Shown: positions 1 to 41,032 of the stretch, in pieces
Layout: every line of letters begins with the position of its first letter
How positions within the stretch are numbered: the stretch's first letter is position 1
Source of the DNA: an uncultured Clostridia bacterium
GTDB lineage: Bacteria; Bacillota; Clostridia; TANB77; CAG-508
Reading direction: 5' to 3'
NCBI GenBank assembly: GCA_947627555.1
Contig: CANQWL010000001.1
Coordinates: 1-41,032, forward strand
Length of the DNA stretch: 41,032 bases
Notes under the pieces: model-generated
Database searches by the model: none
Seen by the model: only the letters and a program-made list of their open reading frames with translations
What the model was told of the DNA's origin: nothing
Made by a program: the position numbers and the translations under genes

Positions 1-95
1 TATATTATCTAGCACCGCTTCGGTTTATTCTCTAAAGGATTTTATTGTTTACTTTTCAATGTACTTTTGTTCCTTTTACATGCGGAACGATTTTT

Positions 96-124
96 ATTAT
101 ACATTAACCTTTTACCTTTGTCAA
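96..124 (-). promoter_or_regulatory. sigma-A type promoter TTGACA-N17-TATAAT reading leftwards toward the window edge
   Basis: The minus-strand reading gives TTGACA (124-119), an exactly 17-nt spacer and TATAAT (101-96). No ORF follows in 1-95, only short hairpins (GTTCC..GGAAC, ACCG-AAG-CGGT). It therefore drives a leader RNA or a gene beyond the edge. Confidence 0.5.
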
Positions 125-279
125 TACTTTTTTCATAATTTTTTTAAAATTTTATTAAGAAATTTTTTCCATTGTAAATTTAAGATTTTATAAAACAAAA
201 TTTAGCATATATTTAACTATTGTGTAAATTTTTCTACATCTTCTATACTTATTGGAGATAAGTATATTCTCTATTTTAA

Positions 280-1107
280 TTACCCTGCAATAAAAAAGTA
301 AGCTAATACGATAATACCTAGTACAATTCTATAATATCCAAATGCTTTAAAATCATTTTTCTTTATATAATTCATTAAAAATTTAATTGCCAAAATTGAA
401 ACAACAAATGCTACAACTAACCCAACAATTAATATTATCATTTCTTGACTTGTAAATGCCAAACCAAACTTTAATAATTTTAATAAACTTGCTCCAAACA
501 TAACTGGTATTGCTAAAAAGAATGTGAACTCTGCTGCTATCTCTCTTGAAGTTCCAATTAAAATTCCACCTAATATAGTAGCTCCTGATCTTGAAGTTCC
601 TGGTATTAGTGCTAACAATTGAAATACTCCTATAATAGCTGCTGTTCTATAAGTTAAGTCTTTTAATTCTGTTATATTAGCTTTTTTATTTCTACTTTCT
701 ATAAATATAAATGCAATACCATATATAATTAGCATGATTGCTACAATAAATGCATTATCTAAAAATTTATCTATAATATCTTCAAATAATAATCCAATAA
801 TTGCTGCTGGAACACATGCTACTAATACTTTAAACCATAGAGTCCATGTATCTTTTTTCTCTTCTTTTGTTTTTTTAGTAGAAAATGGATTTAATTTATT
901 AAAATAAAGAACAACTACTGCTAATATTGCTCCTAGTTGAATTACAACTAAAAACATTTTCCAAAACTCTGGTGTTACATTTAGCTTTACAAATTGTTCT
1001 AATAAAATCATATGTCCAGTGCTACTAATTGGTAGCCATTCTGTTATTCCTTCTACAATTCCAAATAAAATAGCTTTTATAATTTCTATTATCATTTTTA
1101 CTATCAT
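280..1107 (-). CDS. uppP: undecaprenyl-diphosphate phosphatase (BacA/UppP)
   Basis: 275 aa polytopic protein with the hallmark motifs [14 protein letters not shown] and [10 protein letters not shown]. The true start may be the second ATG (1095). Confidence 0.9.
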
Positions 1108-1177
1108 TCCTTTCGAGTTACAATTTAATTCAAAAAAATTTTAAATTTTCACATAAACAAGATTGTAACTATTTTTT

Positions 1178-2059
1178 CTATATTTTATCTAATTCTTTTT
1201 TTATATCATAAATAGCTTCTTTAATAAATTCTGCAGTTGCTACTGGTGCTACTTTTCCTGGTAGTGCTAATGCCCATATAAAGTTTAGATTTTTTTCTTT
1301 TGCAGCAATTGTGTCAACTCCTCCTGGTTTTGATGCTAAATCTATTATCAAACATTCTTCTTTTACATATTTCAATCTTTCTTTTGTTAATATTATATGA
1401 GGAACTGTATTTATAACAATGTCATATTTCGATAAATTTTCTCCAAGTTTATTTATATTTGTTGCGTTATATCCATATGTTTTTATCCATGCTATATCCT
1501 CACTTTTTCTAGCAGCACATGTTATATTTGCTGATAAACCTTCCATTTTTTTTGCTAATACTTTACTTATTCTTCCAAATCCTAAAATTAAAATTTCGCT
1601 TCCATGAAGATTTTTATTAGTATTTGCTATTGCAATTTCAATTGCACCTTCTGCTGTTGCAATTGAATTAAATATAGCTATTTCTTCTTTTTTCATAATA
1701 TCAATAATTTTTGTATTTTGATTATTAGCTATATCACATATTTCACTACTAATACTTCCTGCAATGAAAACTTTTGAATTTAAATAATTCATTAATTGAT
1801 TAACTGATATTTCTTTATCACTAAATGGTGTATTAATTTCTTTTCCATTGCTTGAAAATGGAATTGGACCTATTACAATTCTTGTGTCATTTCTGATTGT
1901 CTGACTTAAATTATCACAAAGAATTATATTATTTTTTCCTTTTATTTCTTCTGCCTTTTCTAATCCATATGTATATACTATATTATCATCTTTTGCGAGC
2001 ATTTTCACTAGTTTGACAATTCTTAAATCTCCACCGATTACTGAAAAATTTTTACTCAT
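1178..2059 (-). CDS. dpaA: dipicolinate synthase subunit A (SpoVFA/DpaA-like)
   Basis: 293 aa that aligns end to end by eye with B. subtilis SpoVFA: VIGGD.R N-terminus, IAIFNSIATAEGAIEIAI, HGSEILILGFGR Rossmann segment, IIDLASKPGG, LPGKVAP. GGAGG lies 5 nt upstream of the ATG. Confidence 0.85.
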   Translation of the reverse strand: MSKNFSVIGGDLRIVKLVKMLAKDDNIVYTYGLEKAEEIKGKNNIILCDNLSQTIRNDTRIVIGPIPFSSNGKEINTPFSDKEISVNQLMNYLNSKVFIAGSISSEICDIANNQNTKIIDIMKKEEIAIFNSIATAEGAIEIAIANTNKNLHGSEILILGFGRISKVLAKKMEGLSANITCAARKSEDIAWIKTYGYNATNINKLGENLSKYDIVINTVPHIILTKERLKYVKEECLIIDLASKPGGVDTIAAKEKNLNFIWALALPGKVAPVATAEFIKEAIYDIKKELDKI

Positions 2060-2159
2060 AAAACCTCCATTTTAACAATAAATTGCGTGTATTTTATTTT
2101 AATTATATTGTTTTAATTAGATTTTATGAGTATTCATTTTATAAGTTTTTTATATTTTA

Positions 2160-3392
2160 TTATTGAATTTCTCTTTGATTATTTTCCTTGTTGTTTTCTT
2201 CCTTTTCTTGATTTTTTCCTTTACCTGTAGAATCTTTCTTTAATAATTTTATATCACTATAACTTAAATGCCTTGTCTTGTCACACATATCTTCTAGATG
2301 CTCTTTTGCTTTTATTTCTTTAGATTGTAGTTTTGTTTCTAATGTTCCTTCTAAATTAAATGGAATCGATATTTTTACCATAATCGGTATAAAAATTGGA
2401 TCTTTTTTTACTCTTTCTACGATTTTTTTACTATTAATATCTATTGCTGTATTTATATATCTAATTGCTGTATCTTTGTCCATTTTTATTAAAGAAATTT
2501 TTGCAAGTTCATAATAAGCATCTGCCGATAGTTCATCATCTTGAATTACTTCTAAAAATCTTTTTTCTGCTTCTTCTAATTCTTTATAAATTAAAGCAAT
2601 TTGCGCTAAAGAATATTTAGAATTATAAGAAAGTGAATTAATTTCTGATGCTTTTTCATAAGCTTCCTTTGCACTTTGAAAGTCATTTAACATTGTATAT
2701 ACTATTCCTAAATTATAGTATAAATCAAAATTTACAGGATTGTATTTTATAGCATTTTGGTATATATTTGCTGCATCTTTATATTTTTCTTTTTCAATTA
2801 AAATGCTTCCTAATAATTCTGATGCCTCACACATATCAGGTTTCTTATTTAATAAATTAAATAACATTTCAGAGGCTTCGTCTTTCTTATCTAATGCACT
2901 TAATAGCTCTGATACTTTATAATAAGAATCATAATCCTTTTTATTTAAGTCAATTGCCTGTACATACTCATCAATTGCTTTTCTCATTCCACCTTCTTGT
3001 TCATAAATTTGTGCAAGCATTAAATGTGCTTTGTAACTATTTTGATTTTTATCTAATACCTTTATTAATAATTGTTTTGTTTTTTTAGTATCTCCAAATA
3101 TCACACTTATTCTAGCTTTTGAAATATTTACTAATTCAAATAATGAGACATATCTCTTTTCTAAAATTACCACAATAATTGGTAGTAATATTGAAAAAAT
3201 ATATTTTAATATTACAAATACTATGTTTAGTTTTAGTCCAAATAATACTTCTACAAAATTTAATGCTATTCCAACTGCTTCTAAAACTAATATTATTACA
3301 TAAGTTGTATCATTGTTTTTTATCATTCTAAAAAACATATATACAAATAGAGCAAATGCTATAACTGTAAATATTAATTGTTCTATTACCAT
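2160..3392 (-). CDS. membrane-anchored TPR-repeat protein
   Basis: 410 aa. The N-terminal ~90 aa contain three hydrophobic helices, followed by repeated 34-aa-like A..Y...A...(D/N)P.. units (AHLMLAQIYEQEG.., YYNLGIVYTML..AKEAYEKA). The C-terminus is Lys/Glu/Asn-rich. Confidence 0.6.
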   Translation of the reverse strand: MVIEQLIFTVIAFALFVYMFFRMIKNNDTTYVIILVLEAVGIALNFVEVLFGLKLNIVFVILKYIFSILLPIIVVILEKRYVSLFELVNISKARISVIFGDTKKTKQLLIKVLDKNQNSYKAHLMLAQIYEQEGGMRKAIDEYVQAIDLNKKDYDSYYKVSELLSALDKKDEASEMLFNLLNKKPDMCEASELLGSILIEKEKYKDAANIYQNAIKYNPVNFDLYYNLGIVYTMLNDFQSAKEAYEKASEINSLSYNSKYSLAQIALIYKELEEAEKRFLEVIQDDELSADAYYELAKISLIKMDKDTAIRYINTAIDINSKKIVERVKKDPIFIPIMVKISIPFNLEGTLETKLQSKEIKAKEHLEDMCDKTRHLSYSDIKLLKKDSTGKGKNQEKEENNKENNQREIQ

Positions 3393-3573
3393 TTTGCTTA
3401 CTCCTCTTTTTTCGTTATTTTATTTTGTTATATTGTATTGTATTTTTTTTAATTTGTCTAGTATCTATTATAAAAGTTGCGACATACAAAGTTATGAAAA
3501 ATATAATTATAAAGCTTAATAAAAAATTAGCATTTCTAATTTATTAGCAAACATAAATCAATATAGTAAAAAT

Positions 3574-4137
3574 TTAAAATTTATATATTTCTTGATAAAT
3601 CTTATAATCTCTCAAAATTTTTCTAACATAATTATTAGTTTCTTTATACGGAATATTTTCAATATTTGATCCATCTCTTTTGATAATTCCCTTTTCTATC
3701 CATTTATCAATTGTACCTATTCCAGCATTATATGCTGCCAATGCAACTTCCGTATTTTCATATCTCTCTAATAAAATAGATAAATATTTTGTTCCAATTC
3801 GAATATTGTTTTCTGCCTTTAATAATTCTTCTTTTACATTGTCTTGATTTATTTCTATTATATCTCCTTTTGCTATATCTTTTGCTGTATCTTCCATAAT
3901 TTGCATTAGTCCAATTGCATTTTTATTAGAAATTGCTTGTTTATTAAAATTACTTTCTGATTTTATTAATGCAAATATTAAATTTTCATCAACGCCATAC
4001 TCTTCCGAATATATAGATATAATTTCTTGATACGTTTTTGGATAAATTATCTTTAGTATTTTATTTTTGAATACTCCTAGAAAAACAAATATTATTAAAA
4101 TTATTGTTATAAAAATAATTAGTTTTTTGTTTTTCAA
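3574..4137 (-). CDS. lytic transglycosylase (SLT domain), membrane anchored
   Basis: 187 aa with an N-terminal TM segment, the catalytic ESNFN..AIS..NAIGLMQI motif and AAYNAGIGT. The start codon is TTG, preceded by AAGGAAGAG. Confidence 0.8.
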   Translation of the reverse strand: MKNKKLIIFITIILIIFVFLGVFKNKILKIIYPKTYQEIISIYSEEYGVDENLIFALIKSESNFNKQAISNKNAIGLMQIMEDTAKDIAKGDIIEINQDNVKEELLKAENNIRIGTKYLSILLERYENTEVALAAYNAGIGTIDKWIEKGIIKRDGSNIENIPYKETNNYVRKILRDYKIYQEIYKF

Positions 4138-4154
4138 CTTTTTCTCTTCCTTTC

Positions 4155-6855
4155 TTATTTACACTCATACCAATTATTTGCTTCTGATATTTCTGCAATT
4201 AGTGGTACTTTTAAGTCAGCTGCTGTTTCCATAGATGTTTTTAAAATTTCTTTTATTTCATTAATTTCTTTTTGTGGCACTTCAATCATCATCTCATCAT
4301 GAACTTGTAACACAATTTTTGATTCTAGTTTTCGTTTTTTTATTTCTTGATATACTTTTATCATTGCTATTTTCATAATATCTGCTGCTGTGCCTTGTAT
4401 TGGAGTATTCATTGCAGCTCTTGAGCCAAATTGTCTTACCATATAATTATTAGATTTCAATTCTGGAATATATCTTCTTCTGTGAAATAAGGTCTCTACA
4501 TATCCTTTTTCTTTTGCTTCTTCTGTGATATTATTCATAAAGTTTTTTATGCCCTCATATTGTTCTAAATATTCATCAATGTATTTCTTTGCTTGTTTTC
4601 TAGATATTCCTAATTGCTCTCCTAATCCAAAATCACTAATACCATAAACAATTCCAAAATTAACTGCTTTTGCATTACTTCTTTGTTCTTTTGTTACTTG
4701 GTCAATTGGTGTTTTAAATACTTTTGATGCTGCTTGTTTATGGATATCTTGACCTTCTTTAAATGCTTCTATCATATGTTTGTCTTCTGAAATTGCTGCT
4801 AATACTCTTAATTCTATTTGTGAATAATCAGCATCTATATAAACTTTTCCTTCCTCTGGCTTAAATGCCTTTCTTACTCTTTTTCCTAATTCAAATCTTG
4901 TAGGTATATTTTGTAGATTTGGCTCTGTTGAACTAATTCTTCCTGTCGCTGTTATTGTTTGATGAAAGAAGGAATGAATTCTTTTTGTTTTTGGATTTAT
5001 ATATGGTTTTAAACCTTCTACATAAGTGGAATTTAATTTGGCTAATTGTCTATATTCTAAAATTTGTTCTATTATTGGGTCTTCTTTTCTTAATTTTTCT
5101 AAAACATCTACATCTGTTGAATATCCATTTTTTGTTTTCTTTATTACTGGTAATTTCATTTTTTCAAATAAAATTTCTCCTAGTTGTTTTGTAGAATTAA
5201 TATTAAATTCTTCTCCTGCCATTTCATAAATTATTTTAGTTATAGTTTCTATCTTTTCTGTTAATTCTTTTCCAAATTCATTTAGTTCTACTTCATCTAA
5301 ATACATTCCATTCCACTGCATATCTGATAAAATTTCAATTGTTGGTATATCAATATTATAAAATAGGTCTAAACTATTTACTTTTTCTAATTCTTTTAAT
5401 GTAATTTTTCTTATTTCAGAAATTGCATAACTATATAATGCATATTTCTCTTTTTCTTGCTTTCTGTCCGTCTCTTCTGATATTGCATCAAATAAATTAA
5501 TTTGCTGTGATTCTTCTTCCTTAATATATTCTTCTATATTTATTTCTAAATATTGTTCAATTAAATTTTCTATTTTTAATTTATTATTTGTAGGATTTAA
5601 AATATAAGCAGCTATTGCTATATCATAATTTATTCCTTTTAACTGAATTCCTTCCTGTTTTAATAATATATATACTTTTGTTAAGTCAATACCTATTTTT
5701 TTAATACTTTCGTCTTCTAGTATTTCTTTTAGTTCTATAATATTATTATTTTTTAAGTCCAAATAATAAGCTTCTTTTTGTTCCTCATTATATATACTTA
5801 TTCCTATTATCTTTTCTTTAATAATGTTTTCTTCTTTATCTTGTTTAATTGTTGCAATTGAAAAAATCATTTGTTTTTGCTCTTTAATTAATTGTATGAT
5901 TTCTTCCTTACTTTTATCTGCATTTTTAAAAGTTTCTTTTATATCTTTTTCCACAGTTTCTGCATTATCTGTTAATGAAAATCTTTCAATATATCTTTTA
6001 AAATTTAACTCTTTAAAAATTTCTAATACTTTTTGCTTGTCCCATTCTTCTACTTTGAAATTTTCTAATGTGTCTGTTATTGGCACTTCTAAATTAATTG
6101 TTCCTAAAGTTTTTGACATAAATGCTAAATCTTTATTTTCTACAATTTTTTCTCTTTGTTTTCCTTTTAATCCATCTTCTTCTTTTTCAATTGCTTGATA
6201 AAGATTTTCTATTGAGCCAAATTTTTGAATAAGTGATAAAGCTGTTTTTTCTCCTACTCCTGGCACACCTGGGATGTTATCAGAGGTATCTCCTTGTAAT
6301 CCTTTTACATCTATTAATTGTTTTGGTTCTAGTCCATATTTTTCTATAATCTTTTCCCTATTAAATTCATCTGTTTCTGTTTTTCCTGATTTTGTATGAG
6401 GAATTCTAATTGTTACTTTATCTGTTGCAAGTTGAAATGTATCTCTATCTCCTGAAAGAATTGTAACTTCTAATCCTTGTTTTTCTCCATATCTAGATAA
6501 GGTACCGAAGCACATCATCTGCTTCGTACCCCTCCATTTCTACAATATCAATATTCATTGCTGATAATATTTCTTTTATTATTGGCATTTGTTCTGCTAA
6601 TTCATCTGGCATTCCTTTTCTATTTGCTTTATATCCTTCATACATTTTGTGCCTTGCAGTTGGCGCTTTTAAGTCAAATGCTACTACAAGATATTGAGGT
6701 TCTATATCTTCTAATATTTTAAACAAAATTGCTAAAAATCCATAAATAGCATTTGTATATTTTCCATCTTTTGTTGTTAACATTCTATTTCCCATAATTC
6801 CATAGAATGCTCTATTCATAATACTATTACCATCAACTAATACTAATTTATCCAA
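4155..6855 (-). pseudogene. polA: DNA polymerase I, reading frame broken by one extra base (or an assembly error)
   Basis: ORF 6493-6855 encodes the start of the 5' nuclease (..EGYEADDV). ORF 4155-6518 continues with GTLSRYGE..SGDRD and the polymerase motifs DADYSQIELR, RSNAKAVNFGIVYG and QVHDE. The two frames are offset by 1 and the span of 2701 nt equals 3n+1. Removing one G near 6507 restores ..EADDVLGTLS... Confidence 0.85.
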
Positions 6856-6897
6856 GCTTTTTCCTCCTCTTATTGTAAATGACTTTTTTACTAAATT

Positions 6898-8400
6898 TTA
6901 ATACATATATACAGAGATATACAGAGTATCATTTATACATAAATATCCTTTATCTTGGTCTACCCTTTTTATGTATTCATTTATTTCTTGGTAGGTTACT
7001 TCTTTCTCTTTTAAATTTCTGTTTGTATAATAATTAATTATTCCCTGTGATGCCCATTCAGTTCTAATAGCACTTACTGCTGTTCCAACTCCTGTACAAT
7101 TCATTTCTTCATAATATGCCTTATCTACACTATTAGTAATTACAATAATACTAATATTTGTTACTTTTATTTTATTTTCTTTTTCATAATCAGAAATATA
7201 ATCATCAATAATATATGTATATTGTTCATCTAATTGATTTTGTTGTTTATTTAATTTAATTAAATAAACATAATTAATTGAATTAATTATACCATATATG
7301 ATAAAAATTATAATTAATAATTTGTCTAATATTTCATTCCTTTTTAAAATATCCATTTTTACAATTAAATGTATAAATAAAATTCCTATTATTGCTCCAA
7401 TAGAAAATCTCATTCTTGCTGACCAAAATCCTGTTAAATTTATTACAGATGGTATAAATGCAAAAGCAATGCTAAATATTATAATTACAAATTGTTCAAG
7501 CAATATTATTTTGTTATTTTTATCATTTTTCTTATTTTCTTGTTTTACAATTTTGAGTAAAACTAGTATGCTAACTGTAACAGTAAATATAATATAAAGA
7601 TATTTTGGAAATAAGTTTGCTGTATTTATTAATACTTCAAATAACTCATATATAATAAATTTTATGTTTAAAAAAATTTTTCCTAAATTTATACCTCTTG
7701 TTTGTGTTGTATGAAAAATATTCTCTGTTATAATAATACAACCATTATTATAGAAAAATCCTAATAAAAAGATTAGAATAGCTCTTATAAAGTTTTTTAT
7801 AAACCCTTTTAATTTTTCATTATTCAACATAGAAAATAAAATAACAAATATAAAAAATGCTGATATTGTTCCTTGATATGATATAAGTCCTAAAAACACT
7901 AACATTGATGCCTTTATGTTATCTATCATATTATTTTTAATAATTTTATTAGCTGCTAAAATATAAAATAATATACTCAATGACATTACAAAACATTCTA
8001 CAAAATACATATTTTCAAAATATGAAAAATTAAATATCGTATAATAACAAACTACTAATAAAAAAATATGTTCTTTTGTGTTTTCTATATTTTTATATTT
8101 TAAAATAATATTTTTTAATACTATAACAGAATAGCATGATACAATAATTGCTAATATTTCTAACAAAATAGTATATACAACAATAGGTATATTTAACATA
8201 TGTGCTAAAAATCCTATAAAAGCCATAAATACTCTTCCATCTGTTAAAGAATAGTTTATTGCATATTTTTCATAGCCAATATTTATAATATTAAATGTAT
8301 CAGTTGCAAAATGTCCTACTAAATAGCCAGAAAATATAACAATGCTAAACAATATTATACTTATAAACATTACTTTGTCTAATTTATTTAATTTTTCCAT
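6898..8400 (-). CDS. polytopic membrane protein, GT-C/GtrII-like glycosyltransferase candidate
   Basis: 500 aa with about 12 hydrophobic helices, an early ATDTF...GR segment and a soluble C-terminal ~100 aa. The family assignment is by general resemblance only. Confidence 0.4.
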   Translation of the reverse strand: MEKLNKLDKVMFISIILFSIVIFSGYLVGHFATDTFNIINIGYEKYAINYSLTDGRVFMAFIGFLAHMLNIPIVVYTILLEILAIIVSCYSVIVLKNIILKYKNIENTKEHIFLLVVCYYTIFNFSYFENMYFVECFVMSLSILFYILAANKIIKNNMIDNIKASMLVFLGLISYQGTISAFFIFVILFSMLNNEKLKGFIKNFIRAILIFLLGFFYNNGCIIITENIFHTTQTRGINLGKIFLNIKFIIYELFEVLINTANLFPKYLYIIFTVTVSILVLLKIVKQENKKNDKNNKIILLEQFVIIIFSIAFAFIPSVINLTGFWSARMRFSIGAIIGILFIHLIVKMDILKRNEILDKLLIIIFIIYGIINSINYVYLIKLNKQQNQLDEQYTYIIDDYISDYEKENKIKVTNISIIVITNSVDKAYYEEMNCTGVGTAVSAIRTEWASQGIINYYTNRNLKEKEVTYQEINEYIKRVDQDKGYLCINDTLYISVYMY

Positions 8401-8409
8401 TACTTTTAT

Positions 8410-9852
8410 TTACTCCATTTTTTTAATTCTTGCATTATATAGTACTGCAATTAGTGTACCTATTACCATAAAAAGTACAAATGGTGTTCCATAACGCCAT
8501 CCTTCCCCATATGTTAAAAATATAGAATTTGCAAATTGACTTATTAAAGATATTTGTATAATTAATCTTATATCTTCTGCTTTTTGCCAAATTAAACATG
8601 GGAATAACCACATTATATACCATGGTTGAAAATTTGTAATTAATAAAAATAAAAATGCCATAATAAAATAATTTGCTTTTTGTATTTCTTTTCTAAATTT
8701 TATATTTCTCTTATTTAAAATGATTACACAAGCAAAGAAATAAATAATAACAAATATTTTAAATATGTTTTTATTAATTAATGTTACTAATCCCTCTGGC
8801 TCTGTAAAATATTCTGAAATAACAGTATAAATACTTTTAGCTAATTTATCTTGTTGTGTGGCTAGTCCGTTTAATACATTAATATCTTGAACATATAATA
8901 AGTAACAAATAGCTAAAATTATTATAAATCCTGCTCCATATTCTATACATTTTATCAATCTTTTTGCTGTTTTTTCTTTTCTTACATAGTAAATAATAAT
9001 AAATGGTAATAATAAAATTGTAAAATATTTTATTGCAGTTGCCAGTGCTAAAAATAATATGCTAAGTCCTATATTTTTCTTTTTTAATAAAAAGTAAAAA
9101 CTAGCTAATGTAAATAAAACAACAAACATATCATTATGAACACATGCAATTCCTTCTATTAATATAAACGGATTTAACCCATATAATAATACAAATATTT
9201 TTTTATTACTTAATTTATATATAAAATAGCAATTTAATATATGTATAACTACATTAATCAATTTAAATACTAATAGTCCTATATCTATATTTCCAAATGA
9301 TAACATTGCTACAATTCTACAAATCAATGTCCATATTGGACCATATACTACTGTTGAGTTTGACCAATCATTTATGTATCCTTGCGCTAATACTGTATCT
9401 TGTTCTAAATATTTATTATTATCTCCTTGCTCTACAAATTGTTTTATAGTTGTATAATATGGATTTTGGTGATACTCGCTATCAAGTCTTCCAATTCCTA
9501 AGTAATAAAATACATCTGAGCAAGTAAATGGTATTACAATTACAAATATTAAAGATATTATTGTTATAAAAGTAAATAATTCTTTTTTATTTTTAAAAAT
9601 TTTCTCTCTATTTTTTACTATAAGAAAATATAATGTTGTCATTATTGCTAAAATTAAAATATATAATAAAGTTTGATTAATTCTATTTGTGTCATTTAAC
9701 ATGAATTTAAACCATTGTTCAAATTGAAATACTGTTTTATTTTTTATATAGTATATCATTGATGGTATTGTAAACATTATACATGATATTATAAATGATA
9801 TATTTAACACTATACTTATTCTTTTATCTTTTTTTATATCAGTTTTTATCAT
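8410..9852 (-). CDS. polytopic membrane protein, GT-C fold (mannosyltransferase/DUF2029-like) candidate
   Basis: Multi-TM protein with a late FQPWYIMWLFP-type motif. The ORF track starts at 9933, but the ATG at 9852 (MIKTDIKK..) is the one preceded by AGAGGA at proper spacing. Confidence 0.4.
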   Translation of the reverse strand: MIKTDIKKDKRISIVLNISFIISCIMFTIPSMIYYIKNKTVFQFEQWFKFMLNDTNRINQTLLYILILAIMTTLYFLIVKNREKIFKNKKELFTFITIISLIFVIVIPFTCSDVFYYLGIGRLDSEYHQNPYYTTIKQFVEQGDNNKYLEQDTVLAQGYINDWSNSTVVYGPIWTLICRIVAMLSFGNIDIGLLVFKLINVVIHILNCYFIYKLSNKKIFVLLYGLNPFILIEGIACVHNDMFVVLFTLASFYFLLKKKNIGLSILFLALATAIKYFTILLLPFIIIYYVRKEKTAKRLIKCIEYGAGFIIILAICYLLYVQDINVLNGLATQQDKLAKSIYTVISEYFTEPEGLVTLINKNIFKIFVIIYFFACVIILNKRNIKFRKEIQKANYFIMAFLFLLITNFQPWYIMWLFPCLIWQKAEDIRLIIQISLISQFANSIFLTYGEGWRYGTPFVLFMVIGTLIAVLYNARIKKME

Positions 9853-9985
9853 TTTTTCCTCTTTTCTTCTTTTCTTTACCATATTGATAACTATTCTACT
9901 TACTATGTTTTTTAATAGTATTGTTTTTTGCATTTTATTTTTCGTTACTAGTCGGCCTCAATATACCTAAAGTCCGCACTAGTGA

Positions 9986-10552
9986 TTATTTTTCTTTCAA
10001 ATTTATATAATAATTATAACATTCTATACTATTTTTATGGATAAGTTTATTAGTTTCTAATAGTCTATTAATTACCCATTTACATACTTCTATAATTCCT
10101 TGATCAATATCTTTTTTTATTATATCTACATAAATATTTGAACAATATTTTCTGTTTTCTTCTGTAGCATCTGCTAAATAAATTATTTTTTCTATAATGC
10201 TCATATTTGCCCTTCCTGTCGTATGATATTTTATTGCATTGACCATATCATCTGTGAAATCGTATTTATATTTGCAAATATATGCTCCTATTTTTGCATG
10301 AATTAAATTTTTATTCTTTTGTTCGATATCATCTAATACAATTCCATATTCTTTGAGATATTTATCTATTTCTTCATTTGTTAGTTCTTTTGCAATATCA
10401 TGTGCTATTGCAACTAATTTAACTTTTTCTATATCTACATTATATATTTTAGCATATTCTATTGCTCTTTTTACAACGCCTTCGGAATGCTTAAATCTCT
10501 TTTCTGATAATGTGTTTTTTACTTCTTTATATAGTTGCTCGTATTCAATCAT
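9986..10552 (-). CDS. yqeK: bis(5'-nucleosyl)-tetraphosphatase, HD-domain YqeK family
   Basis: 188 aa with RFKHSEGV, AIAHDIAKE, KYHTTGR and IIYLAD motifs typical of YqeK. Confidence 0.85.
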   Translation of the reverse strand: MIEYEQLYKEVKNTLSEKRFKHSEGVVKRAIEYAKIYNVDIEKVKLVAIAHDIAKELTNEEIDKYLKEYGIVLDDIEQKNKNLIHAKIGAYICKYKYDFTDDMVNAIKYHTTGRANMSIIEKIIYLADATEENRKYCSNIYVDIIKKDIDQGIIEVCKWVINRLLETNKLIHKNSIECYNYYINLKEK

Positions 10553-10570
10553 ATTTTTTACTTTCTCCCC

Positions 10571-11489
10571 TTATCTATTTTTATTAAGTTTTGATATATA
10601 TTCAAGTATTTTTTCACACATATTTATATTACAAAATATAATATTTGAATCATACTTTACTTTGATATAATAAACAACTTTGCAAAATGTACTTATATAT
10701 AATGCTTTATAAATTAATAGTTTGTCCTCTTTTAAATAGTTAGAAATTAATGTAACTATTTCATCCATTTTTTCTAAGCCATTATCTAGTAATTCACTTC
10801 GAATAAAATGTGTTGTTTCAAGAGCTTTTTCACCAATAACTCCATGTGGATCAATTACTTTCCATCCTTGATTAGATTTTATTATATTCTTATGTTGCAA
10901 ATCATCATGCAAAATATATTTAGGTAAATTTAATTTTTTTATGTCATTGTATAAGTCATTCGTAATATCTAACATATATAAAATATTAGTATAGTCTTGT
11001 TTATTATTATTAACATATTCAATCTTTTCTTTTATTATATTTTCGTAAAATCTAAATTCATTATTAGAATCATTATTAACTATTATATTATTTAACATTG
11101 TACAAAAAATATTTATTCTTTCTTGTTGATTTTTTATATTCATTAGATTATAACCTGGATTAATTTTTTCTAAAAGCATTACTCTATCATCTATATTATA
11201 TATAATAACACTTTGCAAAATATTTTGATGAATATTGTCTCAAGTAGTTTATTTCATTAATAGTAGTTTCCCCTGGTGTACCTATTTTCAGCACTACTTC
11301 TCCATGTTCGCTTGAATTTGCATATATTAAAATATTCATACTTAAATTGTCTTCTAATTTAATATTTGATAAATTGAATTGCTTTTTGTATTTTTCTATT
11401 ATTTCATTTATTGAATTTAACCATTCTTCTCCAATTTTTCCATATCTATTAATAACATTTTCTTTAAATTCTTTTGGTAATTGTATCAT
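10571..11489 (-). pseudogene. aminoglycoside/streptomycin-type phosphotransferase (APH family), frameshifted
   Basis: ORF 11196-11489 (..VLKIG.P..E..I..L) and ORF 10571-11218 (HDDLQHKNII, VIDPHGVIGE) form the N- and C-lobes of one kinase in frames offset by 1. The span of 919 nt equals 3n+1. The break lies in a TATTATATATAAT run near 11195-11210. Confidence 0.7.
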
Positions 11490-11650
11490 TCTTAATGTTT
11501 CCTCTTTTTTATAAATTTTATTATTTTGTTGTTTTTAATAATATACTATATATTTTATTTTTTCTAATTTATCTTTTTTCAAATATATTTTTAAAAAATA
11601 CTTTTATTTTATCCAGAATAGTTTGTTTCTTTATTATTGCTAAAGAATTT

Positions 11651-12040
11651 TCAATTTCTCCGTGTACTAATATCTTTATCATTGACATTAACTTTATTCT
11701 TTTTTTTGAAAAGATTTTCTTGATTATATTCTTCTTTTATTGTTTTTTGATATAATTTTTCATTGTTATTCCATATTTTTATGATATCTTTTTTCTCTTC
11801 TTCTGTTGCAAAATATCTATAGTACATAATAGATATTAAGCTTTTAGTTTCATCTGATATTTCTTGTTCTTTAAGCTTTTTATTTTTATCTATTTTTACT
11901 TCTAGATTAGAATCCTTTGCTAATTGTGTTAATTCCTTCAAAAAATTCTCTGAAATCTTTGAAAGAAATTTTGAATCAAAATATTTTAATATTTCTATAG
12001 TTTCTTTTGCAACATTGTTAGTTTCTGATTGAATTGTCAT
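11651..12040 (-). CDS. hypothetical cytoplasmic protein (129 aa)
   Basis: Its ATG sits 8 nt after GGGGA and overlaps the end of the upstream ORF by 23 nt. It has no TM segment, signal peptide or motif I recognise. Confidence 0.5.
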   Translation of the reverse strand: MTIQSETNNVAKETIEILKYFDSKFLSKISENFLKELTQLAKDSNLEVKIDKNKKLKEQEISDETKSLISIMYYRYFATEEEKKDIIKIWNNNEKLYQKTIKEEYNQENLFKKKNKVNVNDKDISTRRN

Positions 12041-13163
12041 TTTCGTTTTCCCCTTTATCTTTTGAATGTATTTGTTCCAATTTCCATTTTATCCTTTGTT
12101 GTATAGCTATTATTCTACTCGTTCTTCTTCCATTTTTTCCAACTTCCATAGTCATTTCTTTAGCATCTTCAATACTAAATATCTTTTCATTATCTTGTTC
12201 TATTGTTTGAGTTATTTGTTCTTGAATATCTTGCATATGATTATCATTTTTCACTTTTCGTGGTATGTCTGAATCTGTAGGAACTGCTTCAATAAATGCA
12301 AATAATTTTTTCGTTATATCTTCTTTTGAAGTTTCAAATAACCCTATTGCACTATTATCACCAATTTTATCTATGCCAGGTAAATTTTCAACCATTTCTC
12401 TATTGCATAATTTAGGTATAAAATATTTAATCATATATTTTTCTTGTTCTTTATCAATATCAATTGTTAAGGCATGTCCTCTGTCTCTAATCATCATTAA
12501 AATTTTATTTTCCATTGAAATTATATCTGTATAACCAACATCCATGTCTTTAGGAAATCCTTCAAATAATTGCATAGAGAACTCATTCTTATCCCCATAT
12601 AAATTTATTGGATATTTAAAATCATTTTCTTTTGAAGCAATTAATGGCATTGCTTCTATTATTTTTTCATTATTTGTTATATAAGAATGAAAAACATGTA
12701 ATAATTCATTAATTGTATTAGACTTTTTTATATATTCTCCCAAATTTCGTGGAGATATCATAGTGTATCCAATGAATGTTCCTTTAATTTCTTCTATTAG
12801 CTTTTCATCCATTTGAGAAAAAATGTTTTGGTATAATGATTTTATAATTCCTTTATCATATTTAGATATTATAATTTCCTTTTTCAATTGTTTAAATTTT
12901 GATTTTATTTCTTTATTTACATCTATTCCAAAATCAAAATTTTTAGAAATATTAATAAATTCTGTTTCAAAGTCTTTCAATTCTTTATATAATCTATCTA
13001 TATATTTAATTCTACTTTCTTTATCATAATCATCTTCTTGTTTTGGTGCATCCTTCATAAGCGAATTTTTTATATTACTATTACTTTTAAAAAAACTTTT
13101 TAAACTTTCAAGATTTTTATTTCTTTGTTCATCTTCTAACTTTTGTTGTTCATTTTGATTCAT
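12018..13163 (-). CDS. hypothetical cytoplasmic protein (381 aa)
   Basis: Long uninterrupted ORF with a GGAGA RBS. The N-terminus looks like a Lys/Glu-rich coiled coil and the centre is globular (..MMIRDRGHALTIDID..). No catalytic motif is recognisable. Confidence 0.55.
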   Translation of the reverse strand: MNQNEQQKLEDEQRNKNLESLKSFFKSNSNIKNSLMKDAPKQEDDYDKESRIKYIDRLYKELKDFETEFINISKNFDFGIDVNKEIKSKFKQLKKEIIISKYDKGIIKSLYQNIFSQMDEKLIEEIKGTFIGYTMISPRNLGEYIKKSNTINELLHVFHSYITNNEKIIEAMPLIASKENDFKYPINLYGDKNEFSMQLFEGFPKDMDVGYTDIISMENKILMMIRDRGHALTIDIDKEQEKYMIKYFIPKLCNREMVENLPGIDKIGDNSAIGLFETSKEDITKKLFAFIEAVPTDSDIPRKVKNDNHMQDIQEQITQTIEQDNEKIFSIEDAKEMTMEVGKNGRRTSRIIAIQQRIKWKLEQIHSKDKGENENDNSIRN

Positions 13164-13293
13164 ATTTTAAATATCTCCTTTTTTTGAGTCTTTTTAATTC
13201 AAAATTAATATATCATATCTTTTTGAATTTTTCCACATATTATAATTAATAATATAAATATTTAATAGTGTATTTGTGTTTTACATAATTCTG

Positions 13294-13302
13294 TGTTATA
13301 AT
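13294..13302 (+). promoter_or_regulatory. extended -10 promoter element (TGT-TATAAT) for the plus-strand small gene
   Basis: TGTTATAAT at 13294-13302 lies about 58 nt upstream of the ATG at 13360, which has an AGGAGG RBS. Confidence 0.4.
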
Positions 13303-13359
13303 ATAATTAAGATTTTGTAGCGTTTTAACCATTATAAAATTTTTTTAGGAGGTTATATT

Positions 13360-13752
13360 ATGGATGAGAAGACTTTTCAAAACTATCAAAAGCGGCTGTT
13401 AGAAGCAACGAAGAAACTAAACGAACAGAGTGATGACCCATTTACCAAATCATGCAAGATTTTAGACAATTTAAAAAAATTTGTGCTAAATGGTACTTTC
13501 TCTCAAGTTAAGTTTCAACAAGAAACTGAAAAACAGTTTAATTCCATAGTTCCACTTGATGAAGCATCAGCTTCTATCAAGAGAAATTTAATGGATTTCT
13601 GCTCTAATAGAAATGAGGCACTTGAAACAATATCAGAGTTATATAATTTTATAAAACCCATGGCTGTACAAATTGGTTCAGTGCCAGTTATTAGACGTAT
13701 TACTATGGAATGTCTAGAAGAAGTTAAAAGAGACATTTTTCATTCTAAGTAA
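13360..13752 (+). CDS. hypothetical helical protein (130 aa), compositionally atypical
   Basis: One of only three credible plus-strand genes. It has an AGGAGG RBS and its own terminator. It uses codons such as CGG, CTG and ACG that are rare in neighbouring genes. Confidence 0.6.
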   Translation: MDEKTFQNYQKRLLEATKKLNEQSDDPFTKSCKILDNLKKFVLNGTFSQVKFQQETEKQFNSIVPLDEASASIKRNLMDFCSNRNEALETISELYNFIKPMAVQIGSVPVIRRITMECLEEVKRDIFHSK

Positions 13753-13758
13753 AAGGGG

Positions 13759-13796
13759 AAACTCTAATCAAGCATTTGCTAGATTAGAGTTTTTTC
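13759..13796 (+). terminator. rho-independent terminator
   Basis: AAACTCTAATC (13759-13769) pairs with GATTAGAGTTT (13782-13792) and is followed by a T-run. Confidence 0.7.
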
Positions 13797-13892
13797 CTCT
13801 ATATTTATATTAATAAATTATATTTTCATATAATTTCAAATCTCTAGACCACTTGAATAACTGATTTTTATTGTATTGTAAATATCTTTCTT

Positions 13893-14465
13893 CTAAATAA
13901 TATACTTAAACCCACATTTTTTATCTTTTTCTATGCGGGTTTTATACCTATCCTCCTCAGAAAACACACAGCCACAATATTTCTGCATATACAAACCTAA
14001 TTCTCTTGCTTTAGCCTGTCCATCTCTAAAGCCAACTCTAAAATCTCTATATAAGAATTTCACGCCATATTTTTTAGCCATTTCCTCTGCAATTTCTACT
14101 ATAGCATCATGATTTTGATATGGGCTTACCAATAAAGTTGTAGAAAAACAATCATATCCATTTTCTTTAGCATATTTTGCAGTTTGTTCTAATCTAACTG
14201 GATAACAATAATTTTTACATCTATTTTCTAAGTCTCCAATTACATTTTTGCAAAATTCTTTCAATCCATAATTTTCTTCAAATATTGCTTTTACATTAAT
14301 ATCTTCTGCATACTGCTTTAGAGTATCTCTTCTTGCTTTATATTCCATATATGGATGAATATTAGGATTAAACCAGTATACTGTTGGCTCTATTCCTTCT
14401 TCTCTTAAAGAATCTATACAATATACACTACAAGGTGCGCAACAAGTATGTAATAATAATTTCAT
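13893..14465 (-). CDS. queH: epoxyqueuosine reductase QueH
   Basis: MKLLLHTCCAPCS.. N-terminus, NPNIHP and a C-terminal YCGCVFSE motif. The start is set at the ATG preceded by GAGGA (14465) rather than the ORF-track start 14507. Confidence 0.9.
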   Translation of the reverse strand: MKLLLHTCCAPCSVYCIDSLREEGIEPTVYWFNPNIHPYMEYKARRDTLKQYAEDINVKAIFEENYGLKEFCKNVIGDLENRCKNYCYPVRLEQTAKYAKENGYDCFSTTLLVSPYQNHDAIVEIAEEMAKKYGVKFLYRDFRVGFRDGQAKARELGLYMQKYCGCVFSEEDRYKTRIEKDKKCGFKYII

Positions 14466-14503
14466 TATCTTCCTCTTTTCTTTATTTATAATTAATGTAA
14501 AAT

Positions 14504-15511
14504 TCACTCTTTTGTATACTCATACCCTAAATGCTTATAAGCAGGAGGCAATACCATTCTTCCCCTTAAAGTTCTTGCAATAAAACCAATTTGAATTAAA
14601 TAAGGTTCATAAACATCTTCAATTGTATCAATTTCTTCTCCTATTGATGCTGCTAGTGCTTCAATTCCAACTGGTCTTCCGCTATATTGAACTATCATTG
14701 TTTCTAATAATCTTCTATCAATTTCATCTAAACCTAATTCATCAATCTCTAATTTATTTAGTGCATGTTTTGCAATTTTTAAGTTAATGTCACCATTTCC
14801 TAGTACCAATGCATAGTCCCTTACTCTTTTTAAAAGTCTATTAGCAATTCTAGGAGTACCTCTAGACCTTCTTGCTATTTCCATTGCTGCTGTTTCTTCT
14901 ATTTTTACTTGTAGAATTTTACTTGACCTTTTAACAATTGTTGCTAAATCTGTTGATGAATATAATTCTAATCTTTCTACAATTCCAAATCTATCACGAA
15001 GTGGCGTTGTTAAAGCTCCTGCTTTTGTTGTAGCTCCAATTAATGTAAACTTTGGTAAATCAATTCTAATTGATTTTGCACTTGGCCCTTTCCCTATTAC
15101 AATATCTAAAGTATAATCTTCTAATGCTGGATATAAAATTTCTTCTACACTTTTACTTAATCTATGAATTTCATCTATAAATAAAACATCATATTCAGAA
15201 AGCCCTGTTAAAATAGCTGCTAAATCTCCTGGCTTTTCTATTGCTGGTCCAGATGTTATTTTTATATTAGATTTCATTTCATTTGCTATAATATTAGATA
15301 GTGTTGTCTTTCCAAGTCCTGGAGGTCCATATAGTAAAACATGGTCTAAAGCTTCTTTTCTTTTCTTTGCCGCTTCTATATATATTTTCATATTTTCTTT
15401 TACTTTATCTTGTCCAACATATTCTCTCAAATTTTTTGGTCTTAATGAATTTTCTAATCTTTCTTCTAATTGATTTTCTAATTGTGGATTTATAATTCTT
15501 TCTTCGTCCAT
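14504..15511 (-). CDS. ruvB: Holliday junction branch migration helicase RuvB
   Basis: Walker [16 protein letters not shown], and [11 protein letters not shown]. The ATG at 15511 is preceded by AAAGGA; the ORF-track start at 15532 is a TTG. Confidence 0.95.
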
Positions 15512-15562
15512 TTTATATATCCTTTTTGACAAATTTGGGTAAATTAAAGGTTCCCCATTAAC

Positions 15563-17464
15563 CTATTTTAGTAAATTATTAACAATAATTGAATTTGAAA
15601 TATTTAACTCTGTTTTCATATTTTGATAATATTTTTCTAGTAATGATTTTTTTTCTTCCTCTAATTCTTCTAAATTTATTATTTCTCCTGTTTTTTTATC
15701 ATACCAGTCTTCATCATAATAATAATCTTTTGTTATAATTCTTTCATTATTCAAACAAACAAAGTCTTTATTCGCAAACATATTTGTTCCTAATGATAAG
15801 CCATCTTGTATATCACATAAATATGCAAGTGTTGGTTTTATATCTAATTTATTTATTGTTTTTTCTATTTTTATATCCTTTACTCCTGGAATTTTCATTC
15901 CACATGCTACTCTTGTATAATTTAATTTTAAATCTATATCTGTTAAATCTTCATCTATATATTGTAAAAAGTCTATCATTTCTTCATTATACATATTTAA
16001 TCCATTATGGTCACCAAATACTAAAATAGCTGTATTCTCGTATAGCCCTGCATTTTTTAATTCATCTATTAATGTTCCAAATGCGTAGTCAGCATAATTA
16101 ACTGCTTCTAAATAATTTCCAAAGTAAGTATCTTTATATTTTCCAACATCAATATTTACTTTGCTTCTGTCTTGTAATCCATCTAGCGTATATGGTGTAT
16201 GAGAAGATGCTGCTACTATATAAGAAATAAATGGATGGTCAAACTTTTGCATTTTTTGAACTGCTTGCTTATATAATAACTCGTCTGATAAATCTCCATT
16301 AATATTTTCAGATAAATCATCAAATTGTTCTTTTAATGATAAATCATTGATTTTAAGTCTTCCATATACATTTCCTCTATTCCAGAAATAAGGATAATTT
16401 CCATGCATATATGATGTATAATAATTTGCATTATTAAATATTTTAAATAAGTCATCATAAGTATTTGTATAATACTTACTAAAAGACATTCCATTTTCCA
16501 TTGGATATAATGAAGTAATTGCACTATGTTCAGAGTCAGCAGTTGTTGAATAACTTTGCATATGCATCTCTGTAAATTCTATATTTTCTGCTAAAAATTT
16601 ATTTAAGTTTGGTGTAATTTGTATTCCATTAATTTCTTTATTTATAACAAATTCTTGTACAGACTCTAATTGAAGTATAATTATATTTTTATCCTTTAAA
16701 ATTCCTTTAAAATTATATTGTATATCACCATATTCTGAAGCATATTCTTCCTTTAAGCTCTCATAATCTTTTATCATATCTTGAAAATTCTTATATTTAG
16801 AATTTCTTTTTATATTTGCTGCACTCTCGAAATCATAAATATGATATCCAAATATTGTTGACTTTCTTATTTGCATATCTTTATTATAAGATAATTGTTT
16901 TCCGTTTTCTATATACTGTACTCCTATAATACAAAATATTATAAGACCTATAATTCCTGTTATCCATTTTACTGTTAATTGTTTTTTATTCTTTTTTTCC
17001 TTTTTTTCCAATTGTATTACCTTAAATATGAACAAAATCAACAAAATTACTATATCAATAAAATATAAAATTTGCTTCATTTCAATTATCATTGGCAAAG
17101 TACTAATAATTTCTTCGCCATATTGTAAATTACTAAATTGTGCAATTGATAATACACTATTTGAATATGTATAATAAAGATTATCCGAAAATAACATTAC
17201 ACTTAATAAAAAATCTATTATTATAGTTCCAATTACTCTTGGTCTATTAGGTAAAACACATAAAAAACATCCCATTACTACAATAAAGCTAATTGTTCCT
17301 ATTATTGTTTCTAGTTCTATATTTTCATTAATTGCTATTGTATTATTATAGAATAATATTGTTTTTAATAATATAAATATTCCTATTACTACAACAAACC
17401 ATATTGAATTAACAAATTTATTTAACTTTTCTTTTGCTTTTTTTATTTGTATGTCAATTGTCAC
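15563..17464 (-). CDS. LTA synthase / phosphoglycerol transferase family (sulfatase-domain) membrane protein
   Basis: 633 aa with five N-terminal TM helices and an extracellular sulfatase-type domain (LQLESVQ, SYSTTADSEHSAITSLYP, LVFGDHNG). GTG start after GGAGAG. Confidence 0.8.
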   Translation of the reverse strand: MTIDIQIKKAKEKLNKFVNSIWFVVVIGIFILLKTILFYNNTIAINENIELETIIGTISFIVVMGCFLCVLPNRPRVIGTIIIDFLLSVMLFSDNLYYTYSNSVLSIAQFSNLQYGEEIISTLPMIIEMKQILYFIDIVILLILFIFKVIQLEKKEKKNKKQLTVKWITGIIGLIIFCIIGVQYIENGKQLSYNKDMQIRKSTIFGYHIYDFESAANIKRNSKYKNFQDMIKDYESLKEEYASEYGDIQYNFKGILKDKNIIILQLESVQEFVINKEINGIQITPNLNKFLAENIEFTEMHMQSYSTTADSEHSAITSLYPMENGMSFSKYYTNTYDDLFKIFNNANYYTSYMHGNYPYFWNRGNVYGRLKINDLSLKEQFDDLSENINGDLSDELLYKQAVQKMQKFDHPFISYIVAASSHTPYTLDGLQDRSKVNIDVGKYKDTYFGNYLEAVNYADYAFGTLIDELKNAGLYENTAILVFGDHNGLNMYNEEMIDFLQYIDEDLTDIDLKLNYTRVACGMKIPGVKDIKIEKTINKLDIKPTLAYLCDIQDGLSLGTNMFANKDFVCLNNERIITKDYYYDEDWYDKKTGEIINLEELEEEKKSLLEKYYQNMKTELNISNSIIVNNLLK

Positions 17465-17480
17465 GCTATCTCTCCTATAT

Positions 17481-17960
17481 TTATATTTTATCTATAAAAT
17501 TGCTTATAATTTCTAACATTTTTGTATTATCTTGTTTATATTTTGCTGGTGTAAATGTTTCTAATTTTGAAAGTGCTTCTTCTAACTCTCCTACTTCTTT
17601 AATTCCAATAATATATCCTTTGTTATGAAATAATTTTACAATTTCCCTTTGATGATTATTCACATGTTCGCTATATTCATGCAATCGTGGCACAGCTATT
17701 ACTTTTTTTCCCTTTTTTATTGATGAAATAATAGAACCTACTCCTCCATGTGTAATAATAACATCTGCTTTATTTTGATATTGTTCCAACTCTTGTTTTG
17801 GAATTAATCCAAATATCTTCATATGACTTGACTCATATTTCGTATATCCTGATTGTACAATTACTTCATCTTTTATTACTTTCTTTTGAATTAATTTTTC
17901 TATTTCTTCTAATAATCTGTGAAAACTATTATTTTGTGTTCCTAATAATACTAAAATCAT
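17481..17960 (-). CDS. Alg13-like / PssE / Cps14G-type glycosyltransferase C-terminal subunit
   Basis: MILVLLGTQNNSF.., ITHGGVGSI and NHQ motifs. The ATG at 17960 overlaps the upstream stop (TAATG). Confidence 0.75.
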   Translation of the reverse strand: MILVLLGTQNNSFHRLLEEIEKLIQKKVIKDEVIVQSGYTKYESSHMKIFGLIPKQELEQYQNKADVIITHGGVGSIISSIKKGKKVIAVPRLHEYSEHVNNHQREIVKLFHNKGYIIGIKEVGELEEALSKLETFTPAKYKQDNTKMLEIISNFIDKI

Positions 17961-18433
17961 TAATAAATTGACCCTCCATAAACAGCTTTTGGATAGATTT
18001 TTAACATTTCTTCCCATTGTACAATAAATAAATCAGCAATTGGATAAATTAATCTTCCTGTAGCTGTTTTTTTATTTGTATTAGCAAATGTCTCTATATA
18101 GATAATTTTACTTCTAAATATTTTTCCTATAATACACATTGGTCCTGCTGTATGCGTTCCTGTTGTTATGATTACTTTTGGTCTTAATTTAAAATAATAA
18201 TATATTGTTTTAAAGCAAAGATATAAGTATTGAAAAATATATATAAATAATTTTGCTCTTGTTCCATATGGTAAAAAGTATAGTTTTTCTCCATACTTTT
18301 CTTTTAATGATTCATTTGCTTTATCCTTTTCTGTTATAATGTGATATTCATATTTTTCAAATAAAGGAGCTAGTTGCAGTAACTCATCTAAATGTCCTCC
18401 TGTACTTGATATAAATAATACTTTTTTCTTCAT
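17960..18433 (-). CDS. Alg14-like / PssD / Cps14F-type glycosyltransferase membrane subunit
   Basis: VLFISSTGGHLDELL, VIITTGTHTAGP and ESFA-like IETFAN motifs. The ATG at 18433 is preceded by AAAGGTG. Confidence 0.75.
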   Translation of the reverse strand: MKKKVLFISSTGGHLDELLQLAPLFEKYEYHIITEKDKANESLKEKYGEKLYFLPYGTRAKLFIYIFQYLYLCFKTIYYYFKLRPKVIITTGTHTAGPMCIIGKIFRSKIIYIETFANTNKKTATGRLIYPIADLFIVQWEEMLKIYPKAVYGGSIY

Positions 18434-18468
18434 TATTTGCACCTTTTTCACTTTAAATATTTATCCTT

Positions 18469-18497
18469 ATTATATCGTTTTTATAGTTATATGTCTA
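18469..18497 (-). promoter_or_regulatory. candidate promoter TAGACA-N17-TATAAT for the Alg14/Alg13-LtaS-ruvB-queH gene string
   Basis: Minus-strand reading: TAGACA (18497-18492), 17-nt spacer, TATAAT (18474-18469), about 35 nt upstream of the ATG at 18433. Confidence 0.45.
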
Positions 18498-18504
18498 GTA
18501 ATTT

Positions 18505-18743
18505 ATGGCAATCACTTAAATTTATTGTGATGATTTAATTTATTAAATGTAATAGCGTGAAGAGACTACTATTTTTATATTTTGCAGTGAATTGTGGGGA
18601 CCTTTCAAAAATTCTCAAAAGTTCGAAAGAACTTTTGTTAGAATTTTTAGAATGGGGATAACGAAAAAATATAAAAATAGTAGTCTCTGGGAGCGAGTAG
18701 TTTATTACTTAAAATCATTACAATAAATTTAAATGATTGCCAT
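18505..18743. repeat. 239-bp imperfect palindrome (long hairpin): MITE-like element or structured RNA
   Basis: Outer arms 18505-18536 and 18712-18743 are complementary at 30 of 32 positions. Inner arms 18561-18583 and 18666-18688 match at 23 of 23. The apical stem 18607-18624 / 18629-18648 closes on a GAAA tetraloop at 18625-18628. Confidence 0.8.
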
Positions 18744-18760
18744 ATTAATAAATAGAGCAT

Positions 18761-18794
18761 AAAAAGTGAACTAAATAAGTTTAGTTCACTTTTA
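18761..18794 (-). terminator. bidirectional rho-independent terminator downstream of xerD
   Basis: AGTGAACTAAA (18765-18775) pairs with TTTAGTTCACT (18780-18790) around a 4-nt loop, flanked by an A-run and a T-run. Confidence 0.7.
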
Positions 18795-18822
18795 TTAAAT
18801 AAACATATTTCTATATATTTTA

Positions 18823-19704
18823 TTATGCTCTTGGATGAGCTTTTCTATATACATTTTTCAATGCATCATCTTGGAACTGCATATATATTTGTGTTGATGA
18901 AATATCTGAATGTCCAAGCATTGTTTGTATTGCTTTTAAATCAGCTCCATTTTGCAATAAATGAGTTGCAAAAGAATGTCTTAATACATGTGGTGTTATA
19001 TCTTTTGTTATATGTGCCTGTTCTTTATAATATTTAATAATTTTCCAAAATCCTTGTCTTGTTAATCTTGTTCCATTAATATTAACAAATAGAGCTGTTT
19101 CACTTTCAGTTTTTATTAAAATATTTCTTGCTTCTTCTATGTATTCTTTTAAAGCATTTAGAGACATTGTTCCAAGCGGTATATTTCGTTGTTTTGAACC
19201 ATGTTTGCATACTACATATCCTTCTTCTAAATTAACATCTTCCATATTTAGTGATATCATTTCTGTTACTCTCATTCCTGTTGCATATGCAAATTCTAAC
19301 ATAGCTTTGTCTCGTATTCCCTTTAAGTCAACATCTTTTGGTTGATCTAATAACAATTCAACTTCTTCTGATGTTAAAACACTTGGTACTCTTTTTTCTA
19401 TTTTTGGTGATTTTACATTTGCTGTTGGATCAACTTTTACTTTTTTATTTTTTAACACAAATTGATAAAATAATCTTATAGATGCAATACATCTTGAAAT
19501 ACTAGAAGATTTTTTTCCTTGTTCTTGTAATTCTTTTATATAATCTTTAATATCTTCTTCTTTTACTTTGTTATAGTGAAGTTCACAATCCTCCAAATAC
19601 TTTTTAAATTGTTTTAAATCTCTTTTATATGATTGTAATGTGTTTTGTGATAATTTTCTTTCGTTTTCTAAAAATTTAAAAAAATACTTTAATTGTCTTT
19701 CCAT
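18823..19704 (-). CDS. xerD: tyrosine site-specific recombinase XerD
   Basis: 293 aa with an SAM-like N-domain (TLQSYKRDL), a catalytic ARG..RVTE region and HVLRHSFATHLL..LGHSDISSTQIY. Confidence 0.85.
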   Translation of the reverse strand: MERQLKYFFKFLENERKLSQNTLQSYKRDLKQFKKYLEDCELHYNKVKEEDIKDYIKELQEQGKKSSSISRCIASIRLFYQFVLKNKKVKVDPTANVKSPKIEKRVPSVLTSEEVELLLDQPKDVDLKGIRDKAMLEFAYATGMRVTEMISLNMEDVNLEEGYVVCKHGSKQRNIPLGTMSLNALKEYIEEARNILIKTESETALFVNINGTRLTRQGFWKIIKYYKEQAHITKDITPHVLRHSFATHLLQNGADLKAIQTMLGHSDISSTQIYMQFQDDALKNVYRKAHPRA

Positions 19705-19801
19705 TTATATTCCCCTACCTCTATTAAAAATAAACTATTTACATAAACTACATATGTTATATCAAACAATTTTAAAAATGTAAATACATTTTTAAAATTT
19801 T

Positions 19802-20437
19802 TTAGAAATATTTTGACAAATTTTTTAAAATATTAAATGAAATAACTATTTCTACTATTGATGATACTATTAATGCAGCTAACATTATAATTGAAAAAAT
19901 AGTATGTCTTATTATTTCTAGTTTGATATTTTCTTTCCCCTTATCTTTTATAATAGATTTATATAGTTTAAATCCACTAACTGCTAATGCCAACATTGAA
20001 GGAATAAAAATAATATTTTGTAACAATAAACTTATAATAATAAATATTAATCCTTTTGAAAGTCCCATTACTGATATACATATAGAAACTGTATATCCGA
20101 GACAAAATCCTCTATACGCTATTATTCCAAATACAACTGGAATTCCTATTACAGTTGTACCAAAAAACCATATTATAATTGCCAATGTTATATTTTGAAA
20201 TATACTTGTTTTTAATAACTCAATATTATTTATTTGTTCAGTATTTTTTATTTTATCTATAAAAGTATTTAAATAATTACCAATTTCATCTTTTTGAATT
20301 TGCTGAACATTATTATTAAATAGTACTCCTAAAAATATTCCTATTATAAATATTAAAGTAATTATTATATATTCTTTTTTATTATTAATGATATGTTGTT
20401 TTATAACATTTGTTATTTTTTTTGTGTGTTTTCCCAT
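19802..20437 (-). CDS. spoIIM: stage II sporulation protein M-like membrane protein
   Basis: 211 aa with five TM helices and the typical N-terminal ..IKQHI..NKKEYIIITLIF.. layout. It lies next to xerD, as in the classical Firmicute arrangement. Confidence 0.7.
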   Translation of the reverse strand: MGKHTKKITNVIKQHIINNKKEYIIITLIFIIGIFLGVLFNNNVQQIQKDEIGNYLNTFIDKIKNTEQINNIELLKTSIFQNITLAIIIWFFGTTVIGIPVVFGIIAYRGFCLGYTVSICISVMGLSKGLIFIIISLLLQNIIFIPSMLALAVSGFKLYKSIIKDKGKENIKLEIIRHTIFSIIMLAALIVSSIVEIVISFNILKNLSKYF

Positions 20438-20530
20438 AACAAAACTCCTTATCTTTATACATAATGTGTATTCAATAAAGAGTTTTTTAGAACTTAATAT
20501 TATATTATAATTTAATCTAATAAATTTTTA

Positions 20531-21718
20531 TTAAATAACTTTTCCGTAATTTCCTCCACCACCAGAATGTACTATCATTTTGCCTTCTCTTGCTCTTACA
20601 ATATTATTAGCAATTTTATTTCCAACTACTGCTTCTATGTCATCTTCAGACAAACGATGTAATATGTTCATTTCTGTTTCAAAAGCTTGTAATAATTTAT
20701 CAATTGTTTTTCCTCCTACACCTGGAATAAAATTAAGAGGAACTTGATATATATATGGAGGTCTATTTTCTGGACTTTTTGTTTTTTGTTTATCTTTTAT
20801 TAGTTCGATTCTATCAAAAACACCAAATGTTACATTTTTTCCCCCACACATTGGGCATATTTCTACTGGTTCTTTTGTCTCAATCGATTTTTCACAATCA
20901 TCACAATATGTTCTGTGATATTTTCCAAGTTTTGGATCTAATCCATAATTTGCAATTATTTTTCTACCTTCTTCATTTTTTAACGCTTTAACAATTTCTT
21001 TGAACGAAATATCCTCAACTAACATTTTGTTATATTCTCTAGCAATTTTAGGTAAAGAATGAGCATCTGAATTTGTTACAAATGTTTTTGTTTCTAATTC
21101 TGAAATCATATCTGCTAAATATGTATCAGAACTTAACCCTAACTCAATTGCAAAAATTTTATCAAATTTTTCTTTAAAAATATATTGTAATCTATCAGTA
21201 CAATTCCCATAATAACTTTTAAATGGAGTAAATACATGAGCTGGTATTAATATTCCATTGTATTTTTCAACAATATCTATTAATTCATATCCAGATAAGT
21301 CTGATCTTTGAGTACTTAACGTTATATTTTTTAAGTGTTTACTTAATTCTTTTGAAAATTCTTTTATATCTTTTAGGTGTGGAAAAAAGCAAATATTGTG
21401 TGCACTTCCACATTTACCCGTTCTTGATATTTCAGATGTTTCTACTTCACTTCCTAAAAGAATACACACTTTATCTTTGTATATAATTCCCCCATCTTGT
21501 AATTCATATGCTTCTCCTGTTTTTAAAAAATTTTCTATATCTTCAATTACATATGGAGATGCACAATCTATAATTCCTACTACATTTATTCCCTTTCTAT
21601 CTGCACATTCTTTTGCAATATTAGCAAAATTTAATGATTTTGCTGCTGTTATTTTTATTGGTTTTCCATTCTCACTTCTTCCTATGTGTACATGTAAATC
21701 TGCAAATATTTCGTACAT
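20531..21718 (-). CDS. endonuclease Q family / TIGR00375-type PHP-domain protein
   Basis: N-terminal ADLHVHIGRS metal-binding motif, a CDDC...CPMCGG zinc ribbon, and a C-terminal IPGVGGKTIDKLL helix-hairpin-helix. Confidence 0.6.
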   Translation of the reverse strand: MYEIFADLHVHIGRSENGKPIKITAAKSLNFANIAKECADRKGINVVGIIDCASPYVIEDIENFLKTGEAYELQDGGIIYKDKVCILLGSEVETSEISRTGKCGSAHNICFFPHLKDIKEFSKELSKHLKNITLSTQRSDLSGYELIDIVEKYNGILIPAHVFTPFKSYYGNCTDRLQYIFKEKFDKIFAIELGLSSDTYLADMISELETKTFVTNSDAHSLPKIAREYNKMLVEDISFKEIVKALKNEEGRKIIANYGLDPKLGKYHRTYCDDCEKSIETKEPVEICPMCGGKNVTFGVFDRIELIKDKQKTKSPENRPPYIYQVPLNFIPGVGGKTIDKLLQAFETEMNILHRLSEDDIEAVVGNKIANNIVRAREGKMIVHSGGGGNYGKVI

Positions 21719-21810
21719 TTTTTCTCTCCTTTATAATAACTTTATAAAAATTAAACTATATATTATTTTAAATAAAAATGGGCGTTTTCATTATACGCTC
21801 ATTTTTATTA

Positions 21811-22611
21811 TTAGCTTATATTCTTTGTCTCTGTAATGTTTGTATTAATATGTTGCATTATTTTCTTTGTTGTTTCTTCACTAAATAATGGTCTATTTGG
21901 ATTTTCTCCATTATTAAATATTTTATTTGCTATTTTATTTTCTTCCTTATTAATTAGTTTATCTATTGTTGGTTCAAACTCATATATAACTTTTTGTACA
22001 TATTTTATTAAGTCTTCTGTTTCATTATAAATTTTTATTAATTTTCTTAATGTTGTCATTTCAACTATATCATTAATTTTTATGCTTTCAATAAAATTAA
22101 TAAATTCAATAAATGTATTTAAATATCTATTATATTTATCTTTTAAATTTCTATGTTCTAATAATACCAATGCCTCATCAGGTTTAAACCCCATTCTTTC
22201 AGGTCTATCCAAAAGCATTCCAGCAAATTGATCTACTAATTCTAATATGTCACTTTCTCTTTCTCTTGGATTACTATTACTATATCTATTAACTTCTTCA
22301 CACATTTTACAAAATTTTTTTCCAAATCCTAATGTACTTAAATATTCTGCTCCTTCTTTTGCATATGTATAAATTTTATTAATATCTTGTGCATTATCTA
22401 CTTTTTTACAATTACATAATAAACATGCAGTTAATACAAGATTATTATCTACTTCTATTTTTGAATAATTTAAAAACATTCTTAAAATTTCTAGTTTAAA
22501 AATCACCGATTTATCAAAAAAAATTTTTGTCTTTTTTGACAAATAATATATAATCTCTATTTTTGAGGCTAAATCTTGTTCATCTAAAATATAATCTGCA
22601 AAGCTTTCCAT
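21811..22611 (-). CDS. hypothetical protein (266 aa)
   Basis: Uninterrupted ORF with an AGGAGG-type RBS, cytoplasmic and helical. No diagnostic motif recognised. Confidence 0.5.
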   Translation of the reverse strand: MESFADYILDEQDLASKIEIIYYLSKKTKIFFDKSVIFKLEILRMFLNYSKIEVDNNLVLTACLLCNCKKVDNAQDINKIYTYAKEGAEYLSTLGFGKKFCKMCEEVNRYSNSNPRERESDILELVDQFAGMLLDRPERMGFKPDEALVLLEHRNLKDKYNRYLNTFIEFINFIESIKINDIVEMTTLRKLIKIYNETEDLIKYVQKVIYEFEPTIDKLINKEENKIANKIFNNGENPNRPLFSEETTKKIMQHINTNITETKNIS

Positions 22612-22750
22612 TTATTTCCTCCTTGTTTACTACGTATAATAGCTACATATCATACTACAATTTTATTATACTTTAAATGACAGAATATTTCAATATTTTT
22701 GTTTGTTGTAATATTATTGTTGTATGTTTGTAATATTTTTGAAATATTTA

Positions 22751-23186
22751 TTAGATATTTTTTATTGCATTTCTTGCTAATTCATCACATCTATTGTTAT
22801 ATTCATTATCACTATGTCCTTTTACCTTAATAAAATTTACTTTATGTTTTTTAGTTAATTCATAAAGTTCTTCCCATAATTCTTTATTTTTTACAGGTTC
22901 TTTACTTGCTGTTTGCCAATTATTTTTTACCCAATTATAGATCCATCCCTGTTGAAAACAATTTACTACATATGCACTATCGCTGTACAAATCTACTTCA
23001 CATGGATATTTTAAGAGTTTTAAACCTTCTATTACAGCTGTTAATTCCATTACATTATTTGTAGTAACTTCTCTTCCTCCTGATATTTCCTTTTTATTGT
23101 CTTTATACATTAAAATTGCTCCCCAACCTCCTGGACCGTGGATTTCCTGAGCAAGCACCATCTGTATATATTATAACTTTTTCCAT
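22751..23186 (-). pseudogene. rnhA: ribonuclease HI, frame broken by one extra base near codon 16 (or an assembly error)
   Basis: The ATG at 23186 reads [16 protein letters not shown], then shifts frame. The ORF-track frame continues [34 protein letters not shown]. The span of 436 nt equals 3n+1. Deleting one base in CCACGG (about 23139-23141) restores GNPGPGGWG. Confidence 0.85.
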
Positions 23187-23299
23187 TTTTTTCCCTTTCT
23201 ATTTTCTTTTTTTATTTTTTATGATATTATTATAACAATAATTTATTAAATACACAATAACAGAATTGATTAAGTTTTAGTATTTTTAAGGAGTAAAAT

Positions 23300-24541
23300 A
23301 TGGGTAAAGTTTTAGGTATTATTGCAGAATATAATCCATTTCATAATGGACATTTGTATCATTTAACTGAATCTAAAAAAATGACAGGTGCAACATATAC
23401 AGTGGCTATTATGAGTGGTAATTTTACGCAGCGTGGTGATACTTCTTTTATAGATAAATGGTCTAAAGCTAAATCTGCTTTAGAATGTGGAATTGATTTA
23501 GTTATAGAACTTCCTGTTTTATATGCTATTTCAAGTGCAGAAAATTTTGCAGATGGAGCAATAAAATTGTTACACTCTATGCAAGTTATAGACTATATAT
23601 CTTTTGGTGCTGAAACAGCTGATATGAATTCTTTAAATATGATTTCAGATATTTTATATAATGAGCCAAAAGAATATCAAAATTTATTAGCTAAAGAATT
23701 ACAATCTGGTATATCTTTTCCTAAAGCTCGTGAAAATGCTATTCTATCTTATTTAAATGATAATAAATATGCTACATTTCTTTCTTCTCCTAATAATATT
23801 TTGGGAATTGAATATTTAAAAGCATTAAAAAAATATAAAAGCACAATTCAACCAATTGCTATGCCACGAATTGAAGCTTCTCATAATGATTTAAATTATA
23901 ATGGAAATATTGCTAGTAGTACAACAATTAGAGATATGATAAAAAATAATAGACTTGATATTGCAAAAAAATTAATGCCTGACTCAAGCTTTAAAAACTT
24001 ATTTGAAAATATAAAAATCGGACACATTGTTCCTGATATTTCTATATTTGAAAAAGAAATTATTTTTAAATTAAGAAGTATGTCCACTTACGAGATTTCT
24101 TTATTGCCAGATGTTTCAGAAGGATTAGAGTTTTCTATAAAAAAAGCTGCTGATTCTTGCAATAGTATTATAGAATTTTTAAATATTATTAAAACTAAAA
24201 GATATACTTATACTCGCCTTCAAAGAATTCTCCTTTATGCTTTACTTGGTATTACAAAAAAAGATATAGCTATGTCTAAAAAAACACAACCTTATATTAG
24301 AATACTTGGAGCAAATGAACGCGGGAAATATTTAATTTCTGAAGTTGCAAAATCAAATCCTAAACTTAATATAATTACTTCTGTTAAAAAATTTACAGAT
24401 AAAAATCTTAATAGAAATTTGAAAACTATGCTTGAAAAAGATATTTGGGCTACTGATGTCTATACTATTGGATATGAATATGATTCTTTCAGTCATTTAG
24501 ATTTTACAAACAAAATTATTACAAAAAATGAGCAAACCTAA
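23300..24541 (+). CDS. tmcAL: tRNA(Met) cytidine acetate ligase (TmcAL / YlbM, UPF0348)
   Basis: GIIAEYNPFHNGHLYHL nucleotidyltransferase motif, SGNFTQRG, and 413 aa length. Confidence 0.85.
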   Translation: MGKVLGIIAEYNPFHNGHLYHLTESKKMTGATYTVAIMSGNFTQRGDTSFIDKWSKAKSALECGIDLVIELPVLYAISSAENFADGAIKLLHSMQVIDYISFGAETADMNSLNMISDILYNEPKEYQNLLAKELQSGISFPKARENAILSYLNDNKYATFLSSPNNILGIEYLKALKKYKSTIQPIAMPRIEASHNDLNYNGNIASSTTIRDMIKNNRLDIAKKLMPDSSFKNLFENIKIGHIVPDISIFEKEIIFKLRSMSTYEISLLPDVSEGLEFSIKKAADSCNSIIEFLNIIKTKRYTYTRLQRILLYALLGITKKDIAMSKKTQPYIRILGANERGKYLISEVAKSNPKLNIITSVKKFTDKNLNRNLKTMLEKDIWATDVYTIGYEYDSFSHLDFTNKIITKNEQT

Positions 24542-24565
24542 ATCGATTAAGTTTGCTCATTTTTC
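24528..24565. terminator. bidirectional terminator between the convergent tmcAL and SecF-like genes
   Basis: ATGAGCAAAC (24528-24537) pairs with GTTTGCTCAT (24551-24560), with an A-run before and a T-run after. Confidence 0.65.
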
Positions 24566-24578
24566 ATTCTAAAAGTAG

Positions 24579-25241
24579 TTAATTTTTTTCTTCTTCTATC
24601 TTTTTTATTTCTAGATTTTTTTCAAATTTATTTGTAATTCCTAGTAATGTTAATATATATACTATTAACATCATTGGAATTGTTAATCTTCCTATTGGTA
24701 ATCTAGTTATTGCAATTATACTAAATAATAATGCTTCTGCTACGGCTAATATTAATATTGTTTTTACTATTACTTTTATAGAATTTAATTTATAATATCT
24801 TATTGCCATGTATAATAATATGATTGCTGTTGCAATTATAAATGATACTATATAAGGTTTTATTATGTCTCTTCCTCTCATATGTGCAATTGATGTTATT
24901 TCTATTTCTTCTGCTGATAATTCTGTTTGATATTTTTCATTTATTTTAGTAATTAAATTATTTTTTTGTTCTTCAGTAATATCATTTGAAATAATACTTA
25001 CTGTATCTTCAAATACTTCTACTTTTTGTATTAGTACTTCTTGATTTTGTATAACTTCATTTGTTATTTGCTTTATATCAGAAATTTCAAATTCTTTTCC
25101 TATATATAATTCTACTTTTTTTGATGGCTGATATGCTAATTCGAAATTAAATCCTGATGTTGCTACAACAATAATTCCCGCTATTATAATAATTGCTATC
25201 AATAAAACGATTATTTTCATTTTGTTATTCTTTTTCTCCAT
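24579..25241 (-). CDS. SecF-like membrane protein (short, divergent)
   Basis: 220 aa with an N-terminal TM, a ~100 aa external domain and three TM helices. The layout and the GFNFEL.. start resemble SecF, but the last helices and conserved polar residues are missing. Confidence 0.45.
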   Translation of the reverse strand: MEKKNNKMKIIVLLIAIIIIAGIIVVATSGFNFELAYQPSKKVELYIGKEFEISDIKQITNEVIQNQEVLIQKVEVFEDTVSIISNDITEEQKNNLITKINEKYQTELSAEEIEITSIAHMRGRDIIKPYIVSFIIATAIILLYMAIRYYKLNSIKVIVKTILILAVAEALLFSIIAITRLPIGRLTIPMMLIVYILTLLGITNKFEKNLEIKKIEEEKN

Positions 25242-25252
25242 GATATTACCTC

Positions 25253-26791
25253 CTATTTCTTTTCTGCCTTTATTTTTAGTATTGTTCCAACTATTACAAA
25301 ATTGTAAATTGCTATTAATGCAATTCCCCAGAACATCATCATTCCGAAGCTGCTTAAAGGAGTTAAATTCATAAAACAGAAGGCAATAATAGCGATTATT
25401 ATTGGAATTATTTTAATAAAGAATTCTTTATATGCTGTTTTTACTGCTTCTTTTACAACTATGTCTTTGTTATTTTCTTCTTTTTCTTTATTTATTCCAT
25501 TTAATATTTTATTCATAAATATATATTCAAGAATTAGTATTACACCAATTGCAAATAATCCCTCTAATGATATTTCTACATTTGTATATCTTATTAGTAA
25601 TGAATATATAGCAAATAATCCTATATATAAAATAGCACCAATTATTCCATTTGTCTTATATCTAATGCAAAGTATTATTAATGCAACGGCAATTATCGCA
25701 ATTGCTACATATCCTATTATTTGAATATTATCTTCTGTAATATCTGTTGAAATATATTCATTTTCGGCTATATCGTATTTAATAGGAATATTTCCTGAAT
25801 CTAAAACTGTTGCCATACTTAATGCTTGGTCAACATATCCATTTAGTGTCTCTTTATCTGTTGATGCTTGTCCTATTGATAATTGTAATTGTCCTGTCCT
25901 TAATGGTTCATCAAAGCTTGTTGTCATTATTTCTTGGTCATCTACCTTCATTGTTATTTCTTTTTCTGTTGTTGTATCTTCTTCCGTATCTGTACTTTCT
26001 GTTTCTGTATTTTCTGTATCTGTTGCATCTTCTTCCGTATCCGTGCTTTCTGTTTCTATATCTTCTGTATCTGTTGTTTCTTCTTCTGTAGATGTTTCTT
26101 CTGATGTAGTATTAGAGTCACTTGTTTCTTCTGTTTCCACATATTTATTACTAATATCTTCTAATTTTTTAGCTCCATCTTTATTAAATTCTATATTTAA
26201 ATATACATTAGTTCCTGCATTAGCTGCAGTCGTAGAACTAGATCCATACATTACACTTGATGATTTTATATCATCATTTGTCATTAATACTTCTTTTGTC
26301 TCACTATCTATTATCTCAAATTTACCAGTTGTACTTAAATTGCTTACAACTTTATCTGTATTATCATTTTCAGTAAACTCTATTATAATGTCTCCTGTTT
26401 GCTCATCTAATCTTATATTGTAATCATCTACATTTAATTTTTTTAGTCTTTTTTCAATTATTTCCTTTGACTTTTTATAGTTATCTAATGTTAATATTTC
26501 TTGTGGATTATTTTGAACTTCTTCTTTACTATATCCTTTTTCTGCTATTTGTTCATCTGTTAATTCTTCAGTTTCTTCTATTTCTGCTCCATTTTCATCT
26601 TTGATAACTGTTGTTGATTCTTCATTTACTTTTAATTTTACTTGTCTAGCTCCTTTTAAATTCATAGTATAAGAATAGTCTTTTACCTTATTCTCCATTC
26701 TATTTTGTACTTGACTATAAATTCCTAAAAAAGCAATCATTGAAACTAAAACAACTGCTAAAATCGTTGTTAATATTTTAACTTTTTTCAT
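25253..26791 (-). CDS. SecD-like membrane protein with an acidic Thr/Glu/Asp-rich insertion
   Basis: 512 aa with a signal-anchor and a P1-like head (TGKFEIIDSETKEVL.., NVYLNIEFNKDGAKK). A ~70 aa T/E/D low-complexity tract follows, then a 5-TM region that parallels SecD without its conserved GMAVDANV-type residues. Confidence 0.5.
   Translation of the reverse strand: MKKVKILTTILAVVLVSMIAFLGIYSQVQNRMENKVKDYSYTMNLKGARQVKLKVNEESTTVIKDENGAEIEETEELTDEQIAEKGYSKEEVQNNPQEILTLDNYKKSKEIIEKRLKKLNVDDYNIRLDEQTGDIIIEFTENDNTDKVVSNLSTTGKFEIIDSETKEVLMTNDDIKSSSVMYGSSSTTAANAGTNVYLNIEFNKDGAKKLEDISNKYVETEETSDSNTTSEETSTEEETTDTEDIETESTDTEEDATDTENTETESTDTEEDTTTEKEITMKVDDQEIMTTSFDEPLRTGQLQLSIGQASTDKETLNGYVDQALSMATVLDSGNIPIKYDIAENEYISTDITEDNIQIIGYVAIAIIAVALIILCIRYKTNGIIGAILYIGLFAIYSLLIRYTNVEISLEGLFAIGVILILEYIFMNKILNGINKEKEENNKDIVVKEAVKTAYKEFFIKIIPIIIAIIAFCFMNLTPLSSFGMMMFWGIALIAIYNFVIVGTILKIKAEKK
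25976..26077. repeat. 2 x 51-bp tandem repeat inside the SecD-like gene
   Basis: Units 25976-26026 and 26027-26077 differ at only a few bases and encode the 17-aa unit ETESTDTEED(A/T)TDTE(N/D)(T/I). Confidence 0.85.
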
Positions 26792-26929
26792 TTTTGGTAC
26801 CTCCCTAAATTTGTCCTTTTAAATTTTATATTAAAAATAAAAAAATATCAACTGTTTTTTTAAGAATTTTGTATTTATTATTTTACTATTAAACTTTTTA
26901 AATTTTCATAATAATTTAATATAGGTATT

Positions 26930-28249
26930 TTATTTCATATTATAAGTTCCTACATCTTTATTCCAAGAATTAATCAAGTACTGTTTTTCTGTCTTCGGAA
27001 TCAAAGCCATTCTAAATGCAGACATTGGTCTATTATATCTATACATAGTTTCTTGTCCATCAGATACTGCACTCTGCCATCCATGATTATTTACTAATAT
27101 TTGATAAACAATAGAATAATAGGATGTATCTTTTAATTTCATTTTTATTCCTGCAATTCCAAAAGAATAAGTTCCTTCATATTGTTTTGGAATTGGATTT
27201 TTACCATTAGCATCTGTTTTATCTTTTGCATTAATTCCGCTTCCACCAAACATAAAGCAATTCTTATTTTGAATATTTACCATTGTTCCAGATGCCATTG
27301 ATGCATAAGTCGTTCTACTTGGATTATATCCATATAAATATTTAGTATGATATGTATCACAAGTTGCCATACTTCCTTCTCCCCAATAAGAATAAACAAA
27401 AGCTTGTGCTTGTATAAAATCTTTATCTATATTTCCATCAACATGAAATGCTAATGCTTCTGTTTTTAAAATTGGATTTTGTTTTACGGCAGTTTTTCCT
27501 GCTACATCATAATTTCCATATCCGAATGTCCAACCTATTTCTGAATTATGAGATCCATACACAATATTAATATTTGTTGCTTTTGTAATATTAATTTCTA
27601 TTTTGGTTTTATTTTGAGCTAAATCCATTATTTCAAAAGTATAAGACACATTATTTGTAAATTCTTTTGTTAAAACTAATTTACTTTCGGAAATATTCCA
27701 TCCTTCCATTTTTCTAATTGCTTCATTTGAAGTAATAGTAGCAGTTACTTTTCCTTGTGCACTTTCCTTTTCCAAAAATGTTAAATTAGGAGCAATATTA
27801 TCAATTTGTACATCAGTATCAAAAATTGTTTCTTCATTGATATTATCTGATTTATCTTTTATTGTCCCTTCTTTTACAACAATTTTCAACTTTCCATTAC
27901 CCGTTAGTTTGCTTAATTTTATTTGATATATAATTGATTCACTATTTTTTTCTATTTCTTTTATCTCATAAATTTCTGGATTAACTTCTTTTTCTTGAAT
28001 TAGTATTTTTATTTTTTCTTTTCCAAAATTATTTTCTATTATATTTTTTTCTGTTACTTTTATTTTTGCAGTTATGGTATGTGTCTGATTAGCATATTTT
28101 TCGTAACCTGTATTTGTATTTTCTAAACTTATCAATTCTATTTTAGGTGGATTTCTGTCAATATCAATATTAGCAATATTGTAAGTAGCATCAAATATAT
28201 ATTTTGCATATATATTTATGTTTATACATATTATGGCTAAAAATATCAT
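26930..28249 (-). CDS. large secreted protein with Ig-like repeats and a ChW-like C-terminal region
   Basis: 439 aa with a hydrophobic N-terminus and beta-rich repeats. The C-terminus has GW segments (HNSEIGWTFGYG.., NNHGWQSAVSDGQ) that resemble clostridial ChW repeats. The frame stays open upstream to 28291 (IEKIRKNKKIYVFI) without a canonical start. Confidence 0.6.
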   Translation of the reverse strand: MIFLAIICININIYAKYIFDATYNIANIDIDRNPPKIELISLENTNTGYEKYANQTHTITAKIKVTEKNIIENNFGKEKIKILIQEKEVNPEIYEIKEIEKNSESIIYQIKLSKLTGNGKLKIVVKEGTIKDKSDNINEETIFDTDVQIDNIAPNLTFLEKESAQGKVTATITSNEAIRKMEGWNISESKLVLTKEFTNNVSYTFEIMDLAQNKTKIEINITKATNINIVYGSHNSEIGWTFGYGNYDVAGKTAVKQNPILKTEALAFHVDGNIDKDFIQAQAFVYSYWGEGSMATCDTYHTKYLYGYNPSRTTYASMASGTMVNIQNKNCFMFGGSGINAKDKTDANGKNPIPKQYEGTYSFGIAGIKMKLKDTSYYSIVYQILVNNHGWQSAVSDGQETMYRYNRPMSAFRMALIPKTEKQYLINSWNKDVGTYNMK

Positions 28250-28305
28250 GATAAAAACATATATTTTCTTATTTTTCCTTATTTTTTCTATCTAAATCCC
28301 TCCTT

Positions 28306-28905
28306 TCATATTTCTCTTCCAATTGCATTAATATGAAAACGATAATCTTTTAACGTTGTTCCATCTTTTGTATCTTGAATATCTTGTCCTATATCTGTTT
28401 CGTAATTCCAAATCCATTGAATTATAATTTTCTTACGCTCATTTTTATTAACATTTCCTTGCAATTCTTCTGCTAATTCTTCTATTCTTTGATATTTTTG
28501 ATTTTTTCCTTTAATTGAAAAAGTTAAATTTTGAGGTTTTATATTTTGACTAATAAATTCTATTTGATAATTGATATCTTTATTTGCTTGTAAAATTAGT
28601 TCAAATTCACCTTCTGTTCCTGGTGCAATTTTTTCATTTATTAACTTTTTTTGATCTATTGTTTCTAATAATGAAATATTTGTTGAAATTTCATTTTTAT
28701 TTGAAAAGTCAAAATAATATTTATAAATTTGGTTTTCATTATCATTTGTATTTATCTGATTTTGTTTACTTTGTGAAAATAATTTGAAAAAAATAAAGTC
28801 TTCTGCAAAATCTTTTTTCTGAATTTTATATAATATAAGAAATAATATAAGAAGAATAAAAAAGATTATTAAAATCAACATCTTTATTTTTGTTTTCTTT
28901 TTCAT
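28306..28905 (-). CDS. TasA/camelysin-like secreted beta-sandwich protein, paralogue 2
   Basis: 199 aa with a signal-anchor. It shares KIAPGT(E/S)G(E/K)F(E/D).I, INYQ(I/V).F, NL.FS and IQW.W.YET motifs with ORF 29535-30125. GGAGG RBS. Confidence 0.45.
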   Translation of the reverse strand: MKKKTKIKMLILIIFFILLILFLILYKIQKKDFAEDFIFFKLFSQSKQNQINTNDNENQIYKYYFDFSNKNEISTNISLLETIDQKKLINEKIAPGTEGEFELILQANKDINYQIEFISQNIKPQNLTFSIKGKNQKYQRIEELAEELQGNVNKNERKKIIIQWIWNYETDIGQDIQDTKDGTTLKDYRFHINAIGREI

Positions 28906-28915
28906 TGTACCTCCT

Positions 28916-29422
28916 TTACCCTTTTGCCTGTTCAGAATGTACTTTAATTTCTATTTTTTGCATAATATCTTCTATTGAGGTTGATTTTTCTTTATCATAT
29001 TTTATTTGTATTTTGTATTCATCTTGTTGCATTTCTTGCTTTTTTAATGTAAACTCTTCTGTTTGGTTATTTTCTATTGAAATTTCTTTATTGTTTTTTA
29101 ATAGTTTAATTGAAATTGCATCATCTTCTTTGTTTAATATTTGTACATAATATTTCATATCAACTTGTGTAATTTCTCCTACTTCATTGTAATTTTTTAC
29201 ATAGAAAGTATAATTTCCCTCTTTTTGCTTTGATGTTATATTAATTTCTGGATTATTTTCTACAACTAAAATTGGTTTTGCAACTGCTCCATTTGATTTT
29301 ATTTGCGTACTACTAATAGCTTTTCCTATACTACATCCTGAAAAAAATAATATCATTACCATTATTGTTATACATATTAAAGTTATCTCTCTTTTTTTAT
29401 TTTGAATTAATTTTATTTTCAT
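28916..29422 (-). CDS. lipoprotein (beta-rich)
   Basis: The start at 29422 gives MKIKLIQNKKREITLICITIMVMILFFSGC with an FSGC lipobox. The longer ORF-track start would run through an upstream hairpin. Confidence 0.6.
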   Translation of the reverse strand: MKIKLIQNKKREITLICITIMVMILFFSGCSIGKAISSTQIKSNGAVAKPILVVENNPEINITSKQKEGNYTFYVKNYNEVGEITQVDMKYYVQILNKEDDAISIKLLKNNKEISIENNQTEEFTLKKQEMQQDEYKIQIKYDKEKSTSIEDIMQKIEIKVHSEQAKG

Positions 29423-29447
29423 AGCATCCTTCTTTCCTTTTAAAATA

Positions 29448-29472
29448 GGAAAGAGTTTCACAATCTCTTTCC
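29448..29472 (-). terminator. intra-operon hairpin (possible attenuator) after the first TasA-like gene
   Basis: GGAAAGAG (29448-29455) pairs with CTCTTTCC (29465-29472). On the minus strand it is followed by UAUUUUAAAA. Confidence 0.35.
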
Positions 29473-29534
29473 CTTGTATTTTATTTTCTATCATTCAATA
29501 AAATTAATAGATTATGAAATGAATCTAAAATTGT

Positions 29535-30125
29535 TTAATTAGGTGCAACTTGTGTTCCTGATACAATAATGTCGAATTCATAATTTGAAATATTTTTTGC
29601 ATCTTGTGTATCAATCTTATCATTTGCTGTGATTTCTTCTGGTGTACTTCCTGTTTGATATTTCCAATTCCATTGAATTGGAAATACTTTTCTTTTTTCT
29701 TGTTCGTTACTATTAATTGTTCCTGATAGCACTTGTGTTAATTGAGTAATAGAATTATATTCTGTGCCATTATAACTAAATTTTAAATTAGTCGGTTTAT
29801 TTTTTTCATTTCTGAAATCAACTTGATAGTTTATTCCAACATCTGAACCTGTAGCATCTATAATAATATCAAATTTCCCACTTGTTCCTGGGGCTATTTT
29901 ATTATTTACAAGTGTCTGGTTATTACTAGTAGATTGTAAGTTTATTGTTTGTACTTGTTCTTCTTGTCCATTAACATTAAATTGCCATGTAGCAACTTGT
30001 GCAATTCCTTCTCCTTTCACTCTTGCAACATATTTTGAATATACTTGTCCTCCTATAAAGGATGATAAAATTCCTAATAAAATTGCTAATGCAATAATAA
30101 TTTTCTTTTTTTTGGTCAAAAGCAT
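29535..30125 (-). CDS. TasA/camelysin-like secreted beta-sandwich protein, paralogue 1
   Basis: 196 aa. The signal peptide ends ..FIGGQVYSKY, reminiscent of the SipW-class GG..Y.F cleavage region. It has KIAPGTSGKFDIIIDATGSDVGINYQV and IQWNWKYQ motifs. A TTG at 30119 is better spaced from GGAGGA than the ATG at 30125. Confidence 0.5.
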   Translation of the reverse strand: MLLTKKKKIIIALAILLGILSSFIGGQVYSKYVARVKGEGIAQVATWQFNVNGQEEQVQTINLQSTSNNQTLVNNKIAPGTSGKFDIIIDATGSDVGINYQVDFRNEKNKPTNLKFSYNGTEYNSITQLTQVLSGTINSNEQEKRKVFPIQWNWKYQTGSTPEEITANDKIDTQDAKNISNYEFDIIVSGTQVAPN

Positions 30126-30266
30126 TCCTCCTTTAATTTGTTATTTAATTTTTTTTGATTTTTTTACGATTTGTTAAGAAATAAATTGAAATTAATTTTT
30201 CTAAACAATAAAAAAATGAATTTAAAATAAATTTTATTAAATGATAAAAATTTAAAATATGTTTAA

Positions 30267-30295
30267 ATTATAATGTCAAAAAAAAGAATTGTCAA
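30267..30295 (-). promoter_or_regulatory. consensus sigma-A promoter TTGACA-N17-TATAAT for the TasA-like operon
   Basis: Minus-strand reading: TTGACA (30295-30290), 17-nt spacer, TATAAT (30272-30267). This leaves a leader of about 135 nt before the start codon. Confidence 0.6.
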
Positions 30296-30355
30296 TTGTC
30301 TTTTCTTAGAAAATATAACTTTTCATCGCAACTTTCGACAATAACAATTCTTTTT

Positions 30356-30730
30356 CTACTTTTTATTTACTCCTATAATTCCACCTAATATTCCAAAAAT
30401 TATTCCAACTCCTATCATAATTATACTTTGAAGATTTAAACTAAAATTCCAATTTAATAAACTTGAAATAAAATATAAAATTAAAATGTAAATTCCTCCT
30501 ACTAATGCTCCATTTACAATTCCGTTTTTTTGCATCTTCATATTTCCAATAGAACTTCCAATAAGTATACTAATTGCAGTTACTACTATTATCACAGGAG
30601 TTATTGTATTTTCATTAATATTTGTATAAGTTAATAAAACTGAAAATATCATTAGTAAAATAAAAGTAGTTATAAGTGATATTCCTATTCCTTTAGCAAT
30701 GTTTTTAGATGTTTCCATTTTTACTATCAT
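30356..30730 (-). CDS. small 4-TM membrane protein (TIGR04086/YrzE-like)
   Basis: 124 aa with four hydrophobic helices and Gly-rich segments (GALVGGIY, GILGGIIG). Confidence 0.5.
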   Translation of the reverse strand: MIVKMETSKNIAKGIGISLITTFILLMIFSVLLTYTNINENTITPVIIVVTAISILIGSSIGNMKMQKNGIVNGALVGGIYILILYFISSLLNWNFSLNLQSIIMIGVGIIFGILGGIIGVNKK

Positions 30731-30864
30731 CCTTTCATTATATAAATTTAGTTAAAAATTAAAATTCATACAATAAAATTGTAATTACTTTTCAACCTTT
30801 TATCTCTTTATTTAATTTATATTAAAACAAAAAAGAAATAGAACTTTTAATTTCTATTTCTTTA

Positions 30865-31425
30865 TTATATTTTTATTAATTCGTTTATAATAGCACTTAT
30901 TATTTCTTCTCTTTCAAAGTCTTTCTTGAATTCTTCTTTTAATGATGTTGCAATTTCTTTTATTTCATCATCAAAGTTATTTTCGTTTACATTAAATCCT
31001 ATACTAATTAACAAATATTTTACCTGTTCACCTATTGTATGAATTTCGGTTAATATTCCACATATTTTTTTATTGTTTAGTAATAGGTCATTAGGTTCCT
31101 TTATTTCTAAATTATAGTTGTATAATTTTTTAATCGTATTTTTTATTTTTTTTGCCAAATCTATTGTAATTCCCTCTAATTCTTTTGCTTTTATATTTGG
31201 CTTTAGAATTATTGTCATTGCTATGTTTTTTTCTTTTCCTGTATGCCACTTTCTTCCTTTTGTTCCTATTCCTTGTGTTTGCTTTTCGGCTATTATAATA
31301 GTTTTATTTTCTTTTTGTTCTGCTACTTTTTTGGCATATATATGTGTGGAGTCAATTTCTTGATAATATTCTATATTATTTATGTTTGTTGCTTTTTTGA
31401 TTTTTTCAATATCTAATTTTTCCAT
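30865..31425 (-). CDS. birA: biotin--protein ligase, catalytic domain only (short BirA)
   Basis: EIDSTH, EKQTQGIGTKGRKW (GRGRxGRxW-type loop), KEPNDLLLNNKKICGILTE and IGFNVN motifs. At 186 aa it lacks both an HTH and the C-terminal domain. Confidence 0.7.
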   Translation of the reverse strand: MEKLDIEKIKKATNINNIEYYQEIDSTHIYAKKVAEQKENKTIIIAEKQTQGIGTKGRKWHTGKEKNIAMTIILKPNIKAKELEGITIDLAKKIKNTIKKLYNYNLEIKEPNDLLLNNKKICGILTEIHTIGEQVKYLLISIGFNVNENNFDDEIKEIATSLKEEFKKDFEREEIISAIINELIKI

Positions 31426-31660
31426 TTTTGTTCCTTTACTATAATTATAATATTTTTTCTATTATAGCATATATTTGGAAATTTTTCATTGTTATTTAGC
31501 TTACATCCTACAGCATGTAAAAATTTTACTAGTTTTAACTGTTATTCCTTCATTAACTATTCCCATATAATAATATCCATCACATGAAGCTATATATTTT
31601 TGCCCATTAACAAATACATCATAACACAAGAAAGTATGAATTAATGTACCATACTTTTAA

Positions 31661-32272
31661 TTAATTCTCATCCTTTTTTGTGTATTCTATTATAAGATAT
31701 CTAGCACTTGAAAAACCTTCAGCACACCATAATCTTAGTCCAGTAGTTCCTTCACTTATACAAAAAATAGATGACATTGCATTATTAGAATTACATATAG
31801 CATCAGCTCTTAAAAAATGCTCTACCCAACTATAGTCTCCTACAACATTTACAGAACCAGAAGGAGGAGCACCAGAAGGAATTTCGATAATTTTTCTATA
31901 AATTGTTTTTCCATTTATCCAAGTTCCAATTTCAACTTCATCAGTAGTATAAGTATTTACATTTTTTAGTCTATTATATTCCTCTTTACTTATTGTTACT
32001 GTTTTTCTATTATTAATTGTATCTTCAATTATGTTTTCGTATTGTTGTAAATTAGCATTTTCTTCTACTTGTGCTTGGTCTGTTTTATTTTTTGCTAATT
32101 CTGCTTTTTTTATTATTCCATTTTTTCCTGTCAAAAGAGCAATTGAAACTCCTGCTAATATTAATAATATTATAATTGTTATAATTAATGCTATCATTGT
32201 GATACCTTTGTTTGAAAATTTATTATTTTTCTCATTTTTTTCTTTAAAAGTTAAATTCTTTTGTTTCTTCAT
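31661..32272 (-). CDS. pilin-like protein A (prepilin-type N-terminus, variable C-domain)
   Basis: 23-aa basic leader ending KG, then ITMIALIITIIILLILAGVSI and the LTGKNGIIKKAELAKNKTDQAQVEEN helix. The C-domain contains GTWINGKTIYRKII. Confidence 0.6.
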   Translation of the reverse strand: MKKQKNLTFKEKNEKNNKFSNKGITMIALIITIIILLILAGVSIALLTGKNGIIKKAELAKNKTDQAQVEENANLQQYENIIEDTINNRKTVTISKEEYNRLKNVNTYTTDEVEIGTWINGKTIYRKIIEIPSGAPPSGSVNVVGDYSWVEHFLRADAICNSNNAMSSIFCISEGTTGLRLWCAEGFSSARYLIIEYTKKDEN

Positions 32273-32405
32273 TTGTTTCCTCCATTTTTTATTAGATTAC
32301 TTTTTTCTATCTTTTAATCTAATAAAATTTTATATAATTTCATTTACATATTCAAGGAATACAGCTGTTTTTGTTAATAACTTTTTTACATAATGTTTAA
32401 ATAAA
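32057..32405 (-). repeat. cassette repeat copy A (promoter + leader + N-terminal coding block)
   Basis: Near-identical by eye to 38474-38830 (5 mismatches in the 133 bp upstream of the ATG) and closely similar to 36732-37090. Confidence 0.85.
32327..32355 (-). promoter_or_regulatory. cassette promoter A, TTGAAT-N17-TAAAAT
   Basis: -35 at 32355-32350 and -10 at 32332-32327. An ACAGCTGT palindrome lies at 32361-32368 and a 5' stem-loop at 32292-32322. Confidence 0.5.
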
Positions 32406-32432
32406 TTTTTATTTAAATACTTTTAGATAAAC

Positions 32433-32475
32433 AAAGGTATGGAATTATTTCTTATAAAAATTATTCCATACCTTT
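32433..32475 (-). terminator. hairpin terminator after the pilin-like D gene
   Basis: AAAGGTATGGAAT (32433-32445) pairs with ATTCCATACCTTT (32463-32475), starting 5 nt after the stop at 32480. The U-tail on the minus strand is weak. Confidence 0.5.
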
Positions 32476-32479
32476 ATTT

Positions 32480-33394
32480 TTATTTATAATTTAATCTTAT
32501 ATCACAATATTGCGTATTAGAGCTTGTACTTCCTGAATAATCTATATATCCACCAATAATACTTACTATATGTTCACCAGAATATTCACTTATATCAATA
32601 TCTAATTTAATCCAATCATTTGGCAAATCATTATAATCTACCCTATATATCTCTGTGTTATCAATCCATATATATACTGAACCATGATTTACTCCTTTTT
32701 TAGCATATAATTGTAAATTATTATAATCTTTTAAATCAATAGTATTATACCATCTTATCGAATTTTGTATAGTCCAATTATTAGTAGGATCAGGTGAATG
32801 TCCAGTCATTGATAAACCTGGAGTTCCATTAAGATTATTTTCTGTAATTGATACTGAGCCATTTGTCTGACCTTGCTTTAAAAATTCTTTTGTAAATATA
32901 AATTCTGTTTTTGTTCTTATTTTAACCTCTGATTTCTTTGAGTTACCAAAACTATCAATTGCAACTACTATTATAGTATAATCAGTATCTGCATCTAAAT
33001 CTGTTACTATGCACTGTTCTTCAGCTCCTGCTCCTTTTAATTTACCATTAACAATATAAACATAACAAATAATAGAAGCATTATCTGAATATGCTTTTGC
33101 ATTTACTGTAAATCCATGTGATCCAATATCAGTAATTTTGGGTGCAAAATCTTTTATTTCACCTGTGCTTTCATTTATAGAATTATTAATATATCCATTG
33201 ATTATATTTTCATAATCACCTAAAATTTCATTTTCTTCTACTTGTGCCTGGTCTGTTTTATATTTTGCTAATTCTGCTTTTTTTACTATTCCATTTTCTC
33301 CTGTTAAAAGACCGATTGAAACTCCTGCTAATATTAACAATATTATTATTGTTATAATTAATGCTATCATTGTGATACCTTTTTCTTTTTTCAT
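32480..33394 (-). CDS. pilin-like protein D with FN3 and jelly-roll/CBM-like domains
   Basis: Short leader MKKEKG, then the same ITMIALIITIIILLILAGVSI..LTGENGIVKKAELAK block. An FN3-like segment follows (GFTVNAKAYSD..YVYIVNG..TDLDADTDYTIIVVAIDSFGNSK), then a C-terminal beta domain. Confidence 0.6.
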   Translation of the reverse strand: MKKEKGITMIALIITIIILLILAGVSIGLLTGENGIVKKAELAKYKTDQAQVEENEILGDYENIINGYINNSINESTGEIKDFAPKITDIGSHGFTVNAKAYSDNASIICYVYIVNGKLKGAGAEEQCIVTDLDADTDYTIIVVAIDSFGNSKKSEVKIRTKTEFIFTKEFLKQGQTNGSVSITENNLNGTPGLSMTGHSPDPTNNWTIQNSIRWYNTIDLKDYNNLQLYAKKGVNHGSVYIWIDNTEIYRVDYNDLPNDWIKLDIDISEYSGEHIVSIIGGYIDYSGSTSSNTQYCDIRLNYK

Positions 33395-33432
33395 TTGTTT
33401 TCTCCTTTTATGTTATCTTGTTCATATTTAAA

Positions 33433-33461
33433 ATTATAACATTACACTTTTTATTTGTAAA
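33433..33461 (-). promoter_or_regulatory. promoter of pilin-like D, TTTACA-N17-TATAAT (unrelated to the cassette promoter)
   Basis: -35 at 33461-33456, 17-nt spacer, -10 at 33438-33433. Confidence 0.5.
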
Positions 33462-33618
33462 TACTTTTTGCCTATGTAATTTTATATTTATTCATTTAAA
33501 TTTCTTTGTCTTTACTCTTTTCCATTTTTTAAATTCTTTTTGAATTTTTTTAGCATCTTTAAACGTTTTAGCAATGCATATTCTGAGGACATTTACATTA
33601 CCATGAATCCTTGAAATG

Positions 33619-33659
33619 GTAAAATGAAAGTAGACACAAAAAGTCTGCTTTCATTTTAC
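33619..33659. other. 17-bp stem hairpin downstream of the sortase gene
   Basis: GTAAAATGAAAGTAGAC (33619-33635) pairs with GTCTGCTTTCATTTTAC (33643-33659) with one mismatch. There is no clear U-tail on either strand. Confidence 0.5.
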
Positions 33660-33689
33660 TACTTCACATTAACGGATAGTTTTTTATTT

Positions 33690-34376
33690 TTATATTTCTC
33701 TTCCTTTTATTATAAATCTTGTTACTCCTCCAGGATTACATGTAATAATAGTAGCTTCTTTTTTTCCTTCTGTATTTTGTTTTAAACAATCTAACTCTTT
33801 AGGCATACAAGTATATATATTATAGATTTTGTAATTTACTTTATTTAATGTTTTTCTATCAACTATATAAAACGTATCACCTATTTTTAATTCTAGTGCT
33901 CTTTTTAACATACCTTTCCAATTATGACCACATATACAAAAATTTCCTATTTGATTTATATCAGGGCCATACAATTTAACTACAGATAATTTTAATGCAT
34001 TATCGTCTGATACACTTAATATATCTTTACTTATATTTACTTTTTCTATTACAAGCCTTCCTAGTACTTCATATCCTCCCATTTTAGCTGGAATTTCATT
34101 ATCTCTTTTTATATCTGTTTGCTCTTCTATAGTACTTTGCTGTATAGTATTTATTTTATCTTCCGATTCATTTATTTGCTCTTGTTTATTTTCTTCTATA
34201 CTTTCTCCTTTGTCTTCTATTGTTTCTTGCGTACTCATTCTACTTGCCTGACTATCATTTGTCTTTCTACTGCCTAATATTTTTAGTAGATTATTACTAT
34301 ATATTATATAAATAATACAAAAAATACTTATTCCTAAAAAAATACAATAAATTATTTTATTTTTTTCTTTCTTCAT
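33690..34376 (-). CDS. sortase (cysteine transpeptidase), class not assignable by eye
   Basis: N-terminal TM, His motif FCICGHN, active-site ATIITC (TLxTC type) and a downstream conserved Arg (TRFIIKG). Confidence 0.8.
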   Translation of the reverse strand: MKKEKNKIIYCIFLGISIFCIIYIIYSNNLLKILGSRKTNDSQASRMSTQETIEDKGESIEENKQEQINESEDKINTIQQSTIEEQTDIKRDNEIPAKMGGYEVLGRLVIEKVNISKDILSVSDDNALKLSVVKLYGPDINQIGNFCICGHNWKGMLKRALELKIGDTFYIVDRKTLNKVNYKIYNIYTCMPKELDCLKQNTEGKKEATIITCNPGGVTRFIIKGREI

Positions 34377-34447
34377 TTTAAATAAGCTCCTTCATAATTT
34401 GCCTTTAGCTTTATTAAAGGGATATTATGAAAAATTACTAATATTTT

Positions 34448-35851
34448 TTATTTATTTATATATTTTTTTAAAATTATAGCTGCTATAACAATTATTGATA
34501 AAATCGTTGCTACAATTGCTGCTATAGTTGTAGTTATAGCTGAACCTGTAGCTGGTAATTCATCTATTGGTAATTCTGGTTCAGGTTCTTCAACAGGTGC
34601 CTCTACTACTTTAATTCCTACTTGTTGTATATTATATAATGCTGAATCTGTATCTCCTGAATTATCTCCAGCAAGAAAATTACTTACTTTTATATATTCT
34701 TCGTCTGTTGAGTTTCTTCCTTCTGTAACTCCTAGTGCTTTAAATTGTAAATTTATTTCTGATATTTGGCTTCCACTAGCTGATACAGTAAGTAAATCAT
34801 CTTCTTGTGATGCTGTAACTTGTGCTTGATTATCACCTAAATCAACATATCCAAAAATTTCTTTATCATAAAATAAATCAAATTGTACATAATCTGTAGG
34901 TTTATCTTGAGATACTGTTACTGTAAATGTATCTCCTACTTTTGCTGTATCATCTGTTAAATCTGTTCTTATTTGAACTGTTGAACGATCTCTTGCAGTT
35001 ACTGCAACAGAGACTTCTTTTGAGTAATATAGATGTGCATTTGTAGCTTCTTCTTCACTATTTCCTGATTTATAGTTTTCTATTTTAAACCAACTTGGAG
35101 AATTTTCTTGTGTTTCTGCTGTTGCCTTAAATAATAATGTTACATCAGTAATATCTGTTCCTGATGCTTTTACTGTAACTTTTCCTTCTGTAGAAGAATC
35201 TGCTTGGTAATTAGAATCTGCAGGTCCAACAAATTCAAAATGAGCATTATCATATGAGATTGTTGCTTCAACATAATTTGTTGGGTCTGTTTGTGCTAAA
35301 GATATATTAACTTTTCTTTCTACTGGTACACTTTCCTTATTTGCTTGTATACTTACTTTTCCTTCATATTTTTCCCTTGCTTGAACTCTAACTTGCATTA
35401 CAGTATATTGACCTACTTGTGCATTTTCCGAACTTTCTCCTGATTTAAATTCTGATACTCCAAAGTATACTCCATTTCCATCTGTTGCTTTTGTTGCTTT
35501 AAATTTTAAACTTACGCTTGATATATCTTCTACTCCATGAGGAGCTGCCATTGTTACTGTAATAGTTCCTGCATTATCGTCTGTAGCTTGAAAATCGCCT
35601 TCTATTCCTTCATAACTAAATATATTTTTGTCATATTTTAGTTTGAATCCAACATATTTTGTACTTTTTGCTTCTGTTCCTCCTGGTTGATATTGAGATA
35701 CTGTTACTTTAAATGTATCTCCTACTTCTACTATTGTAGAATCTGCACTTATTTTAACTATAGTATCGCCTGGTTGTGCATTACTTATATTTGGTAATAT
35801 TAGTATTGCTACAATTACTATAGCTAATAATACTGCTATTGTTTTTTTCAT
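34448..35851 (-). CDS. LPATG-anchored surface protein with three cohesin-like modules
   Basis: Signal peptide ..NISNA-QPG. Three ~135-aa modules follow, each with VGDTF.VTVSQ...(F.L.YD)..F.. and ..L.FKA. The C-terminus has a PEPE linker, LPATG, a hydrophobic stretch and KKYINK. Confidence 0.75.
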   Translation of the reverse strand: MKKTIAVLLAIVIVAILILPNISNAQPGDTIVKISADSTIVEVGDTFKVTVSQYQPGGTEAKSTKYVGFKLKYDKNIFSYEGIEGDFQATDDNAGTITVTMAAPHGVEDISSVSLKFKATKATDGNGVYFGVSEFKSGESSENAQVGQYTVMQVRVQAREKYEGKVSIQANKESVPVERKVNISLAQTDPTNYVEATISYDNAHFEFVGPADSNYQADSSTEGKVTVKASGTDITDVTLLFKATAETQENSPSWFKIENYKSGNSEEEATNAHLYYSKEVSVAVTARDRSTVQIRTDLTDDTAKVGDTFTVTVSQDKPTDYVQFDLFYDKEIFGYVDLGDNQAQVTASQEDDLLTVSASGSQISEINLQFKALGVTEGRNSTDEEYIKVSNFLAGDNSGDTDSALYNIQQVGIKVVEAPVEEPEPELPIDELPATGSAITTTIAAIVATILSIIVIAAIILKKYINK

Positions 35852-36063
35852 TTTTTTACCTCCTAAAATATTTTTTAATTAACTTTATATTGTAAATTAA
35901 GTAATTTTAATTTTTCCTTTTACAATTTTGTTAATTTTTTATACATACTTATTATTTTATTTTTTTAGTTCTTTTATCCACTTTTCTTTTAAAAAAAAAT
36001 TGTCAATTTTTGAAAATTAAAATAAATTTATATTCTTTTAGAATTTATGATTTAAGCATAAAA

Positions 36064-36110
36064 AGAACCCATGCTATTAAACTTTTTTGTCTAATAATTT
36101 GGGTTCTTCT
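36064..36110 (-). terminator. hairpin after the pilin-like B region
   Basis: AAGAACCCA (36064-36072) pairs with TGGGTTCTT (36102-36110) across a large 29-nt loop. On the minus strand it is followed by UUUUAUGC. Confidence 0.4.
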
Positions 36111-36318
36111 TACTGTATAATAAAATTTTCACTTGTTAGTTTCTTTAATGATACATCTGATTTCAGACAAATTACTGGTCGATAACCATGTTAATCATTA
36201 TTTGCATTATATCCAACATATCCTAAATTTTCTATTTTTTCTATTAATTTTTGATTCTTTATATGTTTCTCTCTTTTATGATTCTACATAATTATACTTT
36301 TAAATTTTTAAAAGTAAA

Positions 36319-36948
36319 TTATTTTATTCCATATATCAAAATATATGTTGAAGCCCAAGTTGAATCCTTAGTTTGATTTTTACTTACTGATAATGTTGTA
36401 TTTGTACTTAAGTAAACAGTATTAATTCTAATTAAACTTTGATGTTCAAGTACAATTGAATTATAAAAATTTAGTTGTGCTGGTATAATTGTATTATCCA
36501 CCCAGTCATTATTTTCCTTTGTATTTAAATGAGAATTTAGTAATAAGTATCTATAATTTTCTATACTTTTATTAAGTTCTATCTTATCTGCAGTACTTGA
36601 AATTTTACCTTCTCCAATTAATTCATATTCACCTCTATTTTTTAATTTTTCATATTCATCTTTTGTAATTGTAACATTTTCTCTGTTTTCAGTAATTTCA
36701 TTTATTTTATCTTCATAATTAGCTAATACCACATTTTCTTCTACTTGTGCTTCATCTGTTTTATTTTTTGCTAATTCTGCTTTTTTTATTATTCCATTTT
36801 CTCCTGTTAGAAAAGCAATTGAGACTCCTGCTAATATTAACAATATTATAATTGTTATAATTAATGCTATAAGTGTTATTCCTTTGTTTGAAAATCTATT
36901 ATTTTTCTTATTTTTTTCTCTAAAATTTAAATTCTTTTGTTTCTTCAT
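36319..36948 (-). CDS. pilin-like protein B (prepilin-type N-terminus, variable C-domain)
   Basis: The ATG at 36948 follows the same AAATGGAGGAAACAA RBS as copies A and C; the ORF-track start at 36981 is a GTG inside the leader. Leader MKKQKNLNFREKNKKNNRFSNKG, then ITLIALIITIIILLILAGVSI. Confidence 0.6.
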   Translation of the reverse strand: MKKQKNLNFREKNKKNNRFSNKGITLIALIITIIILLILAGVSIAFLTGENGIIKKAELAKNKTDEAQVEENVVLANYEDKINEITENRENVTITKDEYEKLKNRGEYELIGEGKISSTADKIELNKSIENYRYLLLNSHLNTKENNDWVDNTIIPAQLNFYNSIVLEHQSLIRINTVYLSTNTTLSVSKNQTKDSTWASTYILIYGIK

Positions 36949-37090
36949 TTGTTTCCTCCATTTTTTATTAGATTGCTTCACACTATCTTTTAATCTAATA
37001 AAATTTTATATAATTTCACTTACATATTCAAGGAATACAGCTGTTTTTATTAATAACTTTTTTACATAATTCTTAAATAAAATTTTATTT
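36732..37090 (-). repeat. cassette repeat copy B
   Basis: Same promoter/leader/N-terminal block as copies A and C, with more substitutions. The stem of the 5' hairpin (36968-36998) is conserved while its loop differs. Confidence 0.8.
37003..37031 (-). promoter_or_regulatory. cassette promoter B, TTGAAT-N17-TAAAAT
   Basis: -35 at 37031-37026 and -10 at 37008-37003. ACAGCTGT at 37037-37044. Confidence 0.5.
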
Positions 37091-37251
37091 CGATGATTTT
37101 TTTAATCAAATTATAATCTTAATTTCCACATATTTTTTCTATATTACTACTATTTTAATTTTTTTTACCATCTTTAAATGTTTTAGCAACACAGATAGTT
37201 TTAAAAAAAGAATTTTTTTAAAGTGTTATATTTTTTGTTAAACATACAAAA

Positions 37252-37282
37252 AAACTATAGCTCGTTTAATTCGCTATAGTTT
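37252..37282 (-). terminator. rho-independent terminator after the 139-aa gene
   Basis: AAACTATAGC (37252-37261) pairs with GCTATAGTTT (37273-37282). On the minus strand it is followed by UUUUUUUG. Confidence 0.7.
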
Positions 37283-37415
37283 CTCTTTTTAGCTAGATTG
37301 TCTAAATTTTAACTAGTATATTTTAGAGCCAAATTTTCTTAGTGTCTATTTTATAACATTTTTTACTTCTTAATGTTAGTCAAAATATCGATTTTTATTA
37401 TTTATACATTTTTAT

Positions 37416-37835
37416 CTATTGCAATATAATATAAGAAAAATTATAATCACCTCTTATTGTAATTGTAACAGTATTGTCATTAGTAATAAAAGCCTTTTCA
37501 AAAGAAGCGACATTATTAAAAACTCCTCCTCTTAAATCACTAGATAATTCTATAGAATTTGTTGCCGTTATAGTGTATATAGAAGATACAATAATTATTT
37601 GTCCTTTTTCAACATTAAGTGTTGTACCTGATGCAACCTCATTTCCAGTTGCTACGATGGATATATTTTTATTATAAAGTTCATTTAATGCTTGCTCTAC
37701 AGTTTTACCATCTTTATATATAACTTGACTTGCTAAATATTGATATGATGTAAAAGCTGTTCCACAGATACAGATAATTCCAATTATAAATGCAATTATT
37801 ATTATCTTTTTATTTTTTTTTATGAATTTTTTCAT
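37416..37835 (-). CDS. small N-terminally anchored surface protein
   Basis: 139 aa with a basic N-terminus plus one TM, then ..VIYKDGKTVEQALNELY.., a segment type I associate with surface or fibre proteins of Firmicutes, and a beta-rich remainder. Confidence 0.5.
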   Translation of the reverse strand: MKKFIKKNKKIIIIAFIIGIICICGTAFTSYQYLASQVIYKDGKTVEQALNELYNKNISIVATGNEVASGTTLNVEKGQIIIVSSIYTITATNSIELSSDLRGGVFNNVASFEKAFITNDNTVTITIRGDYNFSYIILQ

Positions 37836-38037
37836 ATTTTTATTATCCTTTCAATCTTTAATATTTCAAATATAAAATTTAATAAAATTTTATATTTTTA
37901 TTCCTACAAATTATTTTTTTATTGCTATATAAACAATCTAATGTTTATTTAACGTTTTCTACATTTTAATTTGAATTTTCTGAAATAAAGTAAACATCTT
38001 TAGCAAAAACTTTTTTATTTTTATTTGTAATAAACTA

Positions 38038-38688
38038 TTATATATTAAATCCTATTATTTTATATGGAATTATATGGCTATCTGTTCCTGGAAACTCTGT
38101 CAAAGTGCTAGTTCCAGAATTTAGCATACAAGAGCTATTTCCGAATGTTAATTGATTTCTATCTATATTTTTTACTTCTAAAAAACATGGATACCATAAT
38201 CCTATTTCCAAAGTACAAATCTGGTCTACTGGTATTAATCCTGTAGAAGAAAAATTAGAATTTGTAATATTATGACCTGTTGCAAATTTAAAAATTATTT
38301 CATAATAATTATAATTATTAATATCATCTATTAAAGTTACAGTTCTAGCAGAAAAAGTACTTAAGTCATCATTTGTCCATAGAATTCTACTATTATTTCC
38401 ATTGTTTCTATTTATATTATTTCCACTTCCAACTATTTCGTTAATTTTATTTTCATAATCACCTAAAATTTCATTTTCTTCTACTTGTGCTTGGTCTGTT
38501 TTATTTTTTGCTAATTCTGCTTTTTTTACTATTCCATCTTCTCCTGTCAAAAGACCGATTGAAACTCCTGCTAATATTAATAATATTATAATTGTTATAA
38601 TTAATGCTATCATTGTTATTCCTTTGTTTGAAAATTTATTATTTTTCTCATTTTTTTCTTTAAAAGTTAAATTCTTTTGTTTCTTCAT
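38038..38688 (-). CDS. pilin-like protein C (prepilin-type N-terminus, variable C-domain)
   Basis: Leader identical to copy A (MKKQKNLTFKEKNEKNNKFSNKG) and the same hydrophobic block. The helix continuation EENEILGDYEN is identical to copy D, and the C-domain is unrelated to the others. Confidence 0.6.
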   Translation of the reverse strand: MKKQKNLTFKEKNEKNNKFSNKGITMIALIITIIILLILAGVSIGLLTGEDGIVKKAELAKNKTDQAQVEENEILGDYENKINEIVGSGNNINRNNGNNSRILWTNDDLSTFSARTVTLIDDINNYNYYEIIFKFATGHNITNSNFSSTGLIPVDQICTLEIGLWYPCFLEVKNIDRNQLTFGNSSCMLNSGTSTLTEFPGTDSHIIPYKIIGFNI

Positions 38689-38830
38689 TTGTTTCCTCCA
38701 TTTTTTATTAGATTGCTTTTTTCTATCTTTTAATCTAATAAAATTTTATATGATTTCTTTTACTTGTTCAAGGAATACAGCTGTTTTTGTTAATAACTTT
38801 TTTACATAATGTTTAAATAAAATTTTATAA
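38474..38830 (-). repeat. cassette repeat copy C
   Basis: See copy A. 5' hairpin at 38708-38738. Confidence 0.85.
38743..38771 (-). promoter_or_regulatory. cassette promoter C, TTGAAC-N17-TAAAAT
   Basis: -35 at 38771-38766 and -10 at 38748-38743. ACAGCTGT at 38777-38784. Confidence 0.5.
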
Positions 38831-38859
38831 AAGTATTAGATTTTTGTTAGACATATAAA

Positions 38860-38896
38860 AAATAAACAACTCTCAAAAACTGAAAGTTGTTTATTT
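38860..38896 (-). terminator. rho-independent terminator
   Basis: AAATAAACAAC (38860-38870) pairs with GTTGTTTATTT (38886-38896). On the minus strand it is followed by UUUUAUAU. Confidence 0.7.
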
Positions 38897-38899
38897 CAT

Positions 38900-38946
38900 T
38901 GGCTGAGTTGGCTAGATTCGAACTAGCGCATGCCAGAGTCAAAGTC
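38900..38946 (-). pseudogene. 3' fragment of tRNA-Gln(UUG): anticodon loop to CCA, 5' half absent
   Basis: The minus-strand reading AGACTTTGACTCTGGCATGCGCTAGTTCGAATCTAGCCAACTCAGCCA matches a Firmicute tRNA-Gln. Components: CTTTGAC loop, CATGC variable region, GCTAG-TTCGAAT-CTAGC T-arm, acceptor 3' strand, G, CCA. The complementary acceptor 5' strand (TGAGTTG) and the D-arm are not upstream. Confidence 0.6.
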
Positions 38947-39048
38947 TTACCTTTCATTGTATAAGCAGTCTAATTATACAATGTACGTAAGTGAGATTTT
39001 AGAACACAAACTCACAATAATAAAAGAGTATTTGGTGGCATATTTGAA

Positions 39049-39261
39049 ATGAATTTGTATAGGTCATTAGAAAAAGAAAATAACCATTTACACAAAATTA
39101 TTGATAAATTTTATAATACTGTTGAAAAATTTATTGATTGGATTTGTCATAAATTTGGAATTAGTGAATCTAAAGAATTAGTCAAAAATTTTGAAGAAGA
39201 AACTCGTACTTTTATTGATTCAAAAAAGCAACTTGAACATGAAGAAAGAGAAAAAGATTGA
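39049..39261 (+). CDS. small coiled-coil protein (70 aa), possibly a mobile-element remnant
   Basis: Plus-strand ORF next to the tRNA fragment. The ..LEKENNHLHKIIDKFYNTVEKFIDWICHKFG.. segment vaguely resembles the C-terminal tails of plasmid Mob/Pre relaxases. No clear RBS. Confidence 0.35.
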   Translation: MNLYRSLEKENNHLHKIIDKFYNTVEKFIDWICHKFGISESKELVKNFEEETRTFIDSKKQLEHEEREKD

Positions 39262-39278
39262 GATTTAGAAAGATAAAT

Positions 39279-39300
39279 AAAAGCACCATTTGGTGCTTTA
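39279..39300 (-). terminator. terminator after the PNPOx-like gene
   Basis: AAAGCAC and GTGCTTT form the stem. On the minus strand it is followed by UUUUAUUUAUC. Confidence 0.55.
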
Positions 39301-39312
39301 TGACTTAAAAAA

Positions 39313-39792
39313 CTAATATCCTTCTTTTAATTTATCACAAATAACATTATTTATGGATTTATTTCTTAAATTTATTATTTTTATAATCTCTTCTCTTTTT
39401 CCATTTATAATTTCAAATTTCCACATTCTACATTCTGTTAGTTCTATTTCAATAAGTACTTGATTTGGTAAATTAGTATAATTTTCATATGTTTCAAAAT
39501 GCTTTTCTTTTATTTTTTCTACAAACATTTTATTTGCACTAGGATGACCTATAATTTTAGCAATTCCTTTAAAATATACTGTATCAATATTTATAGCTAC
39601 ATTTTCATTTTCTTTAATATTTTGGATTTTTTCAAATCTATTGTCTGTTTGAATATATATTTTTAATCCATCATTTACTATACACATTTTACTTGCAGAA
39701 ACAATTCCTTTTTTATTTGCAGTTGCTAAAATTACATATTTTGTATTTTCTAATAATCTTAAAATTTTATTTATCAATTCTTGATATTCCAT
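39313..39792 (-). CDS. pyridoxamine 5'-phosphate oxidase-family (FMN-binding split-barrel) protein
   Basis: 159 aa with YVILATANKKG..SASKM and IYIQTD..F.K..NI..N..V motifs typical of the split-barrel family. Confidence 0.6.
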   Translation of the reverse strand: MEYQELINKILRLLENTKYVILATANKKGIVSASKMCIVNDGLKIYIQTDNRFEKIQNIKENENVAINIDTVYFKGIAKIIGHPSANKMFVEKIKEKHFETYENYTNLPNQVLIEIELTECRMWKFEIINGKREEIIKIINLRNKSINNVICDKLKEGY

Positions 39793-39798
39793 AACTTT

Positions 39799-40467
39799 TT
39801 ATTCCTTTATTTTTCTAGCAAATATTTTAGCTTTCCCATGATAATGTGGTTTTCCATGTGTTGTATCTTCTTTCATATATTCATTATAATAGATTATTTC
39901 AAAGTCATTAAAATAACTTTTTAATTCATTTTCCTTAAAATAATGTTTTATAAATAATGCACATTCACTTGCATTTTTAATATCTCTTACAAATCCTGGA
40001 TCTTTCTCTGTAAAAACTACAATATAAATATAACCACCTATATTAAGACTATCTTTAATTTTCTTTATTGCTTCTTGTAAATATTCGTCTTCCATATGGT
40101 CTAAAGAAGTTGACGCTAAAATAAAATCAAATTTTTCATTAATTTCTAAAGATAAAAAGTCTTTATTTTGTATATCTATATCTAAATTTAATTTTTCAGC
40201 ACTTTCATTTATCTTATTACATCCCTCAATACTTGGTTCTACTGCTACAACATTAAATCCTAATTTTGATAAATAAATAGAATTTCTACCTTCTCCTGCT
40301 CCTATATCTAGTGCTTTAGAAGGTTTAACATTGTATTTTTCAATCATTGCTTGCATTCCATCGGATTGTTGTGTGCTAAAATAATTTTCTTTTCTTCCAT
40401 AAAAATCATCAAATTTCATAATATTATACAATCCTTTATTTTTTACTATTTCTTTCTTGTTCTTCAT
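39799..40467 (-). CDS. class I SAM-dependent methyltransferase (TehB-like)
   Basis: Motif I ALDIGAGEGRNSIYL, a post-I acidic residue (VVAVEPS) and FDFILAS. The start could be the ATG at 40419 rather than 40467. Confidence 0.75.
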   Translation of the reverse strand: MKNKKEIVKNKGLYNIMKFDDFYGRKENYFSTQQSDGMQAMIEKYNVKPSKALDIGAGEGRNSIYLSKLGFNVVAVEPSIEGCNKINESAEKLNLDIDIQNKDFLSLEINEKFDFILASTSLDHMEDEYLQEAIKKIKDSLNIGGYIYIVVFTEKDPGFVRDIKNASECALFIKHYFKENELKSYFNDFEIIYYNEYMKEDTTHGKPHYHGKAKIFARKIKE

Positions 40468-41032
40468 ATAATTTCACAACTTTATTAGCATAGTCCCAAC
40501 CGACTCTATTATCATCATGAGTTTCTAAAAATTCTTTGAGTAATTCATATTGTTCTTTTCTACAAACTCCTCCTACTGTTCTTGGAATCCATTCTTTTAC
40601 ATTTACTATATGAGGCAAATAATCCGCTCCACCATCTGGTATTGCTTCAAGTCCAAAAACAATTTTATCAACTTTACATTTGATTGCCGCACCGAAACCT
40701 AATAAACAAGGCTCTAATGTGCTATATAATACTAAAGGCTTTTTTGATGAATAAACTTGTCTTTCAGCTTTCACTAAAGCCATAAAATCTCCATGTGTTA
40801 TTGGTGAATTTAATGTATATGTTAGTGTAGAAGTCTCACTAAGAATTTCATCTCCAGCAACTACTATTACTCCAATTGGTAGTTCATGTTTTTCTAACAT
40901 TCCTTTTCTTCCAACTTCTAATGCTCTTTTCATCCAATATTGTTCTTCTTCTGTACCTTCAGAATAAGTTACAATATTTTTAGCTAAATAGTCTTTATCA
41001 TAAAATTCTTTTAATAATTCATCACATTCTGT
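40436..41032 (-). CDS. cytidine/deoxycytidylate-deaminase-fold protein with degenerate zinc motifs (5' end may lie beyond the window)
   Basis: The CDA-fold layout is recognisable (MKRALEVG..G..PIG..VV, then helix, then LEPC..). However, HAE is replaced by HGD and PCxxC by PCLLG. The frame remains open to 41032. Confidence 0.55.
   Translation of the reverse strand, partial: TECDELLKEFYDKDYLAKNIVTYSEGTEEEQYWMKRALEVGRKGMLEKHELPIGVIVVAGDEILSETSTLTYTLNSPITHGDFMALVKAERQVYSSKKPLVLYSTLEPCLLGFGAAIKCKVDKIVFGLEAIPDGGADYLPHIVNVKEWIPRTVGGVCRKEQYELLKEFLETHDDNRVGWDYANKVVKLYEEQERNSKK

Follow-up and report, generated by a model that had tools for sequence, protein, structure and literature searches.

A four-gene operon of an uncultured Clostridia bacterium encodes remote relatives of TasA and BsaA and putatively specifies a surface fibre

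Results

We analysed a 41,032-nucleotide stretch of DNA from an uncultured Clostridia bacterium (contig CANQWL010000001.1; called the window here). ORF calling yields four tightly packed genes on the minus strand, at 29535-30125 (gene 1), 28916-29422 (gene 2, whose longest ORF extends to 29494), 28306-28905 (gene 3) and 26930-28249 (gene 4), exactly as the initial annotation of this DNA had placed them. The promoter that it had proposed is also real: a sigma-70-type TTGACA-N17-TATAAT element with consensus hexamers lies ahead of gene 1 on the minus strand (30267-30295) and is the only 12/12 match in a 7-kb scan. In 61 of 79 related loci the gene-1 orthologue is likewise preceded by perfect hexamers with 17-nt spacing; the spacer sequence varies. 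The cassette is present in 21 of the 24 genomes of the genus that were searched, and no Rfam riboswitch or other RNA family matched the operon and its ~140-nt leader at E<=1. Type IV pilin-like genes and a sortase gene are found upstream, at 31.6-38.8 kb; we considered these as partners of the cassette, by analogy with BsaC secretion, and claim no link because they are not syntenic with it in relatives.

The hairpin described directly after gene 1 (29448-29472, minus strand) can form, with an 8-bp stem, a 9-nt loop and a UAUUUU tail, in the 112 nt that separate gene 1 from gene 2, the site of sipW in relatives. However, it is weak (fold z-score of only -2.1), and alternative pairings compete with it, one of which takes in the ribosome-binding site of gene 2. 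The terminator scan did not report it, and conservation is limited to the closest relatives and does not extend to loci L028, L031 and L033; on these grounds we rejected it as a robust attenuator or terminator.

Gene 1, the putative major subunit gene, encodes a remotely TasA/BsaA-like protein of 194-196 aa. Its start is more likely the TTG at 30119 than the annotated one; GGAGG ends six bases ahead of this TTG, and a database cluster 99% identical to the protein (P0001) has 194 aa, the length expected from the TTG start. The protein consists of a K-rich n-region, a hydrophobic helix, the putative SipW-type cleavage motif GGQVYS/KY (the slash marking the presumed cut), a strand AQVATWQF and a beta-rich domain with KIAPGT. 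[AS]K[YF] is carried by 78 of 82 orthologues, and the N-terminal strand (A45/W47/F49) is the most conserved block of the family apart from the APG motif. An AlphaFold2 model (mean pLDDT 90.7) places a beta-rich domain behind an N-terminal membrane helix and assigns the strand segment low confidence in the monomer (pLDDT 62-79). Among family columns conserved at 90% or more there is no K or E, and the sole N (N113) is not part of the N-terminal strand, so that, judged by column conservation, an N-E-K isopeptide triad is not seen family-wide. The family comprises 1625 representatives (E<=1e-3, 50% clustering), and its domain is also found at the N-terminus of very large surface proteins that contain Listeria-Bacteroides repeats or GLUG motifs.

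Gene 3 (199 aa) was correctly recognised at the outset as a paralogue of gene 1: the two proteins are 35% identical over 153 residues (BLASTP, E 2e-25), the motifs KIAPGT.G.F, INYQ..F and IQW.W.Y all lie inside this alignment, and hhalign relates gene 3 to the gene-1 family with 100% probability. It lacks [AS]KY, a cleavage-type motif occurs in only 6 of 56 orthologues, and the divergent relatives L094, L095 and L099 have an extra ~90-100 aa N-terminal of the hydrophobic stretch. Gene 3 thus reads, on its motifs, as a putative uncleaved, membrane-anchored subunit.

The initial annotation had regarded gene 2 (168 aa) as a lipoprotein and as an accessory gene that differs from those of the TasA scheme. 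The second view does not hold, because the protein is itself a third, shorter TasA-like paralogue, with hhalign probabilities of 97.2% (E 3e-11) against the gene-1 family and 71.6% (E 3.5e-5) against Peptidase_M73. As for the first, an FSGC lipobox is indeed present here, but its Cys occurs in just 4 of 52 motif-bearing orthologues (Y21, V14, I6, C4 and F4 at this position), a gene-2 orthologue having been found in 76 of 80 loci. Among the loci examined the Cys is confined to the window's small clade, which has no in-operon sipW, and many other sipW-negative relatives have Y, V or F instead. Most orthologues carry SG[YVIF]S.[GA]K in place of the lipobox, followed by a strand IAKPIL.VE. LspA was found in the genome, and Lgt was not found in this 81%-complete assembly. 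Gene 2 is, from its sequence, a lipoprotein candidate in the window's small clade only.

The protein encoded by gene 4 has 439 aa if translation begins with the ATG at 28249 and 453 aa if it begins with a non-canonical ATA at 28291 (26930-28291, minus strand); the ATA, which is conserved among relatives, is probably the start. Behind a signal ending in IYA/KY come a strand NIANIDID, a pair of Ig-like domains and, at the C-terminus, a beta-rich domain with a weak likeness to ChW. The earlier description was of an Ig-like/ChW-like secreted protein and putative anchor; its ChW similarity (PF07538) is sub-threshold (E 0.69, 10.2 bits; cut-off 22), as it is in 5 of 16 orthologues (best E 0.0048). 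The AlphaFold2 model has a mean pLDDT of 89.4, with residues 1-29 below 50, and Foldseek returned generic tandem-Ig matches and nothing on the C-terminal domain. [YFL][AS]KY is carried by 36 of 49 orthologues, and hhalign aligns the N-terminus with that of gene 1 at 67-80% probability. A signal-plus-strand N-terminal module is thus common to genes 1, 2 and 4, and gene 3 is without it.

The suggestion that the paralogues are TasA/camelysin-like could be upheld at the level of remote homology, although a direct match is lacking. A direct HMM search with Peptidase_M73 (PF12389) gave no match at E<=1 for genes 1-4, Pfam and NCBIfam searches with the four proteins and 71 family members gave no significant match, and a profile search of PDB sequences gave none at E<=10. 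The whole genome contains one 14-bit sub-threshold match to PF12389, on another contig. TIGR04088, the SipW-cognate signal class, does not match the window protein and matches 1 of 71 members of the gene-1 family (E 0.0058). By contrast, hhalign relates the gene-1 family to the Peptidase_M73 alignment with 96.0% probability (E 4.1e-9, 161 columns), in a register that pairs the GG.T.A, APG[TD] and C-terminal G.Q motifs; with the signal peptides removed the probability is 57.6% (E 1e-4) and the register is unchanged. Reversed controls scored below 0.5% and unrelated membrane families at most 21%. Both families have the same order of elements, namely a GG-x-T-x-[AS] signal, a strand and the APG motif, while the likeness of GG-x-[TVA]-[YF]-[SA]-K-Y to the GG-[AT]-x-A-x-F of M73 shows only on visual inspection and in the register of the hhalign alignment. 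Foldseek ranked the TasA fibre 8aur_A first among PDB matches to the gene-1 model, with E 4.2e-4, a probability of 0.99 and TM 0.32/0.29, and no other match had E<1e-3; TM-scores against TasA are only 0.29-0.37, with a query model that included the membrane helix. Further down the list come crystal forms of TasA and 7ueg, a bundling pilin from an archaeon. The placement of genes 1 and 3 in the TasA/BsaA superfamily as remote relatives is supported by the hhalign result, the best structural match, the signal-strand-APG order and the occurrence of sipW between genes 1 and 2 in relatives.

It had been noted that the operon contains no signal peptidase gene, and this is borne out: the window holds none, and a whole-genome search matched SipW-type enzymes on other contigs only. 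The further idea of a SipW-independent variant fares badly, because 23 of 77 assessable related loci carry a peptidase gene of the TIGR02228 class between genes 1 and 2 and the window's own genome encodes two more such enzymes, on contigs C73 and C24. With 80-88 bits, the in-operon peptidases lie above the TIGR02228 cut-off of 51.85, and their sequences show SGSMEP/SDSM-type, THRI and GDNN motifs; loci that have them fall to either side of the midpoint root and also adjoin the window's clade. Judged by gene order, the absence of sipW from the window operon is a lineage-specific loss, because relatives hold the gene between genes 1 and 2. We found no remnant of it there, the gap being only 112 nt and aligning with sipW-less relatives, and an apparent case of decay of the in-operon gene in another genome of the genus (G014, with a seeming TAG inside it) proved to be an intact ORF of 139 aa with the stop beyond its end. 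Two genomes of the genus (G016, 81% complete, and G017) have the cassette and gave no SipW-type match. As regards the two enzymes elsewhere, the C24 peptidase has a cassette of its own with a DUF5305 protein and a 164-aa protein (96.4% against the gene-1 family, 93.3% against the M73 PGD core), and the C73 peptidase stands alone with no obvious substrate nearby. A LepB-type Peptidase_S26 gene is present on contig C10 (131 bits).

Discussion

We propose, with a probability of roughly 0.7, that the operon specifies a heteropolymeric cell-surface or matrix fibre built from a divergent subfamily of the TasA/BsaA (SipW-cognate) superfamily, whose subunits would polymerise as those of known members do. 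The gene-1 product, expressed from the perfect consensus promoter, would be the major subunit. Once exported by Sec, it may be cut at about VYS/KY by a SipW-type (Sec11-like Ser/His) peptidase, and the freed N-terminus, with its A.VA.W.F strand, would insert into the beta-sandwich of the next subunit by the kind of donor-strand exchange described for TasA and BsaA. Gene 3, which has no cleavage motif, could remain in the membrane as the base. Genes 2 and 4 would supply minor subunits in the role of adaptor, nucleator or cap, comparable to TapA or BsaB/BsaC, the gene-4 protein joining a donor-type N-terminus to its pair of Ig-like domains and its ChW-like domain. With the in-operon peptidase copy lost in the window's lineage, processing would have to rely on the C73 or C24 SipW-type enzyme in trans.

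A far more specific version of this scheme is speculative, and we consider it improbable as a whole: a heteropolymeric donor-strand fibre with an uncleaved membrane base, a short adaptor, an abundant shaft and a donor-only Ig/ChW-like cap or wall-binder, in which loss of the in-operon sipW in the window's clade was accompanied by a single Tyr-to-Cys change that diverts the adaptor into lipoprotein processing, the shaft being cut in trans by an orphan SipW. If true, such a division of labour is not known from any TasA-type system.

A TasA-like fold could also serve proteins that form no fibres but act at the surface as monomers or dimers, for instance as adhesins, wall-associated proteins or binding proteins; these would then be tethered to the membrane by gene 3 and a lipidated gene 2, and the gene-1 product, abundant and either secreted or located at the surface, would resemble the dimeric BsaB. 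The failure of the TasA-like paralogue BsaB to polymerise (PMC11580942) lends this some weight, as do the use of the gene-1-type domain as the N-terminal module of adhesins, the plausible gene-2 lipobox in a genome with LspA and the remoteness of the TasA similarity. We nevertheless regard it as unlikely, given that the N-terminal strand is so strongly conserved, that a strand module recurs in three operon proteins and packs poorly in monomer models, that relatives link a SipW-type peptidase to the cassette, a linkage so far known for polymerising substrates (PMC7395162, PMC9674648), and that a perfect promoter suits a bulk structural product.

A fibre or surface protein might, on the other hand, no longer need SipW in this lineage, with the LepB-type enzyme processing genes 1 and 4, the lipoprotein pathway taking gene 2, and the two SipW-type enzymes elsewhere serving their own neighbouring substrates only. 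A LepB-type enzyme is encoded, the C24 peptidase has what looks like its cognate substrate beside it, the gene-2 Cys coincides with a clade lacking in-operon sipW, and the two SipW-negative genomes of the genus retain the cassette. But gene 1 retains GG-x-V-Y-S-K-Y and gene 4 IYAKY, as in sipW-positive relatives, many sipW-negative relatives have Y, V or F in place of the gene-2 Cys, the C73 peptidase is free of an obvious local substrate, and in incomplete genomes non-detection of SipW is weak evidence. We judge this the least probable of the readings considered, and prefer a SipW-processed fibre.

The closest known counterpart is the sipW-bsaA-bsaB-bsaC operon of Clostridium perfringens, in which BsaA export and polymerisation need SipW (Obana et al. 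2020, PMC7395162). Donor-strand exchange of BsaA has been proposed from multimer models with mutants in support (Kivimaki et al. 2025, PMC11580942); the same work describes membrane-anchored BsaA oligomers, BsaB forming dimers only, and multi-paralogue operons as common in the family. Like the window operon, it is clostridial, and it combines two ~20-kDa TasA-like paralogues (one the major polymer former, one minor) with a large secreted accessory protein and a SipW-type peptidase (in-operon in the window's relatives), its TasA homology is only remote, and its fibres, as those proposed here would be, are membrane-anchored and not LPXTG-anchored. It differs in that sipW comes first, whereas the window operon has none and relatives place it between genes 1 and 2; it has two TasA-like paralogues against three here, and a vWA protein in place of the Ig-like and weakly ChW-like one. 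In addition, the window operon encodes no two-component regulator, its gene-1 family has no family-level N-E-K triad, and its signal motif ends in [AS]-K-Y.

The tapA-sipW-tasA operon of Bacillus subtilis resembles the window operon in the TasA fibre (8AUR, PMC9674648), our best structural match, in profile-level Peptidase_M73 homology, in a peptidase gene between structural genes (in the window's relatives) and in an accessory protein, TapA there and gene 4 here, that couples a donor-type strand at its N-terminus to a different body; strand complementation has been described for TapA (PMC10151520). In contrast, the window proteins have no direct Peptidase_M73 match and low TM-scores, there is an additional, putatively membrane-anchored paralogue, and the peptidase is encoded in trans. 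AbpA pili of Pyrobaculum calidifontis (7UEG, PMC9245690) are also TasA-like donor-strand fibres, but the match is very weak (7ueg_A, Foldseek rank 21, E 0.1) and comes from an archaeon with another operon context.

Experimental evidence for TasA-type donor-strand fibres comes from Bacillus, C. perfringens and a few archaea; the subfamily described here is new and unmodelled, while the kind of system is already known. The locus adds a large family outside all curated models, and it corrects an annotation trap, in that a "lipoprotein" and a large "Ig protein" belong to the same signal/strand class as the subunits. Operons with and without sipW provide a natural series for the study of SipW-type substrate specificity and fibre anchoring. 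Family members are frequent in small-genome gut Clostridia of human, rabbit, mouse, chicken and ruminant hosts and, if they form fibres, these would likely be a major structure of the surface or matrix in abundant commensals that have not been cultured.

A cassette with remote relatives of TasA

Genes 1 and 3 of the cassette had been annotated as TasA/camelysin-like paralogues. Their paralogy is borne out by 35% identity across 153 residues (E 2e-25), with all three motifs quoted in the initial annotation falling within the alignment, and their kinship to TasA also stands, as a remote one. Direct HMM searches gave no significant Peptidase_M73/TasA match for either paralogue: Pfam and NCBIfam returned nothing significant for any of genes 1-4, Peptidase_M73 specifically being absent, and the sole match of a genome-wide PF12389 scan (14 bits) lay on a different contig. 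Gene 1 is remotely TasA-like by four independent lines of evidence, namely structure, profile-profile comparison, a bridging protein and SipW linkage. The AlphaFold2 model of gene 1 (mean pLDDT 90.7) was compared with the PDB using Foldseek, and the TasA fibre 8aur_A was the sole match with E<1e-3 (E 4.2e-4, probability 0.99); further down the list came TasA crystal forms (5of1, 5of2) and 7ueg, an archaeal bundling pilin. The TM-scores were low (0.29-0.37), in part because the membrane helix was included in the model, and on its own the structural comparison no more than suggests a TasA-like fold. We then aligned the 71-sequence gene-1 family alignment (A1) by hhalign with a profile of 24 Peptidase_M73 proteins from a 301-genome sample of the phylum (M73), and obtained an end-to-end match over 161 columns (96.0% probability, E 4.1e-9) in which GG.T.AKY corresponds to GGATFA.F, KIAPGT to N.APGD and TGTQ to the C-terminal A.Q. 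With signal peptides cut off the register was unchanged (57.6%, E 1e-4), and control comparisons gave <0.5% for reversed alignments and <=21% over <=30 columns for unrelated membrane/signal-anchor families of the same loci. The bridging protein, 164 aa long and secreted, has a classical VKPGD...N.GN motif. It is encoded beside a SipW-type peptidase on contig C24 of the same genome and matches both the gene-1 family (96.4%, 141 columns) and the M73 PGD core (93.3%).

Gene 1 has 913 relatives, nearly all unnamed, in a 90%-clustered collection, and 1625 representatives at E<=1e-3 (550 at E<=1e-10) in a 50%-clustered library. The A1 consensus runs from a K-rich n-region and hydrophobic helix through G.T.AKY, G.G.A.VAKW.F and GKIAPGT.G.F.I to a C-terminal TGTQ; strand A45-W47-F49-V51 is the best-conserved block besides the APG motif and has reduced confidence in the AlphaFold2 monomer model. 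Among the 50%-clustered relatives, the gene-1-type domain, signal included, also forms the N-terminus of some proteins of 400-3136 aa, one with Listeria-Bacteroides (Flg_new) repeats and another with GLUG motifs; very large surface proteins with such a head include the database entries P0247 (3136 aa) and P0239 (841 aa).

The initial annotation remarked that the accessory genes differ from those of Bacillus fibre operons. They do belong with the TasA scheme: gene 2 is itself a TasA-like paralogue and gene 4 shares a gene-1-type N-terminus. The motif usual in gene 2 is FFSG[YV]S.[GA]K and then IAKPIL.VE, which mirrors the motif and strand of gene 1, and the gene-2 family matches both the gene-1 family (97.2%, E 3e-11) and, over its full length including the C-terminal SEQ, M73 (71.6%, E 3.5e-5), which makes gene 2 the third TasA-like paralogue and a shorter one. 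Its description as a lipoprotein could apply to the window's clade, where the four orthologues with C at the lipobox cysteine position are found, but most others carry Y (21), V (14), I (6) or F (4). Gene 2 may have turned lipoprotein in this clade alone. LspA is present in the window's own genome; Lgt was not found in that genome, which is 81% complete.

The signal of gene 4 ends in [YFL][AS]KY in 36 of 49 orthologues, after which comes a strand (IANIDID, for example), and the N-termini of genes 4 and 1 match at 67-80% hhalign probability. In the AlphaFold2 model of gene 4 (mean pLDDT 89.4), residues 1-29 are unstructured and are followed by a pair of Ig-like domains and, at the C-terminus, a beta-rich domain. 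With this model Foldseek found generic tandem-Ig matches only. Similarity to ChW stays sub-threshold, both in the window's protein (E 0.69) and in the five of 16 orthologues with matches (E 0.0048 to 0.1). A cleavage-type motif occurs in 6/56 gene 3 orthologues and is missing from the window's gene 3, which has a conserved amphipathic segment downstream of the membrane helix; in divergent relatives (L094 11523-12488, L095 11534-12376 and L099 11488-12393), where the gene 3 paralogue has 277-317 aa, an extra ~90-100 aa N-terminal segment precedes the hydrophobic stretch. These features are compatible with a subunit that remains in the membrane.

SipW-type peptidases in the genome and its relatives

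That the operon has no signal peptidase gene is true of the window, and no sipW homologue lies elsewhere within it, but the genome to which it belongs (a 1.29-Mb MAG, 81% complete) encodes two proteins that exceed the TIGR02228 (archaeal/SipW-type) cut-off. One, on contig C73, is a standalone enzyme of 196 aa; the other, on C24, is a 368-aa protein in which a polytopic membrane domain is fused to the peptidase, and its gene neighbours encode a DUF5305 protein and the TasA-like protein of 164 aa. The C24 cassette (L003 414-3168) constitutes a second SipW-linked set, with a DUF5305 protein of 342 aa and the VKPGD motif in the 164-aa protein. A single LepB-type enzyme is encoded on contig C10.

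The proteins of the window, together with the SipW-type enzymes of its genome, served as queries against the ORFs of 80 related loci, drawn from gut MAGs of uncultured Clostridia including Clostridium sp. CAG:575. All 80 loci have gene 1, and the counts for genes 2, 3 and 4 are 76, 57 and 63. In 23 of 77 assessable loci, genes 1 and 2 directly enclose an ORF of ~120-160 aa that bears SGSMEP/SDSM-type, THRI and KGDNN motifs; four such ORFs scored 80-88 bits against TIGR02228 in NCBIfam (cut-off 51.85). Among the more divergent loci (35-50% identity), the majority carry sipW within the operon. On the gene-1 tree either side of the midpoint root has sipW-positive loci, and so do clades adjoining the six-member clade of the window, all of which is sipW-negative. 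At least 7 gains or losses are required on this tree, at least 3-4 of them forced by well-supported branches. Read most simply, sipW was part of the ancestral operon and was lost repeatedly, the direction of change being inferred under a provisional root. The absence of sipW from the operon is real locally; with an in-operon peptidase in relatives and two such enzymes encoded elsewhere in this genome, it is best read as a rearrangement that is recent and specific to the lineage, rather than as a novel mechanism that dispenses with SipW.

Within the genus, a SipW-type gene occurs in 33 of 41 genomes and was not found in two of the 21 that bear the cassette (G016, 81% complete, and G017); this and the other absences are provisional because every genome is a MAG. 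An apparent internal stop in the in-operon sipW of genome G014 was discounted, as it lies past the end of an intact 139-aa gene. At one related locus (L066 3378-6282) an extra cluster immediately upstream of the main cassette has the order SipW, gene-1-like, gene-3-like, second SipW, gene-2-like, and the orphan C73 enzyme has its nearest relatives in the two peptidases of this cluster (E 2e-39 and 3e-38).

Proposed fibre assembly and comparison with known systems

In B. subtilis, TasA has its N-terminus freed by SipW and donates it to the following subunit (PMC9674648); in C. perfringens, export and polymerisation of BsaA require SipW (PMC7395162), BsaA oligomers are anchored in the membrane, and donor-strand exchange is suggested by multimer models with mutant support (PMC11580942). 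The homology, motifs and gene linkage of the cassette are observed; by analogy with these systems, we infer its cleavage, its assembly and the role of each subunit. Gene 1 would encode the shaft subunit, cut in trans by a SipW-type enzyme near VYS|KY (S29|K30) to leave a predicted mature N-terminus KYVARV, and its strand A45-W47-F49-V51 would serve as the donor strand; gene 3 would be the base embedded in the membrane, and genes 2 and 4 would supply minor subunits. Since gene 4 has a donor-type strand and no TasA-like acceptor domain, it could act like TapA (PMC10151520), as nucleator, cap or wall binder.

The nearest described system is C. perfringens sipW-bsaABC and, behind that, B. subtilis tapA-sipW-tasA. 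Kivimaki et al. reported a BsaA/TasA family of 2172 proteins, only 632 of which are in the camelysin InterPro family, often with several paralogues per operon beside signal peptidase and sortase genes (PMC11580942). Because this large multi-paralogue family is already on record, we regard the cassette as a new subfamily, without a curated model, of an already known sort. Its distinguishing marks are a signal that ends in [AS]-K-Y, the presence of three TasA-like paralogues, a subunit of donor type bearing Ig-like and ChW-like domains, and, in this genome, a peptidase encoded elsewhere.

Operon layout, start codons and neighbouring genes

The four ORFs lie on the minus strand: gene 1 at 29535-30125 (196 aa), gene 2 at 28916-29422 (168 aa from an ATG downstream of a GAAGGA ribosome site), gene 3 at 28306-28905 (199 aa) and gene 4 at 26930-28249 (439 aa). 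Going from gene 1 to gene 4, the intergenic gaps measure 112, 10 and ~14-56 nt, a strong Shine-Dalgarno sequence precedes every gene, and the promoter TTGACA-17-TATAAT at 30295-30267 was the sole 12/12 match in a 7-kb scan. For gene 1, the TTG at 30119 lies six bases downstream of GGAGG and is a likelier start than the ATG at 30125, which directly adjoins the ribosome site; the database cluster P0001 (99% identity) has 194 aa, the length expected from the TTG. Gene 4 probably initiates at a non-canonical ATA (28291-28289, minus strand), which sits 6-7 nt downstream of AAAGGAGGG, has an in-frame stop (TAG or TAA) immediately upstream and would add a Lys-rich n-region (IEKIRKNKKIYVFI). This ATA is kept in four related loci (L026-L029), the last of which contains no ATG, GTG or TTG across the signal-peptide region of gene 4.

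The hairpin annotated at 29448-29472 (8-bp stem, 9-nt loop, UAUUUU tail) can form on paper but is not convincing, because the minimum-energy fold favours other pairings, the z-score is only -2.1, a terminator scan reported nothing on the operon strand, this hairpin included, and the region is not conserved past the nearest relatives. No Rfam family matched the operon and its leader. In many relatives (L034, L042, L045, L063, L067 and others) the 17-nt promoter spacer contains a TTCCA-N5-TGGAA palindrome between perfectly conserved TTGACA and TATAAT hexamers, which could be a repressor operator; the window's own spacer (ATTCTTTTTTTTGACAT) does not contain it.

Several type IV pilin-like genes (weak N_methyl matches), a sortase and a cohesin-domain protein lie at 31661-38830, immediately upstream of birA. 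The pilin-like genes and sortase were considered as partners of the cassette and set aside: they are not syntenic with it in relatives, so we claim no link, notwithstanding the dependence of C. perfringens BsaC secretion on pilin. On the other side, at 24579-26791 (minus strand), are membrane proteins of 512 and 220 aa with SecD/SecF-like topology and no Pfam match at E<=0.01; of the 80 loci, 21-22 have this pair behind the cassette, and these are without exception closer relatives.

Follow-up and report, generated by a model that had tools for sequence, protein, structure and literature searches.

Four genes in the window analyzed here, a 41,032-nucleotide (41-kb) stretch of contig CANQWL010000001.1 from an uncultured Clostridia bacterium, encode proteins that begin alike and end differently, which raises the question of whether they represent a new surface-display system or variants of an existing one. 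Our analysis indicates that these genes, termed g1 to g4, belong to the modular type IV pilins, which are already known, and do not form a new system. More specifically, we consider it probable, at roughly 0.6, that they are orphan paralogues of a type IV pilin used by a lineage of low-GC gut Clostridia, with swapped heads that are displayed on pili. We favor this reading because the N-terminus of the family also heads short pilins in the pilus operon of relatives.

The ORF list of the window and a protein alignment agree with the preliminary description that four ORFs have a common N-terminal block. All are on the minus strand, namely, g1 (31661..32272, 203 amino acids), g2 (32480..33394, 304 amino acids), g3 (36319..36948, 209 amino acids), and g4 (38038..38688, 216 amino acids). 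The invariant block reads KGIT.IALIITIIILLILAGVSI..LTG..GI.KKAELAK.KTD.AQVEEN, and position +5 is Ala in all four proteins, as had been noted. Over the shared 52 codons the DNA is 89 to 95% identical, with just 3 to 7 synonymous codon differences. Two leader lengths indeed precede this single mature N-terminus: 23 residues in g1, g3, and g4, with 94 to 100% DNA identity over these codons (the leaders of g1 and g4 are identical in DNA), and 6 residues (MKKEKG, 33377-33394) in g2. An in-frame GTG at 36981 is a possible alternative, upstream start for g3. The leader of g1 (residues 1-23, 32204-32272) has a predicted cleavage site after Gly23 and is followed by the alpha-1 stalk (residues 24-87, 32012-32203), which is kinked at TGKNG; the stalks of g2, g3, and g4 correspond to 33182-33376, 36688-36879, and 38428-38619, respectively. 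The Pfam profile N_methyl matched the four proteins at 15 to 17.6 bits (16.7 for g2 and 17.6 for g3), for a cut-off of 21.2 bits. Judged from its sequence, this block combines a type IV prepilin signal specific to the lineage with the alpha-1 helix (KG/ITxIAL...), and in it Ala replaces the near-universal Glu5.

Each of the four genes seems to be transcribed as a separate unit. The preliminary description had pointed to near-identical upstream DNA in three copies, and DNA alignment yielded 87 to 93% identity over 150 nt for g1, g3, and g4. The resulting 5' module (repeat family D3) comprises a candidate sigma-70-like promoter, an AU-rich 5'UTR hairpin (-8.8 kcal/mol, z = -3.45 for g1), and a GGAGG ribosome-binding site, and is located on the minus strand at 32273..32430 (g1), 36949..37105 (g3), and 38689..38845 (g4). 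The upstream region of g2 is unlike these. Directly 3' of g2, a 22-bp hairpin (inverted repeat I22, 91% complementary; 32429..32479, minus strand) is likely a terminator that divides the g2 and g1 units. The upstream boundary of the cluster (38859..38990, minus strand) is formed by a tRNA-like 3' fragment, in which neither ARAGORN nor Rfam called a tRNA, followed by an 18-bp terminator hairpin detected in a terminator scan.

No similarity was detectable among the heads of g1 to g4 beyond the shared block. In agreement with the divergence claimed earlier, homology to the g1 family in hhalign profile comparisons ended at residue ~117 in g3 and ~91 in g4. In g1, a linker that includes a short helix (TVTISKEEYNRLKN) leads to a beta-sandwich head of ~90 amino acids (IGTWINGKTIYRK ... 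IIEYTKKDEN); the AlphaFold model (pLDDT 78) has helices at residues 21-48, 53-87, and 96-103 and strands at 113-199, and in Foldseek the head matched only fibre heads of viruses and pyocins, and these weakly (best E = 0.02). The stalk of g2 is followed by a disordered linker, an FN3-like domain (Pfam fn3, E = 0.0013, below threshold), and a jelly-roll resembling carbohydrate-binding modules. Both domains, already proposed in the preliminary description, are present in the AlphaFold model (pLDDT 82.8), and the best Foldseek matches were carbohydrate-binding modules (2c26 at 3e-8, CBM51, and CBM4-2). In g3, a TITKDEYEKLKN linker precedes a head unlike the others, and the head of g4 is equally distinct. 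In the models of g1 and g2, a linker joins a long kinked helix to the beta-sandwich heads, and since no beta-sheet is packed on alpha-1C in these models, the long paralogues lack the classical pilin fold. Across the family, heads bear the adhesin-type Pfam domains Glug, LRR_5, Big_2, Flg_new, F5/8 type C, and fn3, and the heads of the window paralogues are probably adhesins as well. The varied head domains and the predicted models support the proposed architecture of a constant stem with interchangeable heads.

In 10 of 80 related loci, all from metagenome-assembled genomes (MAGs) of uncultured gut Clostridia, a family member sits inside a full type IV pilus operon. Its order is a pilM-like gene, two small membrane proteins, one or two short pilins with the family N-terminus, a pilD-like gene, an Asp5 pilin, a Ser/Thr5 pilin, pilB, pilT, and pilC. 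The gene products were matched by profiles for PilB (T2SSE, 2.6e-103; TIGR02538, 5e-122), PilT (TIGR01420, 1.8e-94), PilC (T2SSF, 1.3e-26; GspF, 8e-50), and, for the pilD-like protein, A24_N_bact (2e-31), and the operon pilin of L062 exceeded the N_methyl cut-off (22.2 versus 21.2 bits). On the basis of sequence comparison, the family N-terminus is homologous to that of the pilin of this complete operon. Its presence on a pilin adjoining pilD, pilB, pilT, and pilC, together with N_methyl matches to all 30 family N-termini sampled (best E = 5e-5), upholds the prepilin/class III signal layout suggested previously. ORF lists and Pfam and NCBIfam scans revealed no genes for a prepilin peptidase, PilB/PilT, or PilC in the 41-kb window. 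The earlier statement that pilus machinery is missing nearby thus applies to the contig but not to the lineage: relatives with the same N-terminus own a complete operon, so the family does not stand apart as one without machinery. In CAJFII (L060, L051), CANTGH, and CANQTU, an operon pilin and orphan long paralogues occur in the same MAG and share genome-specific stalk signatures. The stalk is homogenised within genomes, as indicated by higher identities within than between genomes for alpha-1N (0.97 versus 0.84) and alpha-1C (0.64 versus 0.41). The preliminary description had reasoned that a canonical pilus or competence locus elsewhere, if shown to assemble the proteins as known minor pilins, would reduce them to a known system; a pilus operon with the same N-terminus is present in relatives, and we infer its presence in the genome of the window and the assembly of the window proteins.

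Each of the four genes encodes a prepilin composed of a basic leader ending in Gly, a near-invariant alpha-1N (ITxIALxITIIxLLILAGV), an amphipathic alpha-1C, and a flexible linker with a copy-specific head. According to the preferred reading, the prepilin would be inserted into the membrane with its N-terminus inside, and the leader would be cut off after Gly-1 by the PilD homologue of the lineage. A PilB/PilC/PilT machine with its genes at another place in the genome would then pull the stalk helix from the membrane and pack it together with the short operon-encoded pilins. The heads, such as the FN3 domain and CBM-like lectin of g2, would be shown on the pilus as interchangeable adhesins, most plausibly at its tip or sparsely along it. 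Glu5 is absent from the whole system, with Ala5 in the family and Asp5 and Ser/Thr5 in the operon minor pilins, and canonical Glu5-dependent packing therefore cannot apply, which counts against this reading, as do the lack of pilus genes in the window and of a classical pilin fold in the long paralogues. Glu5 is not needed for prepilin processing, and Glu5 mutants form no homopolymers yet co-assemble with wild-type subunits (PMC4471445). Furthermore, the subunit that caps the tip of the pilus is without Glu5 (PMC10191384), and modular pilins occur widely and are probably exposed at the tip (PMC8179133). In the literature searched we found no description of a Glu5-less (Ala5) pilin family, consistent with the preliminary description, whose author was not aware of any function for this class.

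The missing Glu5 and the missing globular pilin domain argue against regular polymerization and thus speak for a rather unlikely alternative, in which the class III signal is processed and the type IV machinery positions the proteins at the cell surface without a filament. In that case, the largest structure formed would be a short pseudopilus or an array close to the membrane, like that proposed for the Sulfolobus bindosome, and the proteins would not be subunits of a long pilus; the occurrence of one signal on many functionally diverse heads likewise recalls archaeal sugar-binding proteins with class III signals (PMC4471445). However, the operon encodes a PilT-type retraction ATPase and short pilins of classical size with the same stalk, which indicates a real extendable pilus, and a helix of ~60 residues plus small domains would barely span a Gram-positive cell wall without a filament underneath.

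Prepilin processing is not assured, since the PilD homologue matched neither Pfam Peptidase_A24, even at E ≤ 10, nor any NCBIfam profile, and has no GxGD motif; the Asp is missing at the position aligned with GxGD of canonical clostridial PilD. The protein may be inactive as a peptidase, although two Asp residues are conserved in 127 of 128 homologues. The lack of GxGD would fit ordinary N-terminally anchored (type II signal-anchor) proteins that keep their leader, with the N-terminus being no more than one piece of a 5' module (promoter, leader, and transmembrane helix) that was duplicated and spread through recombination. Moreover, the noncoding DNA upstream matches the coding block in conservation (87 to 93% versus 89 to 95%), consistent with recent duplication or gene conversion over protein-level selection. 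We nevertheless regard this explanation as improbable, because the same sequence of ~30 residues is kept in 61 MAG assemblies and ~20,000 clusters at 50% identity, which is far beyond the need for a membrane anchor. The N-terminus shared with the operon pilin and the N_methyl match of every member tested also speak against it. The family is very large, with at least 10 members in one MAG; most members score below the N_methyl threshold and would therefore be missed in a census based on that signature. In addition, the residue at -1 is Gly in 129 and Ala in 10 of 140 sequences and that at +1 is Ile in 137, while leader length varies from 5 to at least 25 residues (10th to 90th percentile, 6 to 25, the upper tail being inflated by longest-ORF calls), a pattern expected of a cleaved signal. 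The stalk is homogenised within genomes, as indicated by higher identities within than between genomes for alpha-1N (0.97 versus 0.84) and alpha-1C (0.64 versus 0.41).

It is very improbable that the paralogues serve antigenic or functional variation as alternative major pilins, in loose analogy to pilin variation systems, each forming a homopolymeric pilus with 5' modules that permit recombinational head switching: each copy has a promoter-like region, a ribosome-binding site, and a terminator, direct repeats of ~300 nt (72 to 83% identity) in the window could mediate recombination, and g1 subfamily heads are hypervariable between conserved framework strands, but a filament is unlikely to be packed from a single kind of subunit whose head of 120 to 230 residues sits on a flexible linker and has no pilin fold, every copy is a complete, apparently expressible gene with no silent cassettes, and a search of the window for invertible elements found none.

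As in the lineage studied here, the monoderms Clostridioides difficile and Clostridium perfringens have type IV pilus operons with pilD, pilB, pilC, pilT, and pilM/N/O-like genes, and further pilin genes are located elsewhere in their genomes. Their pilins carry the canonical G/FTLxE motif with Glu5, their PilD has GxGD, and pilin paralogues are modest in number, whereas the lineage here has the motif G/ITLIA, a divergent PilD homologue, and a much greater expansion. In Streptococcus sanguinis, PilB and PilC (Raynaud et al. 2021, PMC8179133) resemble the window proteins in that a class III signal and pilin stalk bear an extra adhesin or lectin module, and these modular pilins are likewise widespread, architecturally diverse, and proposed to be located at the tip. 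However, their module follows a complete small pilin fold and their genes lie in the pil locus, whereas in the window family the head directly follows alpha-1 via a linker, the genes are scattered orphans, the N-terminus copies that of the presumptive major pilin of the operon, and Glu5 is absent. The GspK/PilK-type tip pilins and the trimeric initiator pilins CofB and TcpB also lack Glu5, have bulky extra domains, and sit at the filament tip, with no subunit above them; they are encoded by single dedicated genes in systems that otherwise contain Glu5, whereas here all pilins of the system, including the short operon pilins, are without Glu5. The g1 head resembles trimeric fibre knobs only faintly in fold (E about 0.02). 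Archaeal class III signal-peptide proteins, including those of the Sulfolobus bindosome, similarly often lack Glu5 and place one signal on diverse extracellular proteins. Unlike in archaea, the machinery here is of the bacterial type IVa (PilB, TIGR02538; PilT, TIGR01420; PilC; and a PilD homologue with the bacterial A24 N-terminal domain), and the N-terminus fits the bacterial N_methyl motif. The Tad-type pilus cluster of the uncultured order TANB77 (Kim et al. 2024, PMC11680825) is also a pilus system of uncultured low-GC gut Clostridia and, as appears to be the case in the window, has pilin-like genes with their own promoters, but its machinery (CpaB, TadZ, CpaE, CpaF, and TadBC) and pilin-like proteins differ; neither the PilB/PilT/PilC operon nor the Ala5 family is mentioned in that study.

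The four genes are interleaved with a sortase gene (33690..34376, minus strand; Pfam Sortase PF04203, 2e-11; NCBIfam class C sortase, 2.4e-16, below cut-off), a gene for a cohesin-like protein, and one for a small anchored protein. The cohesin-like protein (34448..35851, minus strand; 467 amino acids) has a signal peptide, three cohesin-like repeats (Pfam Cohesin PF00963, 4e-7 over three stretches; internal repeats D2 and D4), and a C-terminal sorting signal in which LPATG is followed by a transmembrane segment and KKYINK; it is probably a substrate of the adjoining sortase. The interleaving reported in the preliminary description is thus real at this locus, but neither the sortase gene nor the cohesin gene is a conserved neighbor of the family, with no sortase homologue in the 80 related loci, and their position beside the pilin-like paralogues is therefore probably incidental. 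The small anchored protein (37416..37835, minus strand; 139 amino acids) had no family match in profile scans and carries a different N-terminal handle (a transmembrane segment, then ...VEQALNELY), a type that recurs on P0012, which bears a g2-type head.

The preliminary description of this low-GC (about 24%) chromosomal window, which carries housekeeping and sporulation-type genes (polA, ruvB, xerD, and a spoIIM-like gene), had reported four pilin-like paralogues with a common N-terminal block and common upstream DNA, divergent C-terminal heads, and no pilus genes nearby, and our analysis bore out this observation in full. The four ORFs, all on the minus strand at 31661-32272 (g1), 32480-33394 (g2), 36319-36948 (g3), and 38038-38688 (g4), encode the block KG↓IT(M/L)IALIITIIILLILAGVSI..LTG..GI.KKAELAK.KTD.AQVEEN in the protein alignment (the arrow marks the predicted cleavage site). 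Their DNA was 89-95% identical over 52 codons, with only 3-7 synonymous codon differences, and approximately 150 nt of upstream sequence common to g1, g3, and g4 was 87-93% identical. This upstream stretch comprises a candidate sigma-70-like promoter, a small AU hairpin, GGAGG as ribosome-binding site, and a leader of 23 codons; the upstream region of g2 is distinct, and the g2 leader is 6 residues long. The AU-rich hairpin (12-13 bp) lies just 5' of GGAGG within 32273-32345 (g1), 36949-37021 (g3), and 38689-38761 (g4), all on the minus strand, and is conserved in these three genes (z of -1.6 to -3.5) but absent from g2. We discarded the idea that the shared 5' region holds a riboswitch or other known RNA, as Rfam gave no match at gathering thresholds and the weak AU hairpin stood alone there. 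Interspersed with the pilin-like copies are genes for a sortase, for a protein that has three cohesin-like repeats and LPATG, and for an N-anchored protein of 139 aa. Hairpins lie 3' of g2 and 3' of the sortase gene, which suggests that transcription is divided into separate units. ORF lists and Pfam and NCBIfam scans revealed no pilus machinery genes in the 41-kb window.

The leader ends in KG in all four window proteins, in agreement with the hydrophilic or basic leader and the Gly at position -1 of type IV pilins; among 140 family sequences, Gly-1 was found in 129 and Ala in 10. The cleavage site is followed by about 21 hydrophobic residues (ITMIALIITIIILLILAGVSI in the alignment), predicted to form a helix as in pilin alpha-1, so that the family shows the class III layout of basic leader, Gly-1, and hydrophobic segment. 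The proposal that this is a prepilin signal was supported by pilin models: the Pfam N_methyl model (PF07963) matched 30/30 sampled family N-termini at E<=1 (best 5e-5), although the four window proteins remained below threshold (15.0-17.6 bits versus a gathering cut-off of 21.2 bits). The pilin of a related operon, at locus L062, scored 22.2 bits on the same model, and NCBIfam gave faint similarity of the window proteins to GspG, ComGC, and PilA, and nothing stronger.

Two departures from canonical pilins are family-wide: +1 is Ile where canonical pilins have Phe/Met, and +5 is Ala where they have Glu. Position +5 is Ala in all four window proteins. Among 214 family members it was Ala in 205, Ser in 6, and Thr in 3, and among a further 140 it was Ala in 137, Val in 2, and Ser in 1; Glu and Asp occurred in neither set. 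In bacterial pilins, Glu5 "almost invariably" breaks the hydrophobic stretch; it is not needed for processing, and Glu5 mutants lose homopolymerization but keep co-assembly (PMC4471445). Furthermore, a capping subunit of the pilus tip lacks Glu5 (PMC10191384).

Database searches at E<=0.001 retrieved 813 proteins with g2 and 2,222 with g1 as the query. The 66-residue stalk alone (the alpha-1 helix, with a hydrophobic alpha-1N and an amphipathic alpha-1C part) matched 20,279 clusters at 50% identity among 1.84 billion representatives, 1,316 of them at E<=1e-10. Almost the whole family is unnamed or annotated as hypothetical, and a sequence-motif search of the literature found the N-terminal sequence in no published paper. 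Scanning a single genome for each species yielded at least 461 loci, and we collected 80 of these from 61 assemblies. Nearly all of the assemblies are labelled as metagenome-assembled genomes (MAGs) of uncultured Clostridia, Clostridiales, or Clostridium, and many isolate names (Hadza, BRZ, rabbit, chicken) indicate gut samples. The family is expanded within genomes, as illustrated by the CAKPMJ01 MAG with at least 10 distinct members in the roughly 120 kb sampled. Close relatives of the window genes lie on contigs of 2-3 kb that end at repeats; assemblies thus appear to be interrupted at repeats of the 5' module, and copy numbers in MAGs are therefore probably underestimates. Among these closest relatives, a 2,091-bp ENA contig (L088) carries three family genes in tandem. 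The pilin-like N-terminus occurs twice, near residues 8 and 392, in the 706-aa database protein P0346, which most likely reflects the merging of two neighboring family genes by a gene-calling or frameshift artefact. A phage or prophage origin was rejected, as the N-terminus gave just a weak PHROG match and 2.9 million viral contigs yielded only 5 marginal loci.

Clustering of the neighboring genes of the 80 related loci revealed a type IV pilus operon that includes a family member at 10 of them (L029, L047, L048, L058, L060, L061, L062, L066, L067, and L071). Its order is rsmB, a pilM-like gene (540 aa; assigned solely by position), genes for two small membrane proteins, one or two short pilins of about 140-170 aa with the family N-terminus KG↓ITLIALVITIIVLLILAGVSIAMLTGENGIL, a pilD homologue, an Asp5 pilin (KG↓FTGID...), a Ser/Thr5 pilin (KG↓ITLIS...), pilB, pilT, and pilC. 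At L062, these assignments were supported by matches to A24_N_bact for the pilD homologue (2e-31), to T2SSE (2.6e-103) and TIGR02538 (5e-122) for pilB, to TIGR01420 for pilT (1.8e-94), and to T2SSF (1.3e-26) and GspF (8e-50) for pilC. The reported lack of pilus machinery therefore stands for the 41-kb window but not for these 10 related loci, in which PilD-type, ATPase, and platform genes adjoin the same N-terminus. Operon pilins and long orphan paralogues were found together in the same MAGs and share genome-specific stalk signatures, such as ...GVTI.LTLGENGIFKTAE.AG.NYTQAQ in both the operon pilin and an orphan of CAJFII. Stalk identity within genomes was 0.97 for alpha-1N and 0.64 for alpha-1C, compared with 0.84 and 0.41, respectively, between genomes. 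Because the family N-terminus heads the operon pilins and these stalks are shared, the window genes are orphan paralogues of the lineage pilin. Judging from the relatives, the organism of the window presumably has such an operon, and from its position the short operon pilin is the presumptive major pilin.

A search of 1.2 Mb of related loci with the Walker A pattern GPTGSGKT returned no match, a false negative that arose because PilB at those loci (12345-13979 in L062, with homologues in L029, L060, L066, L067, and L071) carries AAPTGEGKT. The N-terminus of the operon PilB also contains an MshEN-type cyclic-di-GMP-binding motif (NF053729, 7e-8, under the cut-off), suggesting that the pilus may be controlled by c-di-GMP.

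The PilD homologue of this operon is divergent. The A24 N-terminal (Zn/methyltransferase) domain is strong in the PilD homologue (10564-11415 in L062) and in 127 homologues and was the sole annotated domain in the 8/8 operon proteins and their 120 closest database relatives; these same 128 sequences gave no match to Peptidase_A24 (PF01478), even at E<=10, and none to NCBIfam models. In a profile alignment with the canonical clostridial PilD of Acetoanaerobium noterae (motifs IDYDE and GFGDVML), which was near full length (225 columns, probability 99.7%), the first Asp (G-I-D) was superposed, and the GxGD motif was absent from the homologues, its position facing an Asp-free stretch. D126 (G-I-D) and, across the same basic loop, D176 (F-D-T) are conserved in 127/128 homologues and may form a diverged, possibly active dyad. 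Searches of PDB sequences with g1 and with the PilD profile gave nothing useful.

The family varies widely in its C-termini, among whose precomputed Pfam domains are Glug, LRR_5, Big_2, Flg_new, F5/8 type C, FGE-sulfatase, and fn3. The AlphaFold model of g2 (17-sequence alignment, pLDDT 82.8) shows helices at 2-31 and 36-71 separated by a break at TGENG, followed by a linker modelled as disordered, then an FN3-like sandwich at 86-160 and finally a jelly-roll at 170-302, and its best Foldseek matches were carbohydrate-binding modules (2c26 at 3e-8, CBM51, and CBM4-2). With these FN3-like and CBM-like domains, g2 is a modular pilin in the sense of Raynaud et al. 2021, albeit one whose pilin module is reduced to alpha-1. 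In the g1 model (35 sequences, pLDDT 78), helices at 21-48 and 53-87 precede a short helix in the conserved linker TVTISKEEY..LKN and a predicted beta-sandwich head of roughly 90 residues. Fold matches of g1 were weak (best E=0.02) and included adenovirus and R-pyocin fibre heads, a mere hint of likeness. The g1 subfamily conserves the first (IGTWI(D/N)GK.IYRK) and last (..EYTK.TD) strands around a hypervariable sequence. Neither model places a beta-sheet on alpha-1C, where pilins have a four-stranded beta-meander; in both, the helix leads through a linker of low model confidence to independent beta-sandwich domains, so that g1 and g2 are, at the level of prediction, a stalk plus linker plus head and not a classical pilin fold with a module added. 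The heads of g1, g3, and g4 showed no sign of being diverged forms of one domain, as hhalign similarity ended at the linker. A second N-terminal handle, in which a transmembrane segment is followed by ...V..ALNELY, was observed in the 139-aa window protein (37416-37835, minus strand) and in the database protein P0012. Since P0012 bears a g2-type CBM-like C-terminal domain behind this handle, heads have been shuffled between two anchoring modules.

We propose that each gene encodes a prepilin that would insert into the membrane with its N-terminus inside the cell, that the PilD homologue would cut after Gly-1, and that the PilB/PilC/PilT machine would assemble the stalk along with the short operon pilins, so that the heads, as interchangeable adhesins or lectins, would be shown at the pilus tip or sparsely along its length. 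A fit to one machinery and one filament core is the simplest account, because Gly-1 is kept though leader length varies and because the stalk is almost invariant and homogenized within each genome. Our results show the paralogy with an operon pilin, the modular architecture, and the expansion of the family. We infer cleavage, assembly, and adhesion of the window proteins and assign the mechanism as a whole, from processing to display of heads on a pilus, a probability of about 0.6.

It is possible, but rather unlikely, that the stalks instead support a bindosome-like display without long filaments. Archaeal pilins and the bindosome rely on a PibD/FlaK-type peptidase without the bacterial N-terminal domain and on an archaeal ATPase; the operons here have A24_N_bact, and their ATPases best matched the bacterial PilB and GspE models, with BasE and FlaI reaching just 45-64 bits. 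That the proteins are uncleaved signal-anchor proteins with a recombining 5' module in common appears improbable. The non-coding 5' module matches the coding block in conservation, which speaks for this explanation and indicates that recent duplication or gene conversion adds to the local similarity, but such events cannot explain the conservation of the N-terminus over 61 assemblies. Should the proteins be uncleaved anchors, the finding would shrink to ordinary surface proteins that bear a recombining 5' module. We consider it very improbable that they are alternative major pilins serving variation.

As a concept, the modular pilins of Streptococcus sanguinis come closest to the family; in them, a functional module is grafted on a pilin and probably lies at the tip, and the same survey, based on the N_methyl signature, found more than 1,200 modular pilins (PMC8179133). 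In those proteins the module comes after the globular pilin domain, whereas in this family the head replaces it. Moreover, the family genes are scattered orphans, with ten or more in one MAG, their stalk copies that of the operon's own presumptive major pilin, and Glu5 is missing from every pilin of the system. Most family members score below the threshold for the signature and would have been missed by that survey. A sortase-dependent pilus was rejected, since LPXTG was found in 0/4 proteins and sortase and cohesin genes were not recurrent beside family members. The four C-termini (...EYTKKDEN, ...IRLNYK, ...LIYGIK, and ...IIGFNI) lack LPXTG and a transmembrane segment, and LPATG is present only in the cohesin-like neighbor, so that g1-g4 do not combine LPXTG with a pilin motif as sortase pilins do. 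Tad/Flp pilins are very short when mature, carry G↓xxxxEY, and depend on CpaF/TadBC, whereas the motif here is G↓ITMIAL and the associated ATPases match PilB/PilT models. A Tad-type cluster (CpaB, TadZ, CpaE, CpaF, and TadBC) has been described in the uncultured order TANB77 (2024; PMC11680825), and it is a different system from the PilB/PilT/PilC operon.

The family is real and well defined, and is best filed as unannotated, greatly expanded, Glu5-less, head-swapped type IV pilins. Because current HMM thresholds miss it, counts of pilins, modular ones included, from gut metagenomes are too low. If processed and presented on pili, its members would constitute a very large unannotated adhesin repertoire of uncultured gut Clostridia, comprising some 20,000 clusters at 50% identity, from which host- or glycan-binding modules could readily be drawn. 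The textbook role of Glu5 is subunit docking. If true, a bacterial type IV pilus built entirely from Glu5-less pilins would challenge this role, to which a GxGD-less peptidase would add, and would provide a natural test case; the mechanistic question raised is that of Glu5-independent assembly with a non-GxGD peptidase. More tentatively, and with considerable doubt, we suggest that an abundant uncultured lineage of gut Clostridia may use a Glu5-less bacterial type IV pilus, a GxGD-less peptidase, and an invariant, universal alpha-1 handle for at least 10 interchangeable adhesin heads per genome as its main surface display, replacing LPXTG or S-layer anchoring. If so, helices would be expected to pack in an archaeal-like manner through hydrophobic contacts alone, and the chemistry of processing to be altered.

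Several minor features of the window were also observed. At 38859-38990 (minus strand), an 18-bp terminator hairpin comes after a tRNA-like 3' sequence (T-arm GCTAGTTCGAATCTAGC, acceptor end ...CAGCCA). No tRNA next to g4 was called by ARAGORN or Rfam, so that we regard this sequence as a fragment, which may be an insertion-site remnant at the edge of the pilin-like cluster. The polA gene is present as two overlapping ORFs within 4155-6855 (minus strand), at 6493-6855 (120 aa) and 4155-6518 (787 aa), reflecting either a frameshift or an assembly error. Finally, at 26930-30125 (minus strand), three N-anchored proteins of approximately 195 aa (28306-28905, 28916-29494, and 29535-30125), two of which share the motif KIAPGT(S/E)G.F(D/E), adjoin a 439-aa protein; the proteins of this region had no Pfam, NCBIfam, or PHROG matches and may represent another surface-fibre or matrix set.
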